From Omnitrophica bacterium GWA2_41_15 (lineage in GTDB: Bacteria > Omnitrophota > Gorgyraeia > Ghiorseimicrobiales > Ghiorseimicrobiaceae), in NCBI GenBank assembly GCA_919902105.1, contig CAKKQO010000023.1, forward strand, positions 2,128-66,127: a stretch of DNA of 64,000 nt. Direction: 5' to 3'. The translations under genes were made by a program, and so were the position numbers. The notes below the pieces were generated by a model that was not told the origin of the DNA, made no database searches, and saw only the letters and a list, made by a program, of their open reading frames with translations. How positions within the stretch are numbered: position 1 is the stretch's first letter; every line of letters starts with the position of its first letter. Positions 1 through 64,000 of this stretch are shown here, piece by piece.

Positions 1-4
1 GGGG

Positions 5-868
5 TTGGACAGTAAAATTTCCAAGCCGTTATATATCTATACTACGGATAGTCTAAGCCCAGTCATAAAGATAGAAGTTTCAGCGGATGTCGCTGGCAAG
101 AAGGAAAAATTCGTGAGCAGGTTTTTAAACTTCAGCTCTTTGGCAGTATTGGGGGCAGGTCTTGTTGACGGGATTAACCCTTGCGCTTTTACGGTAATGG
201 TATTTTTCATTTCTTTTTTATCCTTTGCCGGATACAGCAAGAAAGATATGCTTATTGTAGGGGGTTTATTCATTTTGACCTTATATATAACCTATTTATT
301 AATCGGCGCAGGGCTATTTAAGACCTTAAGAAGCCTTGAAATATTTACTTATTTTTCGCGCATATTTTATCGCTTGATTTCTGGTTTCGCCTTTGTTATC
401 GGTTTGTTCAATCTATATGATTTTTGGGTCTATCGAAAGACAAAAAATCTAGACAAGATAGTTTTAAAGCTTCCCGCTTTAATCAAAAGAAAGATACAAG
501 GCATGATAAGAGAAGGAATGATAAAGAAAGAAGGCAAGGATAAACCGTTATTTGCTCTTATCATTGCCAGCATAACCTGCGGATTTTTAGTTTCGATTTT
601 AGAATTACTTTGCACCGGTCAGTTATATCTGCCGACAATTGCCTATATTTTAAAGGTTCCGGACTTAAAAATTAAGGCGGTAGGTTATCTATTATTTTAT
701 AACCTGATGTTTATTGTCCCGCTCTTAGCCGTATTTATCTTAGCCTTCTTTGGCTTGACCTCAAGCCATTTTGAAAAACTTACCCGTAAGCATCTATCAG
801 CAGTTAAATTAGTTACTGCGGTTTTATTTTTTGGCTTAGGGTTAGCTTTATTAATCGTAAAAAGGTAA
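5..868 (+). CDS. DsbD/CcdA-family transmembrane thiol-disulfide electron transporter (possibly 5'-truncated by the window edge)
   Basis: Polytopic hydrophobic ORF with two membrane Cys motifs typical of the family (LVDGINPCAF and ELLCTGQLYLP). The frame is open to base 2, so the true start may lie upstream. Confidence 0.6.
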   Translation: MDSKISKPLYIYTTDSLSPVIKIEVSADVAGKKEKFVSRFLNFSSLAVLGAGLVDGINPCAFTVMVFFISFLSFAGYSKKDMLIVGGLFILTLYITYLLIGAGLFKTLRSLEIFTYFSRIFYRLISGFAFVIGLFNLYDFWVYRKTKNLDKIVLKLPALIKRKIQGMIREGMIKKEGKDKPLFALIIASITCGFLVSILELLCTGQLYLPTIAYILKVPDLKIKAVGYLLFYNLMFIVPLLAVFILAFFGLTSSHFEKLTRKHLSAVKLVTAVLFFGLGLALLIVKR

Positions 869-873
869 ATAAA

Positions 874-2636
874 ATGGTGAAAAAAGTAAAATCAGCTTTT
901 TTGTTTATCGGCGTATTATCTTTTTTGTTTTTTAGCCAGCGTGTTTTTGCCGAAAAAGTCACTATCCTTTATACCGGTGAAACACACTCTACGCTTTATC
1001 CCTGCGAATGCCCTTCAGGCCTTAACGGAGGGGTATCCGCGCGCGCTACAAAGGTTAAAGAGATACGTAAAGAGGAAGCGAATGTTTTGCTTGTCGATAG
1101 CGGCGGCGTATTTGCCGGGGGGTTACTTGATGAAAACAGCCAGAATGTTGATTTGGACAAAAAAAGGACCCTGATAAATTTAGATGCGGTAAAAATAATG
1201 GGTTACGATGCTATAGCCGTTGGTGATGAAGAGTTTAATTTTGGCGAAGATTTTTTAAAAAACTCAACCAAAGAAAAAAATATTCCCTTTATCTCTGCGA
1301 ACATAGAAAGCGATTATTTATTGCCTTTTCTTCTCAAACAAGCAGGTAATAGCAAAATCGGCATATTGGCTTTGACTGCCCCTGAAATAAAAAATAAGCT
1401 CGCCGATATAAAGTATATCGAGCCGAAAGAGGCTTTGGAGAAGAATATTCAGGCCTTGCGAGCTAAGGGAGCGGATATAATTATAGTTTTAAGCCACTTA
1501 GGCGAAGAGGAAGATTTAAATTTAATCAAACGCGTTGAGGGCGTTGATATTTTAGTTTGCGGGCATAGGTTGGTAAATGATCCTAACCCGCAAGCCAAAA
1601 TCGCCAATACTATAATCTTGCGGCCTGCCTGGCAGGGAAGAAAATTAGGCAGGATAGATTTAACTATAGATAAAGGTAAGATTCTAAATTATGCGATAAA
1701 CGATATAAAAATAGATAAAGAAATAAAAGACGACCCGGAAGTTTCTCTCATTTTACCCAAGTGTTTTTCTGATAAGGATTGCAGACAAAAAGCCCTTATC
1801 GGTAATTGTGAAAATCCGGCCACTCTTTTTGCCAAGTGTGTTTTTAAAAAGCCTGAGCCGGTTTCGCTGCTCATCGTCAAACCCAAGAGCTGCATTACCT
1901 GCGAGATAACAAGAGCCATTGAAAAGCTTAAGCATACCTTTTCCGATATCAATATTTCCTATTTAAATTATGAAACTAAGGAAGGCGAGGATTTAATTAA
2001 GAAATTAGGCATAGATATGCTTCCGGCATATATTTTTACTAAGGATATAGAAAAAAATCTAAACTTCAATAGTTTTAGCAAGTTTCTTATCCTTAAGGAA
2101 GATAAGTATATTATTGACCCTTCGCTGACGGGTGTTTCTTTCTTTATCGGCCGGCCGAAAATTAAAAATAAATTAGACTTATTTATAAGCCTCTATGATA
2201 AAAATAGCGCTGAGCTTTTGGCGGTGATGCAAGATTTTTTAAGGCAGAGGAAGGAGATTGAATTTAAATTCCATTTTTTAGGCCTTAAAGCTCAAGATAA
2301 AATAATTACTCCAAACGGCCTACCTGAACTTGAAGAAGACTTACGCTCTATCTGTGTAGCGAATAAGTACCCGGATAAATTATGGGATTATCTTTCCTGC
2401 CGCGTAAAAAATATAGAGAGCAGCTGGTGGGACAATTGTTTAGAGTCTTGCGGCTTAAATATTAACTTAATAAAACAATGCAGTAATTCGTCCGAAGGAA
2501 TGGAGCTGCTTGGCGATAATCTAAGTTTAAGCTCAGAATTGAGTATCAGAACCTCGGGGGTGTTCCTGCTTAATAACCAAGAGATATTCAGCACTGTAAA
2601 TACTCCCCAGAAGAAAGAATTAGAAAGGATAATCAA

Positions 2637-2640
<4 letters not shown>
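874..2640 (+). CDS. Secreted fusion protein: degenerate 5'-nucleotidase/metallophosphatase-like N-domain plus thioredoxin/DsbA-like C-terminal domains
   Basis: Signal-like N-terminus (FLFIGVLSFLFFSQRVFA). The N-half resembles the UshA/calcineurin-like fold, but the first metal motif reads GETHS..PCEC. The C-half carries a CxxC (SCITC) in a thioredoxin-like context. The gene starts 5 nt after the CcdA-like gene. Confidence 0.45.
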
Positions 2641-5148
<2,508 letters not shown>

Positions 5149-5188
5149 TTCTATAAGGTTTTCTCTATTAAATAAAGGTTACATTTAC

Positions 5189-5360
5189 ATAATGAAAATT
5201 TTATGCGCCGCACGGAAATTTTTTGCCGACTGCTGCGATTTACAACTCGCAAATTTGCCGAAATTCCCTTACGGTCAGTTTCGGCATTTACTCATTGTAA
5301 TCTCTGGCAGTCTTTTGCCAAAAAATTTCTAATTGTGCTTGCTCATAAAATTTTCATTAT
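5189..5360. repeat. About 172 nt whole-length imperfect hairpin element (element E)
   Basis: Perfect 17-bp terminal inverted repeat, ATAATGAAAATTTTATG (5189-5205) with CATAAAATTTTCATTAT (5344-5360). Inner arms are also complementary (GAAATTTTTTGCCGACTGC / GCAGTCTTTTGCCAAAAAATTTC). Central hairpin TGCCGAAA..TTTCGGCA. Confidence 0.8.
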
Positions 5361-5388
5361 AATAAATTATCGCACCCTTAAACTTTGC

Positions 5389-5416
5389 TTGACTTTCTTG
5401 GGTAATGTGGTATAGT
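5389..5416 (+). promoter_or_regulatory. Candidate sigma70-type promoter for the OmpA-like gene
   Basis: TTGACT, 16-nt spacer, TGgTATAGT (extended -10), about 60 nt upstream of the AGGAGG-ATG at 5479. Confidence 0.45.
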
Positions 5417-5478
5417 TTTAGATAATTATAATTACCCGCCTAAAATATTCTAATAATATTTTTAATCAGGAGGTAGAG

Positions 5479-6156
5479 ATGTTGAGAGATGTAAAAAAAG
5501 GAATGTGGGTATTTTTTATTTTGGCATTAGCGGTTACGTTGAGCAGTTGCACTATAATTTTCCAGAAAGGAAGAAAGTCGGATGTCTCTCAAATAGAGAC
5601 TTTGAGCAAGCGGTTAAGTGAACTCGAGGATGTTAAAAAATTACTAGAGGAAAGGCTAAAGCAAGAAATTGCCGATAAACAGGTAAAGTTAGAAATGGCA
5701 GAGAAGGGTTTAGTGATTACCTTTCTTGCCGATATTCTCTTTGATTCAGGAAAGGCAGAAATCAGGCCGACAGCTTACGCGGCTTTAGATAAAATCGCTC
5801 GGGTGTTGAGTGAAAACGTCCCGGATATGAATGTAGGCATTGAAGGGCACACCGATAATGTTGCGATTAAACATTCAGGGTGGAAGTCTAACTGGGAGTT
5901 ATCGGCCCATCGCGCCTTAAGCGTATTGCATTATTTAGCAAACAAAAAAGGAGTTGCAGGAGAAAGAGTTTCGGCGATCGGCTATGGAGAGTTTCGTCCC
6001 GTCGCCTCCAATGATAGTAAAGAAGGGCGTCAGCTTAACCGCCGGGTAGAGATTGTTATCTTACCTAAGGTAACTAAGATAAAAAAGGCAGAAGCTAATA
6101 TGCCTCAAGAAGCACCGGCTGCTGAAGAAGTTGGGCAGGAAGAGAATTTGAAATAG
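5479..6156 (+). CDS. OmpA/MotB-domain peptidoglycan-binding lipoprotein with coiled-coil linker
   Basis: Signal plus lipobox (LTLSSC). C-terminal OmpA_C-like motifs (FDSGKAEI, GHTDN, NWELSAHRA, NRRVEIV). Strong RBS AGGAGG. Confidence 0.8.
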   Translation: MLRDVKKGMWVFFILALAVTLSSCTIIFQKGRKSDVSQIETLSKRLSELEDVKKLLEERLKQEIADKQVKLEMAEKGLVITFLADILFDSGKAEIRPTAYAALDKIARVLSENVPDMNVGIEGHTDNVAIKHSGWKSNWELSAHRALSVLHYLANKKGVAGERVSAIGYGEFRPVASNDSKEGRQLNRRVEIVILPKVTKIKKAEANMPQEAPAAEEVGQEENLK

Positions 6157-6195
6157 ATTATATCATTCATCAGTCTAATTCCGAGGGAGGAGCAT

Positions 6196-6597
6196 ATGAT
6201 TGAGGAGGCAGTTAAGAATCGTATAATTTTAATCGTGAGCACTCTGTGTTTGATATTTTTCTTCTGGGCTATTGGAGCGCACAGCGAAATAGGCAAATAT
6301 AAGAAGAATATGCAGGACGAAATCAGGAAACGTATAGAGATGGAGGAGCAGAACACAAATTTCTTGAAAGAAAAATCTAACTTTGTGGAAAGTATCAAAC
6401 AGTTAACCGCCCAATTAGAAGAAGAAAAAGCAGTAAATCAAGCTACCAAAAAGGCTTTAGTGGAGGAACAGCTAATGAACGACAGCCTTAAGCAGGAAGT
6501 AGAAAAAGAGGCCCGGCTTAAGCAAGTCATCGAAGAAGATTTGAAAGAGGCATTAATGAAGGATTCGCAGAAACAGAAAAAGCAAGGCTCTCGATAA
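6196..6597 (+). CDS. Membrane-anchored coiled-coil protein, unknown function
   Basis: One N-terminal TM helix followed by an E/K/Q-rich heptad-like sequence. RBS GGAGGAG upstream. Confidence 0.5.
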   Translation: MIEEAVKNRIILIVSTLCLIFFFWAIGAHSEIGKYKKNMQDEIRKRIEMEEQNTNFLKEKSNFVESIKQLTAQLEEEKAVNQATKKALVEEQLMNDSLKQEVEKEARLKQVIEEDLKEALMKDSQKQKKQGSR

Positions 6598-6635
6598 GAC
6601 AGGAAATTTTCCTTAAAGCGTTTAATGCAAGCTTT

Positions 6636-6663
6636 AAAACGGGGGATAAAAATCCCCCGTTTT
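6636..6663 (+). terminator. Intrinsic terminator, bidirectional in appearance
   Basis: AAAACGGGGG-ATAAAAA-TCCCCCGTTTT: GC stem flanked by an A-run and a T-run. Confidence 0.65.
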
Positions 6664-6669
6664 GTTAAC

Positions 6670-6789
6670 CCCGTTAGAGATAACACATCTCACTAAGCAA
6701 GCGGGGTTTGATAATTATGGAAGCATGAGTTTTATCGAGCGCAGGATCTTAAAGAGACGGTCGTCTAAAGACGACCTATCTCTAACGGG
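6670..6789. repeat. 120-nt element closed by a perfect 13-bp inverted repeat
   Basis: CCCGTTAGAGATA (6670-6682) pairs with TATCTCTAACGGG (6777-6789). Internal hairpin GGTCGTC-TAAA-GACGACC (6759-6776). The element ends 7 nt before the uppS ATG. Confidence 0.7.
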
Positions 6790-6796
6790 ATAAAAT

Positions 6797-7498
6797 ATGG
6801 TTCCTCAGCATATAGCAATTATAATGGATGGTAATGGCCGTTGGGCCGAGGCTCGCGGCCTTCCGCGCGCCTTCGGGCATAGAGAAGGCGTAAAGCGAGT
6901 AAAAGAAATAGTCAAGGCCGCCCAAGAATTAGGGATAAGGGTTCTGACTATATTTGCTTTTTCTACCGAGAATTGGGACAGGCCCAAAGAAGAAATCGAT
7001 ATGTTGATGAGATTTCTGGAAAATTACCTTAAAAGCAACGCCAAGGATTTAAAAAAGAAAAATATCAGGTTAAATGTAATGGGCAGGCGTGATCGTATCC
7101 CTGCGCGTTTAACCAAAGAGATTGAACACACAATTAAATTTACTAAAGATAATTCAGGATTTATCCTGAATTTGGCATTAGATTATGGCGGCCGTTTTGA
7201 GATAATCAATGCCGTAAAAACAATAACAAAAAAGGCAAGGGAAGATATATCTTTCGATATTGCCAAGATTACTGAAGAATATTTCTCTCAGCATCTTTAT
7301 ACGAATAATCTTCCTGACCCGGATCTTCTGATACGCACTTCGGGTGAGGAACGTATAAGCAATTTTATGCTTTGGCAGCTTTCTTATACGGAGTTATATT
7401 TTCCCGAAAAATTCTGGCCGGATTTTAAAAAGAGGGATTTAGAAGAAGCTATAGAATTATTTAATAAGCGCAAGCGTAGGTTCGGGAGAATAGAATGA
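6797..7498 (+). CDS. uppS: Undecaprenyl diphosphate synthase
   Basis: HIAIIMDGNGRWA, FAFSTENWDRP, RTSGEERISNFMLWQ motifs. Confidence 0.95.
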   Translation: MVPQHIAIIMDGNGRWAEARGLPRAFGHREGVKRVKEIVKAAQELGIRVLTIFAFSTENWDRPKEEIDMLMRFLENYLKSNAKDLKKKNIRLNVMGRRDRIPARLTKEIEHTIKFTKDNSGFILNLALDYGGRFEIINAVKTITKKAREDISFDIAKITEEYFSQHLYTNNLPDPDLLIRTSGEERISNFMLWQLSYTELYFPEKFWPDFKKRDLEEAIELFNKRKRRFGRIE

Positions 7499-8319
7499 CG
7501 GTTAAAAGGATAATCAGCGCATTATTTTTAATCACCTTAAGTGTCTCCGTAATTTTACTTGACTATCACTTTAAAATGCATTGGCCTTTTAGTTTTTTAA
7601 TTATCTTTTTAATCGGCGCGGGACTTTATGAATTTTTTACCCTCATAGAGCGTAAGGGCATTAAAATTTATAAATATTTCGGGATTGCAGTCGGGTTGCT
7701 TATCCCGCTTTCAATATACCATAAATTTGAGCTTACCAAGGGGTGGGAATTGTTATTTATCGTCCTGCTTTTATTGATTATTTTTTTACTGCAGTTTGCC
7801 CGCCGTGATAGCCGGGGGGCTGTGGAAGGGATTTCCACTTTGTTGTTCGGGATACTTTATATTTCATGGCTGTTTAGCTTTATTATCAAGCTCAGGTATT
7901 TACCTCAAGGGACAGGCCTGGTGGGCGCCCTTTTATTGATAACTAAATCCGGAGATATCGGCGCATATCTTATCGGCACAAGATTTGGCAGGCGCCCGCT
8001 TATTGCCTGGATTAGCCCGAAAAAGTCTATAGAGGGGACCGCAGGCGGATTTATCTTTTCCGTGCTTGCCGCCTTAGCCAGCAAGGTATTCCTTCCGTGG
8101 TTATCTTATGCGCATTGGGCTATGGTAGGGCTTTCTTTAGGGGTTTTAGGACAATTAGGGGACCTTTCAGAATCACTGATTAAACGCGATTGCCGAAGTA
8201 AGGATTCCGGCTTAATATTCCCGGGGATGGGCGGGGTTATGGATATAATTGACAGTTTATTATTTACGGCCCCGGCCTTTTATTTTTATATGAGTTTTTT
8301 AATAAACAAAACACTCTAA
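7495..8319 (+). CDS. cdsA: Phosphatidate cytidylyltransferase
   Basis: Polytopic membrane protein with the C-terminal CTP_transf_1 signature (SLIKRDCRSKDSG..PGMGGVMD..DS). Sits in the conserved uppS-cdsA-dxr-rseP order. Confidence 0.9.
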   Translation: MTVKRIISALFLITLSVSVILLDYHFKMHWPFSFLIIFLIGAGLYEFFTLIERKGIKIYKYFGIAVGLLIPLSIYHKFELTKGWELLFIVLLLLIIFLLQFARRDSRGAVEGISTLLFGILYISWLFSFIIKLRYLPQGTGLVGALLLITKSGDIGAYLIGTRFGRRPLIAWISPKKSIEGTAGGFIFSVLAALASKVFLPWLSYAHWAMVGLSLGVLGQLGDLSESLIKRDCRSKDSGLIFPGMGGVMDIIDSLLFTAPAFYFYMSFLINKTL

Positions 8320-9473
8320 TGCAGCCAAGCGTAAAACAGGTAATTATATTGGGTTCTACCGGTTCCATCGGAGAACATACTCTAGATGTGATTTCTCGCA
8401 ATAAAGAAAAATTTAGAGTATTGGGTTTATCCGCGCATTCTAATAGCGAATTGCTCTTAAAACAGATTGATAAATTTTCTCCTGAATATGCGGCGCTCGG
8501 CGATATAGATAAAGCAAAAGCAATAGAAAATAGGATTAAAGGCAGGACTAAAATTTTAAAGGGCGAAGACGCCATAGAAAATTTACTTGATAAAAAAAGC
8601 GATTTAGTAGTAGTGGCAATAAGCGGCGGCCGCGCTCTCTTACCCGTGTTAAAAGCCTTAGAGACGGCTAAAGCAATTGCTTTAGCAAATAAGGAAGCTT
8701 TGGTAATGGCCGGGCACTTGATAATGAAGAAGGCAGAAGAAAAAAAAGTTAAAATAATCCCTGTGGACAGCGAGCAGAGCGCGATATTCCAGTGCCTTAA
8801 AGATGAAAATACGCATGCAATAAAAAAAGTTTATTTAACTGCTTCCGGCGGGCCGTTAAAAAACATAAGCAGGAAAAATTTTTTTAAAGTTACTCCGGAT
8901 AAAGCCCTTAATCATCCACGCTGGAAGATGGGTAGAAAAATCTCCATTGATTCGGCAACATTGATGAATAAAGGCCTGGAATTAATCGAAGCAATGTGGT
9001 TATTCGCTCTTAAGTCAGAGGCAATAGAAATAATTATACACCCCGAGGCAATAATCCATTCTATGGTAGAATTTATCGACGGCGTAGTTTTAGCACAATT
9101 GGCAGTTGCCGATATGCGTATCCCTATTCAATACGCTCTAACGTATCCGGAGCGCATAAGTTCGGGTTTTAAAAGTTTAAATTTTTCCGCAATTAAAAAA
9201 TTGACTTTTGAAAAGCCCGATTTTAAAAAATTTCCCTGCTTGCGTTTAGCTAAAGAGGCCTCTCTTTCCGGCGGGAGTGCTCCCTGTGTATTAAATGCCG
9301 TCAATGAAGAGGCAGTGAATGCCTTTTTAGACAGGCGCATAAGTTTTATCGCTATCCCGAAAGTAATTGAAAAAGTTTTAAGCAGGCATAGAGTTGTAAA
9401 GTGTCCGGATTTAGAACAAATTTTAAAAACCGATGCCTGGGCAAGAAATGAGGTTAAATGTTTAATTTCTTAG
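8319..9473 (+). CDS. dxr: 1-deoxy-D-xylulose 5-phosphate reductoisomerase
   Basis: ILGSTGSIG NADPH motif, LANKEALV, NHPRWKMG, IHPEAIIHSMVEF. Confidence 0.95.
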   Translation: MQPSVKQVIILGSTGSIGEHTLDVISRNKEKFRVLGLSAHSNSELLLKQIDKFSPEYAALGDIDKAKAIENRIKGRTKILKGEDAIENLLDKKSDLVVVAISGGRALLPVLKALETAKAIALANKEALVMAGHLIMKKAEEKKVKIIPVDSEQSAIFQCLKDENTHAIKKVYLTASGGPLKNISRKNFFKVTPDKALNHPRWKMGRKISIDSATLMNKGLELIEAMWLFALKSEAIEIIIHPEAIIHSMVEFIDGVVLAQLAVADMRIPIQYALTYPERISSGFKSLNFSAIKKLTFEKPDFKKFPCLRLAKEASLSGGSAPCVLNAVNEEAVNAFLDRRISFIAIPKVIEKVLSRHRVVKCPDLEQILKTDAWARNEVKCLIS

Positions 9474-10534
9474 TTCCGATTATCATTTTAAGCGTTCTCA
9501 TTATCGTGCATGAATTTGGGCACTTTATTGTTGCCCGGCGCGTCGGCGTTAAAGTAGAGAAGTTTTCTTTGGGATTCGGCCCAAAATTATTCAGCATAAA
9601 AAGAGGCGATACTTTATACCAGCTCTGCGCTATTCCTTTAGGCGGATATATTAAGATGGCAGGCGATGAGTATGGCGAATACAAAGGCGCAAAAGATGAA
9701 TATCTGGCGCAAAAGCCTGCCAATAAAGCCAAGATTATTTTCGCCGGTGCCGGGCTAAATTACTTATTAGGCTTTGTCTTTTTTTCTTTTGCCTTACTCT
9801 TGGGTATCCCTGATTCTACTACAAGGGTGGGAGAGGTTGTATCGGGATATCCTGCTTTTGAGGCGGGAATATTGCCTAAAGACAAAATAATCGCCGTAGA
9901 TGGCAAGAAAGTAGAGTTTTGGATAGAAATGGTGGGGCTTATCCATGGGAAAAAAGGCGCAAAGGTCAATATAGCTTTATCAAGGGCGGATAAACTTATA
10001 GAATTAGAAATGCCTACCAAGTTAGAGGCCATTGAGACTACAGGAGGCAGGCATGAAATATCGCTTATCGGAATAAAACAAGGGCGTTTAAAATATGGGC
10101 TAAAAGATGCATTTGTTGTAGGCATAAAAGATTATTTAAAAACCACATTATTTTATTATAAGACGCTAGGATTAATGTTTAGCGGGAAAATATCTTTTAA
10201 ACGCTCTGTTGCCGGGCCTATCGGGATTTACTATATTACAACTGGGGCGGCTACGGCGGGTTTAGGCCCGTTGTTGTATGTATTGGCCATACTTAGTTTA
10301 AGTTTAAGCGTGATTAATTTGCTGCCCTTTCCGGTATTAGACGGAGGGCATCTTGCCTTTATTGCCTTAGAAAAAATCCGGGGTAAAGCATTGAACAGGA
10401 ATACTGAAGAGTTGATTACTCGGGTAGGGATGAGTCTGTTGATAACGCTTGCGCTTTTTACTATTTATAATGACATGGTGAATTTTTCTATTCTTGATAA
10501 CTTTCTAAACTGGATTAAATCTTTTAAGCGTTAA
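9458..10534 (+). CDS. rseP: RIP site-2 metalloprotease (M50)
   Basis: HEFGH zinc motif in TM1, an internal PDZ-like segment, and C-terminal NLLPFPVLDGGH. Confidence 0.9.
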   Translation: MFNFLVPIIILSVLIIVHEFGHFIVARRVGVKVEKFSLGFGPKLFSIKRGDTLYQLCAIPLGGYIKMAGDEYGEYKGAKDEYLAQKPANKAKIIFAGAGLNYLLGFVFFSFALLLGIPDSTTRVGEVVSGYPAFEAGILPKDKIIAVDGKKVEFWIEMVGLIHGKKGAKVNIALSRADKLIELEMPTKLEAIETTGGRHEISLIGIKQGRLKYGLKDAFVVGIKDYLKTTLFYYKTLGLMFSGKISFKRSVAGPIGIYYITTGAATAGLGPLLYVLAILSLSLSVINLLPFPVLDGGHLAFIALEKIRGKALNRNTEELITRVGMSLLITLALFTIYNDMVNFSILDNFLNWIKSFKR

Positions 10535-10541
10535 CCCTAAT

Positions 10542-10582
10542 AACACCTACGCGGTGTTACAGGTTAACACCGCGTAGGTGTT
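10542..10582. repeat. Perfect 18-bp stem hairpin between rseP and ispG
   Basis: AACACCTACGCGGTGTTA-CAGGT-TAACACCGCGTAGGTGTT. No T-run follows. Confidence 0.85.
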
Positions 10583-10601
10583 GCAGGTTGTGAAGAACGG
10601 T

Positions 10602-11717
10602 ATGAATATTGTTCGTCGTAAAACAAAAGAAATAAAAATAGGAAAAGTAAAAATAGGAGGCAATAACCCCATTGCTATACAGTCAATGGTAAAGGTTGAC
10701 ACGAAGGATATCGCCGCAGTTATCCGGCAGATAAAAAGTTTAGAAAAAGCGGGCTGTGAAATAGCGAGGGTTGCCGTTAAAGATAAAAATTCGGCCAAGG
10801 CAATAAGTAAGATTAGGCCTAAAATAAATATTCCTTTAGTTGCCGATATCCACTTTGATTATAACTTAGCGCTTTTGGCTGTAAAAAACGGGGTGGATAA
10901 GATAAGGTTAAATCCGGGAAATATTTTTAAGCCTAAAGAGGTGCGCGCGGTAACACTAGCGGCGAAAAGAGCTAAAATTCCCATCCGCGTGGGGGTAAAT
11001 TCTGGTTCGGTCAGAGGGGAATCCAGCGTGGACAACATGGTTAAAAATGCGCAGGATTACATAAAAATGCTGGAAGAATTTGATTTTCATAATATCATAG
11101 TTTCGCTGAAAGCATCAAATATTTTGGATACAGTTGATGCGTATCGTAAAATCTCTAAACTTTGTAATTATCCTTTACATTTAGGCGTGACTGCGACTGG
11201 TACCTCGTATTCGGGGGCAATAAAATCTAGCATTGCTTTAGGGGCGCTTTTATTAGAAGGCATAGGCGATACCATCAGGATATCGCTTACGGAAAAGCCG
11301 GAAGATGAGGTGAACACAGCAAAGATTATTTTAGGCGCCTTAGGGTTACGCCGTTTTGGGCCGGAGATTATCAGCTGTCCAACCTGCGGCAGGTGCGAAG
11401 TGGATTTGGTCAATATAGTTAAGAAACTAGAAAATTCGTTGGCCAGTTGGCCAGTTGGCCAGTTGGCCAGTATAACCGGCAAGCCGGCGGGGCACCCGCG
11501 AGAGCGGGTCGGGCAAGCCGGCAAACCACTAAAGGTGGCCGTAATGGGCTGTGTAGTCAACGGCCCGGGAGAAACCAAAGAAGCGGATATAGGCATTGCC
11601 TTTGGCAGAAAAGAAGGATTGTTATTTAGGCATGGTAAACCCATAAGAAAAGTTCCTGCAGATAGGTGCGTGGAAGTGTTATTAGAGGAAATGAATAAAG
11701 TTTACAATAAACTGTAA
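10602..11717 (+). CDS. ispG: 4-hydroxy-3-methylbut-2-enyl diphosphate synthase (carries a repeat-encoded insertion)
   Basis: [29 protein letters not shown] and GCVVNGPGE motifs. Start moved to ATG 10602 because the TTG at 10578 lies inside the upstream hairpin. Confidence 0.93.
   Translation: [371 protein letters not shown]
11439..11526 (+). repeat. Intragenic GC-rich repeat/palindrome block inside ispG
   Basis: TTGGCCAG x4 tandem (11439-11470) followed by CCGGCAAGCCGGCGGGGCACCCGC-GAGA-GCGGGTCGGGCAAGCCGGC. The ispG frame stays open through the block. Confidence 0.85.
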
Positions 11718-11728
11718 ACTTCCGAGCG

Positions 11729-11748
11729 CCTGCCTGCCAGCAGGCAGG
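11729..11748. repeat. CCTGCCTGCC..GGCAGGCAGG palindrome, copy 1
   Basis: CCTGCCTG-CCAG-CAGGCAGG, 11 nt after the ispG stop. Related copies at 20350-20369 and 43606-43626. Confidence 0.8.
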
Positions 11749-11760
11749 AAGCGAGAGTAT

Positions 11761-12999
11761 ATGTTCTGGTCAGAGAGTTTTATTTATACTTTAAAAGAAG
11801 CGCCTGAGGCGGCAGAAAGCGTAAGCCATAAGCTGATGTTAAGGGCCGGCCTTATCCGTATGCTCGTTGCCGGCGTTTATTCATATCTGCCCTTGGGCTT
11901 TAAGGTTTTAAAAAATATTGAGAATATAGTAAGGGAAGAGATGGATAAAACCGGCGCCTGCGAGATATTACTTGCGGCCTTACAGCCAGAGGAGTTATGG
12001 ATAAAGTCAGGCCGTGACGAACAGATGGGCGAGACGATGATCAGGTTTACCGACCGAAAAGGGCGAAAACTTTGTTTGGGGCCGACCCATGAGGAAGTAA
12101 TTACCGAATTAGTAAAAAACCAGGTGCGTTCTTATAGAGAGCTGCCGGTGATACTTTATCAAATCCAAACTAAATACCGCGATGAACTCAGGCCGCGTTT
12201 TGGCCTAATGCGTGCCTGTGAATTCATTATGAAGGACGCCTATAGTTTTGATATCGACGAAGCTAGCCTAGACAAAAATTATAAAAAGATGTTTATTGCC
12301 TACGAAAAAATATTTAAAAGATGCGGGCTTTCGTTTATCTCGACAAAGGCAGATTGCGGCGTTATGGGGGGAGACGAGTCTTGCGAATTTATGGTTGAGG
12401 CCTTAAGCGGCGAAGATAAAGTCATCTATTGCTCAGATTGTAACTTTGCGCAGGCAAGCACAGAAACAAAAAAATGCCCTAATTGTAAAAAGGACCTCAA
12501 AGGTATAACTGTAATTGAAATAGGCCATATCTTTAAACTTGGTACGAAATACAGTAAATCTTTAGAGGCAAATTTTACTGACGCAGATGGTACGATTAAA
12601 CCTATGATAATGGGTTGTTACGGAATAGGCGTAAGCCGCCTGATTGCCGCAATTATCGAGCAGAATTACGATAAAGATGGTATAATATGGCCAAGGGAGA
12701 TTAGCCCTTACGATGTGCTGATAATCCCATTAAATATGGCTCATCGCCAGACAAAAGAAGTATCAGGCGAGCTGTATAAAAATTTATCAGCGAAGTTTAA
12801 TGTCTTATTAGACGACCGTGACGAACGAGCCGGAATAAAATTTAAGGATGCAGATTTAATCGGCGTACCTTTAAAGGTAGTCATCGGGGAAAAGGGCTTA
12901 GAAAATGGAAAAATTGAAATTGTAAAACGCCGCGATAATAGTGTTTTACTTGTGGATGTGGATAAGGCGATGGCTGCAATCAAAGATATAATAAAATAA
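11761..12999 (+). CDS. proS: Prolyl-tRNA synthetase, bacterial-type but lacking the INS editing domain
   Basis: Class II motifs (RPRFGLMRACEFIMKDAYSF; GCYGIGVSRL), a GHIFKLGTKYS block and a C-terminal anticodon-binding domain. Only 412 aa. Confidence 0.9.
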   Translation: MFWSESFIYTLKEAPEAAESVSHKLMLRAGLIRMLVAGVYSYLPLGFKVLKNIENIVREEMDKTGACEILLAALQPEELWIKSGRDEQMGETMIRFTDRKGRKLCLGPTHEEVITELVKNQVRSYRELPVILYQIQTKYRDELRPRFGLMRACEFIMKDAYSFDIDEASLDKNYKKMFIAYEKIFKRCGLSFISTKADCGVMGGDESCEFMVEALSGEDKVIYCSDCNFAQASTETKKCPNCKKDLKGITVIEIGHIFKLGTKYSKSLEANFTDADGTIKPMIMGCYGIGVSRLIAAIIEQNYDKDGIIWPREISPYDVLIIPLNMAHRQTKEVSGELYKNLSAKFNVLLDDRDERAGIKFKDADLIGVPLKVVIGEKGLENGKIEIVKRRDNSVLLVDVDKAMAAIKDIIK

Positions 13000-13005
13000 T
13001 AAACT

Positions 13006-13467
13006 ATGTATTCAAGCGAAAACATCTCTGACTTAAAAGCGAGGGTGGAAGTCTTTATCAAAGACAGGGGCTTTGAATTGGTTGAGTTTAAGTTCTATCA
13101 GCGAGGCAGAGAAAGTTATTTAAATCTGTTTGTTGATACTCCGCAGGGAGGAATTACTTTAGCAGGATGTTCCGCTTTAAATAGAGAAATCAGAGATTTT
13201 TTGGATAAAAATGCATTGGTGCTTGAGCCTTATACGTTAGAAGTTTCTTCCCCTGGCTTAGATCGTAGTTTAGCTTCGCAAAAAGATTTTTTGCGCGCCT
13301 TAAACCGTAAGATAAAAATCTTTCTAAAAGAACCGGTAAATGGCAGGCTTGAATTTGCGGGGAAGCTTCTTGAGGCCAGCGCAGATAAGATAAATTTAGA
13401 ATTAGATAATAGTTTAATTGCCGCCATATCGTTAAATAACATCGCTAAAGCAAAGAATATACTATAG
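13006..13467 (+). CDS. rimP: Ribosome maturation factor RimP
   Basis: LEVSSPGLDRSL motif, about 150 aa, immediately upstream of nusA-infB. Confidence 0.85.
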   Translation: MYSSENISDLKARVEVFIKDRGFELVEFKFYQRGRESYLNLFVDTPQGGITLAGCSALNREIRDFLDKNALVLEPYTLEVSSPGLDRSLASQKDFLRALNRKIKIFLKEPVNGRLEFAGKLLEASADKINLELDNSLIAAISLNNIAKAKNIL

Positions 13468-13476
13468 CTTAAATGA

Positions 13477-13537
13477 ACCCCGCCTTATAAGATACCGTAA
13501 AATTTTCTATCAATAATTTTACGGTATTCGGCGGGGT
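13477..13537. repeat. 61-nt compound hairpin between rimP and nusA
   Basis: Outer stem ACCCCGCC/GGCGGGGT. Inner perfect 13-bp stem ATACCGTAAAATT (13492-13504) / AATTTTACGGTAT (13515-13527). Confidence 0.8.
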
Positions 13538-13602
13538 CAATTCGCGCAAATAATTTACCTCAGTTTCACTTCTGTAAATTATGCGCTCATTGAGGGGGAA
13601 TA

Positions 13603-14796
13603 ATGAACCAAGAAATATTAGCAGTTTTGGAGCATATAGAACGCGAAAGAGGGATTAAGAAAGACATTTTAATCTCTGCAGTTGAGCTGGCACTTGTGTC
13701 TGCGGCAAAGAAAGTAATTGATGTCGGGCCGGAGCAAGAAGTAAAGGTGCAGCTAGATAAGACTAACGGCCAAATAAGGGTTTTTGTTGATAATAAGGAA
13801 GTAAATCCTCCGGAATTCGGCCGCATTGCTGCCCAGACTGCCAAACAGATTATTATTCAAAAAATACGCGAGGCAGAAAAGGAAGTGATATTTACTGATT
13901 TTCAGGGTAAAGTAGGAGAGATTGTCAGCGGTTCAGTATATCGCTTTGAGAAGAAAAATATCATAGTGGATCTTTTAGGTAAGGCGGAAGGTTTTTTACC
14001 TTATAGCGAGCAATGCCCGGTGGAGAATTTTAAACAGGGCGACCGTATTAAGGCCTTTTGTTTAGACGTAAAAAAAGAGCCTAGAGGCCCGCAGATTATT
14101 CTTTCACGTGCGCATCCGAATATGGTAAGGAAACTTTTTGAAATAGAAATTCCTGAAATATATGAAGGAATTGTCGAGATAAAGTCTATTGCGCGAGAAC
14201 CGGGTGAGCGTACTAAAATTGCCGTCTGGTCAAAGGACGAAAGGGTAGATTGCGTCGGCGCCTGCGTAGGAATGCGCGGGGCGCGGGTGAAAAATATCGT
14301 CGGTGAACTGCATAATGAAAAAATAGATATTGTTCGCTACAGCGATGAGCCGCGGGATTATATCTCTGGAGCCTTAAGCCCAGCTAAAATTTCCGAGATG
14401 AAGATAGATAAAGTAAATAAGGCTGCCGAGATAATCGTGGATGATGACCAATTATCTTTAGCCATTGGAAAACGCGGGCAAAACGTGCGTTTAGCATCGC
14501 GGCTTACCGGATATACTATCAATATACGCACTAAAACGATGCTTAAAGAGGCGGCTGCGGCTGGCGAAGCCAAGCAAGCGCAAGAAGAAGAAGGGAAAGA
14601 GGAAGTTAAGGCTGGCCTATCGGATCTTTCTGGTGTAGGTGCCAAGACCGCAGAAAATTTAAAAGATGCGGGTTTTAAGGATATTGGAGCAATTGCTCGC
14701 GCTTCTTTGGAAGATTTAGTGAAGGTAAAAGGTATAGGAGCCAAGACTGCCGCAAAACTTATTAAACAGGCAAAGAAAATTACTGGAGAAAAATAA
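13603..14796 (+). CDS. nusA: Transcription termination/antitermination factor NusA
   Basis: N-terminal domain, S1 domain, two KH domains (LAIGKRGQNVRLAS) and a C-terminal HhH-like region. Confidence 0.95.
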   Translation: MNQEILAVLEHIERERGIKKDILISAVELALVSAAKKVIDVGPEQEVKVQLDKTNGQIRVFVDNKEVNPPEFGRIAAQTAKQIIIQKIREAEKEVIFTDFQGKVGEIVSGSVYRFEKKNIIVDLLGKAEGFLPYSEQCPVENFKQGDRIKAFCLDVKKEPRGPQIILSRAHPNMVRKLFEIEIPEIYEGIVEIKSIAREPGERTKIAVWSKDERVDCVGACVGMRGARVKNIVGELHNEKIDIVRYSDEPRDYISGALSPAKISEMKIDKVNKAAEIIVDDDQLSLAIGKRGQNVRLASRLTGYTINIRTKTMLKEAAAAGEAKQAQEEEGKEEVKAGLSDLSGVGAKTAENLKDAGFKDIGAIARASLEDLVKVKGIGAKTAAKLIKQAKKITGEK

Positions 14797-14797
14797 T

Positions 14798-16984
14798 ATG
14801 CCTAAAAGCAGGTTAGCAACTAAGCCGCCGGCAGAGAAAAAGAAGATAGTCGCTGTCAAGAAAGATAAGGCTGTTGTTTCCAAAGCCCCAAAAAAAATAA
14901 AAAAGGCAGAGGCGGCAAAAACTAAACCCGCTGTTATTAAGGTTAAAAAGCTAAAAGTTATTAAGACAAAAAAAGAAAAGGCTTTATTAAAACTAGCTCC
15001 TGAAACAGTAAAGGGGTCTATATCTACTGTTTTACGGCGGGAAGTTCCTTTTGTTCTGCCTAAGCCGCAGTTTAAGCCTCAAGAAAAGATAGTCCCCCCC
15101 AAAGGCGAGGTTAAAAAGCACGAGCCAAAAATTAGAGAAGTCTCTCTTAAGCCAGCAGCGCATATTGAGAAGGCCAAAGAGGTAAAAACAGAACTGCCAA
15201 TTGTAGCCAAAAAGCCGCAGGCGGAATTAAGAGAATTAGAAGTAATTTTTCCCATAACGGTAAAGGATTTAAGCATAAAGTTAAACCAGAAGCCTTCGGA
15301 GATTATAAAAACTCTGATGAATAGCGGTGTATTAGTAAATATTAATCAGTCCTTAGATGAGCAATTGGCAAATAAGGTGGCCGAGAAATTCGCAATTTTG
15401 CTTAAAAAAGCCTTATCTGCGGAAGAATTAGTAATAAAGGCGCACGAAGAGAAAAAAGATGCGAGCCTGCTTTTCCCCCGCGCCCCCATAGTTACCTTTA
15501 TGGGCCATGTTGATCATGGCAAAACTTCTCTCTTGGATGCCATAAGAAAAACTAAAGTTGCCGAAAAAGAGCACGGCGGCATAACACAGCATATCGGAGC
15601 CTACGAAGTAACTTTGCCTAAAGGCAACATTACCTTTTTAGATACGCCTGGCCATGAGGCCTTTACTGCCATGCGCGCAAGAGGCGCAAATATCACCGAT
15701 ATAGTAGTTTTAGTAGTCGCCGCAGATGATGGCATTATGCCTCAGACAAAAGAAGCTATTGACCATGCCAGAGCCGCAGGCGTCCCCATAGTTGTAGCGA
15801 TGAATAAAATTGATAAACCGCAGGCAGACATAGATAAGGTTAAACGGCAGCTTTCAGAATTAGATTTAACTCCTGAAGACTGGGGCGGGAAAACTATTAG
15901 CGTCGGCGTTTCTGCTAAAACCGGCCAAGGAATTGATGGGCTACTAGAAATGATTTTGCTTGAGGCAGAAATGTTGGAATTAAAGGCGGAATTTAAACGG
16001 CCGGCCTCGGGTGTGGTTATTGATGCAAGGCGCAGCCCGGGTAGAGGTTCGGTTGCCGCTGTTTTAGTGCAAAATGGCACGCTTAATCTTTCCGATGTAA
16101 TTATCTGCGGGCCATTCTACGGCAAAATAAAAGCAATGTATGATGATTTAGGCAGGCGCCTAGAACAAGCTCTGCCTTCTAAGCCGGTTGAGATAGCCGG
16201 GTTATCAGGCGTTCCGGTGGCAGGAGAGCGTTTTTACGTAGTGGCCGATGAAAAACAGGCAAGAGATATAGCCGGGCAAAGAGAGGCAGAAGTGCGCCTA
16301 AATAAAATACAGCCAAAAATAAAAAGGATTAACTTAGAGGATATCTCTGCTCAGATTAAAGAAGGAAAAATTAAAGAATTAAATATTATTTTAAAGGCAG
16401 ATGTGCAAGGAAGCTTAGGCGCTTTAGAAGATTCCTTGGCTAGCCTTTCCACACAGGAAGTGCAAATTAAATTTATCCATACCGGCATAGGCAATGTTAA
16501 TGTCTCCGACGTAGTCTTAGCCTCTGCCAGCGGCGCCGTCATTATTGGTTTTCATGTCGATGCGGATGAGGCGGCGAGAGATTTAGCGCGTCAAGAGGAA
16601 ATAGACGTGAGAACTTATACCGTTATCTATGAAGCCATAAATGAGGTAAGGACTGCGCTCGAAGGCCTGCTTGAGCCGAAACTGAAAAAAATCTTCTTGG
16701 GTAATTTAGACGTACGCCAGGTATTTAATCTCACTAAGTATGGCCTTATTGCCGGCTGTTACGTGCAAAAAGGTAAAATTATGCGTTCTTCAACTGTGAG
16801 TATAGTGAGAAACGGCGAAGCAATATTTGAAGGCAAGCTCGCATCGCTCAAGCGTTTTAAAGATGATGTGCGCGAAGTTGAAGCAGGATTAGAATGCGGC
16901 GTGGCAGTTGCTGGATTTAGCGATTATCAGGTAGGCGATATCATCGAAGTCTACGAAATAGAAAAGATTGCGAGGAAGCTCTAA
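14798..16984 (+). CDS. infB: Translation initiation factor IF-2
   Basis: K-rich N-terminus. GTPase core [29 protein letters not shown]. Confidence 0.95.
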
Positions 16985-16989
16985 AGTCA

Positions 16990-17976
16990 ATGAATAAAAA
17001 GCGCGTTTTAAGCGGAATGCGGCCGACAGGAAAATTACACTTAGGCCATTTAGTCGGCGCATTAAGCAACTGGGTTAAGCTCCAAGAGGACTATGAATGT
17101 TTTTTTATGTCAGCCGACTGGCATGCTTTAATGAGCGAGTATGCCAAGCCCTCCGTCATCAAAGAAAGTATCCTTGATAATGTCATTGATTGGATTTCCT
17201 GCGGCATCTTACCCGATAAGAGTACTATATTTATCCAATCAGAGGTAAAAGAGCACCTGGACTTATTTATCATCCTCTCCTGTTTGGCCCCTTTAGGCTG
17301 GCTTGAGCGCTGCCCTACCTATAAAGAACAGCTTAAAGAATTAGAAGAGAAAAACCTTACCACCTACGGTTTCTTGGGTTATCCGGTTTTACAGGCGGCA
17401 GATATTTTAATCTATAAAGGCGAATTTGTGCCGGTAGGGGAAGACCAGCTTCCGCACTTAGAATTAACCCGGGAAATTTCTCGGCGTTTTAACAGTCTTT
17501 ATAAAAAAGAAGTTTTAGTTGATCCGCATCCCATCTTGACAAAATTCCCGCGCCTTTTGGGTTTAGACGGCAGGAAAATGAGTAAAAGTTACGGTAATTG
17601 TATTTATTTATCAGATGTACCTGCGGCAGTAGAGAAAAAAGTAATGTCGATGATTACCGATCCTAAGCGCATAAAATTATCCGATCCGGGGCATCCTGAA
17701 ATCTGCAATGTGCATAACTATTATGCGGTATTTAAACCGGAACTAAAGCCTGACGTAGATAAACAATGCCGCGCGGCAGAGATAGGATGCACCGAATGTA
17801 AAAAGAGGCTTGCTTCGATTTTAATCGAAGCGCTTTCCCCTATCCAATCGATGAGAAAAAAATTATTATCTGACAAAAAGCAAATTTTAGATATAATAGA
17901 TAAAGGAAAAGATAAGGCTCGCCTTGTTACACAAAAGACGCTAAAGGAAGTAAAAGAGGCAATGGGATTGGAGTGA
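16990..17976 (+). CDS. trpS: Tryptophanyl-tRNA synthetase
   Basis: Class I HIGH-like (GKLHLGH) and KMSKS motifs; 328 aa. Confidence 0.95.
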   Translation: MNKKRVLSGMRPTGKLHLGHLVGALSNWVKLQEDYECFFMSADWHALMSEYAKPSVIKESILDNVIDWISCGILPDKSTIFIQSEVKEHLDLFIILSCLAPLGWLERCPTYKEQLKELEEKNLTTYGFLGYPVLQAADILIYKGEFVPVGEDQLPHLELTREISRRFNSLYKKEVLVDPHPILTKFPRLLGLDGRKMSKSYGNCIYLSDVPAAVEKKVMSMITDPKRIKLSDPGHPEICNVHNYYAVFKPELKPDVDKQCRAAEIGCTECKKRLASILIEALSPIQSMRKKLLSDKKQILDIIDKGKDKARLVTQKTLKEVKEAMGLE

Positions 17977-17985
17977 TGGCGACGA

Positions 17986-18720
17986 ATGAGCTATAAAATA
18001 AAACTGCAGGTCTTTGAAGGGCCTTTAGACTTATTGCTTTATTTAATAAAGAAAGACCAGCTGAATATCTACGATATCCCTATGGTTGAGGTCACCGATC
18101 AATATATGCGATATCTGGAATTAATGGAACTTTTAGACTTAGATATCGCCGGTGAATTTTTGGTTATCGCGGCAACCCTGCTGCATATCAAATCCAAAAT
18201 GTTGCTTCCGCCGGATCCCAATGAACAACTTGAAGAAGAAGAAGAGGACCCGAGGCTTGATTTAGTGGAAAAACTCCTAGAATATAAACGCTTTAAAGAG
18301 GCGGCCGAACATCTTAGGGGACGCGAGAAAATGCGCCAAGATGTCTTTACCCGCAGGACAAATGAACAAGAAGAAAGAGGTGAGGTATATTTTGAAGCGA
18401 GCCTATTTGAGTTAATCTCTGCTTTTTCAAAGGCGCTAAAAGATATCCCCAAAGATATATTTTATGAGGTTATTAAAGACGAATTTACCGTCGAAGAAAA
18501 GATTCATCAGGTTTTGCATCTTTTATTTGAGCAGCCGATGGTGAAACTCTCCGACCTATTCAATCAAGCCAAAAGTAAATTAGAAATCGTGGCGACATTC
18601 TTGGCGATCTTAGAATTAATTAAGATTAAAGAAATCAGAATAGTGCAGACTCAAATTTTCGGTGAAATCCAGATTATCCGTAACGAAGAAAATATCGTCC
18701 CTATCCCGGTACAAAGATAG
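17986..18720 (+). CDS. scpA: Segregation and condensation protein A (kleisin)
   Basis: N-terminal FEGPLDLLLYLIKK..L.IYDIP signature; about 245 aa. Confidence 0.85.
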   Translation: MSYKIKLQVFEGPLDLLLYLIKKDQLNIYDIPMVEVTDQYMRYLELMELLDLDIAGEFLVIAATLLHIKSKMLLPPDPNEQLEEEEEDPRLDLVEKLLEYKRFKEAAEHLRGREKMRQDVFTRRTNEQEERGEVYFEASLFELISAFSKALKDIPKDIFYEVIKDEFTVEEKIHQVLHLLFEQPMVKLSDLFNQAKSKLEIVATFLAILELIKIKEIRIVQTQIFGEIQIIRNEENIVPIPVQR

Positions 18721-18749
18721 TTAATCCCTCGATCTTTAAGTAGTTCAAT

Positions 18750-19817
18750 ATGCCAACAGGAAGAAAAAAAATACTCACAGATACTTCAGAAGTTAGCGCA
18801 CTCCCCTCAGATTTACTTTTAAAACAAGAGACCGATGAGGATATTGTTTTAAATCTTTCGCTTCGGCCTGCCAAATTATCTGAATTTGTCGGTCAGACCG
18901 GTACTGTAGAGAACTTAAAAATTGCAATTTGCGCCGCCAAAGAGCGCAAAGAGCCGCTGGAACATGTGTTTTTATCCGGGCCTCCGGGCTTGGGCAAAAC
19001 CGCGCTTTCCTATATTATCGCCCATGAGATGGGCACAAAGATTACCGCAACAAGCGGCCCTGCCATTGAGCGGGCAGGCGATTTAATCGGCATACTTACT
19101 AATTTAGAAAAAGGCGATATCCTTTTTATTGACGAGATTCACCGGATGTCTAAGGTAGCGGAGGAGTTTTTATATCCGGCAATGGAAAATTCGCAGATTG
19201 ATTTTATCGTAGATAAAGGCCCATATGCCCGCACCATAAAATTTAACTTAAAAAGGTTTACTCTTATTGGCGCTACCACCAGAAGCGGGCTTTTAAGTTC
19301 GGCGCTGCGTTCGCGTTTTGGCATATTTTACCATTTTGATTTTTATCCCCCTGAAGATTTAGCAAAAATTATCAAGCGCTCGGCGAAGCTTTTAGGCATA
19401 GATGTTAACGATGATGCCGCTTTAGAAATAGCACGGCGTTCGCGCGGCACCCCGCGTGTGGCTAACCGCCTGCTTCGGCGCGTGCGCGATTATGCGCAGG
19501 TAAAATCTAAAAGCAGCCTGATTACCCAGAAAATCGCCGATGAGTCGCTTTCCTGTTTAAGGATAGATAAAAACGGGCTTGATGAATGCGACCGCAAGGT
19601 CCTGCGCACGGTTATTGATGTTTATAGCGGCGGCCCCGTGGGTGTTGAGTCGCTTGCGGCAACACTTAACGAAGAGCAGGATACACTTATCGATACCGTA
19701 GAGCCGTATCTCTTAAAAGCCGGATACTTAAAGCGCACCTCGCGCGGACGCCTCGTTACAAAATTAGCCTACGAGCACCTCGGTGCCAAATACGATAAAC
19801 AGGAAGAGTTGTTCTAA
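18750..19817 (+). CDS. ruvB: Holliday junction branch-migration helicase RuvB
   Basis: LRP..L.EFVGQ, Walker [14 protein letters not shown], sensor [15 protein letters not shown]. Confidence 0.95.
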
Positions 19818-19992
19818 TTTTTTAACGGGTCCTGTCAAGGTTGTGCTTTCGCAAAAACGCTCGGTTTTCTCCAGCGAAGAAAACCTTCGCTCGGCAGTCG
19901 GCGTGCGCTCTGCCGATTTTCATCGGCAGCCATGTCCGCTTTGCGCCTCCTACGTTTTGCTTAAAGCACAAACCTTGCCACCCGCTAAAAAA
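19818..19992. repeat. About 175 nt whole-length imperfect hairpin element (element D)
   Basis: Begins on the base after the ruvB stop. Arms TTTTTTAACGGGT..CAAGGTTGTGCTTT..AAAACG and CGTTTTGC..AAAGCACAAACCTTG..ACCCGCTAAAAAA. Internal hairpins GGTTTTC..GAAAACC and CTGCCGAT-TTTC-ATCGGCAG. Confidence 0.8.
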
Positions 19993-20005
19993 TTGTTAAT
20001 GTATT

Positions 20006-20044
20006 TTGCTAAATCGTCAATTCGCTCAACCGACACAACAATAT
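20006..20044 (+). repeat. Solo 3'-arm-like fragment of the about 208 nt element family
   Basis: TTGCTAAATCGTCAATTCGCTCAACCGACACAACAATAT resembles the 3' arms TTGCTAAAATTGCAATGCGTTCAAGCGACACAATATAT (copy A) and GGCTAAAATTGCAATTCGCTCAAATGACACAGC (copy B). Confidence 0.6.
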
Positions 20045-20201
20045 CCTCTTAGAATATATTTAGCAGAGAAAAAGCGAACTCCGTTTATTAATTGTTACAT
20101 ATAAATATATTAAGGGGGGCGAGATGGAACGAAGGGAAGAGGGACACTCCTTGTAACATATTGTAAATTATAAGGTTACCATTATATTTATAGGTTTATA
20201 A

Positions 20202-20243
20202 AATTACCAGTTACGAGTTACGAATTACTGATTACAATTATGA
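20202..20243. repeat. Degenerate heptamer tandem repeat, 6 units
   Basis: AATTACC AGTTACG AGTTACG AATTACT GATTACA ATTATGA. Confidence 0.75.
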
Positions 20244-20272
20244 AACTACTTCTCTATACCTGTTGCGCGCGG
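20240..20272 (+). pseudogene. Orphan duplicate of the first 11 codons of queH
   Basis: ATGAAACTACTTCTCTATACCTGTTGCGCGCGG versus the queH start ATGAAACTCCTTCTCCATACCTGCTGTGCGCCG: 28 of 33 nt identical (MKLLLYTCCAR versus MKLLLHTCCAP). Located 152 nt upstream and in a different frame. Confidence 0.7.
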
Positions 20273-20349
20273 ATAAATTGCTTAACAAGGCAAATTTATT
20301 CGGATAAAATGCCTTTACCGGAAAACAAGGGGTTAAGTTTTGATTTTTG

Positions 20350-20369
20350 CCTGCCTGCCGGCAGGCAGG
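20350..20369. repeat. CCTGCCTGCC|GGCAGGCAGG perfect 20-nt palindrome, copy 2
   Basis: Read directly from the sequence. Lies 22 nt upstream of the queH ATG. Confidence 0.85.
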
Positions 20370-20391
20370 AATTTTACAATATCGTATAGCC

Positions 20392-20934
20392 ATGAAACTC
20401 CTTCTCCATACCTGCTGTGCGCCGTGCTTGATTTATCCCTTAGAAGAGCTTAAGAAAAAGCGCTTTAAGGTTACAGGGTTATTCTATAATCCCAATATCA
20501 GCCCGCTGTATGAATATGATATACGGCTTAATGCCGTGAAGGATTATTCAAAAGATATTAAGTTTGATTTAATTGTTCATAAAAACGACTGCAACAATTA
20601 TTTAAATTTAGTGGCGGCTGATGAGGAAAAACCTGAACGTTGTAAAATCTGCTGGCAGATGCGGCTTCGCGAAACAGCCCAGTTTGCCAAGGATAATAAT
20701 TTTGACGGTTTCTCAACTACGCTTTTAGTCAGCCCTTATCAGGATCAGGATTTGCTTAAAGTTGTAGGCGAAGAAACGGCCCGCGATATAGATATTGAAT
20801 TTTATTTTGAAGATTTCCGCCCGGGATTTAGGTATGCGCAAGAGCTCGCCAAAAAACAAAACCTCTACCGGCAGAAATACTGCGGATGTAAGTATTCGGA
20901 GTTAGAAAGATGCAAGAAATCGGTAAAACCTTAA
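20392..20934 (+). CDS. queH: Epoxyqueuosine reductase QueH (DUF208)
   Basis: N-terminal LLLHTCCAPC plus C-terminal CxxC/CGC Cys motifs typical of DUF208. Start set at ATG 20392; the upstream extension from 20347 is encoded by the palindrome. Confidence 0.85.
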   Translation: MKLLLHTCCAPCLIYPLEELKKKRFKVTGLFYNPNISPLYEYDIRLNAVKDYSKDIKFDLIVHKNDCNNYLNLVAADEEKPERCKICWQMRLRETAQFAKDNNFDGFSTTLLVSPYQDQDLLKVVGEETARDIDIEFYFEDFRPGFRYAQELAKKQNLYRQKYCGCKYSELERCKKSVKP

Positions 20935-21125
20935 TTATCTTTGGCATAATTTTAATCAGCGTAGGTTTATTGTTAACCTTCGTTAATAAAATCCCTTTTT
21001 TAGGCCGCCTGCCCGGCGATATCCTGATTAATAAGAAAAATTTCACCTTTTATTTTCCTTTTTCGACCTCAATTTTAATCAGCATCATCCTTTCAATAAT
21101 ATTTTGGCTATGGTCCCGTCGATAA
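20910..21125 (+). CDS. DUF2905 small membrane protein
   Basis: Two TM helices flanking the family signature FLGRLPGDI..NF.FYFP. Confidence 0.7.
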   Translation: MQEIGKTLIIFGIILISVGLLLTFVNKIPFLGRLPGDILINKKNFTFYFPFSTSILISIILSIIFWLWSRR

Positions 21126-22288
21126 AAAAATTTAATAATTATAAGTTACGAGTTATAAGTTTAATTATTTTTTTGTTTTTAACTTATCACTTATCACTTA
21201 TCACTTATAATTATTCCTATGCCCAGCCGCAGAAAAGCCGCAATGTGCGCGTGCTCATTCTTAAAGGGGCAGAAAAATTTGACCTCTACATCAGAGGAAA
21301 ATATGAAATACGGTCACCGGACGGGAAAAATGTTATTAAAGAGGGTAAAGGTATAAATGCGAAGGTTTATGCTGATAATAACGCGATAAATATTTCCGAT
21401 ATTCGTATAAATGAAAATAAAATTATAATCTCTCCAGAGTCAGGGATTTTTTATCTCAATAATCGCCCCTTACGCGGCGGGCTAATTGTAAAAAAAGAAA
21501 ATGACTTAACTTTATTAGTAATCAATTATTTAGATTTAGAAGATTATGTTAAAGGGGTTCTTTTCCATGAAGTTTCGCATCACTGGCCGATTGAGGCGAT
21601 TAAGGCGCAGGCAATAGCCACGCGCACGTATGTGCTTTATCAGGTAGAGGTGAGTAAAGATAAAGACTACGATGTAACCAGCGATATTTATTCGCAAGTA
21701 TATGGCGGCAAAGACGCGGAAAGATACCGTACCATTAAGGCGGCAGAGGAAACTGAAGGCGTGGTCTTAACTTGTAAAGCTAAAGTTTTTCCGGCTTATT
21801 TTCATGCTACCTGCGGCGGGAAAACCGAAGATGCAAGCGAATTATGGCAGACAGACCTGCCTGCCTTAAAAGGCGTTGATTGCGGTTTCTGTTTTAAGTC
21901 ACCGCATTTTAAATGGCAGAAGGTATTTAGCAAAGATGAGCTTATAAAAAGGTTAAATTCTTCAGGGTATCGCTTTACTTCTTTAGAGGGCATCCAAATA
22001 TTAGGCCGCGACAAATCAGGCAGAATCAGAAAACTAAAGTTAAAGTCAAAAGATGGTGACGTGTTTATTCCTGCGAAAGATTTCCGCCAGCTCGTAGGCA
22101 CAAGAGTTATCCGTTCTACTAACTTTGCTGTAAATAAATCCGCAGATAATATCTATTTTGAGGGCTTTGGCTGGGGCCATGGCGTGGGGATGTGCCAGTG
22201 GGGGGCATATTTTATGAGCATTAAAAAATATAAGTATCAGGATATCCTTAAGTTTTATTACCCCGGAGCAGAAATAGAGAAAATATGA
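21110..22288 (+). CDS. SpoIID/LytB-domain protein (peptidoglycan remodelling)
   Basis: Motifs LEDYVKGVL..E, AIKAQAIATRTY, CGG.TED, and C-terminal GHGVGMCQWGA. The N-terminal hydrophobic segment is encoded by repeat DNA, so the start is uncertain (TTG 21104 or ATG 21110). Confidence 0.85.
   Translation: MVPSIKKFNNYKLRVISLIIFLFLTYHLSLITYNYSYAQPQKSRNVRVLILKGAEKFDLYIRGKYEIRSPDGKNVIKEGKGINAKVYADNNAINISDIRINENKIIISPESGIFYLNNRPLRGGLIVKKENDLTLLVINYLDLEDYVKGVLFHEVSHHWPIEAIKAQAIATRTYVLYQVEVSKDKDYDVTSDIYSQVYGGKDAERYRTIKAAEETEGVVLTCKAKVFPAYFHATCGGKTEDASELWQTDLPALKGVDCGFCFKSPHFKWQKVFSKDELIKRLNSSGYRFTSLEGIQILGRDKSGRIRKLKLKSKDGDVFIPAKDFRQLVGTRVIRSTNFAVNKSADNIYFEGFGWGHGVGMCQWGAYFMSIKKYKYQDILKFYYPGAEIEKI
21134..21215. 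repeat. Inverted-repeat plus heptamer-tandem block at the 5' end of the SpoIID-like gene
   Basis: AATAATTATAAGT (21134-21146) pairs with ACTTATAATTATT (21203-21215). ACTTATC x3 tandem at 21182-21202. AAGTTAC GAGTTAT AAGTTTA heptamers. Confidence 0.75.
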
Positions 22289-22301
22289 AGTTTTACTAGA
22301 A

Positions 22302-22506
22302 ATATATTATGTCGTTTTCACTTAGATGCAATTTTTTAACGCAAAGGTCTTTCACAATTTCGGTGGCTGCGGAACTCGTTCTTCGGCACCTTCGTGCCAA
22401 GAATGAACTCAAACATCCTCGCCACCCCGATATAGACCATCGGGGTTCCCGCAATTCCTCAAGCTGCTTTGCTAAAATTGCAATGCGTTCAAGCGACACA
22501 ATATAT
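22302..22506 (+). repeat. About 205 nt whole-length hairpin element, family copy A
   Basis: Terminal arms ATATATTATGTCG / CGACACAATATAT. Shared core CTGCGGAACTCGTTCTTCGGCACCTTCGTGCCAAGAATGAACTCAAACAT. Internal hairpin CCCCGAT..ATCGGGG. Confidence 0.9.
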
Positions 22507-22532
22507 TTCTTCTAATAAATTAATTAAAAAAT

Positions 22533-23558
22533 ATGAAACTCTCCGATTTTGATTACAATTTGCCTAAAGAATTAATCGCTCAGTATCCGTCAAATGTGCG
22601 TGATGCCAGCCGCCTTTTGGTAGTAGATAGAAAAAATGAAAGTATTGCGCATAAAAAATTTTCCCGGATACTGGAATATTTTAATCCGGGGGACCTGCTG
22701 GTTTTAAATAACAGTAAAGTTCTGCCGGCACGTGTATTCGGCAGAAGAGAAAAAACCGGAGCAAAAATAGAATTTTTGTTAATTAAAAAAGAAGGCGGCA
22801 CTTTTTCGGTAATGGTAAAACCGGCAAAAAAATTTCAAATCGGAGAAAACATTGTTTTTGGCGAAAATAACGGCGGGCTTTATGCAAAAATAGTAGATAA
22901 AAATAAAATTGCTTTTGAGAGAGGTAATCCCGATGAAATTTATAAGCTCGGAACAATGCCGCTTCCCCCATATATTAAAAGGAATTCCGAAGGATTAGAT
23001 TTTGAAAGGTATCAGACAGTTTTTGCTAAAATTCCCGGTTCAATTGCCGCCCCAACCGCGGGGTTACATTTTAGTAAAGAGCTATTAGGCGAAATTAAGG
23101 ATAGAGCCGTAGAGGTTAACTATGTTACTTTACATGTGGGTGTGGGGACATTTAAGCCGGTAAAGACAGAAGATGTCGCTAAACATAAAATGGAGCCGGA
23201 ATTTTTTGAAATAGGCCCAGAGTTGATAGGAAGTATAAAAAAAGCAAAAAAACAAAAAGGGCGTATTTTTTCCGTAGGGACTACCAGCTGCCGTGTTATC
23301 GAAACAATAACAGAATTACCTATTGTCCATGACTTATCACCTGTAACCCATTCAGGATTTACTAATCTATTTATCTATCCCGGATATAGCTTTAAAGCGG
23401 TAGATTGCCTTTTGACTAATTTTCATTTACCTAAGACCACGCTTTTTATGCTGGTTTGCGCTTTCGCCGGCCGCGAGTTAATTATGCGGGCTTATCAGGA
23501 GGCGATAGAAGAAAAATACCGTTTCTACAGTTACGGCGATGCGATGTTGATAGTGTGA
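22533..23558 (+). CDS. queA: S-adenosylmethionine:tRNA ribosyltransferase-isomerase
   Basis: MKLSDFDY.LP..LIAQ.P, PARL-like, TAGLHF, VGTTS.R..E motifs; 341 aa. Confidence 0.95.
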   Translation: MKLSDFDYNLPKELIAQYPSNVRDASRLLVVDRKNESIAHKKFSRILEYFNPGDLLVLNNSKVLPARVFGRREKTGAKIEFLLIKKEGGTFSVMVKPAKKFQIGENIVFGENNGGLYAKIVDKNKIAFERGNPDEIYKLGTMPLPPYIKRNSEGLDFERYQTVFAKIPGSIAAPTAGLHFSKELLGEIKDRAVEVNYVTLHVGVGTFKPVKTEDVAKHKMEPEFFEIGPELIGSIKKAKKQKGRIFSVGTTSCRVIETITELPIVHDLSPVTHSGFTNLFIYPGYSFKAVDCLLTNFHLPKTTLFMLVCAFAGRELIMRAYQEAIEEKYRFYSYGDAMLIV

Positions 23559-23574
23559 CGATATTGTTGAGAAA

Positions 23575-23630
23575 CGTAAAACTGATGGAATTTCTTATTG
23601 TGTGCTTTCAGAAATTCCATCAGTTTTGCG
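23575..23630 (+). repeat. 21-bp stem hairpin after queA
   Basis: CGTAAAACTGATGGAATTTCT - 14-nt loop - AGAAATTCCATCAGTTTTGCG. The single non-Watson-Crick position is a T:G pair on the + strand. Confidence 0.85.
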
Positions 23631-23681
23631 TACCTCTATAATCTTTAACAGAGCCGAACAGGCTGATTTTGTGAGGGGGTA

Positions 23682-25850
<2,169 letters not shown>

Positions 25851-25854
<4 letters not shown>

Positions 25855-26183
25855 GTAACAAGATAGCATTATTAGAGCAATCACAATTGAGAACTGATTT
25901 ACCCAAGATTAATATCGGCGACCACATAAAGGTATATGTAAAGATACCCGAAGGAGATAAAATCCGCCTGCATCCTTTTGAAGGCACGGTCATTGCCAGA
26001 AAGGGAAGCGGCCTGTCTTCCGCCATCACAGTAAGAAAGGTGTCTTTTGGCGAAGGCGTGGAAAAAGTTTTTATGGTGCATTCTCCTTCTATCCAAAGCG
26101 TTGAGGTCGTTAGGTCGTCAAAAGTAAAACGCGCTAAACTTTATTACCTGCGTGAAAAAGTAGGCAAGAAGGCAACCCTATAA
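25851..26183 (+). CDS. rplS: 50S ribosomal protein L19
   Basis: Conserved trmD-rplS order. GD.I.V...I.EG.K.R.Q.FEG.VIA pattern. Confidence 0.95.
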
Positions 26184-26185
26184 AA

Positions 26186-26911
26186 ATGCCTAATTTACTT
26201 TATGAAAGGCAGATGCTTCGGCAGGGTTTTAGTTTTGTCGGTGGTGTAGATGAGGCAGGCCGCGGCCCTTTAGCAGGGCCGGTAGTGGCTGCCGCGGTAA
26301 TTTTAAAAAAGACAAAGTTTAAAAATAGAATTGATGATTCGAAAATACTTTCTCCTTTAGCCCGAAAGAGGGCCTATTGCGAGATAGTAGAGAATTCTTT
26401 TTTCGGGATAGGCGTTATTTCCGAAGTAATTATTGACGCAGAAAATATCTTAAAGGCGACTATCCTTGCTATGGAAAATGCCATAACCTCTTGTGTTGAT
26501 AAAATTAAAAAAAATTCTAATGTTTGTTTTTTGATAGACGGAAGAAACATAACGCTTGATATTCCCTGTAAGTTTAGGTGTATCGTTGACGGAGACGCAA
26601 AGTGCATGTCAATTTCAGCCGCCTCTATCGTTGCAAAGGTAACACGCGATCGGATTATGCAGATCTACGATAAGATTTACCCCGCATATGGTTTTAAGCA
26701 GCATAAAGGGTATGGAACGCGCGAGCATATTCTGAATTTAAAAAAAGCAGGGGCATCAGCGATACATAGAAAAACATTTTGTCCGGTCAAGCAAAATCTG
26801 CCAACTGGCGATTTCCGCCAAAGGCGGATCCGCCAAAGGCGGAAGATTTTGTGCGATGCCGCACATGCTTGTGCGGCGCAAGTAAATGTGCAATGCATAA
26901 TATTGCTTTAG
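26186..26911 (+). CDS. rnhB: Ribonuclease HII with a repeat-encoded C-terminal extension
   Basis: [25 protein letters not shown] motifs. The last roughly 30 codons (after ..FCPVKQNL) are read through hairpin repeats. Confidence 0.9.
26814..26880. repeat. Tandem 15-mer mini-hairpins plus a second hairpin at the rnhB/yraN junction
   Basis: TCCGCCAAAGGCGGA x2 (26814-26843), each itself a hairpin. Then GTGCGATGCCGCAC-ATGCTT-GTGCGGCGCA (26851-26880). Confidence 0.85.
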
Positions 26912-27258
26912 GTAAGGTTGGCGAAGACGAAGCAGCCAATTTTTTAAAGAAAAAAGGTTATAAAGTTTTGGAACGGAATTGGCGCTTGCCGAAATTCGGC
27001 GAGATAGATATAATAGCGAAAGATAAAGGCATAATCTGCTTCATTGAGGTAAAGAGACGAACGAGCAGTTTGTTCGGCTATCCTTATGAGGCGGTGGATA
27101 AAAAGAAACAATTTAAGTTATCAAGCCTCGCCCTTTCTTACCTAAAGTCAAGAAATTTAATGCAACATCGCGCGAGATTCGATATAATATCTATTTTTAA
27201 TGACGAAATCAGCCTATTCGCCAACGCCTTTAGCTTAAGCGAAAAATTTTTATATTAG
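26893..27258 (+). CDS. yraN: YraN-family (UPF0102) endonuclease-like protein
   Basis: G...E..A..FL...G...L..N.R....GEIDIIA......FIEVK.R pattern. Start set at ATG 26893 rather than 26779, because the extension is repeat-encoded. Confidence 0.8.
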   Translation: MHNIALGKVGEDEAANFLKKKGYKVLERNWRLPKFGEIDIIAKDKGIICFIEVKRRTSSLFGYPYEAVDKKKQFKLSSLALSYLKSRNLMQHRARFDIISIFNDEISLFANAFSLSEKFLY

Positions 27259-27276
27259 TGAAAGGGATAAATTAGT

Positions 27277-28971
27277 ATGCTAAGCGATATTGAGATAGCA
27301 CAGGCGGCAAAACTAAAGCCAGTCCAGAAAATAGCCGCATCTATCGGTATCAAAGAAACCGATTTGGAACTATACGGAAAGTATAAAGCTAAAGTTCTGC
27401 CCACTGCTTTAAAAAAGATAAAGACTAAAAGGCAGGCGAAATATGTTTTAGTTACAGCAATTACGCCTACGCCCTTAGGTGAGGGTAAAACCGTAACCAC
27501 TATTGGCCTATCCATGGCGCTAAATAGGATAGGCAAAAAAGCTATTGCTTGTATCCGCCAGCCGTCGCTTGGCCCAGTCTTTGGGATTAAAGGAGGGGCG
27601 GCCGGAGGCGGGTATTCGCAGGTAGTGCCGATGGAAGATTTTAACCTGCATTTAACCGGCGATGTGCATGCCGTAGGACTTGCGCATAATTTATGCGCCG
27701 CTTTTTTGGAGAACGCTTTATTCAGGAAAAAACTTAATATTGACCATAAAGCCGTTTTTTGGCGAAGAGTTCTAGATGTAAGCGACAGGTCATTACGTAA
27801 AATCAGCGTTGGTTTAGATGATAAGGTAGATGGGGTTTATCCCAGAGAGACCGGTTTTGATATTACAGTGGCGTCTGAAATAATGGCAATTTTAGCGCTT
27901 TCAAGTGATCTCCAGGATTTACGCCGTCGTCTCGGCAGGATTGTCTTAGCCAAGACTTTTGACGGTAAATATGTTACCCCTGAAGATTTAAAGGTTGCCG
28001 GCTCAATGGCAGCGCTTTTAAAAGACGCGGTGCACCCAAATTTAATGCAGACTTTGGATAATACTCCTGTCTTTGTGCATGCCGGGCCGTTTGCCAATAT
28101 CGCGCATGGAAATAGCTCTATTATCGCCGATAAAATCGCGGTAAGTTTAGCGGATTTTGTAGTAACAGAGGCAGGCTTTGGCGCAGACTGCGGGGCAGAG
28201 AAATTTTTTGATATTAAATGCCGCGTCAGCGGCCTTAAGCCGGATGCGGCAGTTTTAGTCTGCACCGTGCGCGCCTTAAAAATGCACTCTGGTAAATTTA
28301 CGGTTAAGCCGGGCAAGCCGCTTGATGAGGGATTACTCCGTGAGAATCTTCCTGCTATTAGAGAGGGTGCTGCAAACTTAGAAAAACAGATTGAGAATAT
28401 TAAAATTTTTGGTATCCCGGTTGTAGTGACGATTAACAGATTCTCCGCCGATACAGATAAAGAAATCGCCTTAATTAAAGAGATTGCCAAAAATGCCGGA
28501 GCCGAAGATGCGATAGTTAGTGATTTATTCGCCAAGGGCTCAAAAGGCGGAGAGGAATTAGCCGAGAAGATAGTTGAAGTCTCCAAGAAAAAAGCGAATT
28601 TTAAATTTCTTTATGAACTGGATAGCACGATTGAAGAAAAGATGTGGGTAATTGCTACCAAGATTTACGGGGCAAAGGATATTGATATTTCGCCGAAAGC
28701 TTTAGAACAGATAGAAGAATTTAATAAATTAGGTTTTAATGGGCTTCCTCTGTGTATGGCAAAGACGCATTTGTCGCTTTCGCATGACCCGGAATTAAAA
28801 GGACGGCCGAAAGACTTTGTCGTGCCAATCCGCGAAATAAAAGTCTCTGCGGGTGCCGGATTTTTATACGCGCTCTTAGGCGATATGCGCACTATGCCGG
28901 GGTTGCCTTCTGTTCCGGCAGGGACAAAGATAGATATTGATAAAGATGGAAAGATAGTGGGATTGTCATAA
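27277..28971 (+). CDS. fhs: Formate-tetrahydrofolate ligase
   Basis: SDIEIAQ, TPTPLGEGKTT, GIKGGAAGGGY, and PLCMAKT.LS.S near the C-terminus; 564 aa. Confidence 0.97.
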   Translation: MLSDIEIAQAAKLKPVQKIAASIGIKETDLELYGKYKAKVLPTALKKIKTKRQAKYVLVTAITPTPLGEGKTVTTIGLSMALNRIGKKAIACIRQPSLGPVFGIKGGAAGGGYSQVVPMEDFNLHLTGDVHAVGLAHNLCAAFLENALFRKKLNIDHKAVFWRRVLDVSDRSLRKISVGLDDKVDGVYPRETGFDITVASEIMAILALSSDLQDLRRRLGRIVLAKTFDGKYVTPEDLKVAGSMAALLKDAVHPNLMQTLDNTPVFVHAGPFANIAHGNSSIIADKIAVSLADFVVTEAGFGADCGAEKFFDIKCRVSGLKPDAAVLVCTVRALKMHSGKFTVKPGKPLDEGLLRENLPAIREGAANLEKQIENIKIFGIPVVVTINRFSADTDKEIALIKEIAKNAGAEDAIVSDLFAKGSKGGEELAEKIVEVSKKKANFKFLYELDSTIEEKMWVIATKIYGAKDIDISPKALEQIEEFNKLGFNGLPLCMAKTHLSLSHDPELKGRPKDFVVPIREIKVSAGAGFLYALLGDMRTMPGLPSVPAGTKIDIDKDGKIVGLS

Positions 28972-29180
28972 GATAGCTGCTGTATCATTTTCGCTCAGGT
29001 GCAATTTTTATACGCCAAGTTCTCGGCATTTTAAGCGCCTGCGTAACTCGTTCTTCGGCACTTTCGTGCCAGGAATGAACTCAAACATACTCGGCGTCCC
29101 GCTCTCTGAGCGGGATGCCTTAAAATGCCTGTGCGTGCTTGGCTAAAATTGCAATTCGCTCAAATGACACAGCAGCTATC
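28972..29180 (+). repeat. 209 nt whole-length hairpin element, family copy B
   Basis: Perfect terminal arms GATAGCTGCTGT / ACAGCAGCTATC. Sub-terminal GGCATTTTAAG / CTTAAAATGCC. Shared core CTGCGTAACTCGTTCTTCGGCACTTTCGTGCCAGGAATGAACTCAAACAT. Hairpin CCCGCTC-TCTG-AGCGGG. Confidence 0.9.
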
Positions 29181-29188
29181 TAAACAAA

Positions 29189-29662
29189 ATGATGTACAAG
29201 AATCAATCTCTTAAAAAATATCTCGATGATTTGGCGGGAAAGCTGCCCGCACCCGGAGGAGGTAGTGCCGCCGCCCTTAGCGGCGCTTTGGGTTGCGCGC
29301 TTTTGTCAATGGTATCTAACTTTACCGTTGGCAAAGAAAAATACAGGAAATACGAAAAAGAAATAAAAGGTATTTTATTAAAGTGCGAGAGTTATAGGAA
29401 AAGGTTTTTGGAGTTAGTGGATTTAGATGTTAAAACATATTCAGCTTATGCTAACGCTAAAGACAAAAAATCTAAAAGTATGGCGAAAAAAGAATCGCAG
29501 AGAGTAGCTAAAGAAATTAACTCTTTAAGTTATAAAGCAATACAATTATGTTTTCCTTTGGCGGAAAAAGGCAATATATATTTGATAAATGATGTCTTAG
29601 CCGGCGCGGAACTTTTGAGCGCCGCCTTTAATGCGGCGTTGATTAACATAGAAGCCGAATAA
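29189..29662 (+). CDS. fchA: Cyclodeaminase/cyclohydrolase-family protein (methenyl-THF cyclohydrolase FchA-like)
   Basis: LPAPGGGSAAALSGALGCALLSMV signature. Sits between fhs and folD. At 157 aa it is shorter than typical family members. Confidence 0.75.
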   Translation: MMYKNQSLKKYLDDLAGKLPAPGGGSAAALSGALGCALLSMVSNFTVGKEKYRKYEKEIKGILLKCESYRKRFLELVDLDVKTYSAYANAKDKKSKSMAKKESQRVAKEINSLSYKAIQLCFPLAEKGNIYLINDVLAGAELLSAAFNAALINIEAE

Positions 29663-29684
29663 GTCTATGGTGATAATAATTTTG

Positions 29685-29857
29685 TCCCGCCTCGCCCCTA
29701 GAAATTGCTTCGCAATTTCAGGGACTAAGTCCTCGCAATTCTTCGAATTGCAGAGGGTAAGATATGTCAAAATTCTATCATATAATTTTGACACACTCGG
29801 CGGGATCAATTCCGACATACAAGTTATGTCGCTCCGCGAGCTCCATAACTTGTGTCG
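29685..29857 (+). other. Multi-hairpin structured spacer between fchA and folD
   Basis: A 7-bp closing stem TCCCGCC (29685-29691) / GGCGGGA (29799-29805) encloses three hairpins at 29696-29723, 29732-29755 and 29766-29792. A further hairpin lies at 29813-29857 (CGACATACAAGTTATG..CATAACTTGTGTCG). Confidence 0.65.
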
Positions 29858-29874
29858 TCATTGAGAGGGTAACC

Positions 29875-30720
29875 ATGAGTGCTAAATTATTAGAAGGAAA
29901 ACCGATTGCCGAAAAAATCAAGGAAGAGATAAGAAAAGAAATTAAGACATTGGGGAGGAAGCCTGTCTTAGCCACCATTCAAGTAGGTGAGAATCCTCAA
30001 AGCACAATCTATTTGAAATCTCAAAAGAAACGGGCTCAAGAACTGGACATAGAGCTTCAAGAGCATATTCTTTTAGACTCAATAGCTGAATCGGAACTTA
30101 TAAATTATATCAGAAAATTAAATCAGGACAAAAATGTAACTGGAATACTTTTGCAACTGCCTTTACCTAGCCAGATAAATTCCAAAAATATTCCTATTCA
30201 TATCGACCCCCTAAAAGATGTAGAAGGTATGCATCCAGAAAACGTAGGCCAAGCCATTTTTGGTAAGATGAGGATTGGTTCTTGCACTGCTCTTGCGGTA
30301 ATGGAATTGATTAATGCTACAGGTGTAGACTTATATGGAAAAGAAGCAGTTATAGTGGGCCACAGCGAAATTGTGGGTAAGCCGGTTAGTCTTCTCCTCT
30401 TAGATAAACTTGCTACCACTACCACCTGCCATATTGCCACGGGCCAAAGAGGTTATCTGCCTACCCATGTCAAAAGGGCAGAGATTTTAGTAGTAGCCGT
30501 AGGAAAGCCGGGAATCATCCACGGTGAATGGGTTAAAGAGGGTGCAATTGTCATAGATGTAGGCATAAACCGCGTCAACGACAAAATCGTCGGCGATGTG
30601 GAATTTGAGAAGGCGTATGAGCGGGCAAGCTACATTACGCCTGTCCCCGGAGGAGTCGGCCCGGTAACCACCATTATGCTGATGCGTAATTTGGTTGAAT
30701 CTGCGAAGTTGCAACGATAA
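29875..30720 (+). CDS. folD: Bifunctional methylene-THF dehydrogenase / methenyl-THF cyclohydrolase
   Basis: LLEGKPIAEKI start, GILLQLPLP, VVGHSEIVGKP, PVPGGVGPVT. Start set at ATG 29875. Confidence 0.95.
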   Translation: MSAKLLEGKPIAEKIKEEIRKEIKTLGRKPVLATIQVGENPQSTIYLKSQKKRAQELDIELQEHILLDSIAESELINYIRKLNQDKNVTGILLQLPLPSQINSKNIPIHIDPLKDVEGMHPENVGQAIFGKMRIGSCTALAVMELINATGVDLYGKEAVIVGHSEIVGKPVSLLLLDKLATTTTCHIATGQRGYLPTHVKRAEILVVAVGKPGIIHGEWVKEGAIVIDVGINRVNDKIVGDVEFEKAYERASYITPVPGGVGPVTTIMLMRNLVESAKLQR

Positions 30721-30725
30721 AGTTT

Positions 30726-31103
30726 ATGCTAAAGAGTATTTTCAAAACAGGCATCCTATTAAGCGTAGGCCTTCTTCTTATTACGGGTTGCGCAAAGACT
30801 AAAAACATTGATGATTTGTTACTCCATTTTGAAAGCCAGGGGCTATCCATAGAAGATCCGCCCGCCATAAGTGCCGAAGAAAAAAGGGTTGTGGAGGGCG
30901 CTAAGAAAATGTTTGCCGCGGCCGGGATTAAAGGCGGCAAAAATGGCCCGGTTGAGCGGAAAAAGAAAATTATAGAAGGCATAAAGGTTGGCATAAGCAG
31001 GTACGCAAATAATATTCTGGCCGAAAAGGCATGCCAGAATTTAACCGCATTTGAAGAACGGCGCAAAAAACGCGCTATCGAAAAATCTTCACCATATTTT
31101 TAA
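30726..31103 (+). CDS. Lipoprotein of unknown function; an in-frame TAA is followed by 48 more open codons
   Basis: Signal plus lipobox LLITGC. After the TAA at 31101-31103 the same frame remains open to TAG 31248-31250. Confidence 0.55.
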   Translation: MLKSIFKTGILLSVGLLLITGCAKTKNIDDLLLHFESQGLSIEDPPAISAEEKRVVEGAKKMFAAAGIKGGKNGPVERKKKIIEGIKVGISRYANNILAEKACQNLTAFEERRKKRAIEKSSPYF

Positions 31104-31281
31104 AAGGGTTATTTTTTAAACGCTACGTTTCTGTTAGAGGTTGAATATTATAAAGTAAAAATATTGCCGGGGGGCCTAGGCGCGGATAAGAGTAGCATAG
31201 ATGAAACCGCCTTATCAAAAATTAAGCAGGCCTTTGAGAGTTTTAAGTAGCTCTAAGCGGAATTATTTAGTTGGATTTATA

Positions 31282-31310
31282 TTGATTAGCGCGGCGGTAT
31301 TTGTTATATT
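31282..31310 (+). promoter_or_regulatory. Candidate sigma70-type promoter upstream of the small island
   Basis: TTGATT, 17-nt spacer, TGtTATATT (extended -10), 43 nt before ATG 31354. Confidence 0.45.
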
Positions 31311-31353
31311 TAAAAAGTGGTAGAGTGACGGAAATAATGAGGAAAAATTTAAT

Positions 31354-31698
31354 ATGGTTAAGAAATTAAATTTTTTGACGGCCTTGGTCACTTTCATCGC
31401 AGCGGTTATAGGATTAATCATAGGGATTCAAAATAGTACTAAAATTGTATCTCTGACAGCGAATGTTAATTCAAATAATATTCGTGTTAACGCAGATTTA
31501 AATAATATAAGCAATAAAATCATATCTATCAATAAAGATATCACGACTATTCGTGGTGATGTTAAGAATGCCGCGGGTATGAAAATAACTGCTATAGGTG
31601 GTGGTCAAGGCGATGTTACCGGTATGAGTGTAACAGCGATTGGTGATGGCAAGAGTAATATTACAGGCTTAGAAGTTGATACTATAATTGGGGAATAG
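31354..31698 (+). CDS. Small membrane-anchored repeat protein, unknown function
   Basis: One N-terminal TM helix, an N-rich middle, and C-terminal 15-aa tandem repeats GMKITAIGGGQGDVT / GMSVTAIGDGKSNIT / GLEVDTIIGE. Confidence 0.5.
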   Translation: MVKKLNFLTALVTFIAAVIGLIIGIQNSTKIVSLTANVNSNNIRVNADLNNISNKIISINKDITTIRGDVKNAAGMKITAIGGGQGDVTGMSVTAIGDGKSNITGLEVDTIIGE

Positions 31699-31701
31699 AA
31701 A

Positions 31702-32004
31702 ATGTTATCACGAAATAAAATTATAGAAATTTTAAAAAAAGAATTTCCGCGCTTAAAAGCTGAATTTAGCGTAAAAAAGATAGGTATTTTTGGCTCCTAT
31801 GCGACGGGTGCGGCGGGGAAAGCCAGCGATGTGGATATTTTTATAGATTTTACAAAACCCATAGGCCTTAAGTTTATGGATTTAGCCGAGCATTTAGAAA
31901 AAATATTGGGGAAAAAGGTAGATATCTTGACTCCTGCCGGCATAAAGGGCATAAGAATAAAACAAATCTCTCAAAGCATTAAGAAAAGTTTAATCTATGT
32001 CTAA
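31702..32004 (+). CDS. mntA: MNT-type nucleotidyltransferase antitoxin
   Basis: GIFGSYATG...SDVDIFIDF (GS-x-G / DxD minimal nucleotidyltransferase motif). 100 aa. Overlaps the next gene by 8 nt. Confidence 0.85.
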   Translation: MLSRNKIIEILKKEFPRLKAEFSVKKIGIFGSYATGAAGKASDVDIFIDFTKPIGLKFMDLAEHLEKILGKKVDILTPAGIKGIRIKQISQSIKKSLIYV

Positions 32005-32341
32005 AAGAGCGGACAAGGATTTACTTAGCGATATCAAAGAATCTATCCTGCGGATAAATAGATATAGCGATAAGGTAACTTATGCGGAATTTATGCGGGA
32101 TACCAAAATCCAGGATGCGGTAGTGCGTAACATTGAAATTATCGGCGAGGCGGTAAAGAATTTATCTGAAGCAGAAAGAAGAAAGTATCCAAAAGTCCCA
32201 TGGAAAGAGTTAGCCAAAATGAGAGATAGGCTTATTCACCATTATTTCGGGGTTAATTACGAAATTGTTTGGAGTATAATCAGAGAAGAATTACCGAATA
32301 TTGCGGCAGGGCTTAAGATGAGTAGCGGGGGATTAAAATGA
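31997..32341 (+). CDS. hepT: HEPN/DUF86 RNase toxin
   Basis: R-x4-H motif (RDRLIHHYF). 114 aa. Classic MNT-HEPN pair order. Confidence 0.85.
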   Translation: MSKRADKDLLSDIKESILRINRYSDKVTYAEFMRDTKIQDAVVRNIEIIGEAVKNLSEAERRKYPKVPWKELAKMRDRLIHHYFGVNYEIVWSIIREELPNIAAGLKMSSGGLK

Positions 32342-33207
32342 CTTTTAAGGAGAAGGTGCAGGCTAAAAAGTTTATTGTAACCGATGAGGTTGGCCCGCCA
32401 AAGGGTATTGAGACTAAGGTGATTTTAGAAGATTGCGCGTTGATAAAAAACCGCGTGGATGCGATTAACGTTACCGATTTACAGAGCTCAGTTATGCGGC
32501 TGGGGTCTTTGGCAGTTTCAGGTATTCTAAAACAGCACGGCTTTGAGCCGGTATATCAGCTAACCTGCCGGGATAGGAATCGACTGGCGCTTCAATCGGA
32601 TATTTTATCCGCCGCCGCTTTGGGGATAGAAAATATTTTACTTTTAACCGGCGACCATCCTTCGTTAGGCGACCACCCGCAGGCAAAGGCGGTATTTGAT
32701 ATTGATTCGGTGCAGTTGCTTGATGCGGTCAAGGGGATAGAGCAAGGCGTGGATATGGCTGGAAAAAAATTGCAAGGTATGCTTCCAAAATTTTTTAAGG
32801 GGGCTGTGGTTAATCCAGGGGCTGAGCCGCTTGAGCCGCAGATCCTAAAGATGAAGAAAAAGATTGCCGCGGGCGCTGAATTTTTCCAGACGCAGGCAGT
32901 GTATGAAGTAGATAAATTTGCCAAGTTTATGTCCGAGGTAAAGAGTTTTGGCATACCGATATTTGCCGGGATTGTGCTTTTAAAATCTGCTGGTATGGCG
33001 CGTTTTATGAATAAAAACGTTGCTGGTGTATTTGTACCGGATAATTTGATAAAGGAAATTGACGAGGCAAAAGATAAGCAGGTAAAGTCGGTTGAGATTG
33101 CCGCGCGCTTGATTAAAGAATTAAAGCCGCTATGTCAAGGCATACATATTATGTCTATCGGCTGGGATAAATTAGTGCCGAACGTCTTAGATGCCGCTGG
33201 TTTATGA
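32338..33207 (+). CDS. metF: Methylene-tetrahydrofolate reductase, acetogen-type small MetF
   Basis: VGPPKG, INVTDLQ, QLTCRDRNRLALQSD, LLLTGDHP, FFQTQAVY. ATGA overlaps on both sides. Confidence 0.88.
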   Translation: MTFKEKVQAKKFIVTDEVGPPKGIETKVILEDCALIKNRVDAINVTDLQSSVMRLGSLAVSGILKQHGFEPVYQLTCRDRNRLALQSDILSAAALGIENILLLTGDHPSLGDHPQAKAVFDIDSVQLLDAVKGIEQGVDMAGKKLQGMLPKFFKGAVVNPGAEPLEPQILKMKKKIAAGAEFFQTQAVYEVDKFAKFMSEVKSFGIPIFAGIVLLKSAGMARFMNKNVAGVFVPDNLIKEIDEAKDKQVKSVEIAARLIKELKPLCQGIHIMSIGWDKLVPNVLDAAGL

Positions 33208-33689
33208 AAAAACTTTATTATGATGTTTCCAAGTGCTTGGCGTGTAAATCTTGTGAGATTGCCTGTGCTGTAGGTAAAAGCACATCTGGCGAATTATTTA
33301 AGGCAATCTTTGAAGAAGTCAAACCGCAGTCATGCGTTGAGGTAAAGACAACCGGAGGAAAAAATTTCCCGATTGCCTGCCGTCATTGTAAAGAGCATCC
33401 GTGTGTATCTGCTTGTATCGCCGGAGCATTAAGTTACGACCAAGCTAAAGGCAGGGTGATTTACAATAAAGATAAATGCGTGGGCTGCTGGATGTGCGTG
33501 ATGGTTTGCCCTTATGGGGCAATCCGGGATAATAAAGAGCTTAAAATTCCTATAAGATGCGATTTGTGCGCCGATGTGGATGAACCGCGCTGTATAAAGG
33601 CCTGCCCTATGGGGGCGATAATGTTTTTGGAAGAAGAAGAGTTTGATAAGATGTTAGCCGAGAAGAAGGTAAATAAAAAACCTGTGTAA
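33204..33689 (+). CDS. CooF/HycB-like ferredoxin with four [4Fe-4S] Cys motifs
   Basis: CLACKSCEIAC, CRHCKEHPCVSAC, CVGCWMCVMVCP, CDLCADVDEPRCIKACP. Confidence 0.85.
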   Translation: MKKLYYDVSKCLACKSCEIACAVGKSTSGELFKAIFEEVKPQSCVEVKTTGGKNFPIACRHCKEHPCVSACIAGALSYDQAKGRVIYNKDKCVGCWMCVMVCPYGAIRDNKELKIPIRCDLCADVDEPRCIKACPMGAIMFLEEEEFDKMLAEKKVNKKPV

Positions 33690-33714
33690 TCTCTTTTTAG
33701 AATCGGTGTAATCT

Positions 33715-34974
33715 ATGGCTACAAAAAATATTGTTATTATCGGTAATTCTGCGGCAGGAGTTTCCGCAGTTGAGGGCATTCGCACAAAAGACCGCGAAAG
33801 TAAAATTACTATTATTTCGGATGAGCAATTTTTAGCTTATTGCCGCTGCCTTATCTCTAATTATTTGGCCGGCACAATAGCCGAGAAAGACTTGGTTTTT
33901 AGAGATAAGAATTTTTATTCCGAAAATAAAGTTGAACTATTACTGGAGAAAAAAGCTGAGCGCATTGATACAAAAAAGAAGAAGGTTTATTTGGAAGATA
34001 AAACAGTAATTCCTTACGATGCGCTGCTGATTGCGGCTGGAGCGTCTCCTAAAATGCCCAAGGATTTAAAGGGTATAAATAAAAGAGGGGTTTTTGGTTT
34101 CCGCACCATTAAAGATACTAAAGAAATCTTAACCATTGCTTCTATTTCGCATACCTCCTGTGTTTTAGGAGGCGGTCTAGTCGGTTTAAAGGCCGCTTAT
34201 GGTTTAGCCAAGCGTAAGCAGGACGTCAAAGTAATTGTTAAGTCTAACCGTATTCTTTCGCAGATTGCCGATAAACAGGCCTCGGAATTATTTTTGAGCC
34301 GTTTTTCCGAAAATGGCATTGAGGTAATGCTTAATACTGATGTTTCCGAGATTATCGGCAACGGCGATTTAAAGGCGGTTAAGCTGGATAATGGGAAAGT
34401 TATCGGCTGTTCTTTGGTAATCGTAGGCAAGGGCGTTTCTCCTAATACAAAATTAGTTTTAGAATCAGATATTAAGATAGATAAAGGAATTTTAGTTGAT
34501 GAGCACCAATGCACAAATATAAATGATGTTTATGCCGCAGGCGATGTGGCGGAAACTTTTGATGTGGCTACAGAGAAATACGAGAATAACGCTCTCTGGC
34601 CTTGCGCAGTTGAACAGGGCAGGGTTGCCGGATTAAATATAGCAGGCGAGAATCTTCAATATGCCGGCTCACTTGGCATGAATTCCATTGAGTTTTTTGG
34701 GTTACCGCTTATTTCTTTTGGCGTATTTGACGGTGAATATGAAACGGTTTCTTCTTTGGATAAGGGAAAAGCAATTTATCGGAAATTAGTATTTAAAAAC
34801 AGCCGTTTAATCGGTGCTTTATTGGCAGGAAATATTCATAATAGCGGGCTTTATCTGAGGTTAATTAAAGAAAGAAGCGATATTTCAAAAATTAAAGATG
34901 ACTTATTAGATGTAAATTTAAATTATGCTAAGATTGCGGAGTTAGTGAAAGAGGAAGAGAAAATTTATATTTAA
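33715..34974 (+). CDS. FAD-dependent pyridine nucleotide-disulfide family NAD(P)H oxidoreductase
   Basis: N-terminal IVIIGNSAAG (FAD), a second GGGLVGLKAAYG dinucleotide fold, and AAGDVAE near the C-terminus; 419 aa. Confidence 0.8.
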   Translation: MATKNIVIIGNSAAGVSAVEGIRTKDRESKITIISDEQFLAYCRCLISNYLAGTIAEKDLVFRDKNFYSENKVELLLEKKAERIDTKKKKVYLEDKTVIPYDALLIAAGASPKMPKDLKGINKRGVFGFRTIKDTKEILTIASISHTSCVLGGGLVGLKAAYGLAKRKQDVKVIVKSNRILSQIADKQASELFLSRFSENGIEVMLNTDVSEIIGNGDLKAVKLDNGKVIGCSLVIVGKGVSPNTKLVLESDIKIDKGILVDEHQCTNINDVYAAGDVAETFDVATEKYENNALWPCAVEQGRVAGLNIAGENLQYAGSLGMNSIEFFGLPLISFGVFDGEYETVSSLDKGKAIYRKLVFKNSRLIGALLAGNIHNSGLYLRLIKERSDISKIKDDLLDVNLNYAKIAELVKEEEKIYI

Positions 34975-34988
34975 AGGGGATAAAAAAT

Positions 34989-37172
34989 ATGTCTAAAATA
35001 GTTGCACAAGCAGTTATTCGCGGCGCAAAAAAAATTGCCAAACTTGCAGAGGATGATTTGACTAAAGCAATTCTAGATAAAGGGGAAAGCCAAAAGGTAG
35101 AATTTCCCGAGACGGCTTTTTATTTTCCTATGGCCAATGCCCTTTTGGGAGCGGAGGTAAAAACCTTAGGCGATGCCAAGAAGATTTTAGCGCATCTAAA
35201 GAAGCTCCTGCCGTGCGAAATTCCCACGGATCAACTCTGGCTTCCTTATTTGGGCGATGCCTTAGACGCCGGAATCGCTACTTTATTGGCTGAAGAAATA
35301 ATCGTCGCTATCCGTTATCTTTACGGTAGAGAGCCTCAGGCCGATTGCAATGGCTTTTTTACGGATACGATTATGCGCTCTCTGGGGATTCAATTGGTTG
35401 ATGGCCGTATGCCTGGCTTTGCCGCGATATTAGGAGCAACACCCGATAACCAGATAGCTTTGGAAATTATCCGTCAGCTTCAGGAAAGAAATATCCTTAT
35501 TTTTGTGGGATCAGAAAGCTCCGGCCGCTCCATCGTTGACCAATTAAAAGAAGAAGATGTGCAGATGGGCTGGGACAATTATATTGTGCCTTATGGCCGC
35601 GATACTATCTCGGCAATCTATCCTCTAAATTGGGCGATAAGGTCAGCGCTTACCTTCGGTGGACTTAAACCGGGACAGGCAAAAAAATGCCTGCTTTATT
35701 GTAAAGAAAGGGTCTTTGCTTTTGGTTTAGCTTTAGGTTTAGTTGATGATGAAAAATATGCTACGGGAGCAGGTGCAATTAATATGGGCTTTCCGGTAAT
35801 CGCGGATACAGATATTCCAGAGATTCATCCCACAGGAATTACTACATATGAAGCGTTGGTAAAAGAATTAGATTACAAGAAAATTGTGCCGCGTTGTATT
35901 GAGGTAAGAGGAGTCAAGGTAAAAGTTGCCCATATCCCTATTCCGGTTCTCTATGGCGCGGCTTTTGAAGGAGAGCGCGTGCGCAAAGAGCAGGTATTTG
36001 CCGAATTTGGAGGAAAGCTTTCTTTAGCATTTGAATATTTAAAAAGTTGTGATTCAGATAGAGTAAATGACGGTCAAGTCGAGCTTATCGGACCGGATAT
36101 AGATAATATGCCCGAGGGCACAAAATCCATGCCTCTGGGGATAGTGATAGAAGTTGCCGGACGGAAAATGCAGAAAGATTTTGAGCCAATCTTTGAACGG
36201 CAGATTCACCATTTTATAAATTGCGCTATGGGCTTAATGCATGTCGGCCAGCGGGATATGGTTTGGATACGCATAAGCAAGGATGCGGCAGGCAAGGGAT
36301 TCCGGCTGAAACATATCGGCGTACTTTTGCATGCTAAATTGCACGAAGATTACGGAGCAATTGTAGATAAGGTAAGTGTGAAACTTTATACTAAACAGGA
36401 AGATGTGGAGAAATTTGTTGAGGAGGCAAAGAAGGTTTATAGCGAGCGCGATGAGCGCATCAGCGGAATGACTGATGAAAGCGTGGATACCTTTTATTCC
36501 TGTATGTTGTGCCAGTCTTTTGCTCCTAACCATGTCTGCGTAATTACTCCAGAAAGGCTGGGGTTATGCGGTGCTTATTCCTGGCTGGATACCAAAGCCG
36601 CATATGAGATTATGCCTTCAGGCGGAAATCAGCCGGTTAAAAAAGGAAAGGTGATAGGTGAAAAACTCGGCCAGTGGGAGGAGGTGAATAAGTTTTTTTA
36701 TAACAAGTCCAACAAGACTATAGAGAAGGTGAGCATGTATTCTATTATGGACAATCCCCAGACCTCCTGCGGATGTTTTGAATGTATTCTGGCTATAATC
36801 CCCGAGGCAAACGGGGTGATGGTTGTGCACCGTGATTATTCTGGGATGACTCCCTGCGGTATGAATTTTACCACTTTGGCTGGCTCGGTTGGCGGTGGAG
36901 TACAGACCCCGGGTTTTTTAGGAGTGGGTAAATTATATCTTGTAAGTAAAAAATTTATCTCCGCAGATGGCGGGCTTGCGAGACTTGTCTGGATGCCCAA
37001 GGAATTGAAGGAAATGCTGGCAGATAAATTGAAGAGGCGCGCAAAGGAGATAGGCATACCTGATTTTATAGACAAAATTTCCGATGAAACTAACGCTACA
37101 ACCAGCGAGGAACTCCTTGCCCATTTAGAAAAAGTTGGACATCCAGCTTTAAAACTTCCACCGTTAATGTGA
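34989..37172 (+). CDS. acsB: Acetyl-CoA synthase catalytic subunit (A-cluster subunit of CODH/ACS)
   Basis: Near-colinear with my recollection of Moorella AcsB: FYSCMLCQSFAPNHVCVITPERLGLCGA, TSCGCFECILAI (Cys-Gly-Cys A-cluster ligands), TLAGSVGGGVQTPGF, KKFISADGG; 727 aa. Confidence 0.95.
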   Translation: MSKIVAQAVIRGAKKIAKLAEDDLTKAILDKGESQKVEFPETAFYFPMANALLGAEVKTLGDAKKILAHLKKLLPCEIPTDQLWLPYLGDALDAGIATLLAEEIIVAIRYLYGREPQADCNGFFTDTIMRSLGIQLVDGRMPGFAAILGATPDNQIALEIIRQLQERNILIFVGSESSGRSIVDQLKEEDVQMGWDNYIVPYGRDTISAIYPLNWAIRSALTFGGLKPGQAKKCLLYCKERVFAFGLALGLVDDEKYATGAGAINMGFPVIADTDIPEIHPTGITTYEALVKELDYKKIVPRCIEVRGVKVKVAHIPIPVLYGAAFEGERVRKEQVFAEFGGKLSLAFEYLKSCDSDRVNDGQVELIGPDIDNMPEGTKSMPLGIVIEVAGRKMQKDFEPIFERQIHHFINCAMGLMHVGQRDMVWIRISKDAAGKGFRLKHIGVLLHAKLHEDYGAIVDKVSVKLYTKQEDVEKFVEEAKKVYSERDERISGMTDESVDTFYSCMLCQSFAPNHVCVITPERLGLCGAYSWLDTKAAYEIMPSGGNQPVKKGKVIGEKLGQWEEVNKFFYNKSNKTIEKVSMYSIMDNPQTSCGCFECILAIIPEANGVMVVHRDYSGMTPCGMNFTTLAGSVGGGVQTPGFLGVGKLYLVSKKFISADGGLARLVWMPKELKEMLADKLKRRAKEIGIPDFIDKISDETNATTSEELLAHLEKVGHPALKLPPLM

Positions 37173-37322
37173 AAAATTTATCTTGCAACTTGGAGCCAAA
37201 TATATTAAAATAAAGATACCTTAAGAGGCAAGTCCTCAAAAGATAGTCCTGCTGATTTTTCCAATTTTACTGCCTAAAAACTTTAATAAATTTCGACATA
37301 TCTTTAGCCCTATCTAAAAGTT

Positions 37323-39890
37323 ATGCCTAAGCCAAAATTATTCCTCTTTGACGCGAATTCGTTCTGTTACCGCGCCTTTTTTGCTATTAAGGCGAATCTC
37401 GCCACCTCTTACGGCCAGCCCACAGGCGCGGTCTACGGTTTTTTAAATATTTTAAACAAAATTCTCAAAGATAATAGGCCGGATTACCTGTCTATATGTT
37501 TCGACGTAAGCCGTGATACTTTCCGTAAAGAAATATTTACCGATTACAAAGGAAACCGTCCTGCTATGCCGGATGAGCTTGTATCGCAGATAGCGATAAT
37601 TAAAGAAATAATTTCGGCTTATAAATTTTATATTTTTGAAAAAGAAGGATTTGAGGCGGATGATATCATTGCCACTATTGCTACAAAGGCGCAAGCTGAG
37701 TTTGAGGTATTTATAGTTTCTGCTGATAAGGATATGCTGCAGTTGGTTAATGATAATATCAAAATATATAATCCCTACCATAGCGAGCGGATAATTAATA
37801 AGGATATGGTAATAAATCGTTTCGGAATTACACCAAAACAGATAGCCGATATGGTCTCTCTAACCGGAGACGCGATAGATAATATTCCCGGTGTAAAAGG
37901 CATAGGAGAAAAAACCGCGCTATGTTTGATGAAAAAATACGGCGACTTAGATAATTTATTACTACATCTTGAAGAAATATCGCCGCAGCGCGTAAGAATT
38001 ATGTTAGAAGAGCAAAAAGATAAGCTGTATTTAAGCAGGAAGCTGGCAATCTTAAATACCGAGGTAGGCCTAGATTTGGATTTTAGTAAATTAAAAGTAG
38101 TAGGCCCGGATTATGATAGCCTACATAGGATTTTTAAGAAGCTTGAATTTAAAAACTTACTTAAAGGCCTGCCGGCTAAACCCAAGGATTTTAAGCAGGA
38201 GGCATTCATTAAAAAATTAAATGAAATCTCCGAGGTCAAAGAATTAATTGAGGCAATACGAAAAGAAAAAATAATGATATTTTTGCCCGAATTAACCGAT
38301 AGTAAGATTTCAAAAATTTACCTTTATCAGGGCGATAAAAACTACTCTATAGAAGAAGAGTTTTACCAAGAGGTGAAAGATATTTTTAGCGATGAAAAGA
38401 TTAAGAAAATAGGGCATAATTTAAAACAGGCAATAATAATGCTTGCTAAATATAAGATTAAACTTAGGGGCGCGTATTTTGATGTGATGCTTGCTGCCTA
38501 TATTTTAAATCCTGCGCAGGCCTCCTACGATTTAGGAGATTTAGTATCTGAATATTTAGAGAAGGATATCAGCGAAAGCCTTCAGGCTCAAACCTTAGTA
38601 AGCCTTATTCATAAATTAAAAGAGGCATTAGATAAAAGCCTTAAAGAAAGAATGCAGGAAAAATTATTCCACGATATAGAAATGCCTTTGGTAGAGGCTC
38701 TCTCTGATATGGAACTTGCGGGCGTCAAACTTGATTTAGATATTTTAAAATCTTTATCAAAAAAGTTAGGAGAAAGGATATCCGTATTAGAAGATGAGAT
38801 TTATAAAATTTCCGGCAAAAACTTTAATATAAACTCGCCAAAACAGTTAAGGTTTATTTTATTTGATAATTTTAAATTACCCGTTATAAAGAAAACAAAA
38901 ACCGGGCCTTCCACTGATGAGGAGGTATTGGCTAAATTAGCTAAGCAAAATCCCCTGCCGGCTTTAATTTTAGATTACCGGCGGTTAATAAAATTAAAGT
39001 CTACCTATATAGATGCTTTGCCTGAATTAGTAGATATAAATGATGGGAAGTTGCACACTTCTTTTAATCAAACAGGCACACAGACAGGGAGGCTGTCTTC
39101 ATCCCGCCCCAATTTACAGAATATACCGGTAAAAACCGAAGAAGGCCGCAGGATCCGCCTTGCTTTTATTCCGAGAAGCCCGGATAATTTATTATTATCT
39201 TGCGATTATTCACAGATAGAGTTAAAGATACTGGCGCATTTATCGAAAGATACAAACCTTATCCATGCATTTTGCGAGGGTAAGGACATACATCGTTACA
39301 CCGCGTCATTAATTTTTGCAACCACCGAAGATAAAATTAGCCAAGTAATGCGTGATACCGCTAAACGTGTTAACTTTGGGATAATTTATGGAATAAGCAG
39401 TTTTGGCTTATCCAAAGATTTAGACATCAGTAATGAAGAAGCCCAAAAGTTTATCGAAGAATATTTTTTGAGGTACCCGCAAGTTAAAAAATATATCGAC
39501 GACACCATTGCCGCCGCAAGGAAAGATGGCTTTACTGCAACGCTCTTGGGCCGCAGGAGGTATTTAAATGAAATAAACAGTTCCAATAACCAATTAAGGG
39601 CATTTTCCGAACGCCAGGCTATAAATGCGCCTATACAGGGCAGCGCCAGCGATATGATAAAACTGGCAATGGTCAATATTCATAATGAACTCGAAAAAAA
39701 ATCGCTTAATTCAAAAATGATTATTCAGGTCCATGATGAACTCATCTTTGATGCGGAGAAAAAAGAAATAGATGGTTTATGCGCCTTAGCGGTCAGGAAT
39801 ATGGAGAATGTTTTAACGCTATCTGTCCCTATAAAAGTTGAGGCAAAGAGCGGCAAGAATTGGTATAACATGAAACCGATAACACTGTAG
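37323..39890 (+). CDS. polA: DNA polymerase I
   Basis: 5'-nuclease domain (LFDANSF.YRAFFA), a central exo-like domain, and pol motifs DYSQIELKILAH, RDTAKRVNFGIIYG, QVHDEL. Confidence 0.95.
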   Translation: MPKPKLFLFDANSFCYRAFFAIKANLATSYGQPTGAVYGFLNILNKILKDNRPDYLSICFDVSRDTFRKEIFTDYKGNRPAMPDELVSQIAIIKEIISAYKFYIFEKEGFEADDIIATIATKAQAEFEVFIVSADKDMLQLVNDNIKIYNPYHSERIINKDMVINRFGITPKQIADMVSLTGDAIDNIPGVKGIGEKTALCLMKKYGDLDNLLLHLEEISPQRVRIMLEEQKDKLYLSRKLAILNTEVGLDLDFSKLKVVGPDYDSLHRIFKKLEFKNLLKGLPAKPKDFKQEAFIKKLNEISEVKELIEAIRKEKIMIFLPELTDSKISKIYLYQGDKNYSIEEEFYQEVKDIFSDEKIKKIGHNLKQAIIMLAKYKIKLRGAYFDVMLAAYILNPAQASYDLGDLVSEYLEKDISESLQAQTLVSLIHKLKEALDKSLKERMQEKLFHDIEMPLVEALSDMELAGVKLDLDILKSLSKKLGERISVLEDEIYKISGKNFNINSPKQLRFILFDNFKLPVIKKTKTGPSTDEEVLAKLAKQNPLPALILDYRRLIKLKSTYIDALPELVDINDGKLHTSFNQTGTQTGRLSSSRPNLQNIPVKTEEGRRIRLAFIPRSPDNLLLSCDYSQIELKILAHLSKDTNLIHAFCEGKDIHRYTASLIFATTEDKISQVMRDTAKRVNFGIIYGISSFGLSKDLDISNEEAQKFIEEYFLRYPQVKKYIDDTIAAARKDGFTATLLGRRRYLNEINSSNNQLRAFSERQAINAPIQGSASDMIKLAMVNIHNELEKKSLNSKMIIQVHDELIFDAEKKEIDGLCALAVRNMENVLTLSVPIKVEAKSGKNWYNMKPITL

Positions 39891-39893
39891 ATT

Positions 39894-40514
39894 ATGCGCA
39901 ATATTTTTGTTATTGGCGTCAGCGGCGGATTCGGCACAGGAAAGACCACCGTAGCAAATATTTTTAAAAAGTTAGGCGCAAAAGTTATTGATGCCGATAA
40001 AATAGCTCATCAGTTACTTCGTTTCAGGAGCCCAGTATACAAAAAGACAGTTTTAAAACTCGGGAAAGCTATATTAAATAAAGATGCTTCCATTAACCGA
40101 AAGAGGCTTGCTGAGATAGTGTTTAACGATAGAGAGAAATTATCCGAGTATCTTAAAATAATTCATCCCGAAATAATAAAGTTAATTAAGCATAAGCTTA
40201 AACATCCGCAAAGAATAAGAAAAATAAAGGTAATTGTTCTTGACGCGCCGCTTTTAATTGAGGCAGGTTTAGATAAGTTAGTAGATAAATTAGTAGTGGT
40301 GGCAACTAGGAGAGATATTCAGTTGTCGCGTATTAAAAATAAATTTGCTTTAAGTAAAAGTGATATTTTAAAACGCATTAAATTACAACTACCGTTGTCT
40401 AAAAAGATAAAGGTAGCTGATTATGTTATAGATAATAATGGCACAGAAAAAAGGGCAGAAAAACAAGTAAGACAAATATGGAAAGAGGTGAAAAGATGGA
40501 CATCATCAACTTGA
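39894..40514 (+). CDS. coaE: Dephospho-CoA kinase
   Basis: [14 protein letters not shown]-loop, DADKIAH, and an LDAPLL-like motif. Confidence 0.9.
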
Positions 40515-41743
40515 AAGAAAAGAAGATTACCGAGTTAAACAAAATGGCCAAGGAGTTAAATGTGAACGGCGTCAGCGGCCTAAAAAAGCAGGATTTGATT
40601 TTTAAAATCCTGCAGGCTCAGGCTGAGAAAGAAGGATTGATGTTTGGAGAGGGAGTTTTGGAGGTTCTGCCTGATGGTTTTGGGTTTTTACGGAGCCCAA
40701 ATTATAACTATTTGCCCTGCCCCGACGATATATATATATCTCCTTCGCAGATAAGGAAATTTGATTTAAGGACAGGCGATACTGTCAGCGGGCAGATTAG
40801 GCCGCCTAAAGAGGGAGAAAAATATTTTGCGCTTTTAAAAGTCGAGGCGGTGAACTTTGAGAACCCGGAAAGTGCTAAAGAAAAAATATTATTTGATAAT
40901 TTAACTCCCCTTTACCCGCACGACCGCTTTATTCTGGAGGCAAGGCCGGAAGAAATCTCTATGCGTATAATGGATTTACTTACTCCTTTGGGTAAAGGCC
41001 AGCGCGCTTTAATTGTGGCGCCCCCTTACAGCGGCAAAACCGTGCTTTTGCAAAAAATTGCCAATTCTGTTGTGCAAAACCATCAGGATGTAATTTTGAT
41101 AGTCCTGTTGATTGATGAACGGCCCGAAGAGGTTACTGACATGCAGAGAAGCGTAAAGGGCGAAGTAATTTCTTCTACTTTTGATGAGCCGGCAGAGAGA
41201 CATGTGCAGGTTGCCGAGATCGTGCTTGAGAAATCGAAAAGGTTAGTGGAGTCCGGCAAGGACGTAGTGATTTTATTAGATAGTATAACCCGCTTGGCAC
41301 GGGCATATAATACGGTAGTCCCGCACTCAGGAAAGATTTTATCCGGCGGCGTAGACTCCAATGCTCTTCATAAACCTAAACGTTTCTTCGGTGCAGCCCG
41401 TGCCGTTGAAGAAGGAGGGAGTTTGACAATTATAGCTACTTCTTTAATTGATACTGGAAGCCGGATGGATGAAGTTATTTTCGAAGAATTTAAAGGAACG
41501 GGTAATATGGAGCTGCAGTTAGACAGAAATTTATTCCAGCGCAGGATCTATCCCGCCATTGATATTAAACGTTCAAATACGAGAAGAGAAGAGTTGTTAA
41601 TAAAAGGAGATGATTTGCAGAAAATATGGATATTAAGAAAAGTGCTTAACGATTTAAATTCGGCAGAAGCAATGGAACTTTTAATTGACAGGATGTCTAA
41701 GAGCAAGAATAATAAAGAATTTTTAGGGAATATGAATCAATAA
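40496..41743 (+). CDS. rho: Transcription termination factor Rho
   Basis: N-terminal [10 protein letters not shown]..., cold-shock-like RNA-binding FGFLR, Walker [28 protein letters not shown]. Start chosen at ATG 40496 with an upstream GAGG. Confidence 0.95.
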
Positions 41744-41747
41744 GTGA

Positions 41748-41789
41748 GGACATAAGTTATGGAACGAAGTGAACATAACTTATTAGTCC
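41748..41789. repeat. CATAAGTTATG-type hairpin after rho
   Basis: GGACATAAGTTATG - 12-nt loop - CATAACTTATTAGTCC. Same motif type as 29813-29857. Confidence 0.8.
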
Positions 41790-41796
41790 AAACTTA

Positions 41797-41834
41797 CCCC
41801 CACTGCTTCGCTTTGCGAAGCAAAGCGGTGGGGG
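41797..41834. repeat. GC-capped long hairpin upstream of rpmE
   Basis: CCCCCACTGCTTCGC-TTTGC-GAAGCAAAGCGGTGGGGG. No T-run follows. Confidence 0.8.
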
Positions 41835-41850
41835 TCATTAAGGAGAAAAA

Positions 41851-42048
41851 ATGAAAGATAAAATTCATCCGAATTATCAGGATGCTTCAATTATCTGCGC
41901 TTGCGGCGAGATAATCCAGACGCGTTCGACTAAACAGAATATCCGTGTAGAAATCTGCTCTAAGTGCCACCCATTTTTTACGGGTAGGCAGAAATTTGTC
42001 GATTCAGCGGGGAGAGTAGATAAGTTTATGAAGAAGTACAAAAAATGA
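41851..42048 (+). CDS. rpmE: 50S ribosomal protein L31 (Cys-containing form)
   Basis: MKDKIHP.Y start, CxC ... [10 protein letters not shown]. Confidence 0.95.
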
Positions 42049-42049
42049 T

Positions 42050-43111
42050 ATGCTTGAAAAACTGGTTGCAATCGAAAAACGCTATAAGGAGTTAGAAGAG
42101 CTTTTAGTAAAAGAGGAAACCCTCGCCGATAAAGATAAATATCAGGTTTATGCCAAGGAGCTTTCTAAATTATCTAAGATTGTTGAAAGGATAAAGCTGT
42201 TCGATAATAAAAACGCGGAACTAAAAGATTTAGAGCATCTTCTTTCTGAACAGCATGAGGAGAGTTTCTTGGATTTAGCTAAAACTGAGATAGATAAACT
42301 AAGAGGGGAAATATCAGCCTTAACCTCAGAGCTTGAGTCTTTGCTCTCGCAAGAAACGGCAGATAAACAGGAAGAGCTTATTATGGAAATTCGCGCCGGA
42401 ACCGGAGGGCAAGAGGCAAGCCTTTTCGTCGGCGACCTATACCGGATGTATACGAAATATGCCGACGCACGAGGTTTTAAATATGAGGTGATGGCGAGCC
42501 ACCCTACCGATACAGGGGGATTTAAAGAAGTAATCTTTAGTATTTCCGGGAAAGGCGCTTATAAAAATTTAAAATATGAAAGCGGTGTGCATCGCGTTCA
42601 GCGTGTACCGGCTACTGAAAGCTCCGGCAGAATTCATACTTCGACGGTGACTGTCGCTGTATTGGTTGAGCCGCAAGAAGTAGATTTAGTTGTCAATCCG
42701 CAGGATTTAAAAATTGATGTTTACCGCTCTAAAGGCGCAGGTGGGCAAAGCGTAAATACGACGGATTCCGCAGTCCGGATTACTCATCTGCCTACGGGAA
42801 TGGTAGTAACTTGTCAGGACGAACGCTCCCAACTAAAGAATAAAAATAAAGCAATGCGGGTTTTAAGGGCACGGCTTTTAGATAAGACAAAACAGGAAGA
42901 CTTAAATAAAATGACTTCTGAGCGCAGGCTTCAGGTCGGTACAGGCGATAGAGCCGAGAAGATACGTACGTATAATTTTCCTGATCGGCGTATCACCGAC
43001 CACAGGATTAATCTCACCATATACAGGCTTGAAGATGTTTTAGACGGCAATATCAACGAATTTATTGGGCGCTTACAGGAAAATGAGAAGAAGAAAAAGG
43101 CGGCGGTATGA
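42050..43111 (+). CDS. prfA: Peptide chain release factor 1
   Basis: GGQ motif (GAGGQSVNTT), PAT tripeptide region (RVPATES), RASGAGGQ-like context; 353 aa. Confidence 0.95.
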   Translation: MLEKLVAIEKRYKELEELLVKEETLADKDKYQVYAKELSKLSKIVERIKLFDNKNAELKDLEHLLSEQHEESFLDLAKTEIDKLRGEISALTSELESLLSQETADKQEELIMEIRAGTGGQEASLFVGDLYRMYTKYADARGFKYEVMASHPTDTGGFKEVIFSISGKGAYKNLKYESGVHRVQRVPATESSGRIHTSTVTVAVLVEPQEVDLVVNPQDLKIDVYRSKGAGGQSVNTTDSAVRITHLPTGMVVTCQDERSQLKNKNKAMRVLRARLLDKTKQEDLNKMTSERRLQVGTGDRAEKIRTYNFPDRRITDHRINLTIYRLEDVLDGNINEFIGRLQENEKKKKAAV

Positions 43112-43956
43112 CGGAAAAAGAGTTAATTTTAACTAATCTTTTGGAATGTTCCCGGCATGAATTATATTTTAAGAATAAACCGTTAAGCAAGGAGCAAGAG
43201 AGAGAGCTGTCAAAAATACTTAAGTTGCGCTGCGCTGGAGTGCCTCTACAATATATCTTAGGCTTTAGCGAATTTATGGGGATAAAATTTAAAGTAGATA
43301 AGCGTGCACTTATCCCGCGGCCGGAGACAGAGATACTGGTTGAGACGGCGATAAAATATGTATCAAGTATCCCCGCCTGTGGCGGGACAGGCAAGTATCA
43401 AGTATCAAGTAAGAACATTCTAGATATAGGGACGGGGTCGGGTTGTATTGCCGTGAGTTTGGCGAAATTTCTGCCTAATTCAAAAATAACCGCTGTGGAT
43501 ATTTCCCAAAAAGCTTTAGAAATAGCGCGGGAAAATGCTGGATTAAATGGCATTGCTGATCAGATTGAGTTTATGCAGAGTGATTTATTCTCGAAATTCG
43601 AAATTCCTGCCTTGCCGGTAGGCAGGCGAATTTCGAATTTCGATATTATTGTTTCCAATCCCCCCTATATTTGCAGTGATGAGATTAAAAAGCTGCCCAA
43701 AGAGGTACAATATGAGCCAAAGCTCGCATTAGATGGTGGATGTGACGGGCTAAACTATTATCGCCGTCTTATTAAGGAGAGCCCGTCTTTTTTAGGAGAA
43801 GGCGGTTTATTAATTATGGAATTAGGAATTGGCCAACTTGAACAAGTAAAAAATATAAGCGAACAAAGTAAAAGATTTATATTTATTGAGGCAATTAAGG
43901 ATTATAATAAAATAAATAGGGTGATAGTATTAAGGCGGGATAGAGAGAATGGATAA
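43108..43956 (+). CDS. prmC: Release-factor glutamine N5-methyltransferase (carries two repeat-encoded insertions)
   Basis: IPRPETE, LDIGTGSGCIA, IVSNPPYI motifs. Follows prfA. Confidence 0.9.
   Translation: MTEKELILTNLLECSRHELYFKNKPLSKEQERELSKILKLRCAGVPLQYILGFSEFMGIKFKVDKRALIPRPETEILVETAIKYVSSIPACGGTGKYQVSSKNILDIGTGSGCIAVSLAKFLPNSKITAVDISQKALEIARENAGLNGIADQIEFMQSDLFSKFEIPALPVGRRISNFDIIVSNPPYICSDEIKKLPKEVQYEPKLALDGGCDGLNYYRRLIKESPSFLGEGGLLIMELGIGQLEQVKNISEQSKRFIFIEAIKDYNKINRVIVLRRDRENG
43360..43411 (+). repeat. Intragenic hairpin flanked by direct heptamer repeats inside prmC (site 1)
   Basis: GTATCAAGTATC | CCCGCC-TGT-GGCGGG | ACAGGCAA | GTATCAAGTATCAAGTA. Confidence 0.85.
43591..43643 (+). 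repeat. Intragenic 53-nt near-perfect palindrome inside prmC (site 2)
   Basis: TCGAAATTCGAAATTCCTGCC-TTGCCGGTA-GGCAGGCGAATTTCGAATTTCGA. Its core is copy 3 of the CCTGCC..GGCAGG motif. Confidence 0.9.
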
Positions 43957-45214
43957 ATTGGTTATTGAAGGCGGAGTGCGTCTTAAGGGAATGGTTAAAA
44001 TCAGCGGAGCAAAGAATGCAGTCTTGCCCATATTATCCGCTGTGTTATTAACTGAAGAACCCTGTATCATTAGGAATGTCCCGGATTTGAGGGATGTGCA
44101 TTTGATGCTGCGAATTTTGCGTTTTTTAGGGGTTGGCGCAGAATTCGATAAAGGAAAAGTAACGGTTTGCGCGAAGAATATTAAAAGTTATACTGCGCCT
44201 TATAATTTGGTTTCTAAGATGCGCGCCTCATTTGCGCTATTGGGCCCGCTTTTAGGCCGCCTTAATAAAGCAAAGGTTTCTCTACCCGGAGGATGTGTTA
44301 TCGGACTACGTCCCGTAGATCTGCATATTAAGGGGCTTAAGCGGCTGAATGTAGATATTGATATAGTTGGCGGCTATGTGAATGCTCGGACTAAGCAGCT
44401 AAAGGGAGGATATATTTATCTCGGCGGAGAGTTTGGCTCATCAGTCCTTGCTACCGCCAATGTAATGATGGCGGCGGTGAAAGCATCCGGCACAACAATA
44501 ATTGATAGTGCGGCTTGTGAACCGGAGCTTGTAGATTTAGCTAACTTTTTAAAAGAGATGGGGGCGCAGATAAAAGGCGAAGGGACACCCACAATAACCA
44601 TCGAAGGAGTAAAGGCCTTAAAAGGGGTAGAATATAAGGTTATACCGGACCGCATTGAGGCCGGAACTTTTATAGTGGCTTCCGCCATTACAAAAGGCGA
44701 TATCACAATTTGCGGCGCTATCCTTCAGCATTTAGCGGCTTTAATTGATAAATTGGAAGAAGCAGGCATTGTTGTAGAGAAAACAGATTCTTCTTTACGT
44801 ATAAGGCGTAAGCGCGAGTTTAAACCGGTAAATATTACTACGCTTCCTTATCCGGGGTTTCCTACGGATATGCAGGCGCAATTTATGTCGCTCTTGAGTG
44901 TTACTCCCGGAGTAAGCGTGATTACTGAAAAAATTTATCCTGACCGTTTTATGCATGTGGCTGAACTTAACCGTATGGGTGCGCATATCCAGAAAGAAGG
45001 CCCGCATGCAATTATTGAAGGGGTGAGAAAGCTTCAAGCGGCACCGGTAATGGCCTCAGATTTAAGGGCATCTGCAGCTTTAGTTTTAGCTGGCCTTGCA
45101 GCTTCGGGGAAGACAGAAGTTTCGCGTATCTATCATTTAGACCGTGGTTATGAAAAAATAGAAGAAAAATTCCAGAAGTTAGGTGCGCGTGTCTGGAGAG
45201 AGAAAGAGGCGTAA
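43949..45214 (+). CDS. murA: UDP-N-acetylglucosamine 1-carboxyvinyltransferase
   Basis: GAKNA.LP, an LPGGC active-site Cys loop, YPGFPTDMQAQ. Confidence 0.95.
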   Translation: MDKLVIEGGVRLKGMVKISGAKNAVLPILSAVLLTEEPCIIRNVPDLRDVHLMLRILRFLGVGAEFDKGKVTVCAKNIKSYTAPYNLVSKMRASFALLGPLLGRLNKAKVSLPGGCVIGLRPVDLHIKGLKRLNVDIDIVGGYVNARTKQLKGGYIYLGGEFGSSVLATANVMMAAVKASGTTIIDSAACEPELVDLANFLKEMGAQIKGEGTPTITIEGVKALKGVEYKVIPDRIEAGTFIVASAITKGDITICGAILQHLAALIDKLEEAGIVVEKTDSSLRIRRKREFKPVNITTLPYPGFPTDMQAQFMSLLSVTPGVSVITEKIYPDRFMHVAELNRMGAHIQKEGPHAIIEGVRKLQAAPVMASDLRASAALVLAGLAASGKTEVSRIYHLDRGYEKIEEKFQKLGARVWREKEA

Positions 45215-45215
45215 T

Positions 45216-45779
45216 GTGATTCTCATGATTGATAATTACGACTCATTTACTTATAACCTCGTTCAGTATTTAGGAGAATTAGGAGGGGACCTGCGTATAT
45301 TCCGCAATGATAAATTAACAATTTCTCAAATAAAAAAAATAAAACCTAAAAAAATCGTTATTTCTCCCGGCCCTGGTAGGCCATCTGATGCCGGGATTTC
45401 TTGCGCGGTAATAGAGCAATTTGCCAAGACCATACCTATCTTAGGTGTATGCTTGGGGCATCAATGTATAGGCGATGTTTTCGGCGGAAAAATCATCCGT
45501 GCGGATAGGCTTATGCATGGAAAGACTTCGCTTATTTATCACAACGGAGAAGGCATTTTTAAAAATATTAAAAGTCCTTTTGAAGCAACGCGTTATCATT
45601 CTTTATTGGTTGAGAAAAAAAGCCTGCCCGGGGCTTTAGAGATTACCGCTTGGACTAAAGAAAATGAGATAATGGGGCTAAAACACAGAAATTTTCCCCT
45701 TTGGGGGGTACAGTTTCATCCGGAATCGATTTTAACCAAGCCGGGTAAAGAGATACTAAAGAATTTTTTGATGTTGTGA
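45216..45779 (+). CDS. trpG: Glutamine amidotransferase component II (anthranilate / aminodeoxychorismate synthase)
   Basis: IDNYDSFTYNL, GVCLGHQ (catalytic Cys), GVQFHPES. Start is GTG 45216 or ATG 45225. Confidence 0.9.
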   Translation: MILMIDNYDSFTYNLVQYLGELGGDLRIFRNDKLTISQIKKIKPKKIVISPGPGRPSDAGISCAVIEQFAKTIPILGVCLGHQCIGDVFGGKIIRADRLMHGKTSLIYHNGEGIFKNIKSPFEATRYHSLLVEKKSLPGALEITAWTKENEIMGLKHRNFPLWGVQFHPESILTKPGKEILKNFLML

Positions 45780-45789
45780 TACTATAAAG

Positions 45790-45997
45790 CAGGTTATTAT
45801 TCATTTTGAACGATTTGCAATTTTCGTCAGGAGTCGTAGAGATTTTAAGGTTCCCCGCCAACGGCGGGGCGCCGAGGACTGTCTGAATTCATTCCTGGCA
45901 CGGAACGTGCCGAAGAATGAGTTCCGCAGGTGCCTTAAAATATCGAGAAGCTGACGTTAAAAAATTGCATCAGAGTGAAAAATGACATAATAACATG
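45790..45997 (-). repeat. 208 nt whole-length hairpin element, family copy C (inverted relative to A and B)
   Basis: The reverse complement aligns with copies A and B: core CTGCGGAACTCATTCTTCGGCACGTTCCGTGCCAGGAATGAATTCAGACA, hairpin CCCCGCC-GTT-GGCGGGG, arms CAGGTTATTATTCATTTT.. / ..GAAAAATGACATAATAACATG. Confidence 0.9.
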
Positions 45998-46025
45998 CTG
46001 TATGCTATGATGATTAATTAGTTTT

Positions 46026-47072
46026 ATGCCTAAGATTACCGATTTAACTGAATTTCTAAACCGCGGCAAACTTCCGGATAAAAATCAGGTTCAGGATGTA
46101 TTTACCGATATTATGTCCGGTAAGGTGGAGACTGAAGATTTAAAGAAGTTCCTTTTAGCGCTGAAAGATAAAGAGACGCCTGAAATTATCGCTGGTGCGG
46201 CAAGCGCTATGCGGGATAAAATGGTAAAAATTAATGTGCGAACTTCTCCCGACGAAGTTGTTTTAGATACCTGCGGAACAGGCGGAGGCAGCTTTCATAC
46301 TTTTAATATTTCAACAGCCAGCGCTTTTGTGATTGCCGGATGCGGTATAAAAGTAGCCAAGCACGGAAACAGGGCGGTCTCAAGCCAGTTTGGAAGCGCC
46401 GATGTTTTAAAGGAATTAGGCTTGAATTTAGATTTGCCGCCGCAGAAGGCAGAGGCGATAATTAAGGAAATCGGCATAGGGTTTTTATTTGCGCCGCTTT
46501 ATCATCCGGCTATGAAATATGCTATAGAGGCACGTAAAGAACTCGCAACCCGCACTCTTTTTAATATCTTAGGCCCATTATGCAATCCGGCAGGAGCAGA
46601 TATCCAGATTGTCGGTGTTTATGAAGAAAGATTAAGCGAAATTTTAGCTCGCGCCTTAGGCGAATTAGGCGCAAGGCGCGCCTTTGTATTATATAGTGAC
46701 AAAGGGTTAGATGAGCTAAGCATTGAAGGAAAAACCAAGGCAGTTGAGCTGATAGATAAAAAAATTAGCCTTAAACCGAGGAAGATAGATATTAATTACC
46801 TTCGTCCGCAGGATTTTGGAGTTAAAGAGGGAACGTTGGCAGAACTTGCGCCGGGGAAAAATACAGAAGAAAATGCAAAGATACTTCTTGATATTTTAAA
46901 AGGAGAGGAATCTGCAAGAATCGATGCAGTATTAATAAATTCCGCCTTAGGGATTTTAGCCTCTGGCATTACCGATAATTTAAAAGATGGGGTAGGGCTA
47001 GCAAGGGAATCTATTGATTCGCAAAAAGCGCTTAAGAAATTAGAAACTTTAATTACGCGGTCAAATAAATAA
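46026..47072 (+). CDS. trpD: Anthranilate phosphoribosyltransferase
   Basis: DTCGTGGG, KHGNRAVSS..GSADVLE, and an NILGPL.NPA-like motif. Confidence 0.93.
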   Translation: MPKITDLTEFLNRGKLPDKNQVQDVFTDIMSGKVETEDLKKFLLALKDKETPEIIAGAASAMRDKMVKINVRTSPDEVVLDTCGTGGGSFHTFNISTASAFVIAGCGIKVAKHGNRAVSSQFGSADVLKELGLNLDLPPQKAEAIIKEIGIGFLFAPLYHPAMKYAIEARKELATRTLFNILGPLCNPAGADIQIVGVYEERLSEILARALGELGARRAFVLYSDKGLDELSIEGKTKAVELIDKKISLKPRKIDINYLRPQDFGVKEGTLAELAPGKNTEENAKILLDILKGEESARIDAVLINSALGILASGITDNLKDGVGLARESIDSQKALKKLETLITRSNK

Positions 47073-47074
47073 GA

Positions 47075-47851
47075 GTGAATATATTAGATAAAATAATCTT
47101 AGAAAAGAAAAAGGCTGTAGCGCGCACCAAGAGAAATAAGGCTTTGGATATTTTAATTAAACAGTCAGAATCTCTCCCTAAAGCGCGTCTGTTTAAAAAA
47201 GCGTTAAATAAAAAAGGTCAGCTTTCTTTAATTGCCGAGATTAAAAAGGCATCGCCTTCGTCTGGGGTAATCCGTCGCGATTTTAATCCGGTAAAAATTG
47301 CTAAGATTTATGAAAAATCCGGCGCGGATTGCCTTTCGGTATTAACAGAAGAGAAATTTTTTAAAGGAAAACTCAATTATATAAAGAAAATTAAAAAAGA
47401 AGTCGGCCTCCCGATTTTACGGAAAGATTTTATCATTGAGGCATACCAGATCTATGAATCCCGTGCATATGGCGCGGATGCGATTTTATTAATTTCTACA
47501 ATACTGCCGTTAGAGAAACTTAAAAAATTTATAAATTTATCTAAAAAATTAAAATTAGATTGCCTGGTAGAATGCGATTGTTTAGCGAGTTTAAGAAAGG
47601 CGCTTAAGGCAGGGGCAGAAATTATCGGGATAAATAATCGCGATTTACATAATTTTAAGGTTGACATTAACCGGACCAAGCGTTTAATTAAATATATTCC
47701 TAAAAATAAGGTTATCGTTTCCGAAAGCGGCATAAAAGGCAAAAAGGATATAGAATTTTTAAAAAATTTAGGCGTAAATGCCGTACTTATCGGCGAGACA
47801 TTTATACGCAGTAAAAATATAGAAGCAAAGATTAAGGAGTTGTTTGATTGA
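47075..47851 (+). CDS. trpC: Indole-3-glycerol phosphate synthase
   Basis: LIAEIKKASPS.G, LSVLTEEKFF.G, LRKDFI, INNRDL. GTG start. Confidence 0.93.
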   Translation: MNILDKIILEKKKAVARTKRNKALDILIKQSESLPKARLFKKALNKKGQLSLIAEIKKASPSSGVIRRDFNPVKIAKIYEKSGADCLSVLTEEKFFKGKLNYIKKIKKEVGLPILRKDFIIEAYQIYESRAYGADAILLISTILPLEKLKKFINLSKKLKLDCLVECDCLASLRKALKAGAEIIGINNRDLHNFKVDINRTKRLIKYIPKNKVIVSESGIKGKKDIEFLKNLGVNAVLIGETFIRSKNIEAKIKELFD

Positions 47852-48462
47852 CGAAAGTAAAAATCTGCGGGATAACTAATTTAGCGGACGCGCGGGCATC
47901 AATAAATGCCGGCTGCGACGCGCTGGGATTTGTGTTTTTTAGAAAAAGCCCGCGCTATATTAAGCCTGCGAAAGCAAAAGCCATAATTAAAAATTTACCA
48001 AAAAATATTCTTAAGATTGGGGTGTTTGTAAATAGTAAAGAAAAAACAATAAAAAGAATTGCTAAATTTTGCGGCCTTGATATACTACAATTTCATGGGA
48101 ATGAATCTACGGAATTTTGCCGCAGATTTATAAGCTATAAGGTAATTAAGGCGATAAGAGTAAAGGATAAAGTAGATTTAAAGTATATTTTGAAGTATAA
48201 TCCTTTTGCCTATCTTTTTGATGCTTTTATGGAGTCAAAGCCCGGGGGGACAGGCAAAAAATTCGATTGGAGGTTTATAGGACATTTAGACGGTATAAAG
48301 AAACCGGTATTCCTTTCCGGCGGGCTTAGCGCAGATAATGTCAAAAAGGCGATAGAGATTGTTAACCCGGATTGGGTGGATGTTTCTAGTTCCGTAGAGG
48401 TAGGCCCAGGTAAAAAAGACCAGCGCAAACTGCTGGAGTTTGTAAGGAAAGTTAAGCTATGA
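47848..48462 (+). CDS. trpF: Phosphoribosylanthranilate isomerase
   Basis: VKICGIT, DALGFVF...SPR, LQFHGNE, LSGGL. TTG start overlapping the trpC stop. Confidence 0.9.
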   Translation: MTKVKICGITNLADARASINAGCDALGFVFFRKSPRYIKPAKAKAIIKNLPKNILKIGVFVNSKEKTIKRIAKFCGLDILQFHGNESTEFCRRFISYKVIKAIRVKDKVDLKYILKYNPFAYLFDAFMESKPGGTGKKFDWRFIGHLDGIKKPVFLSGGLSADNVKKAIEIVNPDWVDVSSSVEVGPGKKDQRKLLEFVRKVKL

Positions 48463-49220
48463 AGGAAAAATTTTTAATTATATTTTTTTCGTTAGCGTTT
48501 ATTTTTTTGGCGATATACTTTTTCCCCAGAAACTCGGCATTATCGCAATTGCCCGAGATAAATTCGGATAAAGTTAAGGCCTTAAAAGAAGAAATACTGC
48601 CTTTTGAGCAGGGCGAAACAATAAGCTATGCGGTAAAATTAGGCGGGATAAAGATCGGTAATGCCGAACTAACGTATAAGGGGAAGACTAAATTAAATGA
48701 TAAAGATGCGCACCTTATAATTTTTTCAACGGATACATTAAACTTTAAGGATACCGAAACTATGTATGCGGCTCTTGATACTTTTCTGCCTCTAAAAATT
48801 GAGCGGGATATCAATAAGTGGGGCAAAAAAATACGCATTGTTGAGGAATATGACCAGCTAAATCATAAAGTCAAAATCACCCAATTCGATAAAACGCGTA
48901 ACCAAACCAAGGAAATAGCGCAGGATGCTCAGATACAGAACGTAATACTCTTAACTTACTTCTTAAGAAAACTCTCTAACTTTGAGCTTGGCAGGGAGTT
49001 CGCTGTTACCCTGCCTTTGGCAAAATTAATTATGCGCTTTACTAAAGAGGAACAGGCCAGGATACCTTGCGGAGTATATCGCACATATTTGGCGGAAAGT
49101 TTCCCTAAAGGGCATAAGATTTGGTTTGAGTCCTCAGAAAAGGCAATCCCTATAAGAATATCCGGGCCATCTATCGCGGGTAAGGTTAATATGGTGATGA
49201 TGGACTATAAAGAGAGGTAA
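48459..49220 (+). CDS. Exported beta-rich protein, DUF3108-like, embedded in the trp operon
   Basis: N-terminal TM/signal segment. [24 protein letters not shown] resembles the start of DUF3108. ATGA overlap with trpF, and the gene ends 2 nt before trpB. Confidence 0.45.
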
Positions 49221-49222
49221 AG

Positions 49223-50413
49223 ATGGTTATCTTTCCCGATAAAAGGGGCCATTTTAAAGAATTCGGCGGTAAGTTTGTCCCAGAGACATTGATGGGCATG
49301 CTTAAAGACTTGGAAGAAAAATATCGCAAGATTAAGCAGGATAAAAAATTCCAAAGAGAATTAAGTTATTATCTTTCTGAGTACGCCGGCCGCCCTACGC
49401 CGCTATATCTTGCCGCAAACCTAAGCAGGAAAATAGGTGCGGCAAAAATTTATTTAAAACGCGAAGACCTTCTCCATACCGGAGCGCATAAGATAAATAA
49501 TACCTTAGGCCAGATTATTTTGGCCCGCGCAATGGGTAAAACTCGGATTATCGCTGAGACTGGCGCCGGACAACACGGCGTAGCTGTGGCTACGGTAGCC
49601 GCGATGTTTAATTTAGAATGCCACGTTTATATGGGAGAAGAGGATATAAAACGGCAGTCTTTAAATGTTTTCCGGATGCGTATGCTGGGTTCGGAAGTTA
49701 TTCCGGTATCAAGCGGAAGTAAAACCTTAAAAGACGCGATGAATGAGGCAATCAGAGATTGGGTTACTAATGTGCGTAATACCTATTATCTGATCGGCTC
49801 AACTGCCGGCCCGCATCCATACCCTGCGATTGTGCGAGATTTGCAGTCAGTTATTGGTAAAGAAACCAAAAGGCAAATTTTAAAGAAGGAAGGAAAACTT
49901 CCGGATTATTTGATTGCCTGTGTTGGAGGCGGAAGCAACTCTCTGGGGCTATTTTATCCTTTTTTAAAAGATAAGGTAAAATTTATCGGAGTTGAGGCCG
50001 CAGGTTTAGGCTTAGATAGCGGTAAACATGCCGCTACCTTATGCCGCGGCTCAAAGGGGATCCTGCACGGCTCTCTAAGTTATGTTTTACAAGATAAAGA
50101 CGGCCAGATAATACCAGCACATTCTATATCCGCAGGCTTAGATTATCCCGGTGTAGGCCCTGAACATAGTTTATTCAAAGAAACAAAACGCGCTGAATAC
50201 GCGGCAGTTACGGATAAAGAAGCGTTAGGCGGTTTTCATCTTTTGTGCAAAACCGAAGGGATAATCCCGGCTTTAGAATCCGCGCACGCACTTGCTTATA
50301 CAGTCAAAATCGGCCGTAAATTTAAAAAGAACGAAATTGTGGTAATCTGCCTTTCCGGCAGGGGAGATAAGGATATTAATACCGTGGCTGATACGATGGG
50401 AATGAAGTTATGA
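49223..50413 (+). CDS. trpB: Tryptophan synthase beta chain
   Basis: [17 protein letters not shown] (PLP Lys), [13 protein letters not shown]. Confidence 0.95.
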
Positions 50414-51198
50414 GCCGTTTAAAAAATAAATTTAACGAATTAAAGCGAAAGAATAGATGCGCGTTTATTGCTTACATTACCGCAGGAGACCCTAATTTAT
50501 CCAAAACCAAAGAAATAGTTCAAGAGTTAGAAAAAAGCGGCGTGGATATTATTGAGTTAGGCGTTCCTTTTTCCGACCCTCTAGCCGACGGTCCGGTAAT
50601 ACAGGCGGCTTCCCAGCGTGCCTTAAAAAACGGGACTAGTCTAACAAAAATTATCCGCTTGGTAAAAGCTCTCCGTTTTAAAGTAAAAATTCCTCTATGT
50701 TTAATGTCTTATTACAATCCCATTTATAAAATGGGATTAGCGCATTTTGCGCAAATGGCATCCGAGGCGGGAGTGGACGGTGTAATCGTTCCGGATTTAC
50801 CGGTGGAGGAAGCCGGGCCTTTTATCCGCTGTGTCAGAAAGGCAAAATTAGACACGATATTTTTTGTTGCGCCGACGAGCGCAGGTGAGCGCATAAAGAA
50901 AACAGCCAATGCTTCAAGCGGGTTTATCTATTACATATCTTTAACGGGAATCACCGGAGCACGCAAAGAATTATCAAGAGATTTAAGGGGAAGGATTAAT
51001 TCAATAAAGAAATACAGCCGTAACCCGGTATGTGTTGGTTTTGGGGTATCCCGCCCTAAGCAGGTAAAAGAGCTTTCTAGTTTCTGCGACGGTGTAATCG
51101 TAGGCAGTGCTATTGTAAGTAGAGTATCTGCGAATTTAAAGGACAAAAATTTGGTGCATAAAGTTGGCAATTTTGTGCGGGGTTTAACTAATGTATAA
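50410..51198 (+). CDS. trpA: Tryptophan synthase alpha chain
   Basis: [30 protein letters not shown] motifs. Confidence 0.95.
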
Positions 51199-52456
51199 GA
51201 AAACTGTATTAGATAACGGCGTAAGGGTTGTCACGGCTAACATGCCCCAGATGAAATCAGTTTCCTTCGGTATCTGGTTTGGCGCCGGCGGAAGATTTGA
51301 GAACAAAGAGAATAGCGGCATTTCGCATTTCTTGGAGCATATGTGTTTTAAGGGTTCACGCCGTTATAGCGGACGCAAGATTAAAGAACTGATTGAAGGC
51401 GTCGGCGGCTCGCTTAACGGTTTTACATCCGAGGAGCTTACCTGCTATTTAGCTAAAATTCTTAATAAACATTTAGAGAGAGCTTTTGAGATAATGACCG
51501 ATATGTCGCTTAATCCTTTGGTAGATAAAACTGAACTGGAAAAAGAGAGATACGTCATATTAGAAGAAATCCGAATGTACCGCGACCAGCCGCAGAGTTA
51601 TGTGCACGAATTATTAGATGCTTTGCTTTGGCCACAACATCCCTTAGGTATGAATTTAGCCGGCACATTTGAGACGGTAAAGAAACTAACCCGCAATGAC
51701 CTCATTTCTTTTAAGGATAAATTTTATTCTGCCGAAAACTTAGTAGTAACGGCGGCTGGAGATATTACCCATGATAGATTAGCGGCTACTGTCCGAAAAT
51801 CATTGGCAAAATTACCGAAGTCCAAGAAGAATGAATTTATTCCTTTTAAATCTCAAGCCAAAAAAGCGCATAATCTTTTTTATAAAAAAACCGAGCAGAC
51901 GCATTTAACTTTAGGGTTTGGCAGTTTAAGGCGGGGCCATCCAGACAGGCATGTAGTTATGCTTATGCATATTATCTTGGGGGCAAATATGTCCAGCCGT
52001 TTATTCGACGAATTAAGGGAAAAACGGGGGTTGGCTTATGAAATAGGCACACAGGTTAAGTCTCTTCAGGAGACAGGCGCGTTTATTGTGCACGCCGGGG
52101 TAGATAACAAAAGAACCCTTGAGGCGATAGAGGTTATTTTGAGCGAGTTAAGCAGGATAAAAAAAGAAAAAGTAAGCCTATCCGAATTTAGGCGCGCAAA
52201 AGATTTTTATTTAGGCCAGCTGACCTTCGGTTTAGAACAAACTATGGAAGAGATGCTTTACATGGGAGAGCAGACTATATCCTTGGATAAGGTCAAGACT
52301 CAGGAAGAAATAATCAGAGAATTAAATAGAGTAAAAATAGAAGATTTAATGCGCGTTTCCGGAGATGTCTTTACGGATAAAAAAATTAATTTGGCTTTAA
52401 TCGGCCCGGTTTCCGATAAGGATAAGAGGAAGATAATCGAGGTACTTTCATTATAA
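51191..52456 (+). CDS. M16-family zinc peptidase (pitrilysin/insulinase-like)
   Basis: HFLEHMCFKG inverted zinc motif (HxxEH) plus a downstream E in EKERYVILEEI. Confidence 0.85.
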   Translation: MYKKTVLDNGVRVVTANMPQMKSVSFGIWFGAGGRFENKENSGISHFLEHMCFKGSRRYSGRKIKELIEGVGGSLNGFTSEELTCYLAKILNKHLERAFEIMTDMSLNPLVDKTELEKERYVILEEIRMYRDQPQSYVHELLDALLWPQHPLGMNLAGTFETVKKLTRNDLISFKDKFYSAENLVVTAAGDITHDRLAATVRKSLAKLPKSKKNEFIPFKSQAKKAHNLFYKKTEQTHLTLGFGSLRRGHPDRHVVMLMHIILGANMSSRLFDELREKRGLAYEIGTQVKSLQETGAFIVHAGVDNKRTLEAIEVILSELSRIKKEKVSLSEFRRAKDFYLGQLTFGLEQTMEEMLYMGEQTISLDKVKTQEEIIRELNRVKIEDLMRVSGDVFTDKKINLALIGPVSDKDKRKIIEVLSL

Positions 52457-52457
52457 T

Positions 52458-53450
52458 ATGCTTAAATTAGTTGTTTTATCGGCGTTAGGGCTTTTAGCTT
52501 TTTTATCCGCATTTTTCTCTGCCTCTGAGACCGCCCACATTGCTTTAAGTAAGATTAAACTAAGGCATATGCTCGCTAAGGGCGTAAAGAATGCTTCTAT
52601 CGTACAGCGTTTGATTTTAAATCTGGATACCTTTATTGCTACGATATTAGTCGGAAATAATTTGGTTAACACCGCAATCTCCGCTATTATTACGGCAATC
52701 TTTGTATATAAATTCGGCCCCAACTGGGGCGTAGTTGCCTCTACTTTTGTAACCACCTTTTTCCTTTTGATATTCTGCGAGATTACTCCAAAAATTTTAG
52801 CCTCGCAATATTCGGCACGGCTTGCGCTTTTAACCGCGCCTTTAATGGAAAGGATAATCCGCGTATTCAGGCCGTTTGCGGTTTTTTTTACCTCAATAAG
52901 CAGATTTTTAATTAAACTATTCGGCGGTTCGGCATCGGTCCGCGCCGCTTTAATTACCGAAGAAGAATTACGCCTGATGATTGAGGTAGGTAAGGAAGAA
53001 GGGGTAGTTAGCGAAGAAGAGAGAAAGATGCTGCACCGTATTTTTGAGTTCGGCGATACCGAAGTTAGCGACGTTATGGTCCCGAAAGAACAAATGGTTG
53101 CAGTTAACCTTAAGGCAGCCCCGGATGAATTATTAGATATTCTTGTAGAAGAGGGCCATGCCCGTATTCCGGTTTATGATGGTTCCATTGATAAGATTGT
53201 TGGTATAATCTATGCCCGCGACTTGCTTTATATACTTAGAGACAAAGGTTTATTCCTACTGCAGGATTTAGTCCGCCAGGCATGTTATGTTCCGGCTAAT
53301 TTACGGGTTAATGAATTATTGAGGAAATTCCAGTCAGATAAAATCCAGATAGCGGTGGTAGTAGACGAGAAAGAAAAGACGCTTGGGCTGGTGACGTTAG
53401 AGGACCTGATTGAGGAAATTGTCGGAGAGATTGAGGAGAAGCGAGAATAA
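52458..53450 (+). CDS. CNNM/DUF21 transmembrane plus CBS-pair protein (HlyC/CorC family, no CorC C-terminal domain)
   Basis: Four TM helices with the SASETA motif, then a tandem CBS region (VMVPKEQMV..., ARIPVYDGSIDKIVGII). Confidence 0.85.
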   Translation: MLKLVVLSALGLLAFLSAFFSASETAHIALSKIKLRHMLAKGVKNASIVQRLILNLDTFIATILVGNNLVNTAISAIITAIFVYKFGPNWGVVASTFVTTFFLLIFCEITPKILASQYSARLALLTAPLMERIIRVFRPFAVFFTSISRFLIKLFGGSASVRAALITEEELRLMIEVGKEEGVVSEEERKMLHRIFEFGDTEVSDVMVPKEQMVAVNLKAAPDELLDILVEEGHARIPVYDGSIDKIVGIIYARDLLYILRDKGLFLLQDLVRQACYVPANLRVNELLRKFQSDKIQIAVVVDEKEKTLGLVTLEDLIEEIVGEIEEKRE

Positions 53451-53453
53451 GCA

Positions 53454-53482
53454 TTGACCTTATGGTTTTTGGGTGTTATAAT
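53454..53482 (+). promoter_or_regulatory. Near-consensus sigma70 promoter
   Basis: TTGACC (53454-53459), 17-nt spacer, TGtTATAAT (extended -10; TATAAT at 53477-53482). Confidence 0.6.
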
Positions 53483-53687
53483 ATTTAAGAATTTAACTTA
53501 CAGAACAATAATGAATGTAAGTTGATTCTCCGAATTTATCCCCATTCGAAATTGGGAAGAAGGAATAACATATGACTCCTTGCTTAGGCGCTTGAAAATT
53601 TTTTGCTTCGCTTCAAAATTTTCTACGCAAGCTTCGGAGTTAAAATTACCCCGCCTTATGAGCGGGGAAATTTTAAGGAGGATTAAA

Positions 53688-53837
53688 ATGGCAGAAGAGG
53701 GATATTGTGTAAAGTGTAAAGCTAAGAAAATAATGAAAGATGAGCAGAAGGTGACAATGAAGAACGGCCGCGCGGCAGCAAAAGGTAAATGCCCGGATTG
53801 CGGTACAGGGATGTATAAGATATTAGGCAAAAAATAA
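53688..53837 (+). CDS. Small zinc-ribbon protein (DUF5679-like)
   Basis: CVKC ... CPDCG in 49 aa. AAGGAGG RBS 7 nt upstream. The longer ORF from 53580 is not supported. Confidence 0.6.
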   Translation: MAEEGYCVKCKAKKIMKDEQKVTMKNGRAAAKGKCPDCGTGMYKILGKK

Positions 53838-53860
53838 TTCATCAGTTAGCATGGTACAAA

Positions 53861-53912
53861 CAGCGGCCAGATTGCTTTAATATTATTGGGGCAAGCTGCC
53901 CGCTGTTTTTTT
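53861..53912 (+). terminator. Probable intrinsic terminator
   Basis: CAGCGGCCAG ... CTGCCCGCTG stem followed by TTTTTTT (53906-53912). The loop is unusually long. Confidence 0.5.
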
Positions 53913-53916
53913 GTTT

Positions 53917-54261
53917 ATGGTTATAGACATATTAGATAAAGCAAAGCTGGCAGTAAAACTTGCAGAGGATAAAAAGTGCGAAAATCCTATTATTTTGCAT
54001 ATAAGTAAAGTATCCAATCTCTGCGATTACTTTGTAATTCTTAGCGCTGAGTCCTCCAGGCGAGTAGAGACAATTGCCGAGGCAATAAAAGATGGTTTTG
54101 AAAAAAAGAGTATTAAAATTTTGCATTACGAAGGCAAAGATACCTGTCTTTGGGTATTATTAGATACTGGCGATGTAATTGTGCATGTTTTTCGTTCGGA
54201 TATGAGGGAGTTTTATGCCTTAGAAAGGCTTTGGTCTAGCGCAGAAGTAATTAAGTTATGA
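53917..54261 (+). CDS. rsfS: Ribosome silencing factor RsfS (iojap family)
   Basis: DYFVI..G.S.R....A pattern, VVHVF-like segment, YALE.LW end. Confidence 0.85.
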   Translation: MVIDILDKAKLAVKLAEDKKCENPIILHISKVSNLCDYFVILSAESSRRVETIAEAIKDGFEKKSIKILHYEGKDTCLWVLLDTGDVIVHVFRSDMREFYALERLWSSAEVIKL

Positions 54262-55919
54262 TAAAGACTGAGTTAGAAGAAGAAATTAGCGCCTTAATAG
54301 AAAATTCTGTAAGCCAAATTGCTCAAGGTGAGGGAAGTAGTAAGCTGGCCTTGAGTTCTCTTGAAGTGAGCGATGAGTCAACCCATGGCGACCTCTCCTC
54401 AAATGCGGCCTTGCAATTAAGCAAGAGTATTAAAAAAAATCCCCGCCTTATCGCCGATTCCCTCATGCAAATTCTGAATAAAGAAATTGCGGATTCTTCT
54501 CTTAAAGATGTAATTGGGAAAATCGAAATTGCCGGAGCCGGTTTTATCAATTTTTTTATTAAAGACGAATACTTTTACCAAAAGATAGATGAAATTATAA
54601 AATTGGACAGTAATTTCGGAAGAATTGATATCGGCAGAAAAGAAAAGGCGCAAATTGAATTTGTCAGCGCAAATCCCACCGGGCCTTTAAGCATTGCCCA
54701 TGCCCGGCAAGCCGCGGTAGGGGATAGCCTCGCCAGGATAATGGAATTTTTAGGTTTTAGTGTAACACGCGAATATTATCTTAATGATGAGGGTAATCAG
54801 GTTAATATTCTAGGTGAATCCATCAAACTGCGGCTTAAAGAATTACAAGGCGAAAAGATAGATTTCCCCGAAGATTATTATCAGGGAGACTATATTAAGG
54901 AAATAGCGGCAAAAATTTCCGCCAATGGCGGAAAAAATCATAATTTCAATTTTTCCGAGTACGGAATAAAGTACATTTTAGACGGGATTAAGAAAGATTT
55001 GGCGGATTTTAACGTTGAGTTTGACGCCTGGTCATCGCAGGCGGCTTTAACAAAAAGCGGAAAGATTGAAGAAGCAATAGAATTTTTAAGGAAAAAAGGC
55101 TTTATCTATGAGCGTGATGATGCGGTTTGGTTTAAATCGACGCTATTCGGAGATGATAAGGACCGCGTGGTAATAAAGAGCGATAAAAGCTACACTTATC
55201 TGGCACCCGATATCGCTTATCATAAAGATAAATTTGCGCAGGGATTTAAACGGGTAATTAATTTATGGGGGCCGGACCATCACGGTTATATCCCGCGTAT
55301 CCGCGCGGCTGTTTCTGCGTTAGGGCAGGAGAAAGATACTCTTTCTGTAGTAATTGTGCAGTTAGTTACATTATTGCGCGAAGGTAAAGTTGTGCCGATG
55401 TCTACCAGAAAGGCAAGCTATGTAACCCTGCGTCAGATTATTGACGAAGTAGGCAAAGATGCGGCGCGTTTTTTTCTCGTGGGAAGGCGTGTTTCCAGCC
55501 ACTTAGATTTTGATTTAGAGTTGGCTAAAAAAGAATCTCAGGAGAATCCAGTGTATTATATCCAGTATGCCTTTGCGCGGATTTCCAGTATCCTGCATAA
55601 AGAAAAAGAGGAAGGTTTTGTACAAGGCAATGCCGATTTAGGGCTGCTTAAAGAAGCGGAAGAATTATTGCTTACGCGCAAGCTAAGCCAATTCCCGCGC
55701 TCTTTAAGCCTATGTTTAGACATGCTTGATCCTTATCCGCTTACGCAGTATCTGACAGAGTTAGCCGCAGATTTTCATAGATTTTACGACAAACATAAGG
55801 TTTTAGATGCAGCGCGCGCTAATTTAAGCCAGGCGCGCCTAAAGTTGGTTAATGCTGTTAAAATCGTGCTAAGAAATGGCCTTTCGCTTTTAGGTTTATC
55901 TACACCGGAGAAGATGTAA
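54258..55919 (+). CDS. argS: Arginyl-tRNA synthetase
   Basis: FVSANPTGPL.IAH (HIGH region), an MSTRK variant of KMSKS, and a C-terminal DALR anticodon-binding domain. Confidence 0.95.
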   Translation: MIKTELEEEISALIENSVSQIAQGEGSSKLALSSLEVSDESTHGDLSSNAALQLSKSIKKNPRLIADSLMQILNKEIADSSLKDVIGKIEIAGAGFINFFIKDEYFYQKIDEIIKLDSNFGRIDIGRKEKAQIEFVSANPTGPLSIAHARQAAVGDSLARIMEFLGFSVTREYYLNDEGNQVNILGESIKLRLKELQGEKIDFPEDYYQGDYIKEIAAKISANGGKNHNFNFSEYGIKYILDGIKKDLADFNVEFDAWSSQAALTKSGKIEEAIEFLRKKGFIYERDDAVWFKSTLFGDDKDRVVIKSDKSYTYLAPDIAYHKDKFAQGFKRVINLWGPDHHGYIPRIRAAVSALGQEKDTLSVVIVQLVTLLREGKVVPMSTRKASYVTLRQIIDEVGKDAARFFLVGRRVSSHLDFDLELAKKESQENPVYYIQYAFARISSILHKEKEEGFVQGNADLGLLKEAEELLLTRKLSQFPRSLSLCLDMLDPYPLTQYLTELAADFHRFYDKHKVLDAARANLSQARLKLVNAVKIVLRNGLSLLGLSTPEKM

Positions 55920-57608
55920 ATGATGCACAAAAGATGGAATATAGCCGAACCTGATTGTTCCCTCCGAGACTTGCTCAGTAATTCATTAGGCATTCCTTCG
56001 GTTTTAGCCCAAATACTTATCAACAGGAACATACGCACAAAAGAAGAAGCGGATATGTTTATGCGTTCTGATATGTCTTTCTTACATAGCCCTTTATCTT
56101 TACCGGATATAGACAAAGCAATCGCACGGATAAAACAGGCAATAAAAAATAATGAGAAAGTATTTTTATTCGGAGATTATGATGTGGACGGAGTCACTTC
56201 CTGCGCGCTTTTGAAACTGACGCTTGAAAAATTAGGGCTTCAGGTTAAGTATTGCCTTCCTCACCGCGTAAAAGACGGATACGGCATAAATAAGAAGGCG
56301 ATAGATTTTGTTAGAAAAGAAAAATTTGATTTATTTATCAGTGTCGACTGCGGTATAACTAATTTTAAAGAAATAGAGTTACTCAATAGTTACGGAATCG
56401 ACAGCATTATTATCGACCACCACGAGCCGCAAGAAAAATTGCCCAACGCCCTTGCCGTGGTTGACCCTAAGCTAAAAGGGCATAAATATCCCTTTAGGGA
56501 TTTAGCAGCAGTAGGGGTAGTTTATAAAGTATGCCAGCAGTTATGCTCCGATTCGCTGATAGATGATTTAGATTTAGTTTTATTGGGGACAGTGGCGGAT
56601 GTAGTACCCTTAGTCGGAGAAAATAGGATACTTGTCCGCGAAGGCCTTCTACGTTTGGCTCATACGAAGAAACCCGGGATAGCCGCATTAATCGATGTCT
56701 GTCGTATCAAAGGCAGAGAATTTGATCCTTATGACGTAAGTTTTATTTTGGGCCCGCGGCTAAACGCCGCAGGCCGCGTGAGTTCTGCGGAAATCGCCTT
56801 TAACCTATTGACTGCCTCATCAGCCTCAGAGGCGAAGGATTTGGCAGAGCAGTTGGATATAGAAAATAAAAGGCGCCGGGATATTGAGAGAGGGATATTG
56901 GATGAGGCCTTAGCCAAGGTTGAGAGCGAGGTAAATTTTAAAGACCACAACGTCATTGTCTTAAGCTCTGAAGGCTGGCATCAGGGAGTTTTAGGCATTG
57001 TTGCCTCGCGTCTGGCAGAAAGGTTTTACCGCCCGACCGTAATTATTTCTACGAATAAATCTCTCGGAAGGGGCTCAGCCCGTTCTATCAGGGATTTTCA
57101 TATATTTGACGCCCTTTCTCAATGCGGAGAATTGTTAGAGACATACGGAGGCCATTCGCATGCGGCGGGCCTGACTATTTTAGAAAGTAATATTGAGAAG
57201 TTTAAGGTTCTAATAAATGAAGTTGCTAAAATGGCCTTAGAGCCGTCTGATTTAATCCGTAGTTTAGATATAGATACAGAGGCGAATTTGGGCGATATCT
57301 CTCTGGATTTAATTTCTGGATTAGAGAAGTTAGCGCCTTTTGGAATGGGCAATCCCGAACCGACATTTGTAACTTACAATCTTTTTCTAAGGGGCCGGCC
57401 CAGCCTTTTAGGAAAAAATACGCTGAAATTCTGGGTTTCTGACGGAAGATTTACTTATCCAGTGGTAGGTTTCGGTATGGCCGATAAGTTCGATTTTATC
57501 TCTGAAAATAGAAGGATAGATTTGGCTTATTCCGCGTCCTTAGATTCTTGGCAGGATAGTCATCAGGCGCAGCTTAACCTAAAAGACGCTAGGGCTTCCC
57601 AGCCTTAA
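55920..57608 (+). CDS. recJ: Single-stranded-DNA-specific exonuclease RecJ
   Basis: DHH motifs (GDYDVDG, VDCG, IIDHH) and DHHA1 (GGH..AAG). Confidence 0.93.
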   Translation: MMHKRWNIAEPDCSLRDLLSNSLGIPSVLAQILINRNIRTKEEADMFMRSDMSFLHSPLSLPDIDKAIARIKQAIKNNEKVFLFGDYDVDGVTSCALLKLTLEKLGLQVKYCLPHRVKDGYGINKKAIDFVRKEKFDLFISVDCGITNFKEIELLNSYGIDSIIIDHHEPQEKLPNALAVVDPKLKGHKYPFRDLAAVGVVYKVCQQLCSDSLIDDLDLVLLGTVADVVPLVGENRILVREGLLRLAHTKKPGIAALIDVCRIKGREFDPYDVSFILGPRLNAAGRVSSAEIAFNLLTASSASEAKDLAEQLDIENKRRRDIERGILDEALAKVESEVNFKDHNVIVLSSEGWHQGVLGIVASRLAERFYRPTVIISTNKSLGRGSARSIRDFHIFDALSQCGELLETYGGHSHAAGLTILESNIEKFKVLINEVAKMALEPSDLIRSLDIDTEANLGDISLDLISGLEKLAPFGMGNPEPTFVTYNLFLRGRPSLLGKNTLKFWVSDGRFTYPVVGFGMADKFDFISENRRIDLAYSASLDSWQDSHQAQLNLKDARASQP

Positions 57609-57807
57609 TACATTTTGTGCAGGCATAGACTCTTTGAGCCCTGCCGTTAACAATAATTTTAATTTTTTGCAGGTTAGGTATAAATTTACGCGGGGTAGTG
57701 CGGGTAGTTTTTTGTCCTACGCCGCCTTTTTTCTTAGCTAACCCCCGGCGGATAATTATATTTCCGACAACTGTTCCTTTGCCGCAAATAGCGCATTGTT
57801 TAGCCAT
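57589..57807 (-). CDS. rpmB: 50S ribosomal protein L28 (Cys-containing form)
   Basis: MAKQCAICGKG..., N.R.F.PNLQ, C-terminal CTKC. It is the only minus-strand gene, and its 3' end overlaps recJ by 20 nt. Confidence 0.95.
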   Translation of the reverse strand: MAKQCAICGKGTVVGNIIIRRGLAKKKGGVGQKTTRTTPRKFIPNLQKIKIIVNGRAQRVYACTKCIKAGKP

Positions 57808-57887
57808 TTTTACTTCCTTGTTGGGCTGGTTGATAATTTAGGTAACCTATATAGTTTACTCAAAAATACGTTAAAGTCAACCAAAAT

Positions 57888-60806
57888 ATGCAAAATATTC
57901 TATCAGGGCTTAATCCCGAGCAACTTGAGGCAGTTACCTATAGAGAGGGGCCGCTTTTAATTATTGCCGGAGCAGGTACGGGTAAGACGGCGGTGATTAC
58001 CCGCCGTATTTCTTGGCTTTTGTCCGAAAATCTCGCCAAAACCGATGAAATCTTAGCCCTCACTTTTACGGACAAGGCGGCATGCGAGATGCAGGAGCGG
58101 GTGGACTTATTGGTTCCTTATGGTTATACGGATATCTGGATTTCTACCTTTCATTCTTTCGGTGACAGAGTTTTACGGGAAAATGCCTTAAGATTAGGGT
58201 TTGATCCTGACTTTAAGGTTTTGACCCGTCCTGAAGCAGCAGTATTTTTCAAAGAGCACCTTTTTAAATTTAGCCTTTCTTATTACCGGCCTTTATCTGA
58301 TCCGGCGAAATTTATCGATGCGATAATAACATATTTCAGCCGCCTAAAAGATGAAGATATTACATCCTGCGAATATTTAGAGTATGCAGAAAAATTACGC
58401 AGAATTGCCGAAGAAAGTAAAGATGATGCGCTCAGCGAAGAGGCCCAGAGGCATACGGAGTTATCTCAATGTTTTAGCCAATATCAGGATTTTTTGGCAA
58501 AATCCGGCAAAGTTGATTTCGCTAACCAATTTTATCTGGCCTTGGGGCTCTTGCGTACGCACCCCGCAGTGCTTAAGTGCTATCAAGAGAAATTTAAATA
58601 TATCCTTGTAGATGAGTTTCAGGATACTAATTTTGCCCAGTTTCAAATAGTAAAATTATTGACAGGTAGTGCAAAAAATATCACTGTCGTAGCGGATGAT
58701 GACCAATGTATATATAGATTCCGCGGCGCAGCCTACAGCAATATCTTAAATTTTATTGAGGCTTATTCGGAGGCAAAAAAAATTACGCTGATAAAAAATT
58801 ACCGCTCGACGCAAAAAATACTTGATTCAGCATACCGCCTTATTCAATATAATAACCCCGACCGCTTTGAGGTAAAAAGTAAGATTAATAAGAAACTCAT
58901 TGGTTTTGTCCCGGATGGCATCGAGGTTAAGCATGTTAGTTTTGATACGGTTTCCTCTGAGGCAGATTATGTCGCAAACGCAATAGAGGAAAAAGTAAAA
59001 TGCACAGGATATAACTATACTGATTTTGCGATTCTGGTACGTTCTAATAACGACGCAGACCCGTTTTTAAGGGCGCTGAATATGTTAGGTATTCCCTGGT
59101 GTTTCAGCGGAAATCAAGGTTTATATTCGCGTCAGGAAGTGCGCCTGTGTATTTCTTTTTTAAAACTTATGGCGAATATAGAAGATAGCCTCAGTGTTTA
59201 TCATCTTCTAATCTCTGAAATTTATCAGGCGGATATTTTTGATTTGAGCCCTCTTATGCATTATGCCCAAAGGAGAAAAATCTCTCTTTTTTCTATCCTG
59301 CGTAAATTAGAAGATATTTTTTTGCAGAATATAAGCATATCAGAAAGGACAAAAACTGTTATAGAGAAATTTATTGCGGATATGGGAAAATATCTTGAAG
59401 CCTCCAAAAATTTATCCACGGGAAGGCTGCTTTATCTATTTCTTAATGATACAGGTTATATTTCTTCCTTAACTAAAAATCCGAGTGCGGTTAATGAAGA
59501 GAAAATTTGTAATATCGCCAAATTTTTTGATATTGTGCGCAATTATGAAAGTTTAAGCCGTGAGGACCGCGTAATTTATTTTGTCGAGCACCTAAAACTT
59601 TTAATGGAGGCAGGGGATGATCCCGCAACTATAGAGTCCGATTTGGATTCTCCGGCAGTGCAGGTTTTGACCGTGCATAAAGCAAAGGGCCTGGAGTTTA
59701 ATGTAGTATTTATGGTAACTTTAGTGCAGGGACGTTTTCCTTGGCCCAGACGTGCCGAGGCTATAGAATTGCCTGACGAATTAATCAAGGATATTTTACC
59801 GAGCGGCGATTCTCATCTTGAGGAGGAGCGCCGACTGTTCTATGTGGGAATGACCCGGGCAAAAAAAGACTTAATTTTTACCTCTAGCCTTGACTACGGC
59901 GGAAAAAAAACGAGAAAAGCAAGCCGATTTATTTTTGAAGCGCTTGGCATACTTCAAGGTAGGACAGCTGAACTAAGAAAAAGCTCAGGCCTCGAGCTGA
60001 TTAAACAGAATGCTCCGCCGCTATGTAATAAAACTCTCTCGATAGCAAGGGCCGCTCCCGAAGAACAAATATTAAGTTTAAGTTATTACCAGATAGATGA
60101 CCACAGGACCTGCCCCTTAAAATATAAATATGTGCATATACTGCGTGTTCCCATAATGGAACACCATGCTGTGCTTTACGGCAAGGCCATGCACGAGGCA
60201 GTATTGAAGTATTATCAGTCAAAGATGAATAAAATTAAAATAACGCAAAGAGAGCTGGTTTCCGCCTTTGATAATGCTTTTAAAGCAGAGGGTTTTTTAT
60301 CCAGCGAGCATATCGAGGAGAGGAGGCGCACGGCTTATAGGGCGCTTGCGAGATTTTTTGTTAAAGAAGAGAAGGAAAAAATTCTCCCTGTCTATATGGA
60401 GAAGGATTTTTCATTCTTTATAGGGACAAATAAGGTTAACGGCAGGTGGGATCGTATTGATATAGTTAACGATAAAGCCGTAATTATTGATTTTAAGACT
60501 TCAGAAGTAAGAAAGCAAAAAGACGCAGATAAAAAAGCCAAAGAAAGCCTTCAGCTTTCTATCTATGCCCTTGCCTATAAGGCTATTAATAATGTCCTGC
60601 CTGAGAGAGTCGAATTACACTTTTTAGAGTCAGGTTTGGTAGGCAGCACCCAGAAGGATGACTCTGACTTAGAAAAAACGATAGAGATAATCAAGGAGGC
60701 TGCTTCTGGTATCCGTTTGGCAGAATTTCCCGCAAAACCGAAGTATTTATCCTGTGCCTATTGCGCTTATAATCAAATCTGCCCTTATGCGGCAATACAG
60801 CGATGA
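57888..60806 (+). CDS. UvrD/PcrA-type superfamily-1 helicase fused to a C-terminal Cas4/AddB-like PD-(D/E)XK nuclease domain with a Cys cluster
   Basis: Walker A AGAGTGKT, DEFQDTN, VHKAKGLEF, YVGMTRAK. The C-terminus has C(PLKY)..D..DFK..Q..Y plus CAYCAYNQIC. Confidence 0.85.
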   Translation: MQNILSGLNPEQLEAVTYREGPLLIIAGAGTGKTAVITRRISWLLSENLAKTDEILALTFTDKAACEMQERVDLLVPYGYTDIWISTFHSFGDRVLRENALRLGFDPDFKVLTRPEAAVFFKEHLFKFSLSYYRPLSDPAKFIDAIITYFSRLKDEDITSCEYLEYAEKLRRIAEESKDDALSEEAQRHTELSQCFSQYQDFLAKSGKVDFANQFYLALGLLRTHPAVLKCYQEKFKYILVDEFQDTNFAQFQIVKLLTGSAKNITVVADDDQCIYRFRGAAYSNILNFIEAYSEAKKITLIKNYRSTQKILDSAYRLIQYNNPDRFEVKSKINKKLIGFVPDGIEVKHVSFDTVSSEADYVANAIEEKVKCTGYNYTDFAILVRSNNDADPFLRALNMLGIPWCFSGNQGLYSRQEVRLCISFLKLMANIEDSLSVYHLLISEIYQADIFDLSPLMHYAQRRKISLFSILRKLEDIFLQNISISERTKTVIEKFIADMGKYLEASKNLSTGRLLYLFLNDTGYISSLTKNPSAVNEEKICNIAKFFDIVRNYESLSREDRVIYFVEHLKLLMEAGDDPATIESDLDSPAVQVLTVHKAKGLEFNVVFMVTLVQGRFPWPRRAEAIELPDELIKDILPSGDSHLEEERRLFYVGMTRAKKDLIFTSSLDYGGKKTRKASRFIFEALGILQGRTAELRKSSGLELIKQNAPPLCNKTLSIARAAPEEQILSLSYYQIDDHRTCPLKYKYVHILRVPIMEHHAVLYGKAMHEAVLKYYQSKMNKIKITQRELVSAFDNAFKAEGFLSSEHIEERRRTAYRALARFFVKEEKEKILPVYMEKDFSFFIGTNKVNGRWDRIDIVNDKAVIIDFKTSEVRKQKDADKKAKESLQLSIYALAYKAINNVLPERVELHFLESGLVGSTQKDDSDLEKTIEIIKEAASGIRLAEFPAKPKYLSCAYCAYNQICPYAAIQR

Positions 60807-60854
60807 AAAAAGATAAGACAACAGCAGAATAAGCGCCCGGCCGGGCATTTTTCC

Positions 60855-60883
60855 TTGACTTTAGAGATAGATTGGAGTATATT
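60855..60883 (+). promoter_or_regulatory. Candidate sigma70-type promoter for rpsO-pnp
   Basis: TTGACT, 17-nt spacer, TATATT, followed by the AGGAGG RBS at 60895-60900. Confidence 0.45.
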
Positions 60884-60908
60884 ATTACTTTATGAGGAGG
60901 TGGCTGCT

Positions 60909-61178
60909 TTGGCTTTAGTAAAAGAAAAAAAACAACAGGTAATAGGTGATTTTAAGGTGCATGAAAAAGATACAGGATCAGCTTCTGTGCAAATCGCCCT
61001 GCTTACTGAAAGGATAAATGGCCTTTCAGGCCATTTTAAACAACATGCGAAAGACCACGGTTCCCGCCGGGGGCTGCTGGTGTTGGTTAGTAAGCGCCGC
61101 AGGCTCCTTGACTACCTAAAAAAATCAAATACCAAGAAATACGAAGACATCCTGCAAAAACTTAACCTTAGAAAGTGA
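60909..61178 (+). CDS. rpsO: 30S ribosomal protein S15
   Basis: DTGS..VQ.ALLT..I..L..H...H.KDH.SRRGLL..V..RR.LL.YL pattern. 89 aa from TTG 60909, 8 nt after AGGAGG. Confidence 0.92.
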
Positions 61179-61184
61179 GGACTG

Positions 61185-63269
61185 ATGCATAGCGAAATTA
61201 AACACGTCCAGGCACAATTTGGGCGTGAAATTATCCATTTAGAGACCGGAAAACTCGCTAAACAAGCAGATGGTGCCGTTGTAGTGCAATATGGCGGCAC
61301 GGTAGTTTTAATCACTGTTTGTGTTTCTAAAGAGCCGAAAGAAGGGATAGATTTTTTACCCTTAACTGTAGAATATCAGGAAAAGACTTATGCCGCAGGA
61401 AAAATCCCGGGTGGATTTTTTAAGCGGGAAGGCCGCCCTTCAGAGAGCGAGATTTTAACCTCGCGTTTAATTGATAGGCCAATCCGGCCGCTTTTTCCTA
61501 AGGGTTTTGTCAATGAAATCCAGATAATGGGGCTGGTTTTATCCAGCGACGGAGTAAATGACCCGGATATCCTTGCAGTAATCGGCGCATCCAGCGCTAT
61601 AACTCTTGCCGGAATTCCTTTTACCGGCCCTATTGGCGCTGTCCGCGTGGGTATAATAGAGGGAAACTTCATCCTTAATCCCACTTATGAGGAGTTAGAA
61701 AAAAGCGTGTTGGATTTGGTAGTAGTGGGTTCAAAAACCGGCGTAATTATGCTTGAGGCTAAGGCTAAAGAACTTGCCGAAGATAAAATTTTAGAAGCGA
61801 TTAAATTCGGCCATCGCCATCTTCAAAATGTAATTGGTTTGCAAGAGGAATTAAGGAAGCAATGCGTAGTTACCCCTAAAGAATTTACTTATGAGAAAAT
61901 TGATGATGAGCTTTTTAATAAAGTAAAGGAATTATCTTGCGAAAAATTAGTTGAGGTCTGTTCTTTATCGGATAAAGAGAAAAGAGAAGAAGAGATAGAT
62001 TTGCTTTGGGGATCTTTAGTAGAACAATTCAAGGCCGCAGGCAGTGAGGCGCTTCCTGAGGATATAAAACTTGCCTTGGTTGAGGCAGAAAAAGAAGAGG
62101 TGAGAAAATTTGTTCTAGAGAAAGACATACGCGTTGATGGCAGAAGATATGAAGATTTACGGTCGATAAGCTGTGAGATAGGGGTTTTGCCGCGCACACA
62201 CGGCTCAGGGCTTTTTACAAGAGGGCAGACTCAGAGTTTAGCCATCACTACTTTAGGCACCCGCGCCGATGAACAAAGATTAGATGGTTTAGAAGGCGAG
62301 CTTTCCAAGTCTTTTATGCTGCATTATAGCTTTCCGCCTTTTAGCGTTGGGGAGGTTAAGCCGGTGAGAGGGCCTGGGAGGCGTGAAATCGGCCACGGCG
62401 CATTGGCAGAGAAAGCGCTTAAATTCTTAATGCCTTCAAAAGAAGAATTCCCTTATACTGTAAGGGTGGTCTCAGAAATTCTCGAGTCCAACGGTTCTTC
62501 CAGCATGGCTACCGTCTGCGCCTCAGCGCTGTCTTTAATGGATGCCGGTGTTCCGATAAAAGATGCAGTGGCTGGTGTCGCCTTAGGTTTAATCAAAGGA
62601 GACGATAAATACGCTATCCTTACTGATTTAAACGGCCTCGAGGATCATTTCGGCGATATGGATTTTAAGGTAGCCGGCACAAGGGCAGGAATTACCGCCG
62701 TACAATTAGATTTAAAAATTACCGAACTGCCTTTTGAGATTCTAGAGAAAGCAATAAATCAGGCAATGAAGGCGCGTTTTATTATTTTAGAAAAGATGCT
62801 GCAGGCTATTGATAAGCCGAGAGCGAATTTATCCGAATACGCCCCGCGCATTACGGTATTAAAAATCAGCACGGATAAAATCGGCGAACTTATCGGGCCT
62901 GGCGGAAAAAATATCAAAAAGATTATTGAGCAGACCGGTGTTACTATTGATATTGAGGAAGATGGCACGGTTTTAGTCGGTTCCGTTGATGCCGCCGCTT
63001 CAGAGAAAGCCGTTAGGATTATTAAGGGGATGACCGAAATCCCTGAGGTAGGAAAAATTTATACCGGCGTAGTTAAACGCATTGTTAACTTCGGCGTCTT
63101 CTGCGAGATACTTCCTAACAAAGAAGGCCTAGTGCATGTATCTGAGCTTGCCAGTAAATTCGTCAAAGACCCCAATGAAATAGTAAAAATGGGCGATGAG
63201 TTTAAAGTAAAAGTTATCGGTATAGACGATTTAGGCCGGGTAAATTTAAGTAAAAAGCAAGCAGAATGA
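61185..63269 (+). CDS. pnp: Polynucleotide phosphorylase
   Basis: Two RNase PH domains (REIGHGALAE), KH (IGPGGKNIKKI) and S1 (G.V..I..FG.F) domains. Confidence 0.97.
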   Translation: MHSEIKHVQAQFGREIIHLETGKLAKQADGAVVVQYGGTVVLITVCVSKEPKEGIDFLPLTVEYQEKTYAAGKIPGGFFKREGRPSESEILTSRLIDRPIRPLFPKGFVNEIQIMGLVLSSDGVNDPDILAVIGASSAITLAGIPFTGPIGAVRVGIIEGNFILNPTYEELEKSVLDLVVVGSKTGVIMLEAKAKELAEDKILEAIKFGHRHLQNVIGLQEELRKQCVVTPKEFTYEKIDDELFNKVKELSCEKLVEVCSLSDKEKREEEIDLLWGSLVEQFKAAGSEALPEDIKLALVEAEKEEVRKFVLEKDIRVDGRRYEDLRSISCEIGVLPRTHGSGLFTRGQTQSLAITTLGTRADEQRLDGLEGELSKSFMLHYSFPPFSVGEVKPVRGPGRREIGHGALAEKALKFLMPSKEEFPYTVRVVSEILESNGSSSMATVCASALSLMDAGVPIKDAVAGVALGLIKGDDKYAILTDLNGLEDHFGDMDFKVAGTRAGITAVQLDLKITELPFEILEKAINQAMKARFIILEKMLQAIDKPRANLSEYAPRITVLKISTDKIGELIGPGGKNIKKIIEQTGVTIDIEEDGTVLVGSVDAAASEKAVRIIKGMTEIPEVGKIYTGVVKRIVNFGVFCEILPNKEGLVHVSELASKFVKDPNEIVKMGDEFKVKVIGIDDLGRVNLSKKQAE

Positions 63270-64000
63270 AGAAGAACCATTTACTGGATGAGATCGCCGC
63301 GATAATTTTATTCGCGGCGGCAATCCTTATTTTTTTAAGCCTCATCTCTTATCACAAAGAAGACCTGCCATTTTTTACCTCGCATCCAAATATCCCCCCG
63401 AAAAATATTATCCGCGGATTCGGCGCAGTCATAGCTGCCGCTTTATTTTTTGTAATCGGCCAGGCGAGTTATCTCTTAGTTTTTATTTTAGGTATATTCG
63501 GCTTAAATAAAATGCGGCATAAAGAGTTTTATTTAAGCCCGGTTAAAATTACTGCCCTTTCCATAGCAATATTTTCGCTATCGTCTTTATTAAGCCTTGT
63601 ATTTTTTAACAATAAAGAACTTATGTTTACGGCTGGCGGTTACATCGGCTCTTTATTTTCTAAATTTACCGTTGATTATTTCGGTAAAGTCGGCGGGTAT
63701 GTAATTGTAACGGCGCTTTTACTTTCGAGCCTTCTTTTATTAGGAGAATTTCTGCTATATCCTATTCTTTCCAAGTTTAAAGAAGCGGCGCAAGGCGCTA
63801 TGAATAATTTTTTGGCCTCTTTAAAAAAAATTAGAGGCCCAGCATTAATCAAGGCAAGCCCCAAAGAGAGGATAAAGACAGATGTTAGAAAAGGCGCCTC
63901 TCTTTCTGGAGGAGAGAAATCAGAAAAACCTGCCGCACTATGGGGGAATGAAAAGAAAAACCCCCGCCTATCTATTTTAAACCCAGAGAACGAAAAAAAT
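63266..64000 (+). CDS. ftsK: DNA translocase FtsK/SpoIIIE, N-terminal membrane region (3' partial)
   Basis: ATG overlaps the pnp stop, and 245 codons run open to the window end. Four hydrophobic helices with the GGYIGS....FG..G pattern typical of the FtsK N-terminus. The motor domain lies outside the window. Confidence 0.65.
   Translation, partial: MKKNHLLDEIAAIILFAAAILIFLSLISYHKEDLPFFTSHPNIPPKNIIRGFGAVIAAALFFVIGQASYLLVFILGIFGLNKMRHKEFYLSPVKITALSIAIFSLSSLLSLVFFNNKELMFTAGGYIGSLFSKFTVDYFGKVGGYVIVTALLLSSLLLLGEFLLYPILSKFKEAAQGAMNNFLASLKKIRGPALIKASPKERIKTDVRKGASLSGGEKSEKPAALWGNEKKNPRLSILNPENEKN

Follow-up and report, generated by a model that had tools for sequence, protein, structure and literature searches.

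A 30-bp double hairpin in the stop codon of an Omnitrophota rnhB gene, probably one of a widespread family of insertions

In form, the closest described counterparts of the insertion reported here are the mitochondrial double-hairpin elements (DHEs) of Allomyces and Schizosaccharomyces octosporus and the hairpin repeats of sponge mtDNA, which are short and G+C-rich and have two adjacent hairpins (PMC10085805, PMC2800124). DHEs are dispersed, non-coding and thought to be mobile; their copies lie between genes and in rRNA genes, with occasional ones in protein genes, and are retained in transcripts (PMC10085805, PMC2800124). In behaviour, the nearest analogues are instead the Rickettsia palindromic elements (RPEs), palindromic repeats that sit in frame in unrelated protein genes and add a peptide to functional proteins (PMC10969869). 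REPs are G+C-rich palindromes of 20–40 bp, often paired and in some cases intragenic, whose mobility has been attributed to a tyrosine (HUH) transposase, RAYT, acting in trans; most of them carry an unpaired GTAG or CGTC tag and they are predominantly extragenic, downstream of genes (PMC3733652). Yeast mitochondrial GC clusters, as far as they are covered by the work cited in PMC2800124, are mobile G+C-rich palindromes in A+T-rich DNA, occur in frame in var1 and are kept in RNA.

Here, we describe the 3′ end of rnhB and its junction with yraN in a 64,000-nt stretch of DNA (the window) from an organism that belongs to the Omnitrophota. The rnhB ORF lies on the forward strand at positions 26186–26911 and encodes 241 residues, ending at a new TAG at 26909–26911. 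The product matched PF01351 (RNase HII) over residues 20–200 with 105.9 bits (cut-off 25.8) and NCBIfam model NF000595 (RNase HII, PRK00015) with 215 bits (cut-off 167), and it keeps the invariant positions of a 45-sequence alignment that included the window protein itself, among them D22, E23, D118 and D137. Homology to RNase HII ends at about residue 205 in the Pfam and NCBIfam profiles, with the NCBIfam models ending at or before 205. We take codons 1–209 (26186–26812) as the RNase HII part of the frame, since it ends in KQNLPTGD like the closest relatives, including P0001 and P0245, in which D209 is the last residue. The AlphaFold2 model of the window protein had pLDDT values above 90 for most of residues 1–200 and below 50 at residues 208–214 and 216–241. 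The low values in the tail are consistent with a recent, unstructured or at least unsupported appendage. The 120 best RNase HII homologues were 185–230 residues long, with none above 230, and the tail had no homologue among them.

At least seven contigs, drawn from four or more independent samples, encode the exact 241-aa protein; they are represented by ENA ERZ1292641 (Hainich H51), Logan contigs from three runs (ERR3858132, ERR3858115 and SRR32696703) and an NCBI MAG (MEK6714757.1). All contigs bearing this protein contained both of the 15-mers described below. Its presence in at least four independent samples shows that the 241-aa allele is not an assembly artefact. The 90% protein cluster to which it belongs contains 207-, 209- and 241-aa alleles.

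An initial annotation of this DNA had proposed that the rnhB frame runs on through tandem 15-mers into yraN, and both the sequence and the ORF list bore this out. Two perfect tandem copies of TCCGCCAAAGGCGGA occupy positions 26814–26828 and 26829–26843 (period 15, 2.0 copies and 100% match by TRF at 26814–26843), and the whole junction reads ...CTGGCGATT TCCGCCAAAGGCGGA TCCGCCAAAGGCGGA AGATTTTGTGCGATGCCGCACATGCTTGTGCGGCGCAAG.... By chance, 0.16 matches to this 15-mer would be expected in the window at up to two mismatches. Each unit has the form TCCGCC-AAA-GGCGGA, and a 41-nt RNA spanning the double hairpin had a predicted folding energy of −19.4 kcal/mol (z = −3.96). A bulge-helix-bulge intron was considered for the nested fold and rejected on inspection, as the 3-nt unpaired stretches face each other as a 3 × 3 internal loop and are not staggered across a 4-bp helix.

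The closest database relative of the window carries the same 209-aa RNase HII (P0001) in four independent assemblies (L014–L017), with rnhB DNA about 95% identical to that of the window, and its frame ends in KQNLPTGD followed by TAG. These loci read GATTAGATTTTG, where the window reads GATT, the 30 bp (26814–26843) and then AGATTTTG, and the remaining junction is nearly identical. As one of two readings, the initial annotation had suggested that repeats inserted at the gene boundary and displaced the stop codon, and a difference of exactly 30 bp from relatives that lack the repeat is what the alignment gave. The gap can be placed in only one way, between the T and the AG of the relative's TAG (GAT T^AG). 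In DNA alignments with L014–L016 and L022/L023, the T of the former stop (26813) has become the first base of the TTC codon for F210, and the AG (26844–26845) is now part of the AAG codon for K220. L014 has the empty site GATT^AGAT, and no base is duplicated around the insert in the window. In L022/L023, a more distant relative with 68% identity in rnhB, the stop and the 47-nt spacer are those of L014. Since the stop after PTGD is shared by L022/L023 and L014–L017, it is ancestral, and the 30 bp are derived. The rnhB stop codon was thus split by an insertion without target-site duplication, giving a contrast between a filled site in the window and empty sites in its close relatives L014–L017.

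With its length of 30 nt and no in-frame stop codon, the insert leaves the rnhB frame open into the spacer that follows. The insert encodes (F)RQRRIRQRR(K), and the first 11 residues of the tail contain six Arg and one Lys. The tail past the ancestral end at D209 is 32 residues long, against the roughly 30 residues annotated at first as repeat-encoded, and the repeat supplies only 10 of the 32 extra codons (F210–R219, with part of K220), and the other 22 are former intergenic spacer. The relatives that lack the repeat have RNase HII proteins of 207 or 209 residues, and a homologous C-terminal tail was sought in them and not found. We infer that the rnhB tail is translated and tolerated.

The former spacer (26846–26892) is 47 nt long, as judged from L014 and L022, in which the rnhB stop lies 47 nt before the yraN ATG. 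It contains the second hairpin of the initial annotation: GTGCGATGCCGCAC (26851–26864) and GTGCGGCGCA (26871–26880) were confirmed and pair with a core of GCCGCACA-TGCT-TGTGCGGC at 26858–26877, extended by TTGT/GCAA to positions 26849–26881. This hairpin does lie in the extended frame, but it is not part of the insertion and belongs to the older spacer of the relatives. It is kept in all 209-type relatives, which do not have the insert, with one compensatory C-G to A-T change in L022, and no further copy was found in the window or the related loci. The spacer hairpin is older than, and separate from, the 30-bp insertion.

The tail overlaps yraN by 19 nt (26893–26911). The yraN frame (UPF0102) matched PF02021 with 96.9 bits and also the NCBIfam YraN model. 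A 159-aa ORF from TTG 26779, which had been pointed out as an over-long call, does exist, with YraN homology starting only at about residue 37–45. This start of homology, together with the 121-aa genes called in L014, L015, L021, L022 and L025, places the true start of yraN at ATG 26893, for a gene at 26893–27258 on the forward strand with a product of 121 residues.

An older indel of 61 nt was also apparent at this junction. This segment (element A) spans 26788–26878 in the window, where it is split by the 30-nt insert into 26788–26813 and 26844–26878, and it contributes the KQNLPTGD end together with the TAG and most of the spacer. The 207-aa alleles (L024, L025 and L001) lack it, and their rnhB ends in PVSLMCNA. 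The geometry of the two genes differs accordingly: rnhB overlaps the yraN ATG by 8 nt in the 207 state and is followed by a 47-nt gap in the 209 state, and the 241 state brings back an overlap with yraN, of 19 nt. The rnhB–yraN junction has therefore been remodelled twice by hairpin-bearing inserts, with no overlap left in the 209 state and a new one in the 241 state. Element A is 93% identical between L014 and L022, compared to 68% for rnhB and 77% for yraN, and the rnhB genes of L014 (with element A) and L024 (without) are 98.3% identical. No other copy of element A was found in the window or the related loci. It may represent a site-specific insert, recombination or repeated loss.

A scan of metagenomes with the 21-mer TCCGCCAAAGGCGGATCCGCC matched at least 120 contigs, which came from roughly 60 or more datasets, as counted by contig name prefixes among the matches listed. 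In all matches listed, a second unit follows the motif, giving the canonical form TCCGCC-AAA-GGCGGA-TCCGCC-TCN-GGCGGA. The matches listed contained 112 two-unit arrays, including the window copy, and no array of three or more units. In most of the listed copies, the second loop reads TCC, TCG, TCT or TCA, and in nine it reads TTT, which makes the latter perfect 30-nt palindromes with GGATCC at the center. In contingency tables, read without a test statistic, the third base of this loop had no apparent correlation with the flanking bases or with the G+C content of the contig. Among the matches listed, the flanks of the element are mutually unrelated, and the G+C content of the contigs ranges from 31 to 68%. 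The listed copies nevertheless share a bias in the bases next to the element, with T at −2 (84%), T (58%) or C (28%) at −1, A (71%) or G (16%) at +1 and A (89%) at +2. This preference is symmetric, TT^AA-like, and not one-sided. The TT^AG of the window fits the family target T(T/C)^(A/G)A, and since these bases are already present in the empty rnhB allele, they belong to the preferred target, not to the element itself.

The window copy has the layout of the family, with exactly two adjacent 15-nt units, TCCGCC/GGCGGA arms and 3-nt loops, and shares 27 of 30 bases with it. Its loop pair, AAA/AAA, is absent from the other 111 two-unit copies listed, most of which combine AAA with TCN or TTT. It is also the sole copy in 221 kb of sequence made up of the window and the related rnhB loci. 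The only other near-match in the window, TCCGCCAATGGCGGA at 54918 in argS, was dismissed as coincidence, as the relatives have the same length there and a homologous ISA(N/I)GG. A canonical copy does occur in what appears to be a relative of the window organism: contig L067, on which one encoded protein shares 72% identity with the product of the window ORF at 2637–3878, has the element where the window reads GGATTT^AAAGAT, which constitutes a second filled/empty pair. In the orthologous genes of L070 and L092, the element is found at the identical site in opposite orientations, with all 24 stem bases unchanged and scattered substitutions in the flanks (93% mean column identity across the alignment).

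Several searches addressed the origin of the family. No autonomous parent, donor copy or mobilising gene was found in the genome fragments covered. On L117, a pair of single units (9229 and 10112) was examined as a possible transposon and rejected; these units lie on either side of ribosomal-protein genes and belong to a longer repeat between genes. Spread by phages was likewise discarded, with only 2 of 2.9 million viral contigs holding the pattern. Rfam gave nothing at the gathering score over the window, and near the site only a sub-threshold match to naRNA4 (20 bits, against 59.5). A protein-database search with a synthetic SAKGGSASGG-type peptide returned one weak match only, and an exact cluster look-up for 10 host proteins yielded length variants that were alternative start calls only. 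In open-access papers and bioRxiv, searched by DNA string, peptide and topic, we found no description of a 30-nt double hairpin of this kind.

Most copies of the family lie inside genes. Open frames of at least 100 codons contain 94 of the 112 listed copies (84%), of which 56 are in sense frame 0 (SAKGGSASGG) and 17 in antisense frame 0 (SA(K/R/G)GGSAFGG), with only 21 in the remaining four frames together. Five of the six frames of the element are free of stop codons, and the sixth has one only in copies with TCA as the second loop. The predicted product of frame 0, on either strand, is a small flexible loop, SAKGGSASGG or SAxGGSAFGG. The frame used in rnhB (RQRRIR...) is rare inside host ORFs. 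Matches to 147 Pfam families were obtained for 82 of the host ORFs, with no more than three members per family, and the hosts include ClpC, DNA polymerase I (PolA), uS3, AlaRS, RecG, UvrC, GyrA, TrmD and MiaA. One 7.7-kb contig (L125) has five copies. The 10 residues align as an insertion relative to the solved structures of ClpC, Taq polymerase and uS3, which lack an insert at that position.

The insertions also have a preferred phase. Of 63 unambiguous insertions, 54 fall between codons, compared to 39.5 expected from the target motif alone (p = 7e-4), the motif itself lying between codons 63% of the time in these 63 host ORFs. Part of the phase bias follows from the target motif itself, and the excess over it, which is real but moderate, would fit selection for the encoded peptide in addition to the choice of target. 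Where T^AA or T^AG is cut after the first base of a codon, that codon is a stop, which accounts for the near-absence of this phase inside genes. Conversely, TAA and TAG stops with a T before them provide just such a target, which makes a stop codon a natural, if rare, landing site. We read the window copy as a rare case of a stop codon struck by the double-hairpin family, and L138 and L048 may be further landings of this type.

The 30 bp in the rnhB TAG are a derived double-hairpin insertion, and we consider it likely that they belong to this widespread family. In the proposed sequence of events, an element of the form (TCCGCC-NNN-GGCGGA) × 2 would have landed between the T and the AG of the stop codon, leaving the target unduplicated. 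Translation would then pass through 10 element codons and the former 47-nt spacer with its older hairpin before halting at the TAG at 26909–26911, with the 32-residue tail and the 19-nt overlap with yraN as the outcome. Elsewhere, members of the family occupy T(T/C)^(A/G)A sites, usually between codons, adding SAKGGSASGG-type loops to unrelated proteins. The element itself would be very small, palindromic and non-autonomous, inserted now or formerly by an enzyme supplied in trans. Such mobility is suggested by a sequence that stays constant while its surroundings differ, by a defined target, by sites that are filled in one organism and empty in a close relative, and by one site at which the orientation has changed. 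The AAA/AAA variant could, as a conjecture, have come from the family by way of, for example, the palindromic AAA/TTT form with one loop flipped.

Counted against this explanation were the uniqueness of the AAA/AAA pair among the listed copies, the single copy in 221 kb, the failure to find a mobilising gene, donor or autonomous copy, and the share of the phase bias that the target motif alone accounts for. The first two also speak for the main rival to family membership, in which the repeat arose locally, by insertion of one 15-mer and its tandem duplication, through slippage or template switching at the upstream quasi-palindrome GCCAACTGGC, and has nothing to do with the family. A fresh tandem duplication would leave two identical units, as observed here, no other of the 112 listed two-unit copies has this loop pair, the lineage of the window has no second copy in 221 kb, and the upstream flank GCCAACTGGCGA loosely resembles GCCAAAGGCGGA when read by eye. 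However, a local event would have had to reproduce 27 of 30 bases, the two-unit layout, the TT^AG target and the lack of duplication of a family found at at least 120 unrelated loci, and to arrive independently at the same 12-nt arms twice over, which is very unlikely. Moreover, a canonical copy is present on a contig with proteins 72% identical to those of the window. A purely local origin is therefore, in our view, improbable.

We considered the possibility that the insertion was kept because it is useful, through translational coupling of rnhB and yraN, through binding of nucleic acid by the Arg-rich tail, or through a role of the hairpins as a terminator or attenuator of rnhB, the last of which had been raised in the initial annotation. 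The return from the 47-nt gap of the 209 state to an overlap, as in the 207 state, would fit coupling, the allele persists in at least four samples, the tail has seven basic residues among its first 11, and a simple scan flagged the second unit plus AGATTTTG as terminator-like. However, pLDDT is below 50 at residues 208–214 and 216–241, and the RQRRIR... frame is the one rarely found in host ORFs. The terminator or attenuator idea drew no support: the window has two terminator-like sites compared to 2.0 expected by chance, the second unit is followed by only four T after a 3-nt gap, and the site now lies inside a predicted translated frame. Furthermore, most copies of the family lie within ORFs, including many essential genes, and their 3′ flanks are A-rich and not T-rich, a setting that is a poor fit with efficient termination. 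Retention for any of these uses seems unlikely. That the repeat is an assembly or sequencing artefact, or that rnhB is a decaying pseudogene here, can be set aside almost entirely, for although palindromic repeats are prone to assembly errors and the tail has no homologue, different runs and assemblers yielded the identical 241-aa product, on seven or more contigs, and the frame is intact, with its invariant positions kept and core pLDDT above 90.

When the family is set beside the described systems, the likeness to the DHEs lies in the fold of two hairpins, as seen in the predicted structure of the window copy. However, DHEs, here compared by description, are known only from organelles and are variable in sequence and mostly intergenic, whereas the family described here comes from contigs of bacterial chromosomes, keeps a constant 30-nt sequence over many datasets and sits mainly in open frames. 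RPEs are about 100–150 bp, encode a longer peptide and occur only in Rickettsia, compared to 30 nt (10 aa) in dozens of metagenomes, on contigs of widely differing G+C content, for the present family. In the REP, REPIN and RAYT systems, REPs are of similar size and palindromic, but they are mainly extragenic, and their tags are practically missing here: of 111 copies, one had GTAG and one had CGTC within 8 nt. The rnhB site has no duplicated base, whereas classical MITEs combine terminal inverted repeats with a target-site duplication. IS200/IS605 elements make no target-site duplication and insert 3′ of a short preferred motif of 4–5 nt, and PATEs are non-autonomous forms derived from them. 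These elements, and the classical MITEs, resemble the present family in having a hairpin at each end and, in the case of the MITEs and the non-autonomous forms, no transposase of their own. However, IS200/IS605 elements need guide and cleavage sequences outside the hairpins and are at least 100 nt long, whereas the family element ends at the feet of its hairpins, with nothing outside, and its flank preference is not one-sided. The yeast GC clusters differ in being organellar and of other sequence families, and some of their classes have been reported with target duplications. The 30-nt double hairpin is thus not filed with the DHEs, RPEs, REPs, MITEs or IS200/IS605 families.

More tentatively, and with belief falling slightly short of doubt, we propose that the family is an undescribed, tiny mobile element of many uncultivated lineages, which inserts at TT^AA-like sites without duplication, colonises coding sequence, remodels housekeeping proteins and occasionally abolishes a stop codon.

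The rnhB locus offers a clean natural example of how the end of a gene is rewritten: 30 bp split a stop codon, turn a spacer into coding sequence and re-create a gene overlap, and the alleles from before and after the event coexist in neighbouring groundwater wells. Taken alone, this event is a modest curiosity, and its weight rests on the family to which it led. If that family is indeed mobile and undescribed, the double hairpin would be among the smallest such elements known to us and a bacterial counterpart of the mitochondrial DHEs and of the RPEs. It would also be a recurrent source of 10-residue loops in proteins, and of gene-call errors in MAGs, in the form of over-long ORFs and wrong starts.

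A hairpin-bearing segment of 61 nt lies at the junction between rnhB, which encodes RNase HII, and yraN, in the window at positions 26788–26813 and 26844–26878, where it is interrupted by the 30-nt insert, and in the comparison contigs L014 (1193–1253) and L022 (10603–10663). The segment takes the place of the ancestral rnhB end, ...SLMCNA, and of the 8-nt overlap between the two genes. Its identity between lineages is 93%, whereas the flanking genes are only 68–77% identical, and near-identical strains differ in having it at all, as in L014 and L024, whose rnhB genes are 98.3% identical. The segment may have originated as a mobile insert, by recombination or through repeated loss.

The public gene calls for yraN conflict among contigs that are identical to the window: some give a protein of 135 aa, starting at GTG 26851, and one gives 121 aa, starting at ATG 26893 (L018 10666–11073; L021 1948–2313). 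The GTG falls within the spacer hairpin. Automatic prediction of the yraN start is perturbed by the 30-nt insertion and the read-through of rnhB.

Two other G+C-rich hairpins are found in the window within the coding sequence of prmC/hemK (43108–43956), in regions 43340–43420 and 43590–43650. One is CCCGCC-TGT-GGCGGG at 43372–43386 and the other CCTGCC..GGCAGG at 43608–43628; both are flanked by short A+T-rich tandem repeats, and their positions match insertions of 11 and 7 aa relative to T. maritima HemK. Hairpins of the CCTGCC/GGCAGG type also occur at 11733 and 20350. In argS (54258–55919), TCCGCCAATGGCGGA at 54918–54932 matches the 15-mer TCCGCC-AAA-GGCGGA with one mismatch, is able to form an 8-bp hairpin and sits in a variable loop of ArgRS. 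We rejected it as an insertion, because the ArgRS of relatives is equally long.

The window also contains short, perfect or near-perfect tandem arrays with units of 7–8 nt (21135–21208, 24522–24587, 11438–11471, 20204–20228 and 25375–25404), among them 4.2 repeats of GTTGGCCA and an inverted pair, in which four copies of ATAAGTT face four of ACTTATC. In the wider family of the 30-nt double hairpin, 14 of 110 copies lie within short A+T-rich tandem-repeat arrays with units of 6–9 nt (contigs including L033, L045, L051, L073, L089, L096, L099, L109 and L117). This setting is commoner outside frame 0, the host-ORF frame in which the element reads SAKGGSASGG or, antisense, SA(K/R/G)GGSAFGG, than within it (9/38 compared to 5/72). 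L117 additionally has a longer repeat, CTCGCTTTGCTCGG(A/G)AATTAAAAA(A)TTCA-TCCGCCTCAGGCGGA-TT, which includes one single hairpin unit and occurs twice, intergenically, in a ribosomal-protein operon (9200–9245 and 10080–10125).

On the 7.7-kb contig L125 (1–7692), which encodes a CDC48-like ATPase and also has gas-vesicle-type genes and an Hsp20-like gene, the element is present in five full copies and a half copy, all in frame 0. The second unit is disrupted in some copies, by a nested hairpin insert of ≈38 nt in its loop (L030 6258–6330), by loop enlargement (L094 1563–1600) or by truncation (L060 2197–2217).

At an identical site in orthologous genes, the double hairpins of L070 (6086–6115) and L092 (1575–1604) have opposite orientations, with loops AAA/TCG and AGA/TTT, respectively. 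None of the 24 stem bases is changed, compared to three of the six loop bases. The sequences suggest either an in-situ inversion or a re-insertion. In L047 (3266–3312 and 3372–3448), a double-hairpin copy comes immediately after a 17-nt duplicate of the tRNA-Val 5′ end (GGGCCCGTAGCTCAGTT), with the intact tRNA-Val ≈100 nt downstream. This arrangement looks like an integration scar.

Follow-up and report, generated by a model that had tools for sequence, protein, structure and literature searches.

Three related hairpins of about 210 bases in an Omnitrophota genome are most likely a new family of MITE-like mobile DNA

The window, by which we mean the whole 64-kb stretch of DNA analysed here, belongs to an 85.5-kb contig from Hainich groundwater (ENA ERZ1292641) whose fhs protein carries the NCBI label Candidatus Omnitrophota. 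Three copies of a long hairpin element, designated A, B and C, lie within it, each between two housekeeping genes that run in the same direction. The flanking gene sets are the fhs-fchA-folD genes, the trp operon (the genes around copy C were identified by Pfam) and queA, and in the region examined the 85-kb source contig carries only housekeeping genes. The initial annotation, which was made from the sequence alone, had seen neither a transposase nor a reverse transcriptase beside the elements; this holds across the 85-kb source contig region, where no transposase, integrase or reverse transcriptase was found. No autonomous partner of the element family was found either, and no additional copy appeared when the source contig was extended, by ~9 kb on its right side and 2 kb on its left.

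Copy B serves as the reference. As first described, its hairpin occupies positions 28972–29180 and begins on the first base after the TAA stop codon of fhs (ORF 27277–28971). The minimum free energy fold of this stretch is a single end-to-end hairpin with two small hairpins at its centre, and its energy of −97.9 kcal/mol compares with a mean of −53 for dinucleotide shuffles, none of which (0 of 200) folded as well. The arm pairings proposed earlier, GATAGCTGCTGT with ACAGCAGCTATC and GGCATTTTAAG with CTTAAAATGCC, were reproduced, and both central hairpins are present. Copies A and C lie where they had been placed and likewise fold end to end (Table 1). The elements are 205–240 bp long and non-coding, with arms that pair over ~70 nt and an asymmetric centre of ~80 nt made of the two hairpins; no reading frame is common to the copies, in agreement with the earlier statement that no ORF is conserved between them.

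Table 1. Positions of the hairpin copies and associated features in the window.
Feature	Position	Strand	Description
Related element F3	19816–20045	+	Downstream of ruvB; fold z −6.6; shares the inner-arm module AATTTTTTAACG...CGCTAAAAAATT, core different
Left 10-bp direct repeat flanking copy A	22280–22289	+	AAAATATGAA; holds the spoIID stop codon TGA; exact repeat of 22528–22537
Copy A	22296–22514	+	spoIID–queA spacer; covariance-model score 214.1 bits; fold z −8.0
Right 10-bp direct repeat flanking copy A	22528–22537	+	AAAATATGAA; holds the queA start codon ATG
Copy B (reference)	28969–29185	+	fhs–fchA spacer; covariance-model score 231.7 bits; fold z −11.5
Conserved core of copy B, 49 nt	29039–29087	+	CTGCGTAACTCGTTCTTCGGCAC-TTTC-GTGCCAGGAATGAACTCAAACA; bulged hairpin in which two G-U pairs are conserved
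GC-rich local hairpin of copy B	29098–29114	+	CCCGCTC-TCT-GAGCGGG; sequence differs per subfamily, pairing kept
Copy C	45784–46000	−	trpG–trpD spacer in the trp operon, inverted relative to the flanking genes; covariance-model score 224.1 bits; fold z −7.1

A covariance-model search had been suggested as a check of the family. The model was built from four copies, and when the window was scanned with filters off it recovered exactly three full copies, at 214–232 bits. All remaining matches, at 31 bits or less, came from generic hairpins or from the opposite strand of a copy, the top one being the reverse strand of copy B at 31 bits. In an alignment of A, B and C the mean column identity was 77–79%, and the sequences that the initial annotation had given for the common core and for each variant of the GC-rich hairpin were confirmed. 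Together with the copies found in relatives, this upholds its description of a dispersed family with a conserved architecture.

Four genomes together contribute the six known copies: besides A, B and C of the window these are D (L001), E (L004) and G (L020). Copy D, from a different Omnitrophota metagenome-assembled genome, was the sole match when species-representative genomes were scanned for the exact core pattern (TCTTCGGCAC-N4/5-GTGCCARGAATG), and the genes on its two sides are both oriented against it. Copies E and G were found by searching, with the model, loci fetched around orthologous genes. Copy E scored 173 bits and lies upstream of metF in L004, whose fhs is 91% identical to that of the window; copy G scored 119 bits and lies in the trpG–trpD spacer of L020, whose trpD is 84% identical. 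Metagenome contigs and viral contigs gave no match to the core pattern or to the arm pattern TTTTCRCTYNGRTGCAATTTTTWWACG, and copy B gave none against plasmids and phages by blastn in its ‘distant’ mode. Rfam yielded nothing over the whole window at gathering thresholds and nothing for 28940–29210 even at E ≤ 10, so that the earlier failure to recognise an Rfam family stands. A six-frame composite of six elements, aimed at spurious ORF calls on related elements, found nothing at E ≤ 0.001 in a database of 5.8 billion proteins. Since the metagenome, viral, plasmid, phage and Rfam searches were negative, the family seems restricted to a narrow clade of groundwater Omnitrophota.

Conservation is greatest in the centre. 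The 49-nt core is 88–96% identical among copies A–E, compared with 60–83% for the arms; copy G lacks the conserved core and has a short CCC/GGG hairpin in its place. The outermost arms had been described as specific to each copy yet complementary within it. Complementarity within each copy was seen, but strict specificity was not, as the tip TTATTRTGTC / GACAYAATAA is common to A, C, the fragment downstream of ruvB and copy G of a relative. In the window genome the arm sequences read TTATTRTGTC...TTTTCRCT...TGCAATTTTT. In L004 the terminal sequence AATGAATCYGGTAAWTTTT (terminal 14–19 nt) is common to copy E and to a second element (positions 872–1132) whose core is unrelated, and their identical tip AATGAATCYGGTAA occurs only at the four ends of these two elements in ~43 kb of that genome. 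This restriction rules out insertion into a short palindrome already present throughout the genome. The extreme tips are not conserved between copies, even within one genome. On these few data the tips tend to follow the genome and the inner parts the subfamily, which would be expected if one enzyme per genome mobilised several non-autonomous families; the same tips on unrelated cores in L004 are what such cross-mobilisation by one enzyme predicts.

The initial annotation had also reported that equivalent stems differ in sequence but stay paired, and the excess of two-sided changes is real. In the five-copy alignment, which was fitted to the covariance model, 24 of 63 pairs changed on both sides and only three varied on one side only; standard pairs made up 95.2% of the cells, compared with 81.3% in shuffles, and none of 500 shuffles reached any of the covariation measures. 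Counted by cell, 42 were changed on both sides versus 3 on one side. Sliding the partner column by 1–3 positions abolished the signal, and an independent MAFFT/RNAalifold run on four copies found two-sided changes at 22 of 63 pairs. A check that needs no alignment gave the same picture: each left arm best matched the reverse complement of its own right arm, and over the outer 24 nt the match to the own arm was 0.75–0.88 versus 0.42–0.75 to those of other copies. In the GC-rich hairpin (helix 9), two-sided changes affect 4 of 7 pairs, with 97% of the cells paired; in the core (helix 8), 11 of 13 pairs never vary.

The form of these changes bears on their cause. Single positions show all four Watson–Crick types (AU, CG, GC and UA) with almost no wobble intermediates, G-U pairs number only 1–5 of ~76 per copy, and the two strands are equally good at folding, often with a slight advantage on the reverse. 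With equal folding and few G-U pairs nothing singles out a transcribed strand, and the covariation is of the kind left by a constraint or process acting symmetrically on the DNA. Pairing is maintained, yet this is no demonstration of a host RNA function, and because compensatory change is documented in hairpin-forming mobile DNA (REPINs, PMC3116915), two-sided changes are no proof of selection on RNA.

Comparison of orthologous spacers in relatives, which had been proposed as a further check, revealed presence/absence differences. At the site of copy A, spoIID and queA overlap by ATGA in L004, with no element. The trpG–trpD junction, which holds copy C in the window, has a spacer of zero in L016 and L018 and 18 unrelated nt in L021, and in L020 it holds copy G, so that one spacer contains C in inverted and G in direct orientation. 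In L007 a single nucleotide separates fhs from fchA; in the window this spacer holds copy B, in L006 (fhs 95% identical) a 190-nt hairpin of a different family, and in L004 and L014 still other hairpin sequences. Conversely, the site that copy E occupies upstream of metF is unoccupied at the orthologous point of the window. When the flanks of B are joined across the element (TAAGA+TCTAAACAAAATG), they match the joined flanks of L006, TAAGACCTAACAAAATG. This match indicates that two elements entered one ancestral spacer of ~13 nt independently and at different points. From the same comparison we infer that the inserted DNA of copy B runs from about 28974 to 29178, within an ancestral GA/TC located two bases beyond the stop codon of fhs. 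Copies A, B, E and G have the same orientation as their flanking genes, C and D the opposite one. The closest copies are A and E (0.72), C and D (0.75) and the arms of B and G (0.83), each pair coming from different loci in different genomes, and the subfamilies cut across loci and genomes.

Two of the six copies have clear direct repeats at their ends. On either side of copy A stands an exact 10-bp repeat, whose score was reached by 4 of 300 flank shuffles. The empty site of L004 contains one copy of AAAATATGAA, in which the spoIID stop codon and the queA start codon overlap as ATGA; in the window the left repeat supplies the stop codon and the right repeat the start codon. The DNA inserted at copy A is thus probably 22290–22527, longer than the hairpin itself, as judged from the repeats and the empty site. 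Copy G lies between exact 9-bp repeats, ATAAATATG, that span a stop and a start codon (19 of 300 shuffles reached its score). At B, C, D and E no direct repeats stood above chance in flank shuffles, B showing at most TA. By eye, a duplication of 2 bp (TA) or 3 bp (TAA) fits B, G and the L006 element and not A, although in such AT-rich flanks the comparison has no power. Copies A, B and G differ in how far the insert boundary lies from the conserved interior.

Presence or absence at orthologous sites, occurrence in both orientations, target duplication and nearest relatives that are not orthologous point to mobile DNA. The three hairpins of ~210 bases are most likely related members of a new family of a well-known kind and not a new class of RNA. 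Specifically, we regard the element as a non-autonomous mobile element of the MITE type, of foldback form and palindromic over its full length, with a probability of roughly two in three. It falls within the size range of MITEs (about 50–500 bp), is non-coding, has inverted arms, is dispersed and is polymorphic in its insertion, with flanking duplications at two of six copies. The initial annotation had not recognised the element as a named MITE or REP, whereas these features point to a repeat of the MITE type. The data do not bear out its suggestion that the covariation reflects selection on a functional RNA or cruciform, given the empty sites, the two orientations, the target duplication, the non-orthologous nearest relatives and the strand symmetry.

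Under the MITE-type reading, a putative transposase encoded elsewhere in the genome would recognise the arms and insert the element at a staggered cut of ~9–10 bp. In a compact genome the insertions that survive would be those at gene junctions, because the duplicated bases there restore the stop codon of the gene upstream as well as the start codon of the gene downstream. Pairing over the full length would be kept because only well-paired source copies keep transposing, and arm-to-arm correction within the quasi-palindrome may also restore it. A copy in an operon would be co-transcribed to give an imperfect RNA hairpin of ~100 bp that might serve as an RNase III cleavage site or affect the stability of the mRNA, as has been shown for the Correia elements of Neisseria; an effect on operon mRNA is plausible.

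Several observations count against this reading: no transposase was found in the source contig region examined and no autonomous partner either, clear direct repeats flank only two of six copies, the tips differ and only six copies are known. The differing distances between boundary and interior in A, B and G would be unusual for precise cleavage by a transposase and also count against it. Moreover, ordinary MITEs need their terminal repeats only, which leaves the covariation over the whole length, the three-way centre conserved across subfamilies and the greater conservation of core than arms unexplained. The strongly diverged hairpin interior at the orthologous locus downstream of ruvB (see below) likewise goes beyond a plain MITE.

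The covariation would be best explained by an origin like that of REPINs, in which the element would be a single-stranded DNA hairpin moved by an HUH/Y1 transposase (RAYT or IS200-IS605 type) present in a single genome copy, hairpin stability being a requirement of the substrate. The end-to-end hairpin, the strong covariation with arms co-evolving within each copy (the same-copy value is always highest), the equal folding of both strands, the tips that look genome-specific and the four copies (B, C, D and E) with no detectable direct repeats all fit such an origin, and REPINs too are hairpin-forming, extragenic mobile DNA with common compensatory changes and lineage-specific sequences (PMC3116915). 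We nevertheless consider it unlikely. Y1 transposases make no target duplication, and REPINs, which are linked to RAYTs, have none, whereas at least one copy here has a 10-bp duplication that was checked against an empty site (A) and another a 9-bp repeat (G). REPINs are ~70–110 nt long and consist of two REPs of 20–40 nt with a short spacer; the present elements exceed 200 nt, being two to three times longer, and have a large, non-palindromic, asymmetric centre of 80 nt (PMC3116915). Their ends lack a conserved GTAG or CGTC tag, and the source contig has no RAYT gene, though one could sit elsewhere in the genome. A broader proposal, a modular superfamily of hairpins specific to Omnitrophota with exchangeable arms and cores, would have an undescribed mechanism, which moves or maintains the elements, read the folded single strand (neither that of DDE MITEs nor that of RAYT/REPIN systems) and the 49-nt core, with its fixed G-U pairs, act in operons of the host as a functional RNA or as a protein-binding module; we give it little credence. 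Modularity itself is seen in the data, as the same tips on unrelated cores in one genome and the same core with different tips in different genomes.

If the hairpin were a structured RNA serving the host, in cis within operons or as a small RNA (for instance as an RNase III site, or by stabilising the upstream cistron from its 3′ side), its spread through the genome would be a secondary matter. The window copies are almost certainly transcribed, lying as they do between co-directional housekeeping genes, their folds are very stable, and on one strand the conserved core retains its bulge together with two G-U pairs; a precedent exists in the Correia elements, documented as RNase III substrates (PMC2649163). 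However, close relatives have no element or an unrelated hairpin at the same junctions, so that no gene pair needs it; C and D are inverted relative to their genes, and C and G face opposite ways in the same spacer; the overall structure shows no strand asymmetry and few G-U pairs; G has lost the conserved core; Rfam gave no match; and promoter- and terminator-like sites are not enriched. A host function of this kind is accordingly improbable. The covariation could also arise with no selection at all, if intrastrand template switching during replication, perhaps with gene conversion between family members, repeatedly copied the arms of a quasi-palindrome onto each other, a process compatible with a mobile origin. 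The ratio of 42 two-sided to 3 one-sided cells suits it, as do the equal stability of both strands and the pairs related by transversion, which cannot pass through a G-U intermediate. So does the orthologous locus downstream of ruvB, where between two genomes the hairpin interior is ~50% identical versus ~85% for the adjacent non-coding flank, and both versions still fold with z of about −6. Blanket copying of arms would, however, erase the non-palindromic centre and the asymmetric internal loops, which are conserved across subfamilies, and the subfamily structure across genomes fits descent from diverged source copies. As the whole explanation it is thus doubtful indeed, while such mechanical correction of the quasi-palindrome may well contribute to the covariation.

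Other identities were considered and rejected. A retron non-coding RNA has no adjacent reverse transcriptase here. 6S RNA is an end-to-end hairpin that is linked to a folate gene in gamma-proteobacteria; it was set aside because of the missing Rfam match, the presence of three copies including an inverted one, and the relatives without the element. For an integron attC site, no RYYYAAC or GTTRRRY boxes were seen by eye at the arm positions checked, the contig has no integrase and the flanks are housekeeping genes. An intrinsic terminator was rejected as no T-run follows the GC-rich hairpin and terminator-like sites are not enriched. The right arm carries a conserved TTGCAA that can be paired with a weak −10-like hexamer facing the downstream gene, to which we give no weight; around the copies there was no enrichment of promoter-like or terminator-like sites.

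The MITE-type reading places the family among several characterised groups of small repeats. Bacterial MITEs are small and intergenic, with terminal inverted repeats, direct repeats that fade with time and transcripts that fold very stably (PMC10969869). QMITE2 of Coxiella burnetii has direct repeats of 7–9 bp and a fold energy given in a review as −113.09 (PMC10969869). Like the QMITE2-type MITEs, the present elements are non-coding sequences in the range of ~150–250 bp with terminal inverted repeats and a core, intergenic and dispersed, and with a transcript that folds end to end (PMC10969869, PMC5896051). Unlike QMITE2, with which they share no sequence similarity, they belong to an Omnitrophota host and have no identified partner insertion sequence; the arms pair over ~70 nt compared with 23–29 nt in QMITE2, and the core is more conserved than the arms.

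The Correia elements of Neisseria (CREE/NEMIS) are likewise small palindromic repeats that lie inside transcription units, in one orientation or the other, and have a conserved core enclosed by inverted repeats. When co-transcribed they can become RNase III substrates, and outward-facing promoter-like hexamers can arise at their ends (PMC2649163, PMC2229807). They differ in being 100–155 bp long, in carrying an IHF site, in duplicating a TA and in numbering hundreds of copies; here copy A has a 10-bp duplication, while a TA duplication may apply to other copies. ERIC elements or 127-bp units are, similarly, imperfect palindromes in transcribed operon spacers, in either orientation and variably present among relatives, and effects on mRNA stability have been reported for them (PMC2229807, PMC3184786). 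Their size, sequence and host differ from those described here, and the mobility mechanism of ERIC is itself unsettled. No mention of MITEs together with ‘Omnitrophica’ was found in the papers searched, and a 2026 survey of complete Omnitrophota genomes mentions no MITEs, palindromes or hairpins. As no earlier description of such repeats in Omnitrophota was found, the family is new although its kind is known.

The family offers a clean case of insertion at overlapping stop/start junctions that is made harmless by a duplication regenerating both codons, and a strong case of arms co-evolving within copies. For annotation, such hairpins are to be masked as repeats and not called as non-coding RNA genes. 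They are accompanied by others: at least four families of structured intergenic repeats occur in this small stretch of genome, and mobile hairpins may thus contribute notably to variation inside operons in these compact genomes. One of the relatives' families, the one that fills the fhs–fchA spacer of L006, also has a copy in the window at 5189–5360. F3, downstream of ruvB, belongs to repeat family D2 and is collinear with the complete version at 872–1132 of L004; its left outer arm is deleted, and a right-arm fragment of the present family's type remains at 20002–20040, with a covariance-model match of 20.5 bits at 19985–20051. The hairpins also break short-read assemblies: the Logan contigs L005 and L014 both stop ~35 nt past the fhs stop codon.

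With few exceptions, long ORFs in the window (1-64000) are on the + strand; those called on the other strand are rpmB (L28), at about 57.6 kb, and perhaps the ORF 53498-53842. Because many genes overlap or directly adjoin the next one, nearly all spacers of more than 100 nt hold a structured repeat. In relatives, the Logan short-read contigs carrying fhs (L005 and L014) both end about 35 nt past the fhs stop codon, within the spacer repeat, suggesting that the hairpin repeats break up assemblies of this Omnitrophota clade.

A second family of end-to-end hairpins, 172-198 nt long and distinct from the main family, was seen in the window and in the relative locus L006, whose fhs is 95% identical to that of the window. 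The two copies have the blocks GCACGGAAATTTTTTGCCGAC, GCAAATTTGCCGAAATTCCC and TGCCAAAAAATTTCTAATTGTGCTT in common, and the L006 copy has (C)TTAA at both sides. Another repeated structured spacer element, of the form TTGTCCCGCCTCRCCCCTAGAAATTG...CAATTTC.AGGGACTAAGTCCTCGCAATTCTTYGAATTGCAGAGGGTAAGAT, is present in two spacers of the source contig, one of them in the sequence reaching past the right end of the window (L008).

Coordinates of spacer elements, hairpins and small genes in the window and in fetched loci
Feature	Sequence	Position	Context
Second hairpin family, window copy	window	5189-5360	3' of adenylosuccinate synthetase gene
Second hairpin family, relative's copy	L006	3349-3546	occupies fhs|fchA spacer
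GC-stem hairpin	window	6637-6663	downstream of gene ending at 6597
125-nt hairpin (arms CCCCGTTAGAGATA / TATCTCTAACGGG)	window	6670-6794	next after GC-stem hairpin
ruvB-downstream element	window	19816-20045 (+)	downstream of ruvB
ruvB-downstream element	L004	872-1200 (stretch compared)	
Strong local hairpin	window	23563-23642	directly 3' of queA
TTGTCCCGCCTCRCCCCTAGAAATTG-type element, copy 1	window	29680-29763	fchA|folD spacer
TTGTCCCGCCTCRCCCCTAGAAATTG-type element, copy 2	L008	21035-21135	ribBA|ribH spacer, same contig, ~8 kb past right end of window
Three small genes	window	31354-32341	upstream of metF
Structured leader	L008	19600-19790	upstream of ribBA, ~7 kb right of window

The element downstream of ruvB, related to the main family but with a different core, was compared with its counterpart in the relative locus L004. 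Relative to L004, the window element carries two deletions, one of about 38 nt that includes the left outer arm and one of 57 nt between two AATTCGCT repeats. Identity between the two is about 50% in the interior and about 85% in the adjoining flank, and a solo right-arm fragment is found at this locus in both the window genome and L004. The two genomes also differ upstream of metF. The three small genes of the window encode a 114-aa protein of unknown function, an MNT-like nucleotidyltransferase and a HepT-like protein, the latter two being a toxin-antitoxin pair; the orthologous position in L004 lacks all three genes and has a main-family hairpin (copy E) instead.

Other local hairpins were also present. 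The one next to queA has 33-nt arms that are 85% complementary, with a 14-nt loop, and its sequence is unrelated to the main family. In the GC-stem hairpin, A and T runs flank the stem (AAAACGGGGGAT...ATCCCCCGTTTTG), giving it the appearance of a bidirectional terminator. Outside the window, the structured leader of ribBA resembles, as judged by eye, an FMN riboswitch and is a putative example of one.

Follow-up and report, generated by a model that had tools for sequence, protein, structure and literature searches.

REP, BIME and REPIN sequences are dispersed extragenic palindromes that often lie between co-transcribed genes. They build modular hairpin mosaics in which the structure is held while the sequence drifts, and their occupancy varies between strains; the element described here resembles them in all these respects (PMC3116915, PMC3337134, PMC3733652). 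Typical of a REP is a palindrome of 20-40 bp that carries the tetranucleotide GTAG or CGTC at one end (PMC3733652). The MITE-type repeats Correia, ERIC/RU-1, RUP and BOX are likewise intergenic non-coding repeats of 100-170 nt, with hairpin folds, co-transcription and, in some cases (BOX), a modular build, and they can alter mRNA processing or stability (PMC10969869, PMC3184786, PMC2229807, PMC3049150). Sponge mtDNA RHE and the mitochondrial double-hairpin elements are small mobile hairpin repeats that invade intergenic regions; like the present element they nest, and their structure is kept by compensatory change (PMC2800124). The THF-I, THF-II and ZTP riboswitches share with the copy before folD that a structured RNA lies 5' of a folate/C1 gene. 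In the IS200/IS605 family, the LE and RE hairpins are recognised as single-stranded DNA, and insertion makes no target duplication. The element shows a resemblance, and only that, to this family, as it has two similar imperfect hairpins in direct orientation at both ends and no inverted repeats.

Here we describe the spacer between fchA and folD in an Omnitrophota contig. The FolD homologs assign the window to Candidatus Omnitrophota, and its NusA is 100% identical to a protein of an Omnitrophota MAG at NCBI. A preliminary description had taken its four-way-junction fold for a possible cis-regulatory RNA of folate/C1 metabolism, or else for a composite of repeat units. The behaviour of the element was found to be closest to that of REP/BIME/REPIN and of transcribed MITE-like repeats, although it fails the defining tests of each. 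A full-text literature search found no repeats or RNA motifs described in Omnitrophota.

Fold of the fchA-folD spacer

In the window (the whole 64-kb stretch of DNA that was analysed), the spacer measured 212 nt (29663-29874), between the fchA stop codon at 29660-62 and the folD ATG at 29875. This length and all the helices listed in the preliminary description were matched in the sequence. RNAfold of the + strand gave exactly the proposed arrangement, a 7-bp helix around three hairpins followed by a fourth, with an MFE of -78.4 kcal/mol compared with -48.7 +/- 3.8 kcal/mol for 200 shuffles (z = -7.8, 0/200 as good). The reverse strand was more stable than the + strand (-91.4, z = -9.9). The closing helix, hairpin 3 and hairpin 4 were recognised as one element of ~115 nt, consisting of two domains of the same design (D1 and D2). 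The features are given below, where R1 is a covariance model of the P1/P2 core and L201 is a metagenome contig whose FolD is 98% identical.

29189..29662, + strand: fchA (FTCD_C-type cyclodeaminase/cyclohydrolase), the gene upstream of the spacer; open reading frame with stop TAA at 29660-29662
29663..29684, + strand: left flank GTCT-ATG-GTGATAATAATTTTG, decayed duplicate of the region around the folD start (old ATG, 29667-29669); three-way alignment with the L201 empty site
29685..29805, + strand: host-element domain D1, folD copy; fold, R1 (45.9 bits), homology to the nusA copy, family covariation
29685-29691 (TCCCGCC) with 29799-29805 (GGCGGGA), + strand: P1 of D1; fold
29692-93 and 29797-98, + strand: TC loops of D1; fold
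29695..29757, + strand: nested two-hairpin module in the D1 5' junction; copies at other loci with compensatory stem changes
29696-29723 and 29732-29755, + strand: H1 and H2 of the nested module, joined by the linker ACTAAGT
29758-62, + strand: bulge TAAGA of D1; fold
29766-29774 with 29784-29792, + strand: P2 of D1 (H3 = 29766-29792); fold
29775-83, + strand: P2 loop CTATCATAT; fold
29806..29864, + strand: domain D2, folD copy; fold, covariation of P3 and P4a
29806-10 (TCAAT) with 29860-64 (ATTGA), + strand: P3 of D2
29811-12 and 29858-59, + strand: TCxTC loops of D2
29813-29857, + strand: P4 of D2 (4 bp, 2-nt bulge AT, 10 bp, apical stem)
29813-28 and 29844-57, + strand: arms of H4
29863..29877, + strand: functional Shine-Dalgarno sequence (SD) GAGAGGG, spacer TAACC and folD ATG (29875); aligns with the empty site from the SD on
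13478..13593, + strand: second copy, simple type, between rimP and nusA; blastn, alignment, R1 (87.4 bits)

The folD SD directly abuts the 3' end of the element, and the P3 3' arm touches it. A scan of 29685-29864 gave neither a sigma-70-like promoter nor an intrinsic terminator, and no T-run was present. A promoter inside the element was also considered, since the end of the P2 loop together with the stem reads as a -10-like NANAAT; it has no -35 partner, and an internal start was rejected because it would also leave P1 and P2 out of the RNA. Because the insert carries no promoter or terminator pattern, it would most likely be co-transcribed in the fhs-fchA-folD mRNA.

The position of the spacer directly 5' of folD in the C1 cluster fhs-fchA-folD, its very stable multi-stem junction and the contact of P3 with the SD are the points that favour a riboswitch. 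However, the Rfam comparison (THF-I/II, ZTP and others) gave 0 matches in the window at gathering score, and 0 in 29500-30000 even at E <= 10. The nusA copy matched nothing in Rfam 15 but a chance snoRNA (E = 1.1).

Occupancy and flanking duplications

In L201 the folD site was empty, with only 5 nt between the genes (fchA-TGA-TATCC-ATG-folD), and in ~30 other Omnitrophota relatives fchA runs up to the folD start or into it, with no such spacer between the genes. The junction is thus not conserved between fchA and folD in any relative examined, which speaks against a folate/C1 regulator. The fchA ortholog of L201 (PF04961, 156 aa) is as short as that of the window, so the short 156/157-aa form predates the insertion, and the idea that the insertion had truncated fchA was rejected.

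The nusA site, filled in the window, was empty in L210 (NusA 86% identical), which has a 10-nt spacer, TAA-AGGGGGAACA-ATG. In L212 (82%) this site is taken by another hairpin insert, and only a P1-like helix is left of it in L213 (75%). Conversely, the CODH site was filled in L201 and empty in the window. Since strains that are 98% identical differ in occupancy at housekeeping genes, the element is not required by any gene.

Comparison with the empty site showed how the folD copy is set in its flanks. The left flank is homologous to the empty site through the stop codon, the spacer, the ATG and ~15 nt, after which the element starts; the right flank resumes at the SD (GAGAGGG-TAACC-ATGAGTGCTAAATTATTAG). 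This amounts to a duplication of ~35 nt, in which the left copy is decayed and the right copy is the working SD and ATG. The left flank of the nusA copy, AATGAACC, is likewise a duplicate of the nusA start. Among the matches listed, anchored flank repeats of 13-30 nt were present in 9/104 copies, compared with 1.5% of mismatched flank pairs, and ~8 of these are independent loci (for example L131, L173, L088, L081, L098, L030 and L199). The visible duplications are variable, from 8 to ~35 nt; most copies have none, and no left duplication was seen at the CODH insertion of L201.

The element has no terminal inverted repeats: its ends are not inverted copies of each other, and the inverted repeats are the internal hairpins. 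No conserved 5' target was found in the 40 nt upstream of P1. A tblastn search of 1.9 Mb of loci with an approximate query, which is a weak test, gave no match resembling an IS200 TnpA or Y1 transposase, and no reverse transcriptase, RAYT or master gene for the element was identified in the loci examined.

Architecture of the two-domain element

Each domain is a helix of 22-25 bp broken by an internal loop. In D1, the 7-bp P1 (consensus YCCCGCC/GGCGGGR) is followed by a symmetric TCxTC internal loop, one R:Y pair and a 5-nt 5' bulge, TAAGM. P2 comprises ~12 bp, with an invariant AAAATT/AATTTT top plus a covarying base, and is closed by a 9-nt loop, CTCTTCGAT. D2 consists of P3 (THAAT/ATTDA), a TCxTC loop, P4a (4 bp), a 2-nt 5' bulge and P4b (9-10 bp, frequently ACTTACG/CGTAAGT), which is extended at its apex to a variable degree. 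Across copies the unpaired nucleotides are invariant in the TAAG bulge, in the P2 loop CTCTTCGAT and in the TCxTC loops.

Both edges of the element are sharp. On the left, it begins at P1, and the information in the 40 nt upstream is ~0; on the right, it ends at TCATTDA. Two further structural readings were rejected by inspection. Pairing of the J12 junction (CGTAAG) with the P4 5' arm (CTTACG) is found in some subfamilies only and shows no covariation. The tandem G-A of the reverse strand was compared with a K-turn, but the 3-nt bulge geometry is missing.

A dispersed family with a nested module

The copy in the rimP-nusA spacer consists of P1 (CCCCGCC/GGCGGGG), P2, the linker TCAATTC, P4 and TCATTGA, followed by the SD and the nusA ATG (13603). 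It is 68% identical to the folD copy (blastn), is without hairpins 1 and 2, has a fourth hairpin of different sequence and ends with TCATTGAGGGGG-ATG. With filters off, R1 found only these two copies in the window. In 1.27 Mb of Omnitrophota folD loci R1 matched only five copies, the two of the window and those of L030, L034 and L042, and the exact pattern AATTTT-N7-TCGSCGGRRTHAATTC was present at >=120 loci (at least) in metagenome contigs. The named proteins adjoining copies belong to Candidatus Omnitrophota, and in three named Omnitrophota genomes (L030, L034 and L042) copies precede a hemerythrin-like gene, rplS and glgA.

A phage or plasmid origin was rejected, since blastn of the spacer against phage and plasmid collections gave no match and the exact core pattern had 0 matches in 2.9 million viral contigs. 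The 14-mer GGGACTAAGTCCTC gave 55 viral matches, which lack the module architecture and were regarded as chance.

Hairpins 1 and 2 form an independent module with the pattern CCCYnGAAATT..AATTTCnGGG-ACTAAGT-CCTCG..CAGAGGG. It was found at the same J12 position in the folD copy, in L164 (before pfkA) and in L191, within the P2 loop in L116, and free-standing outside any host element in L148; its stems carry compensatory changes in each occurrence. Among the matches listed, ~90 unique copies are of the simple type without H1-H2, in which the P1 start and the P2 3' arm are 33-39 nt apart, and ~18 copies contain extra hairpins. Two further insert modules, ATAAGGCCCTTCC..GGAAGGCCTATCC..GGAT and ATCCCCTTTCGGGGA..., act like H1-H2.

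The apparent four-way junction at folD therefore results from the nesting of H1-H2 in D1, not from a ligand-binding design. The composite of repeat units proposed as the second possibility was confirmed, in that P1, H3 and H4 belong to one dispersed family and H1-H2 is an independent module which nests elsewhere and occurs alone. The preliminary description had expected of a repeat mosaic that the junction would not be conserved and that near-identical modules would be scattered elsewhere. The junction is indeed not conserved in relatives and the modules are scattered, but instead of being near-identical the copies have diverged, with compensatory changes; in the window, no near-identical copies of H1, H2 or H3 were found elsewhere.

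Placement relative to genes

The downstream gene was co-oriented with the element in 76, and opposed in 15, of the 108 complete copies among the matches listed. In 51 of the listed copies a start codon lies 9-15 nt past the element, with AGGAGG beginning 0-3 nt after TCATTDA, and in 16 of them an ATG without SD is placed at -1 to +1 nt. These SD-less abutting genes include hisH, argB, pyrG, purF, fabF, folE and nusB, and public gene calls gave the same starts for nine of them. The element was also found next to tRNA genes, with a gap of 0-2 nt between its 3' end and the tRNA 5' end: position +1 of tRNA-Pro abuts it in L082, and in L188 the gap to the tRNA-Arg start is 2 nt. In L098 it abuts the 3' end of tRNA-Gln. 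The 5' placement is loose, as the distance from the upstream stop codon to P1 ranges over 0-149 nt (median 15). About 15% of the copies among the matches listed are antisense to neighbouring genes or lie at their 3' ends.

The SD was considered as a part of the element and rejected: where no gene follows a copy, TCATTDA is not followed by an SD either, which assigns the SD to the target. The downstream genes, which number in the dozens, are unrelated by Pfam (among them L19, L31, L27, L32, S13, L2, CspA, ACP and GroES; further RibH, HisH, ArgB, PyrG, PurF, FabF, FolE and NusB) and are mostly highly expressed housekeeping genes. The 3' placement is more precise than a purely selfish element needs. 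The orientation bias is inseparable from a replication-strand bias, because 58/60 crude ORFs in the window are on one strand.

Covariation and type of pairing

For 101 distinct sequences among the matches listed, 93.3% of the D1 cells were paired, compared with 81.9% in shuffled alignments (0/500 reach the observed value) and <= 53.6% when the partners were slid. Cells changed on both sides numbered 253 in D1, compared with 70.5 +/- 6.4 in shuffles (0/500 reach), and 10/20 pairs had such changes. In D2, the variable pair of P3 was complementary in 106/113 copies among the matches listed (T-A 56, A-T 37, C-G 13), and the P4a pairs covary across copies.

The stems were ~98% Watson-Crick, and many of the switches were transversion pairs. 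G:T was as rare as A:C: P1 contained 9 G:T and 3 A:C, the P2 core 12 G:T and 13 A:C, and single mismatches in ~5000 pairs comprised 18 G:T and 16 A:C. Wobble pairs were consequently uninformative as a guide to the functional strand. Because the pairs are Watson-Crick only and G:T equals A:C, the covariation supports a DNA palindrome equally well. Stems so nearly pure in Watson-Crick pairs mark a palindrome at the DNA level, or else arms that were made recently, and such pairing is typically not that of a long-selected RNA helix. The reverse strand was computed to be more stable in 86/102 copies among the matches listed, mainly because TCxTC turns into tandem G-A.

The two window copies are diverged, yet each is perfectly paired, and a simple recent transposition does not explain such divergence within one genome. 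At apparently orthologous sites (before rpmA, rplS and a gene of 87 aa) the elements differ by compensatory changes, which suggests selection on the structure.

Interpretation and comparison with described elements

The folD spacer is a recent, strain-variable repeat insertion with a second repeat nested within it, and it is not a conserved regulator of folate genes. We consider it quite probable that the insertion is lineage-specific, that it belongs to a dispersed non-coding Omnitrophota repeat which spreads at the DNA level and is co-transcribed, and that the spacer, with H1-H2 nested in it, senses no ligand. The flank pattern, palindromy and occupancy fit a mobile DNA repeat, REP/MITE-like and co-transcribed. 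The family would spread, or would recently have spread, as DNA, without terminal inverted repeats and with long variable target duplications. The duplicated ribosome-binding site would be left free directly 3' of a stable helix. At the RNA level the insert may then be at most a generic structured leader, with stable hairpins 5' of a free ribosome-binding site, whose role would be limited to insulation, stabilisation or provision of a processing site, and which presumably does not sense THF or a C1 metabolite.

The differences from the described systems are considerable. Compared with REP and REPIN, the element carries no GTAG or CGTC tag, its ends being YCCCGCC... and ...TCATTDA with no conserved flank; it consists of two different hairpin domains in direct order and not of an inverted REP doublet. 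It is also far larger than a REP (~115 nt), with invariant internal loops and long variable flank duplications, it is fixed at its 3' end to the SD, ATG or tRNA start that follows, and no RAYT was found, which is a weak test. Unlike the MITE-type repeats, it lacks terminal inverted repeats and a short fixed target duplication (TA or similar), and its copies are far more diverged, with compensatory changes. The mitochondrial RHE are organellar and not bacterial, their sequence is unrelated, and no locking to ribosome-binding sites is reported for them. As for the THF-I, THF-II and ZTP riboswitches, the element shows no covariance-model match, no association with folate genes and no conservation at the orthologous site.

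The THAAT 5' of the D2 foot covaries with the terminal ATTDA, which is reminiscent of the guide/cleavage-site pairing of IS200/IS605. However, the element has no conserved left target of 4-5 nt, it does show flank duplications, and no TnpA was found in a weak test. An IS200/IS605 model was rejected on the missing left target and the absence of a TnpA match, the latter from an approximate query and thus a weak test.

That the 3' end is placed to the base and that unpaired nucleotides are invariant speaks for a function of some kind or for a very specific mechanism. A reading that is possible, though clearly less probable than a DNA-level repeat, is that the family is primarily a host-selected cis-acting RNA leader and not selfish DNA, the folD copy being newly recruited. 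Such a leader could stabilise the 5' end, be bound by a global RNA-binding protein or serve for intercistronic processing of the RNase III type, as the intergenic sites of T7 do. The sharp 3' placement at SD, ATG or tRNA start with a loose 5' end, the excess of co-oriented copies, the invariant TCxTC, TAAG and CTCTTCGAT nucleotides, the compensatory changes between copies before the same gene family, the highly expressed targets and the 22-25-bp helices with an internal loop all agree with it. On the other hand, G:U pairs are nearly missing and G:T equals A:C, as one would not usually expect of an RNA structure under selection; in most of the listed copies the reverse strand has the higher computed stability, about 15% of these copies are antisense or at a gene 3' end, and occupancy differs between nearly identical strains. 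The orientation bias could, moreover, be a replication-strand preference. The Watson-Crick-only stems, antisense copies and strain variability argue against an essential RNA role. This reading partly overlaps with the preferred one, as exaptation of a mobile repeat is possible.

More speculatively, and with a rather low likelihood, the family may be an undescribed element, mobile or recruited, which seeks out the 5' ends of expressed units and was later kept as a universal RNA leader. It would enter immediately upstream of an SD, at a start codon without SD or at tRNA position +1, and long variable target duplications without inverted repeats would point to a nick-primed or reverse-transcriptase template-switch mechanism (a SINE-like chimera). 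If so, the leader would be a processing or translation-start module for housekeeping genes of Omnitrophota.

It is unlikely that the element acts only as DNA, with transcription being irrelevant. In that case a protein of the nucleoid, of recombination or of replication could, for example, recognise it as a cruciform or hairpin. Its Watson-Crick-only palindromy, with G:T equal to A:C, and the computed stability of the tandem G-A strand would be accounted for, and its orientation agrees with the one-sided gene strand and a possible replication bias. But the exact abutment to translation starts would be left without explanation, the element is variably present between strains, and we know of no candidate protein.

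Slightly less likely still is an origin of the copies as retro-copies of an abundant small structured RNA. In this scheme a reverse transcriptase that has copied a cellular RNA up to its 5' end would take the 3' end of the element RNA as its next template, and recombination would then bring the chimeric cDNA into the gene 5' region. Such a route would account for the sense orientation, for copies that abut RNA 5' ends, for the variable duplications and for the absence of inverted repeats. It is consistent with the 3' end abutting tRNA +1 in L082, SD-less ATGs and SDs, with flank duplications that include the gene's first nucleotides, and with the absence of a conserved target. Against it, no master gene or reverse transcriptase was identified, some copies are antisense or at gene 3' ends, the CODH insertion shows no left duplication, and the copies, for all their diversity, are each well paired, as dead retro-pseudogenes would not be.

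A riboswitch in which the four-way junction senses THF, methenyl-THF, ZTP or formate and controls folD is extremely improbable and for practical purposes refuted, since Rfam gave no match, the junction is missing in L201 and the ~30 relatives, it is the product of two independent repeats, one nested in the other, and the same architecture, the composite form included, precedes nusA, pfkA and many other non-folate genes.

The removal of this false candidate from the annotation is an ordinary result; the family is noteworthy for its architecture and its locking to gene starts. It joins three unusual traits, namely a strictly conserved structure with Watson-Crick pairs only, the nesting of independent hairpin modules and base-precise placement at a ribosome-binding site, start codon or tRNA 5' end. 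If the placement reflects the mechanism, it would point to a new DNA- or RNA-mediated insertion route or to a lineage-wide device for the punctuation of operon mRNAs. Repeats of this kind in MAGs break assemblies and mislead screens for non-coding RNA, and the consensus and covariance model provide a model for masking a common repeat in Omnitrophota MAGs.

A related leader before rpmE

The likeness of hairpin 4 to the hairpin after rho was borne out at 41748-41789 (GGACATAAGTTATG..CATAACTTATTAGTCC), and the end of the rpmE leader shares TCATTAAGGAG-ATG. This leader is of a related type without D1:

41744..41851, + strand: leader before rpmE with a P4-type hairpin, a GC hairpin and TCATTAAGGAG-N5-ATG

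In L084, rpmE is preceded by the full element.

Copies and relatives of the two-domain element

Two copies of the two-domain (D1-D2) element, neighbouring or in tandem, were found on each of five comparison contigs (L089, L133, L090, L175 and L195). The copies in L089 were arranged head to tail, and both copies in L133 lay within 2.6 kb. In three copies of the metagenome set, the upstream ORF apparently stopped at the TAA that is conserved in the D1 bulge (distance of -13); therefore, the stop codon appeared to be provided by the element itself.

The rho-rpmE spacer of the window contained the following feature:

Window 41744-41851: P4-type hairpin and GC hairpin, with the 3' end TCATTAAGGAG-N5-ATG

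This spacer content is a relative of the two-domain element without D1. A full two-domain element was observed before rpmE in another Omnitrophota contig, L084.

Inserts at tRNA genes and at the rimP-nusA junction

It was found that the D1-D2 element directly adjoined position +1 of tRNA-Pro in the contig L082 (1636-1828), and that tRNA-Gln in L098 (4602-4823) was followed by this element, with a flank duplication of ~24 nt. A further hairpin insert, of ~70 nt, lay within tRNA-Arg in L188 (1129-1230), 13 nt from the 5' end of the tRNA, and a 15-16-nt duplication (AATGCGCCCATAGCTC) was present on the flanks of the insert.

The inserts between rimP and nusA differed by lineage (L212, L213-215). 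At this junction, L212 carried an unrelated long inverted repeat with TTGAA on its flanks (1247-1378), and L213-215 carried ATGAACCCCGC-40 nt-GCGGGG immediately 5' of the GTG start (L213 9908-10000). The rimP-nusA junction appears to be a hot spot for inserts.

A second repeat family and the folD-MTHFR interval

A second, larger (~200 nt) family of intergenic repeats, consisting of long hairpins, was observed in the window and in its close relative L201:

Window 5149-5478: GCACGGAAATTTTTTGCCGAC...GCCAAAAAATTTCTAATTGTGC type
Window 22289-22532: long-hairpin repeat
Window 28972-29188: long-hairpin repeat
Window 45780-46025, reverse: long-hairpin repeat
L201 1363-1566: long-hairpin repeat
L201 2895-3195: long-hairpin repeat

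One type, with the core TTCTTCGGCAC-TTCGTGCCAAGAATGAACTCAAACAT, occupied the fhs-fchA spacer of the window; in L201, the GCACGGAAATTTTTTGCCGAC...GCCAAAAAATTTCTAATTGTGC type instead occupied the fhs-fchA and folD-metF spacers. Comparison of the long-hairpin repeats with Rfam gave no match.

Between folD and the MTHFR gene, ~1.6 kb of the window (30726-32341) was absent from the 98% relative L201 (compared at 2895-3195). This stretch included two ORFs:

Window 31702-32004: putative MNT-like nucleotidyltransferase
Window 31997-32341: putative HepT/DUF86-like ORF

Going by the sequence, to which we assigned these presumed family names by eye, the two ORFs apparently form a toxin-antitoxin pair. 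Over the whole window, the gene-strand bias was extreme, with 58 of the 60 crude ORF calls on the + strand.

Follow-up and report, generated by a model that had tools for sequence, protein, structure and literature searches.

A groundwater Candidatus Omnitrophota chromosome carries a gene for a minimal nucleotidyltransferase (MNT), a gene for a HEPN protein and a small open reading frame, rep114, directly 5' of metF. Is this a new, three-component toxin-antitoxin (TA) system tied to a carbon-fixation operon, or a known two-gene module that settled beside a metabolic gene? The initial annotation of the window, i.e., of the whole 64,000-nucleotide stretch of DNA analysed, had placed three small genes between a degraded lipoprotein gene and metF, and all three open reading frames were found there. 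Taken as a whole, the locus is probably a ~1.0-kb lineage-specific insertion in a variable spacer 5' of metF that carries two unrelated items. We consider it likely that these two items are a HepT/MntA pair and an orphan passenger, rep114. The features of the region are as follows.

30726-31250, + strand: lipoprotein gene (lipobox LITGC), with an in-frame TAA at 31101-31103
31255-31323, + strand: relic of a DMT_6 (DUF486) membrane-transporter gene, last 22 codons (ending in NYLVGFILISAAVFVIFKKW) and stop
31282-31310, + strand: sigma-70-like match, TTGATT-17-TATATT with upstream TG, 9/12 matches; candidate only
31324-32333, no strand: lineage-specific segment of ~1.0 kb, where the closest relative, L004, has a ~0.32-kb non-coding DMT_6-metF spacer
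31354-31698, + strand: rep114, 114 residues, orphan, membrane-anchored
31576-31665, + strand: two tandem 45-nt units of rep114, encoding GMKITAIGGGQGDVT and GMSVTAIGDGKSNIT
31702-32004, + strand: mntA-type antitoxin gene, 100 residues, minimal nucleotidyltransferase
31997-32341, + strand: hepT-type toxin gene, 114 residues, HEPN/DUF86 RNase
32327-32332, + strand: Shine-Dalgarno-like GGGGGA, 5 nt 5' of the metF ATG, within the hepT coding sequence
32338-33207, + strand: metF (methylenetetrahydrofolate reductase), 289 residues

The genes are tightly packed. Three nt separate rep114 from mntA, the mntA and hepT genes overlap by 8 nt (31997-32004), and the hepT stop and the metF start share the sequence ATGA (4-nt overlap, 32338-32341). 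Both overlaps, and with them the close packing against metF, had been described before and are present as described.

A class I type VII HepT/MntA pair

The MNT protein matches PF01909 (E=2.8e-15), PADLOC PDC-S09 (E=2e-25) and PDB entry 1WOT (E=3.5e-4). Its GSX10DXD motif can be read from the sequence as G31-S32-X10-D43-V-D45, the third Asp residue is D74, and all 39 columns that are invariant in close homologues are kept, including the catalytic residues. The HEPN protein matches the HepT-like family PF01934 (E=2.5e-28, 98.6 bits for a cut-off of 23.5) and has 1,773 homologues at E<=1e-10. Its RX4HXY motif, also read from the sequence, is R76-DRLI-H81-H82-Y83; the R, H and Y columns are invariant across 20 homologues, and 34 of 34 invariant columns are kept overall. 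Its profile matches the Shewanella HepT structures 5YEP and 6M6U (E=2e-7), with these three residues aligned to R97, H102 and Y104 of SO_3166. In a Foldseek search of the PDB with its AlphaFold2 (AF2) model (pLDDT 86.8, pTM 0.80), the top 14 matches were Shewanella HepT chains (probability 0.99-1.00, TM 0.56-0.66). Against the NCBIfam equivalog models NF047752 (MntA_antitoxin) and NF047751 (HepT_toxin), for both of which the curated cut-off is 60 bits, MNT and HEPN score 41.9 and 48.9 bits, respectively. The two proteins thus appear to be related to the Shewanella-type proteins of these models, short of an equivalog call.

We used the definition of class I type VII HepT/MntA systems given in PMC7641770. 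The locus combines a PF01934-type HEPN protein with RX4HXY and a PF01909 MNT protein with GSX10DXD, the antitoxin gene lies 5' of the toxin gene and adjoins it, and the AF2 model and Foldseek matches assign a HepT fold to the toxin. The domains, motifs, invariant residues and predicted fold are those of a textbook class I type VII HepT/MntA pair. The identification of MNT and HEPN as a TA pair in the initial annotation is borne out by the Pfam matches, both defining motifs and the HepT-like predicted fold.

If the pair works like its Shewanella oneidensis and Aphanizomenon counterparts, HepT would be an Rx4H RNase that cleaves mRNA. The GSX10DXD active site of MntA would (oligo)AMPylate the Tyr residue of RX4HXY, here Y83, and this modification would hold HepT inactive as long as the antitoxin is produced. 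Such activities would make the pair a selfish addiction module or possibly a defence module. Both MNT and HEPN reading frames are full length, every catalytic residue is among the invariant columns kept, and the HEPN model is a confident one, which makes it very unlikely that the pair, and perhaps rep114 as well, are non-functional leftovers heading for decay. That the adjacent lipoprotein and DMT_6 genes are decaying would fit such a fate, as would the two equivalog scores under cut-off and the C-terminal tail of HEPN, which departs from the family consensus at residues ~104-114 and has AF2 confidence values <50 at residues 111-114.

An insertion between folD and metF

Blastn homology between the window and L004, the MetF protein of which is 91% identical to that of the window, ends at position 31321 and resumes at 32334, which sets the breakpoints at 31321/31324 and 32333/32334. 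The MNT, HEPN and rep114 genes are absent from all 44 related Omnitrophota folD-metF loci, L004 included. The proposal that the block is an insertion is therefore upheld by the comparison of folD-metF intervals. A relaxed tblastn search of the L004 spacer for remnants of the three genes gave chance-level similarities only, which neither shows nor excludes a clean loss from L004. The interval holds variable cargo across Omnitrophota; in the three nearest loci, metF is preceded by the block (window), by the 0.32-kb spacer (L004) or by a Zn-ribbon gene (L090). To call the presence of a TA module in this operon unusual was thus an overstatement, since different Omnitrophota have different cargo there.

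The sequence of the block does not vary among three samples, and its neighbours are all housekeeping genes. Its GC content, 0.34-0.39 against 0.41, is not decisive evidence of a foreign origin, because the gap is small and overlaps with native genes (fchA and the oxidoreductase gene). We also considered a mobile genomic island or integrative element and rejected it: no integrase or transposase gene was found, a search for flanking repeats or hairpins gave only short matches, 79-94% identical and judged to be due to chance, and the window contains no tRNA gene that could be a target. Rfam searches of the whole window and of eight related loci revealed no riboswitch or leader 5' of metF and nothing else of relevance, and the only candidate for a conserved non-coding element common to the metF-upstream spacers of the relatives was an inverted match of 39 nt that L004 shares with L093.

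Two genes on the 5' side of the block are decayed. The lipoprotein gene, described as degraded in the initial annotation, indeed has a single in-frame TAA at 31101-31103 where L004 has CAA. The product is thereby reduced to 125 residues from an ancestral 174, and the frame past the TAA can still be aligned up to the ancestral stop (31248-31250). By tblastn, residues 1-174 of the L004 orthologue align in one frame, with 67% identity; no Pfam or NCBIfam family was found for this lipoprotein. The second gene, a DMT_6 relic at 31255-31323, was absent from the initial annotation. It has lost ~261 nt of its 5' part and corresponds to residues 88-109 of the L004 protein (tblastn); at the DNA level, 31259-31321 is 87% identical to positions 5611-5673 of L004 (blastn), and the intact L004 gene matches PF04342 with E=1.4e-45. 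The decay of both neighbours probably accompanied the acquisition of the block or its persistence at this place.

The sigma-70-like pattern at 31282-31310, earlier put forward as an extended -10 promoter of the island, sits inside this relic. The pattern does exist, but an identical one is found in the intact L004 DMT_6 gene (5634-5662); it is therefore conserved coding sequence and no feature of the island. The region contains 34 sigma-70-like matches, with 16.3 expected.

rep114, a probable passenger

The rep114 product is anchored by an N-terminal transmembrane (TM) segment, forms a long helix over residues 2-74 and ends in a C-terminal part rich in Gly, in which a 15-residue unit is duplicated; GAGGA is found 11 nt 5' of its ATG. 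The AF2 model has pLDDT values of 77-95 in the helix and 52-57 at the C-terminus. The description of 15-residue tandem repeats holds for two units, 8/15 residues and 30/45 nt of which are identical, but not for the third one proposed, GLEVDTIIGE, which is weak (11-16/30 nt); TRF called no DNA tandem repeat in this region, the similarity being under its threshold.

An exhaustive phmmer search among 1.84 billion representative proteins yielded one homologue, P0121 (97 residues, E=1.8e-7), which has a single repeat unit instead of two. Its gene lies 5' of uvrA, with no MNT or HEPN gene. rep114 and P0121 constitute a very small new family, made up of just these two proteins. Three further phmmer matches were rejected as homologues, one because it carries YadA_stalk repeats and two because they are internally repetitive. 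No homologue was found in a word-indexed search of 5.8 billion proteins or in viral contigs, and a profile search returned nothing beyond P0121. The AF2 model had no Foldseek match, the soluble part had no Pfam match even at E<=10, and a profile search of the PDB gave only coiled coils, all at E>0.4. PHROG matches were obtained for rep114 (E=0.005) and for P0121 (E=5e-4); that of P0121 is to an Rz-like spanin.

Rz-like i-spanins and YadA_stalk proteins (stalks of trimeric autotransporter adhesins) share the architecture of rep114, in which a long helix rich in Asn and Ile comes after a TM anchor, and a giant YadA_stalk-containing protein (P0122) shows weak similarity to rep114 (E=3e-7, repetitive). 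Unlike them, rep114 has no lysis-cassette or adhesin context, and its Gly-rich 15-residue units belong to no named family. We rejected its assignment as a trimeric autotransporter stalk or Rz-like spanin for want of a significant family match and of a lysis cassette nearby. There is good reason to regard rep114 as a small membrane-anchored coiled-coil protein that is a passenger and not a TA component.

The alternative is that rep114 is a functional partner of MntA/HepT, such as a membrane sensor or trigger, in a single three-component operon. The 3-nt gap between rep114 and mntA, their shared strand, their similarly low GC contents (0.348 and 0.343) and the fact that the complete 1.0-kb block is missing as one from L004 could be read in this way. 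However, the only homologue to emerge from the two sequence searches adjoins uvrA and no TA pair, and eight other close MNT/HEPN pairs have no rep114-like neighbour. In addition, the 29 nt 5' of the MNT gene in L084, the closest pair found elsewhere, encode no rep114-like C-terminus, the DNA similarity between the window and L084 reaches no further than 4 nt upstream of the MNT ATG, and the characterized HepT/MntA systems are two-gene modules (PMC7641770). We therefore find a three-component system most improbable. The gap and the matching low GC content make a shared history of rep114 and mntA possible. Of the two roles that the initial annotation had offered for the 114-residue protein, the gene-neighbourhood analysis, in which it never co-occurs with MNT/HEPN elsewhere, speaks for the unrelated passenger.

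Linkage with metF

The metF product matches PF02219 over positions 3-287 of 287 (E=4.8e-41), and relatives share its N-terminal sequence, MTFKEK. No type of junction is more frequent in the window than the ATGA overlap: 10 of the 58 co-directional junctions are 4-nt overlaps, nine of them ATGA. The fusion of a TA pair to metF had been presented as unusual. This is overstated, given those nine junctions and the routine occurrence of homologous pairs between housekeeping genes. No terminator-like site was detected on the + strand between 29296 and 33603. With co-directional genes and tight junctions, the block is probably transcribed with metF, which makes a rep114-mntA-hepT-metF transcript plausible. 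Translational coupling of metF to the termination of hepT is possible as well. Such linkage would have come about incidentally, the block having landed in the 5' leader of metF in a very compact genome, and would not be a designed regulatory circuit.

Of the TA pairs found elsewhere, L084 (GCA_017973895.1, JAEMOI010094791.1) is closest to the window pair, with 71% and 70% amino acid identity, and it bears on this point. In this locus, a 12-codon metF stub begins exactly at the HEPN stop, and its first 18 nt are those of the L004 metF start. The spacing is also similar, the metF ATG coming 41 nt (window) or 43 nt (L084) after the conserved 'ELP' codons. The HEPN-metF junction may hence be an old one that two diverged lineages have kept, and this could hint at selected linkage.

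In a reading along these lines, the TA pair was fixed at the 5' end of metF, where it supplies or gates the expression of metF and of the downstream ferredoxin, oxidoreductase and acsB genes, or else stabilizes the segment against deletion. Such control could come from a replaced promoter, from coupling to the translation of hepT or from HepT cutting the polycistronic mRNA. In the window, metF has lost the native 0.32-kb leader that it has in L004 and abuts hepT with no terminator-like site upstream, the TA pair is intact in a block identical in three samples, and the junction is apparently common to L084 although the TA proteins are only ~70% identical. Against this, 44 related loci, L004 included, run the same genes without the TA pair, metF retains its own Shine-Dalgarno-like GGGGGA, junctions with ATGA are commonplace in this genome, and the L084 evidence is a single 1.6-kb contig. 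The L084 deletion, which ends 12 codons past the TA pair and leaves it intact, can be taken both ways: metF was lost despite the TA pair, which counts against a stabilizing role for metF itself. Altogether, such domestication appears unlikely.

Its most far-reaching version would have HepT/MntA captured at the 5' end of metF before at least two now diverged Omnitrophota lineages separated, and kept there, so as to now provide a promoter and ribosome delivery to metF and the downstream acetyl-CoA-synthase genes, with rep114 as a possible input. We give this scenario very little credence. If true, the flow of carbon through the methyl branch would hinge on the state of an RNase toxin, i.e., the locus would be a toxin-gated carbon-fixation operon. 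An old and selected junction would give the locus more weight, as it would link an RNase toxin to Wood-Ljungdahl gene expression in an uncultured, energy-limited groundwater lineage. In the preferred reading as an insertion, the locus would be an example of a selfish two-gene module established in the leader of a metabolic gene that is essential. The host genome is streamlined, and the price would have been two adjacent genes.

Comparison with known HepT/MntA systems

Among chromosomal MNT/HEPN pairs of other uncultured bacteria (L084-L086 and L170-L175), the proteins are 56-71% identical to those of the window. These pairs resemble ours in their MNT size (100-106 residues), in the 8-nt overlap (the same in 6 of 7 homologous pairs) and in their co-directional position between housekeeping genes; neighbours include RecD/GDH, PGM/MutL, RNase E/G and KpsF-like genes. 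In contrast, they are 27-299 nt away from the next gene, the window pair being the only one to overlap it, and none of them adjoins a rep114-like gene. L084, with its stub, is the only one linked to metF, and neither metF nor a metF stub turned up in the other contexts of close HEPN homologues that were searched.

The Aphanizomenon flos-aquae HEPN/MNT system (PDB 7AE2, 7AE6, 7AE8 and 7AE9, with oligoAMPylated HEPN) belongs to the same family, with the same presumed neutralization by AMPylation of the Tyr residue next to Rx4H. Its HEPN protein is a weaker structural match to that of the window (Foldseek E 0.6-1.7, TM 0.4-0.5). The Shewanella oneidensis SO_3166/SO_3165 system (PDB 5YEP, 6M6U and 7BXO; PMC7641770) shares with the window pair the gene order, antitoxin first with an overlapping toxin gene, the PF01909 and PF01934 domains, the GSX10DXD and RX4HXY motifs and the helical HepT fold (TM 0.6-0.66). 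It differs in that sequence identity to the window pair is only ~17-19% and that the window proteins are shorter (100 and 114 residues, compared with 133-139 for the PDB HepT chains); moreover, the toxin gene of the window runs by its last 4 nt into a housekeeping gene. HepT/MntA next to metF is a known system, not a new type of system, in a position that is notable but unexceptional.

Genomic setting of the metF locus

The window is included in an 85.5-kb contig of a Hainich groundwater metagenome (ERZ1292641, 0.2-µm fraction). It forms an almost unbroken co-directional run of housekeeping genes, nearly all on the plus strand, without any tRNA gene or Rfam family in the 64 kb. This chromosome segment is extremely compact, since 20 of its 58 co-directional junctions overlap and 35 of the 58 are ≤10 nt apart. 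The features relevant here are as follows:

27277-28971, fhs
29189-29662, FTCD_C cyclodeaminase-like gene
29875-30720, folD
30726-31250, lipoprotein gene, interrupted
31255-31323, relic of a DMT_6 (DUF486) transporter gene
31354-31698, rep114, coding for an orphan 114-aa membrane-anchored protein
31702-32004, MNT, mntA-type antitoxin gene
31997-32341, HEPN, hepT-type toxin gene
32338-33207, metF
34989-37172, acsB, with polA next

Genes for a 2x[4Fe-4S] protein and a pyridine-nucleotide-disulphide oxidoreductase also belong to this Wood-Ljungdahl run. The region had initially been called a Wood-Ljungdahl operon; fhs, folD, metF and acsB are indeed present, but cooS/acsA, acsCD and acsE are absent from the window, and the term 'operon' is therefore only loosely applicable. 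The gene order fhs-fchA-folD-metF…acsB-polA is kept in many Omnitrophota loci, and polA, coaE and rho directly follow acsB in the window.

Identity of the MNT/HEPN pair

The initial annotation of an MNT nucleotidyltransferase and a HEPN/DUF86 RNase agrees with the Pfam matches of the 100-aa MNT (PF01909, E 2.8e-15) and the 114-aa HEPN (PF01934, HepT-like, E 2.5e-28). At NCBI the two proteins already have entries from an Omnitrophota MAG, MEK6714764.1 (nucleotidyltransferase domain-containing protein) and MEK6714765.1 (DUF86 domain-containing protein). HEPN has 1,773 homologues at E≤1e-10, the closest being 70% identical, and an alignment with 19 homologues showed that all 34 invariant positions are kept, including R76, D77, H81 and Y83. 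The profile derived from this alignment matched the Shewanella oneidensis HepT structures 5YEP and 6M6U (E 2e-7), with R76, H81 and Y83 corresponding to R97, H102 and Y104 of the Shewanella toxin, of which Y104 is the AMPylated tyrosine (PMC7641770). Chains of the same two entries were the best PDB matches of the HEPN AlphaFold model (pLDDT 86.8; TM 0.6-0.66). MNT harbours the motif G31-S32-X10-D43-V-D45 plus D74, and every residue that is invariant among its close relatives is retained. The protein also has a PADLOC match, to the candidate system PDC-S09 (E 2e-25). The pair might be an inert relic, as are remnants next to it (see below); with the invariant residues of both proteins in place, we consider this very improbable.

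An island inserted before metF

The three ORFs were found again as first described, with a 3-nt gap between rep114 and MNT, an 8-nt MNT/HEPN overlap and an ATGA shared by the HEPN stop and the metF start. The closest relative's folD-metF locus, L004 (JAUXSB010000003, a Candidatus Omnitrophota MAG), encodes a MetF 91% identical to that of the window. Homology between the two extends from folD to 31250, includes a further stretch at 31259-31321 and starts again at 32334, 4 nt ahead of the metF ATG. Where the window has ~1.0 kb before metF (31324-32333), L004 carries ~0.32 kb of non-coding DNA without traces of MNT, HEPN or rep114. We also collected 44 loci from genomes and metagenomes with folD upstream of metF on one strand, and tblastn searches of them with the three proteins yielded no matches. 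The island is thus absent from all 44 loci, L004 included, which bears out the proposed insertion.

The folD-metF interval is fluid. The distance is 0-70 nt in about half of the 44 loci, and other cargo includes DMT_6, cupin, pseudopilins, a pentapeptide-repeat protein, Smr and S4 domain proteins, a TrmA-like methyltransferase and GreA. In L090, the second-closest locus (MetF 85% identical), a zinc-ribbon protein gene lies 26 nt ahead of metF. In another Omnitrophota clade (L018-L021, L025 and L031, ~670 nt from folD to metF), the interval is occupied by a MetV-like PF12225 gene, coding for a Cys-rich, 220-aa protein of the MTHFR C-terminal type; the window clade lacks it and has ferredoxin and oxidoreductase genes after metF instead. 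Around the block we found no repeats, integrase or tRNA as marks of a mobile element. Its GC content is slightly lower (0.34-0.39 versus 0.41), inside the range of native genes, and its sequence is identical among contigs of three samples.

The L004 spacer (5676-6000) has a 39-nt inverted match (85%) to the metF-upstream spacer of L093 (3578-4000) and no Rfam match. Long ORF-free spacers also precede metF in L008 (409 nt) and L045 (608 nt), and a leader element in these spacers is possible.

Decayed neighbours

The lipoprotein gene, initially described as degraded, is interrupted by a single in-frame TAA (31101-31103) where its L004 counterpart has CAA. The L004 protein can be aligned in one frame across all 174 residues, up to the ancestral stop at 31248-31250, and the 48 codons after the TAA are still ~60% identical to L004, similar to the part before it, which suggests that the nonsense mutation is very recent or that the stop is read through. 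Contigs of three samples carry the TAA.

The initial annotation had overlooked the DMT_6 relic, which comprises the final 22 codons and stop, in an open frame, of a gene that is intact in L004 (109 aa) and has lost ~261 nt of its 5' part here. The relic shares 87% DNA identity with the 3' end of the L004 gene, more than the adjacent lipoprotein gene does (75%). The extended -10 promoter ascribed to the island (TTGATT-17-TATATT, 31282-31310) falls within this relic, and the same hexamer pair is present in the intact L004 gene; its conservation is therefore accounted for by coding sequence, and it lies outside the island. It may still serve as a promoter. The relic might have been kept as such, or its deletion may simply be recent.

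Placement of the pair

The fusion of a toxin-antitoxin module to a carbon-fixation operon had been considered unusual. Eight further loci with close homologues of the pair argue otherwise: in all of them the pair (MNT of 100-106 aa, 8-nt MNT/HEPN overlap, 14 nt in one) is wedged co-directionally amid unrelated housekeeping genes, with neighbours including RecD-like helicase and glutamate dehydrogenase, phosphoglycerate mutase and MutL, RNase E/G, and KpsF-like isomerase. These pairs are 27-299 nt from the next gene, whereas the window pair alone overlaps it. Among the junctions in the window, 4-nt overlaps of this kind are the most frequent type (10 of 58 co-directional junctions, 9 of them ATGA), and metF has its own GGGGGA 5 nt before the ATG. 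A selected linkage between the pair and metF would fit the overlap; set beside the ordinary character of such junctions and placements, it appears unlikely to us. The block is plausibly co-transcribed with metF and to some degree coupled to it in translation; both would be consequences of placement rather than evidence of design. In L171-L174, pairs ~64% identical to that of the window share an upstream gene (of the RNase E/G family in L171, L173 and L174, ending in …YNQRGSVVKL), placing the pair at a conserved chromosomal position there.

L084, a 1.6-kb contig (GCA_017973895.1, JAEMOI010094791.1) with 73% nt identity to window positions 31699-32298, carries the pair most similar to that of the window (aa identities of 71% and 70%). 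Directly at its HEPN stop lies ATGACATTTAAAGAGAAGCTAGAATCAATCAAAAAATAG, which encodes MTFKEKLESIKK*, a 12-codon stub (668-706) corresponding to the consensus N-terminus of Omnitrophota MetF; its first 18 nt are the same as the L004 metF start, and a RACo gene starts ~120 nt beyond. The last ~30 nt of the L084 HEPN gene resemble the L004 metF 5' leader (78% over 46 nt, E 0.004). Because of this stub and of the similar spacing between the conserved 'ELP' codons of HEPN and the ATG (43 nt in L084, 41 nt in the window), the HEPN/metF junction looks homologous in two lineages whose toxin-antitoxin proteins differ by 30%, metF having later been deleted in one. As folD, the lipoprotein gene and fchA share no more than 67-75% identity between window and L004, the pair may either have been retained vertically and lost in L004 or have been transferred laterally, by recombination via the metF flank.

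The orphan gene rep114

Of the 15-aa tandem repeats initially described in rep114, two units hold (8/15 residues and 30/45 nt identical); the third is weak, and TRF detected no DNA repeat. Neither Pfam nor NCBIfam has a family for the protein, and a weak match to 4HB_MCP_1 merely reflects the succession of a TM helix and a further helix. In the AlphaFold model, residues 2-74 form one long helix (pLDDT ~80-95) and the C-terminus is of low confidence; Foldseek, PDB profile, PHROGs and viral contig searches gave nothing significant. A word-indexed search of 5.8 billion proteins returned no matches, and exhaustive phmmer against 1.84 billion representatives yielded a single credible homologue, P0121 (97 aa, E 1.8e-7). 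The other phmmer matches were repetitive proteins, including a 7,883-aa YadA_stalk adhesin. P0121 has the same TM anchor and Asn/Ile-rich helix, which supports rep114 as a real gene; its single Gly-rich unit, against two in rep114, indicates an internal duplication in the latter.

The initial annotation had left open whether rep114 is a third component or an unrelated passenger. A three-component system would accord with the adjacency of the three genes, but P0121 is encoded just upstream of uvrA, without MNT/HEPN on its contig. The DNA similarity between window and L084 starts 4 nt ahead of the MNT ATG, and the 29 nt upstream of MNT in L084 encode no rep114-like end. We conclude that rep114 is a passenger; a tripartite system is highly improbable.

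Comparison with known systems

Altogether, the locus probably combines a canonical HepT/MntA module, for addiction or defence, with an unrelated orphan gene; in this compact genome the two would have landed as one block in the metF leader, the decay of two neighbouring genes being collateral to its settling. The predicted features of the pair are exactly those defining the class I HepT/MntA systems of Yao et al., who counted 15,977 such pairs (PMC7641770). The NCBIfam equivalog models for HepT and MntA were matched below their cut-offs, making the pair a family member rather than an equivalog of the Shewanella proteins. This kind of system is thus already known, and what is new is another HepT/MntA member, in a notable position.
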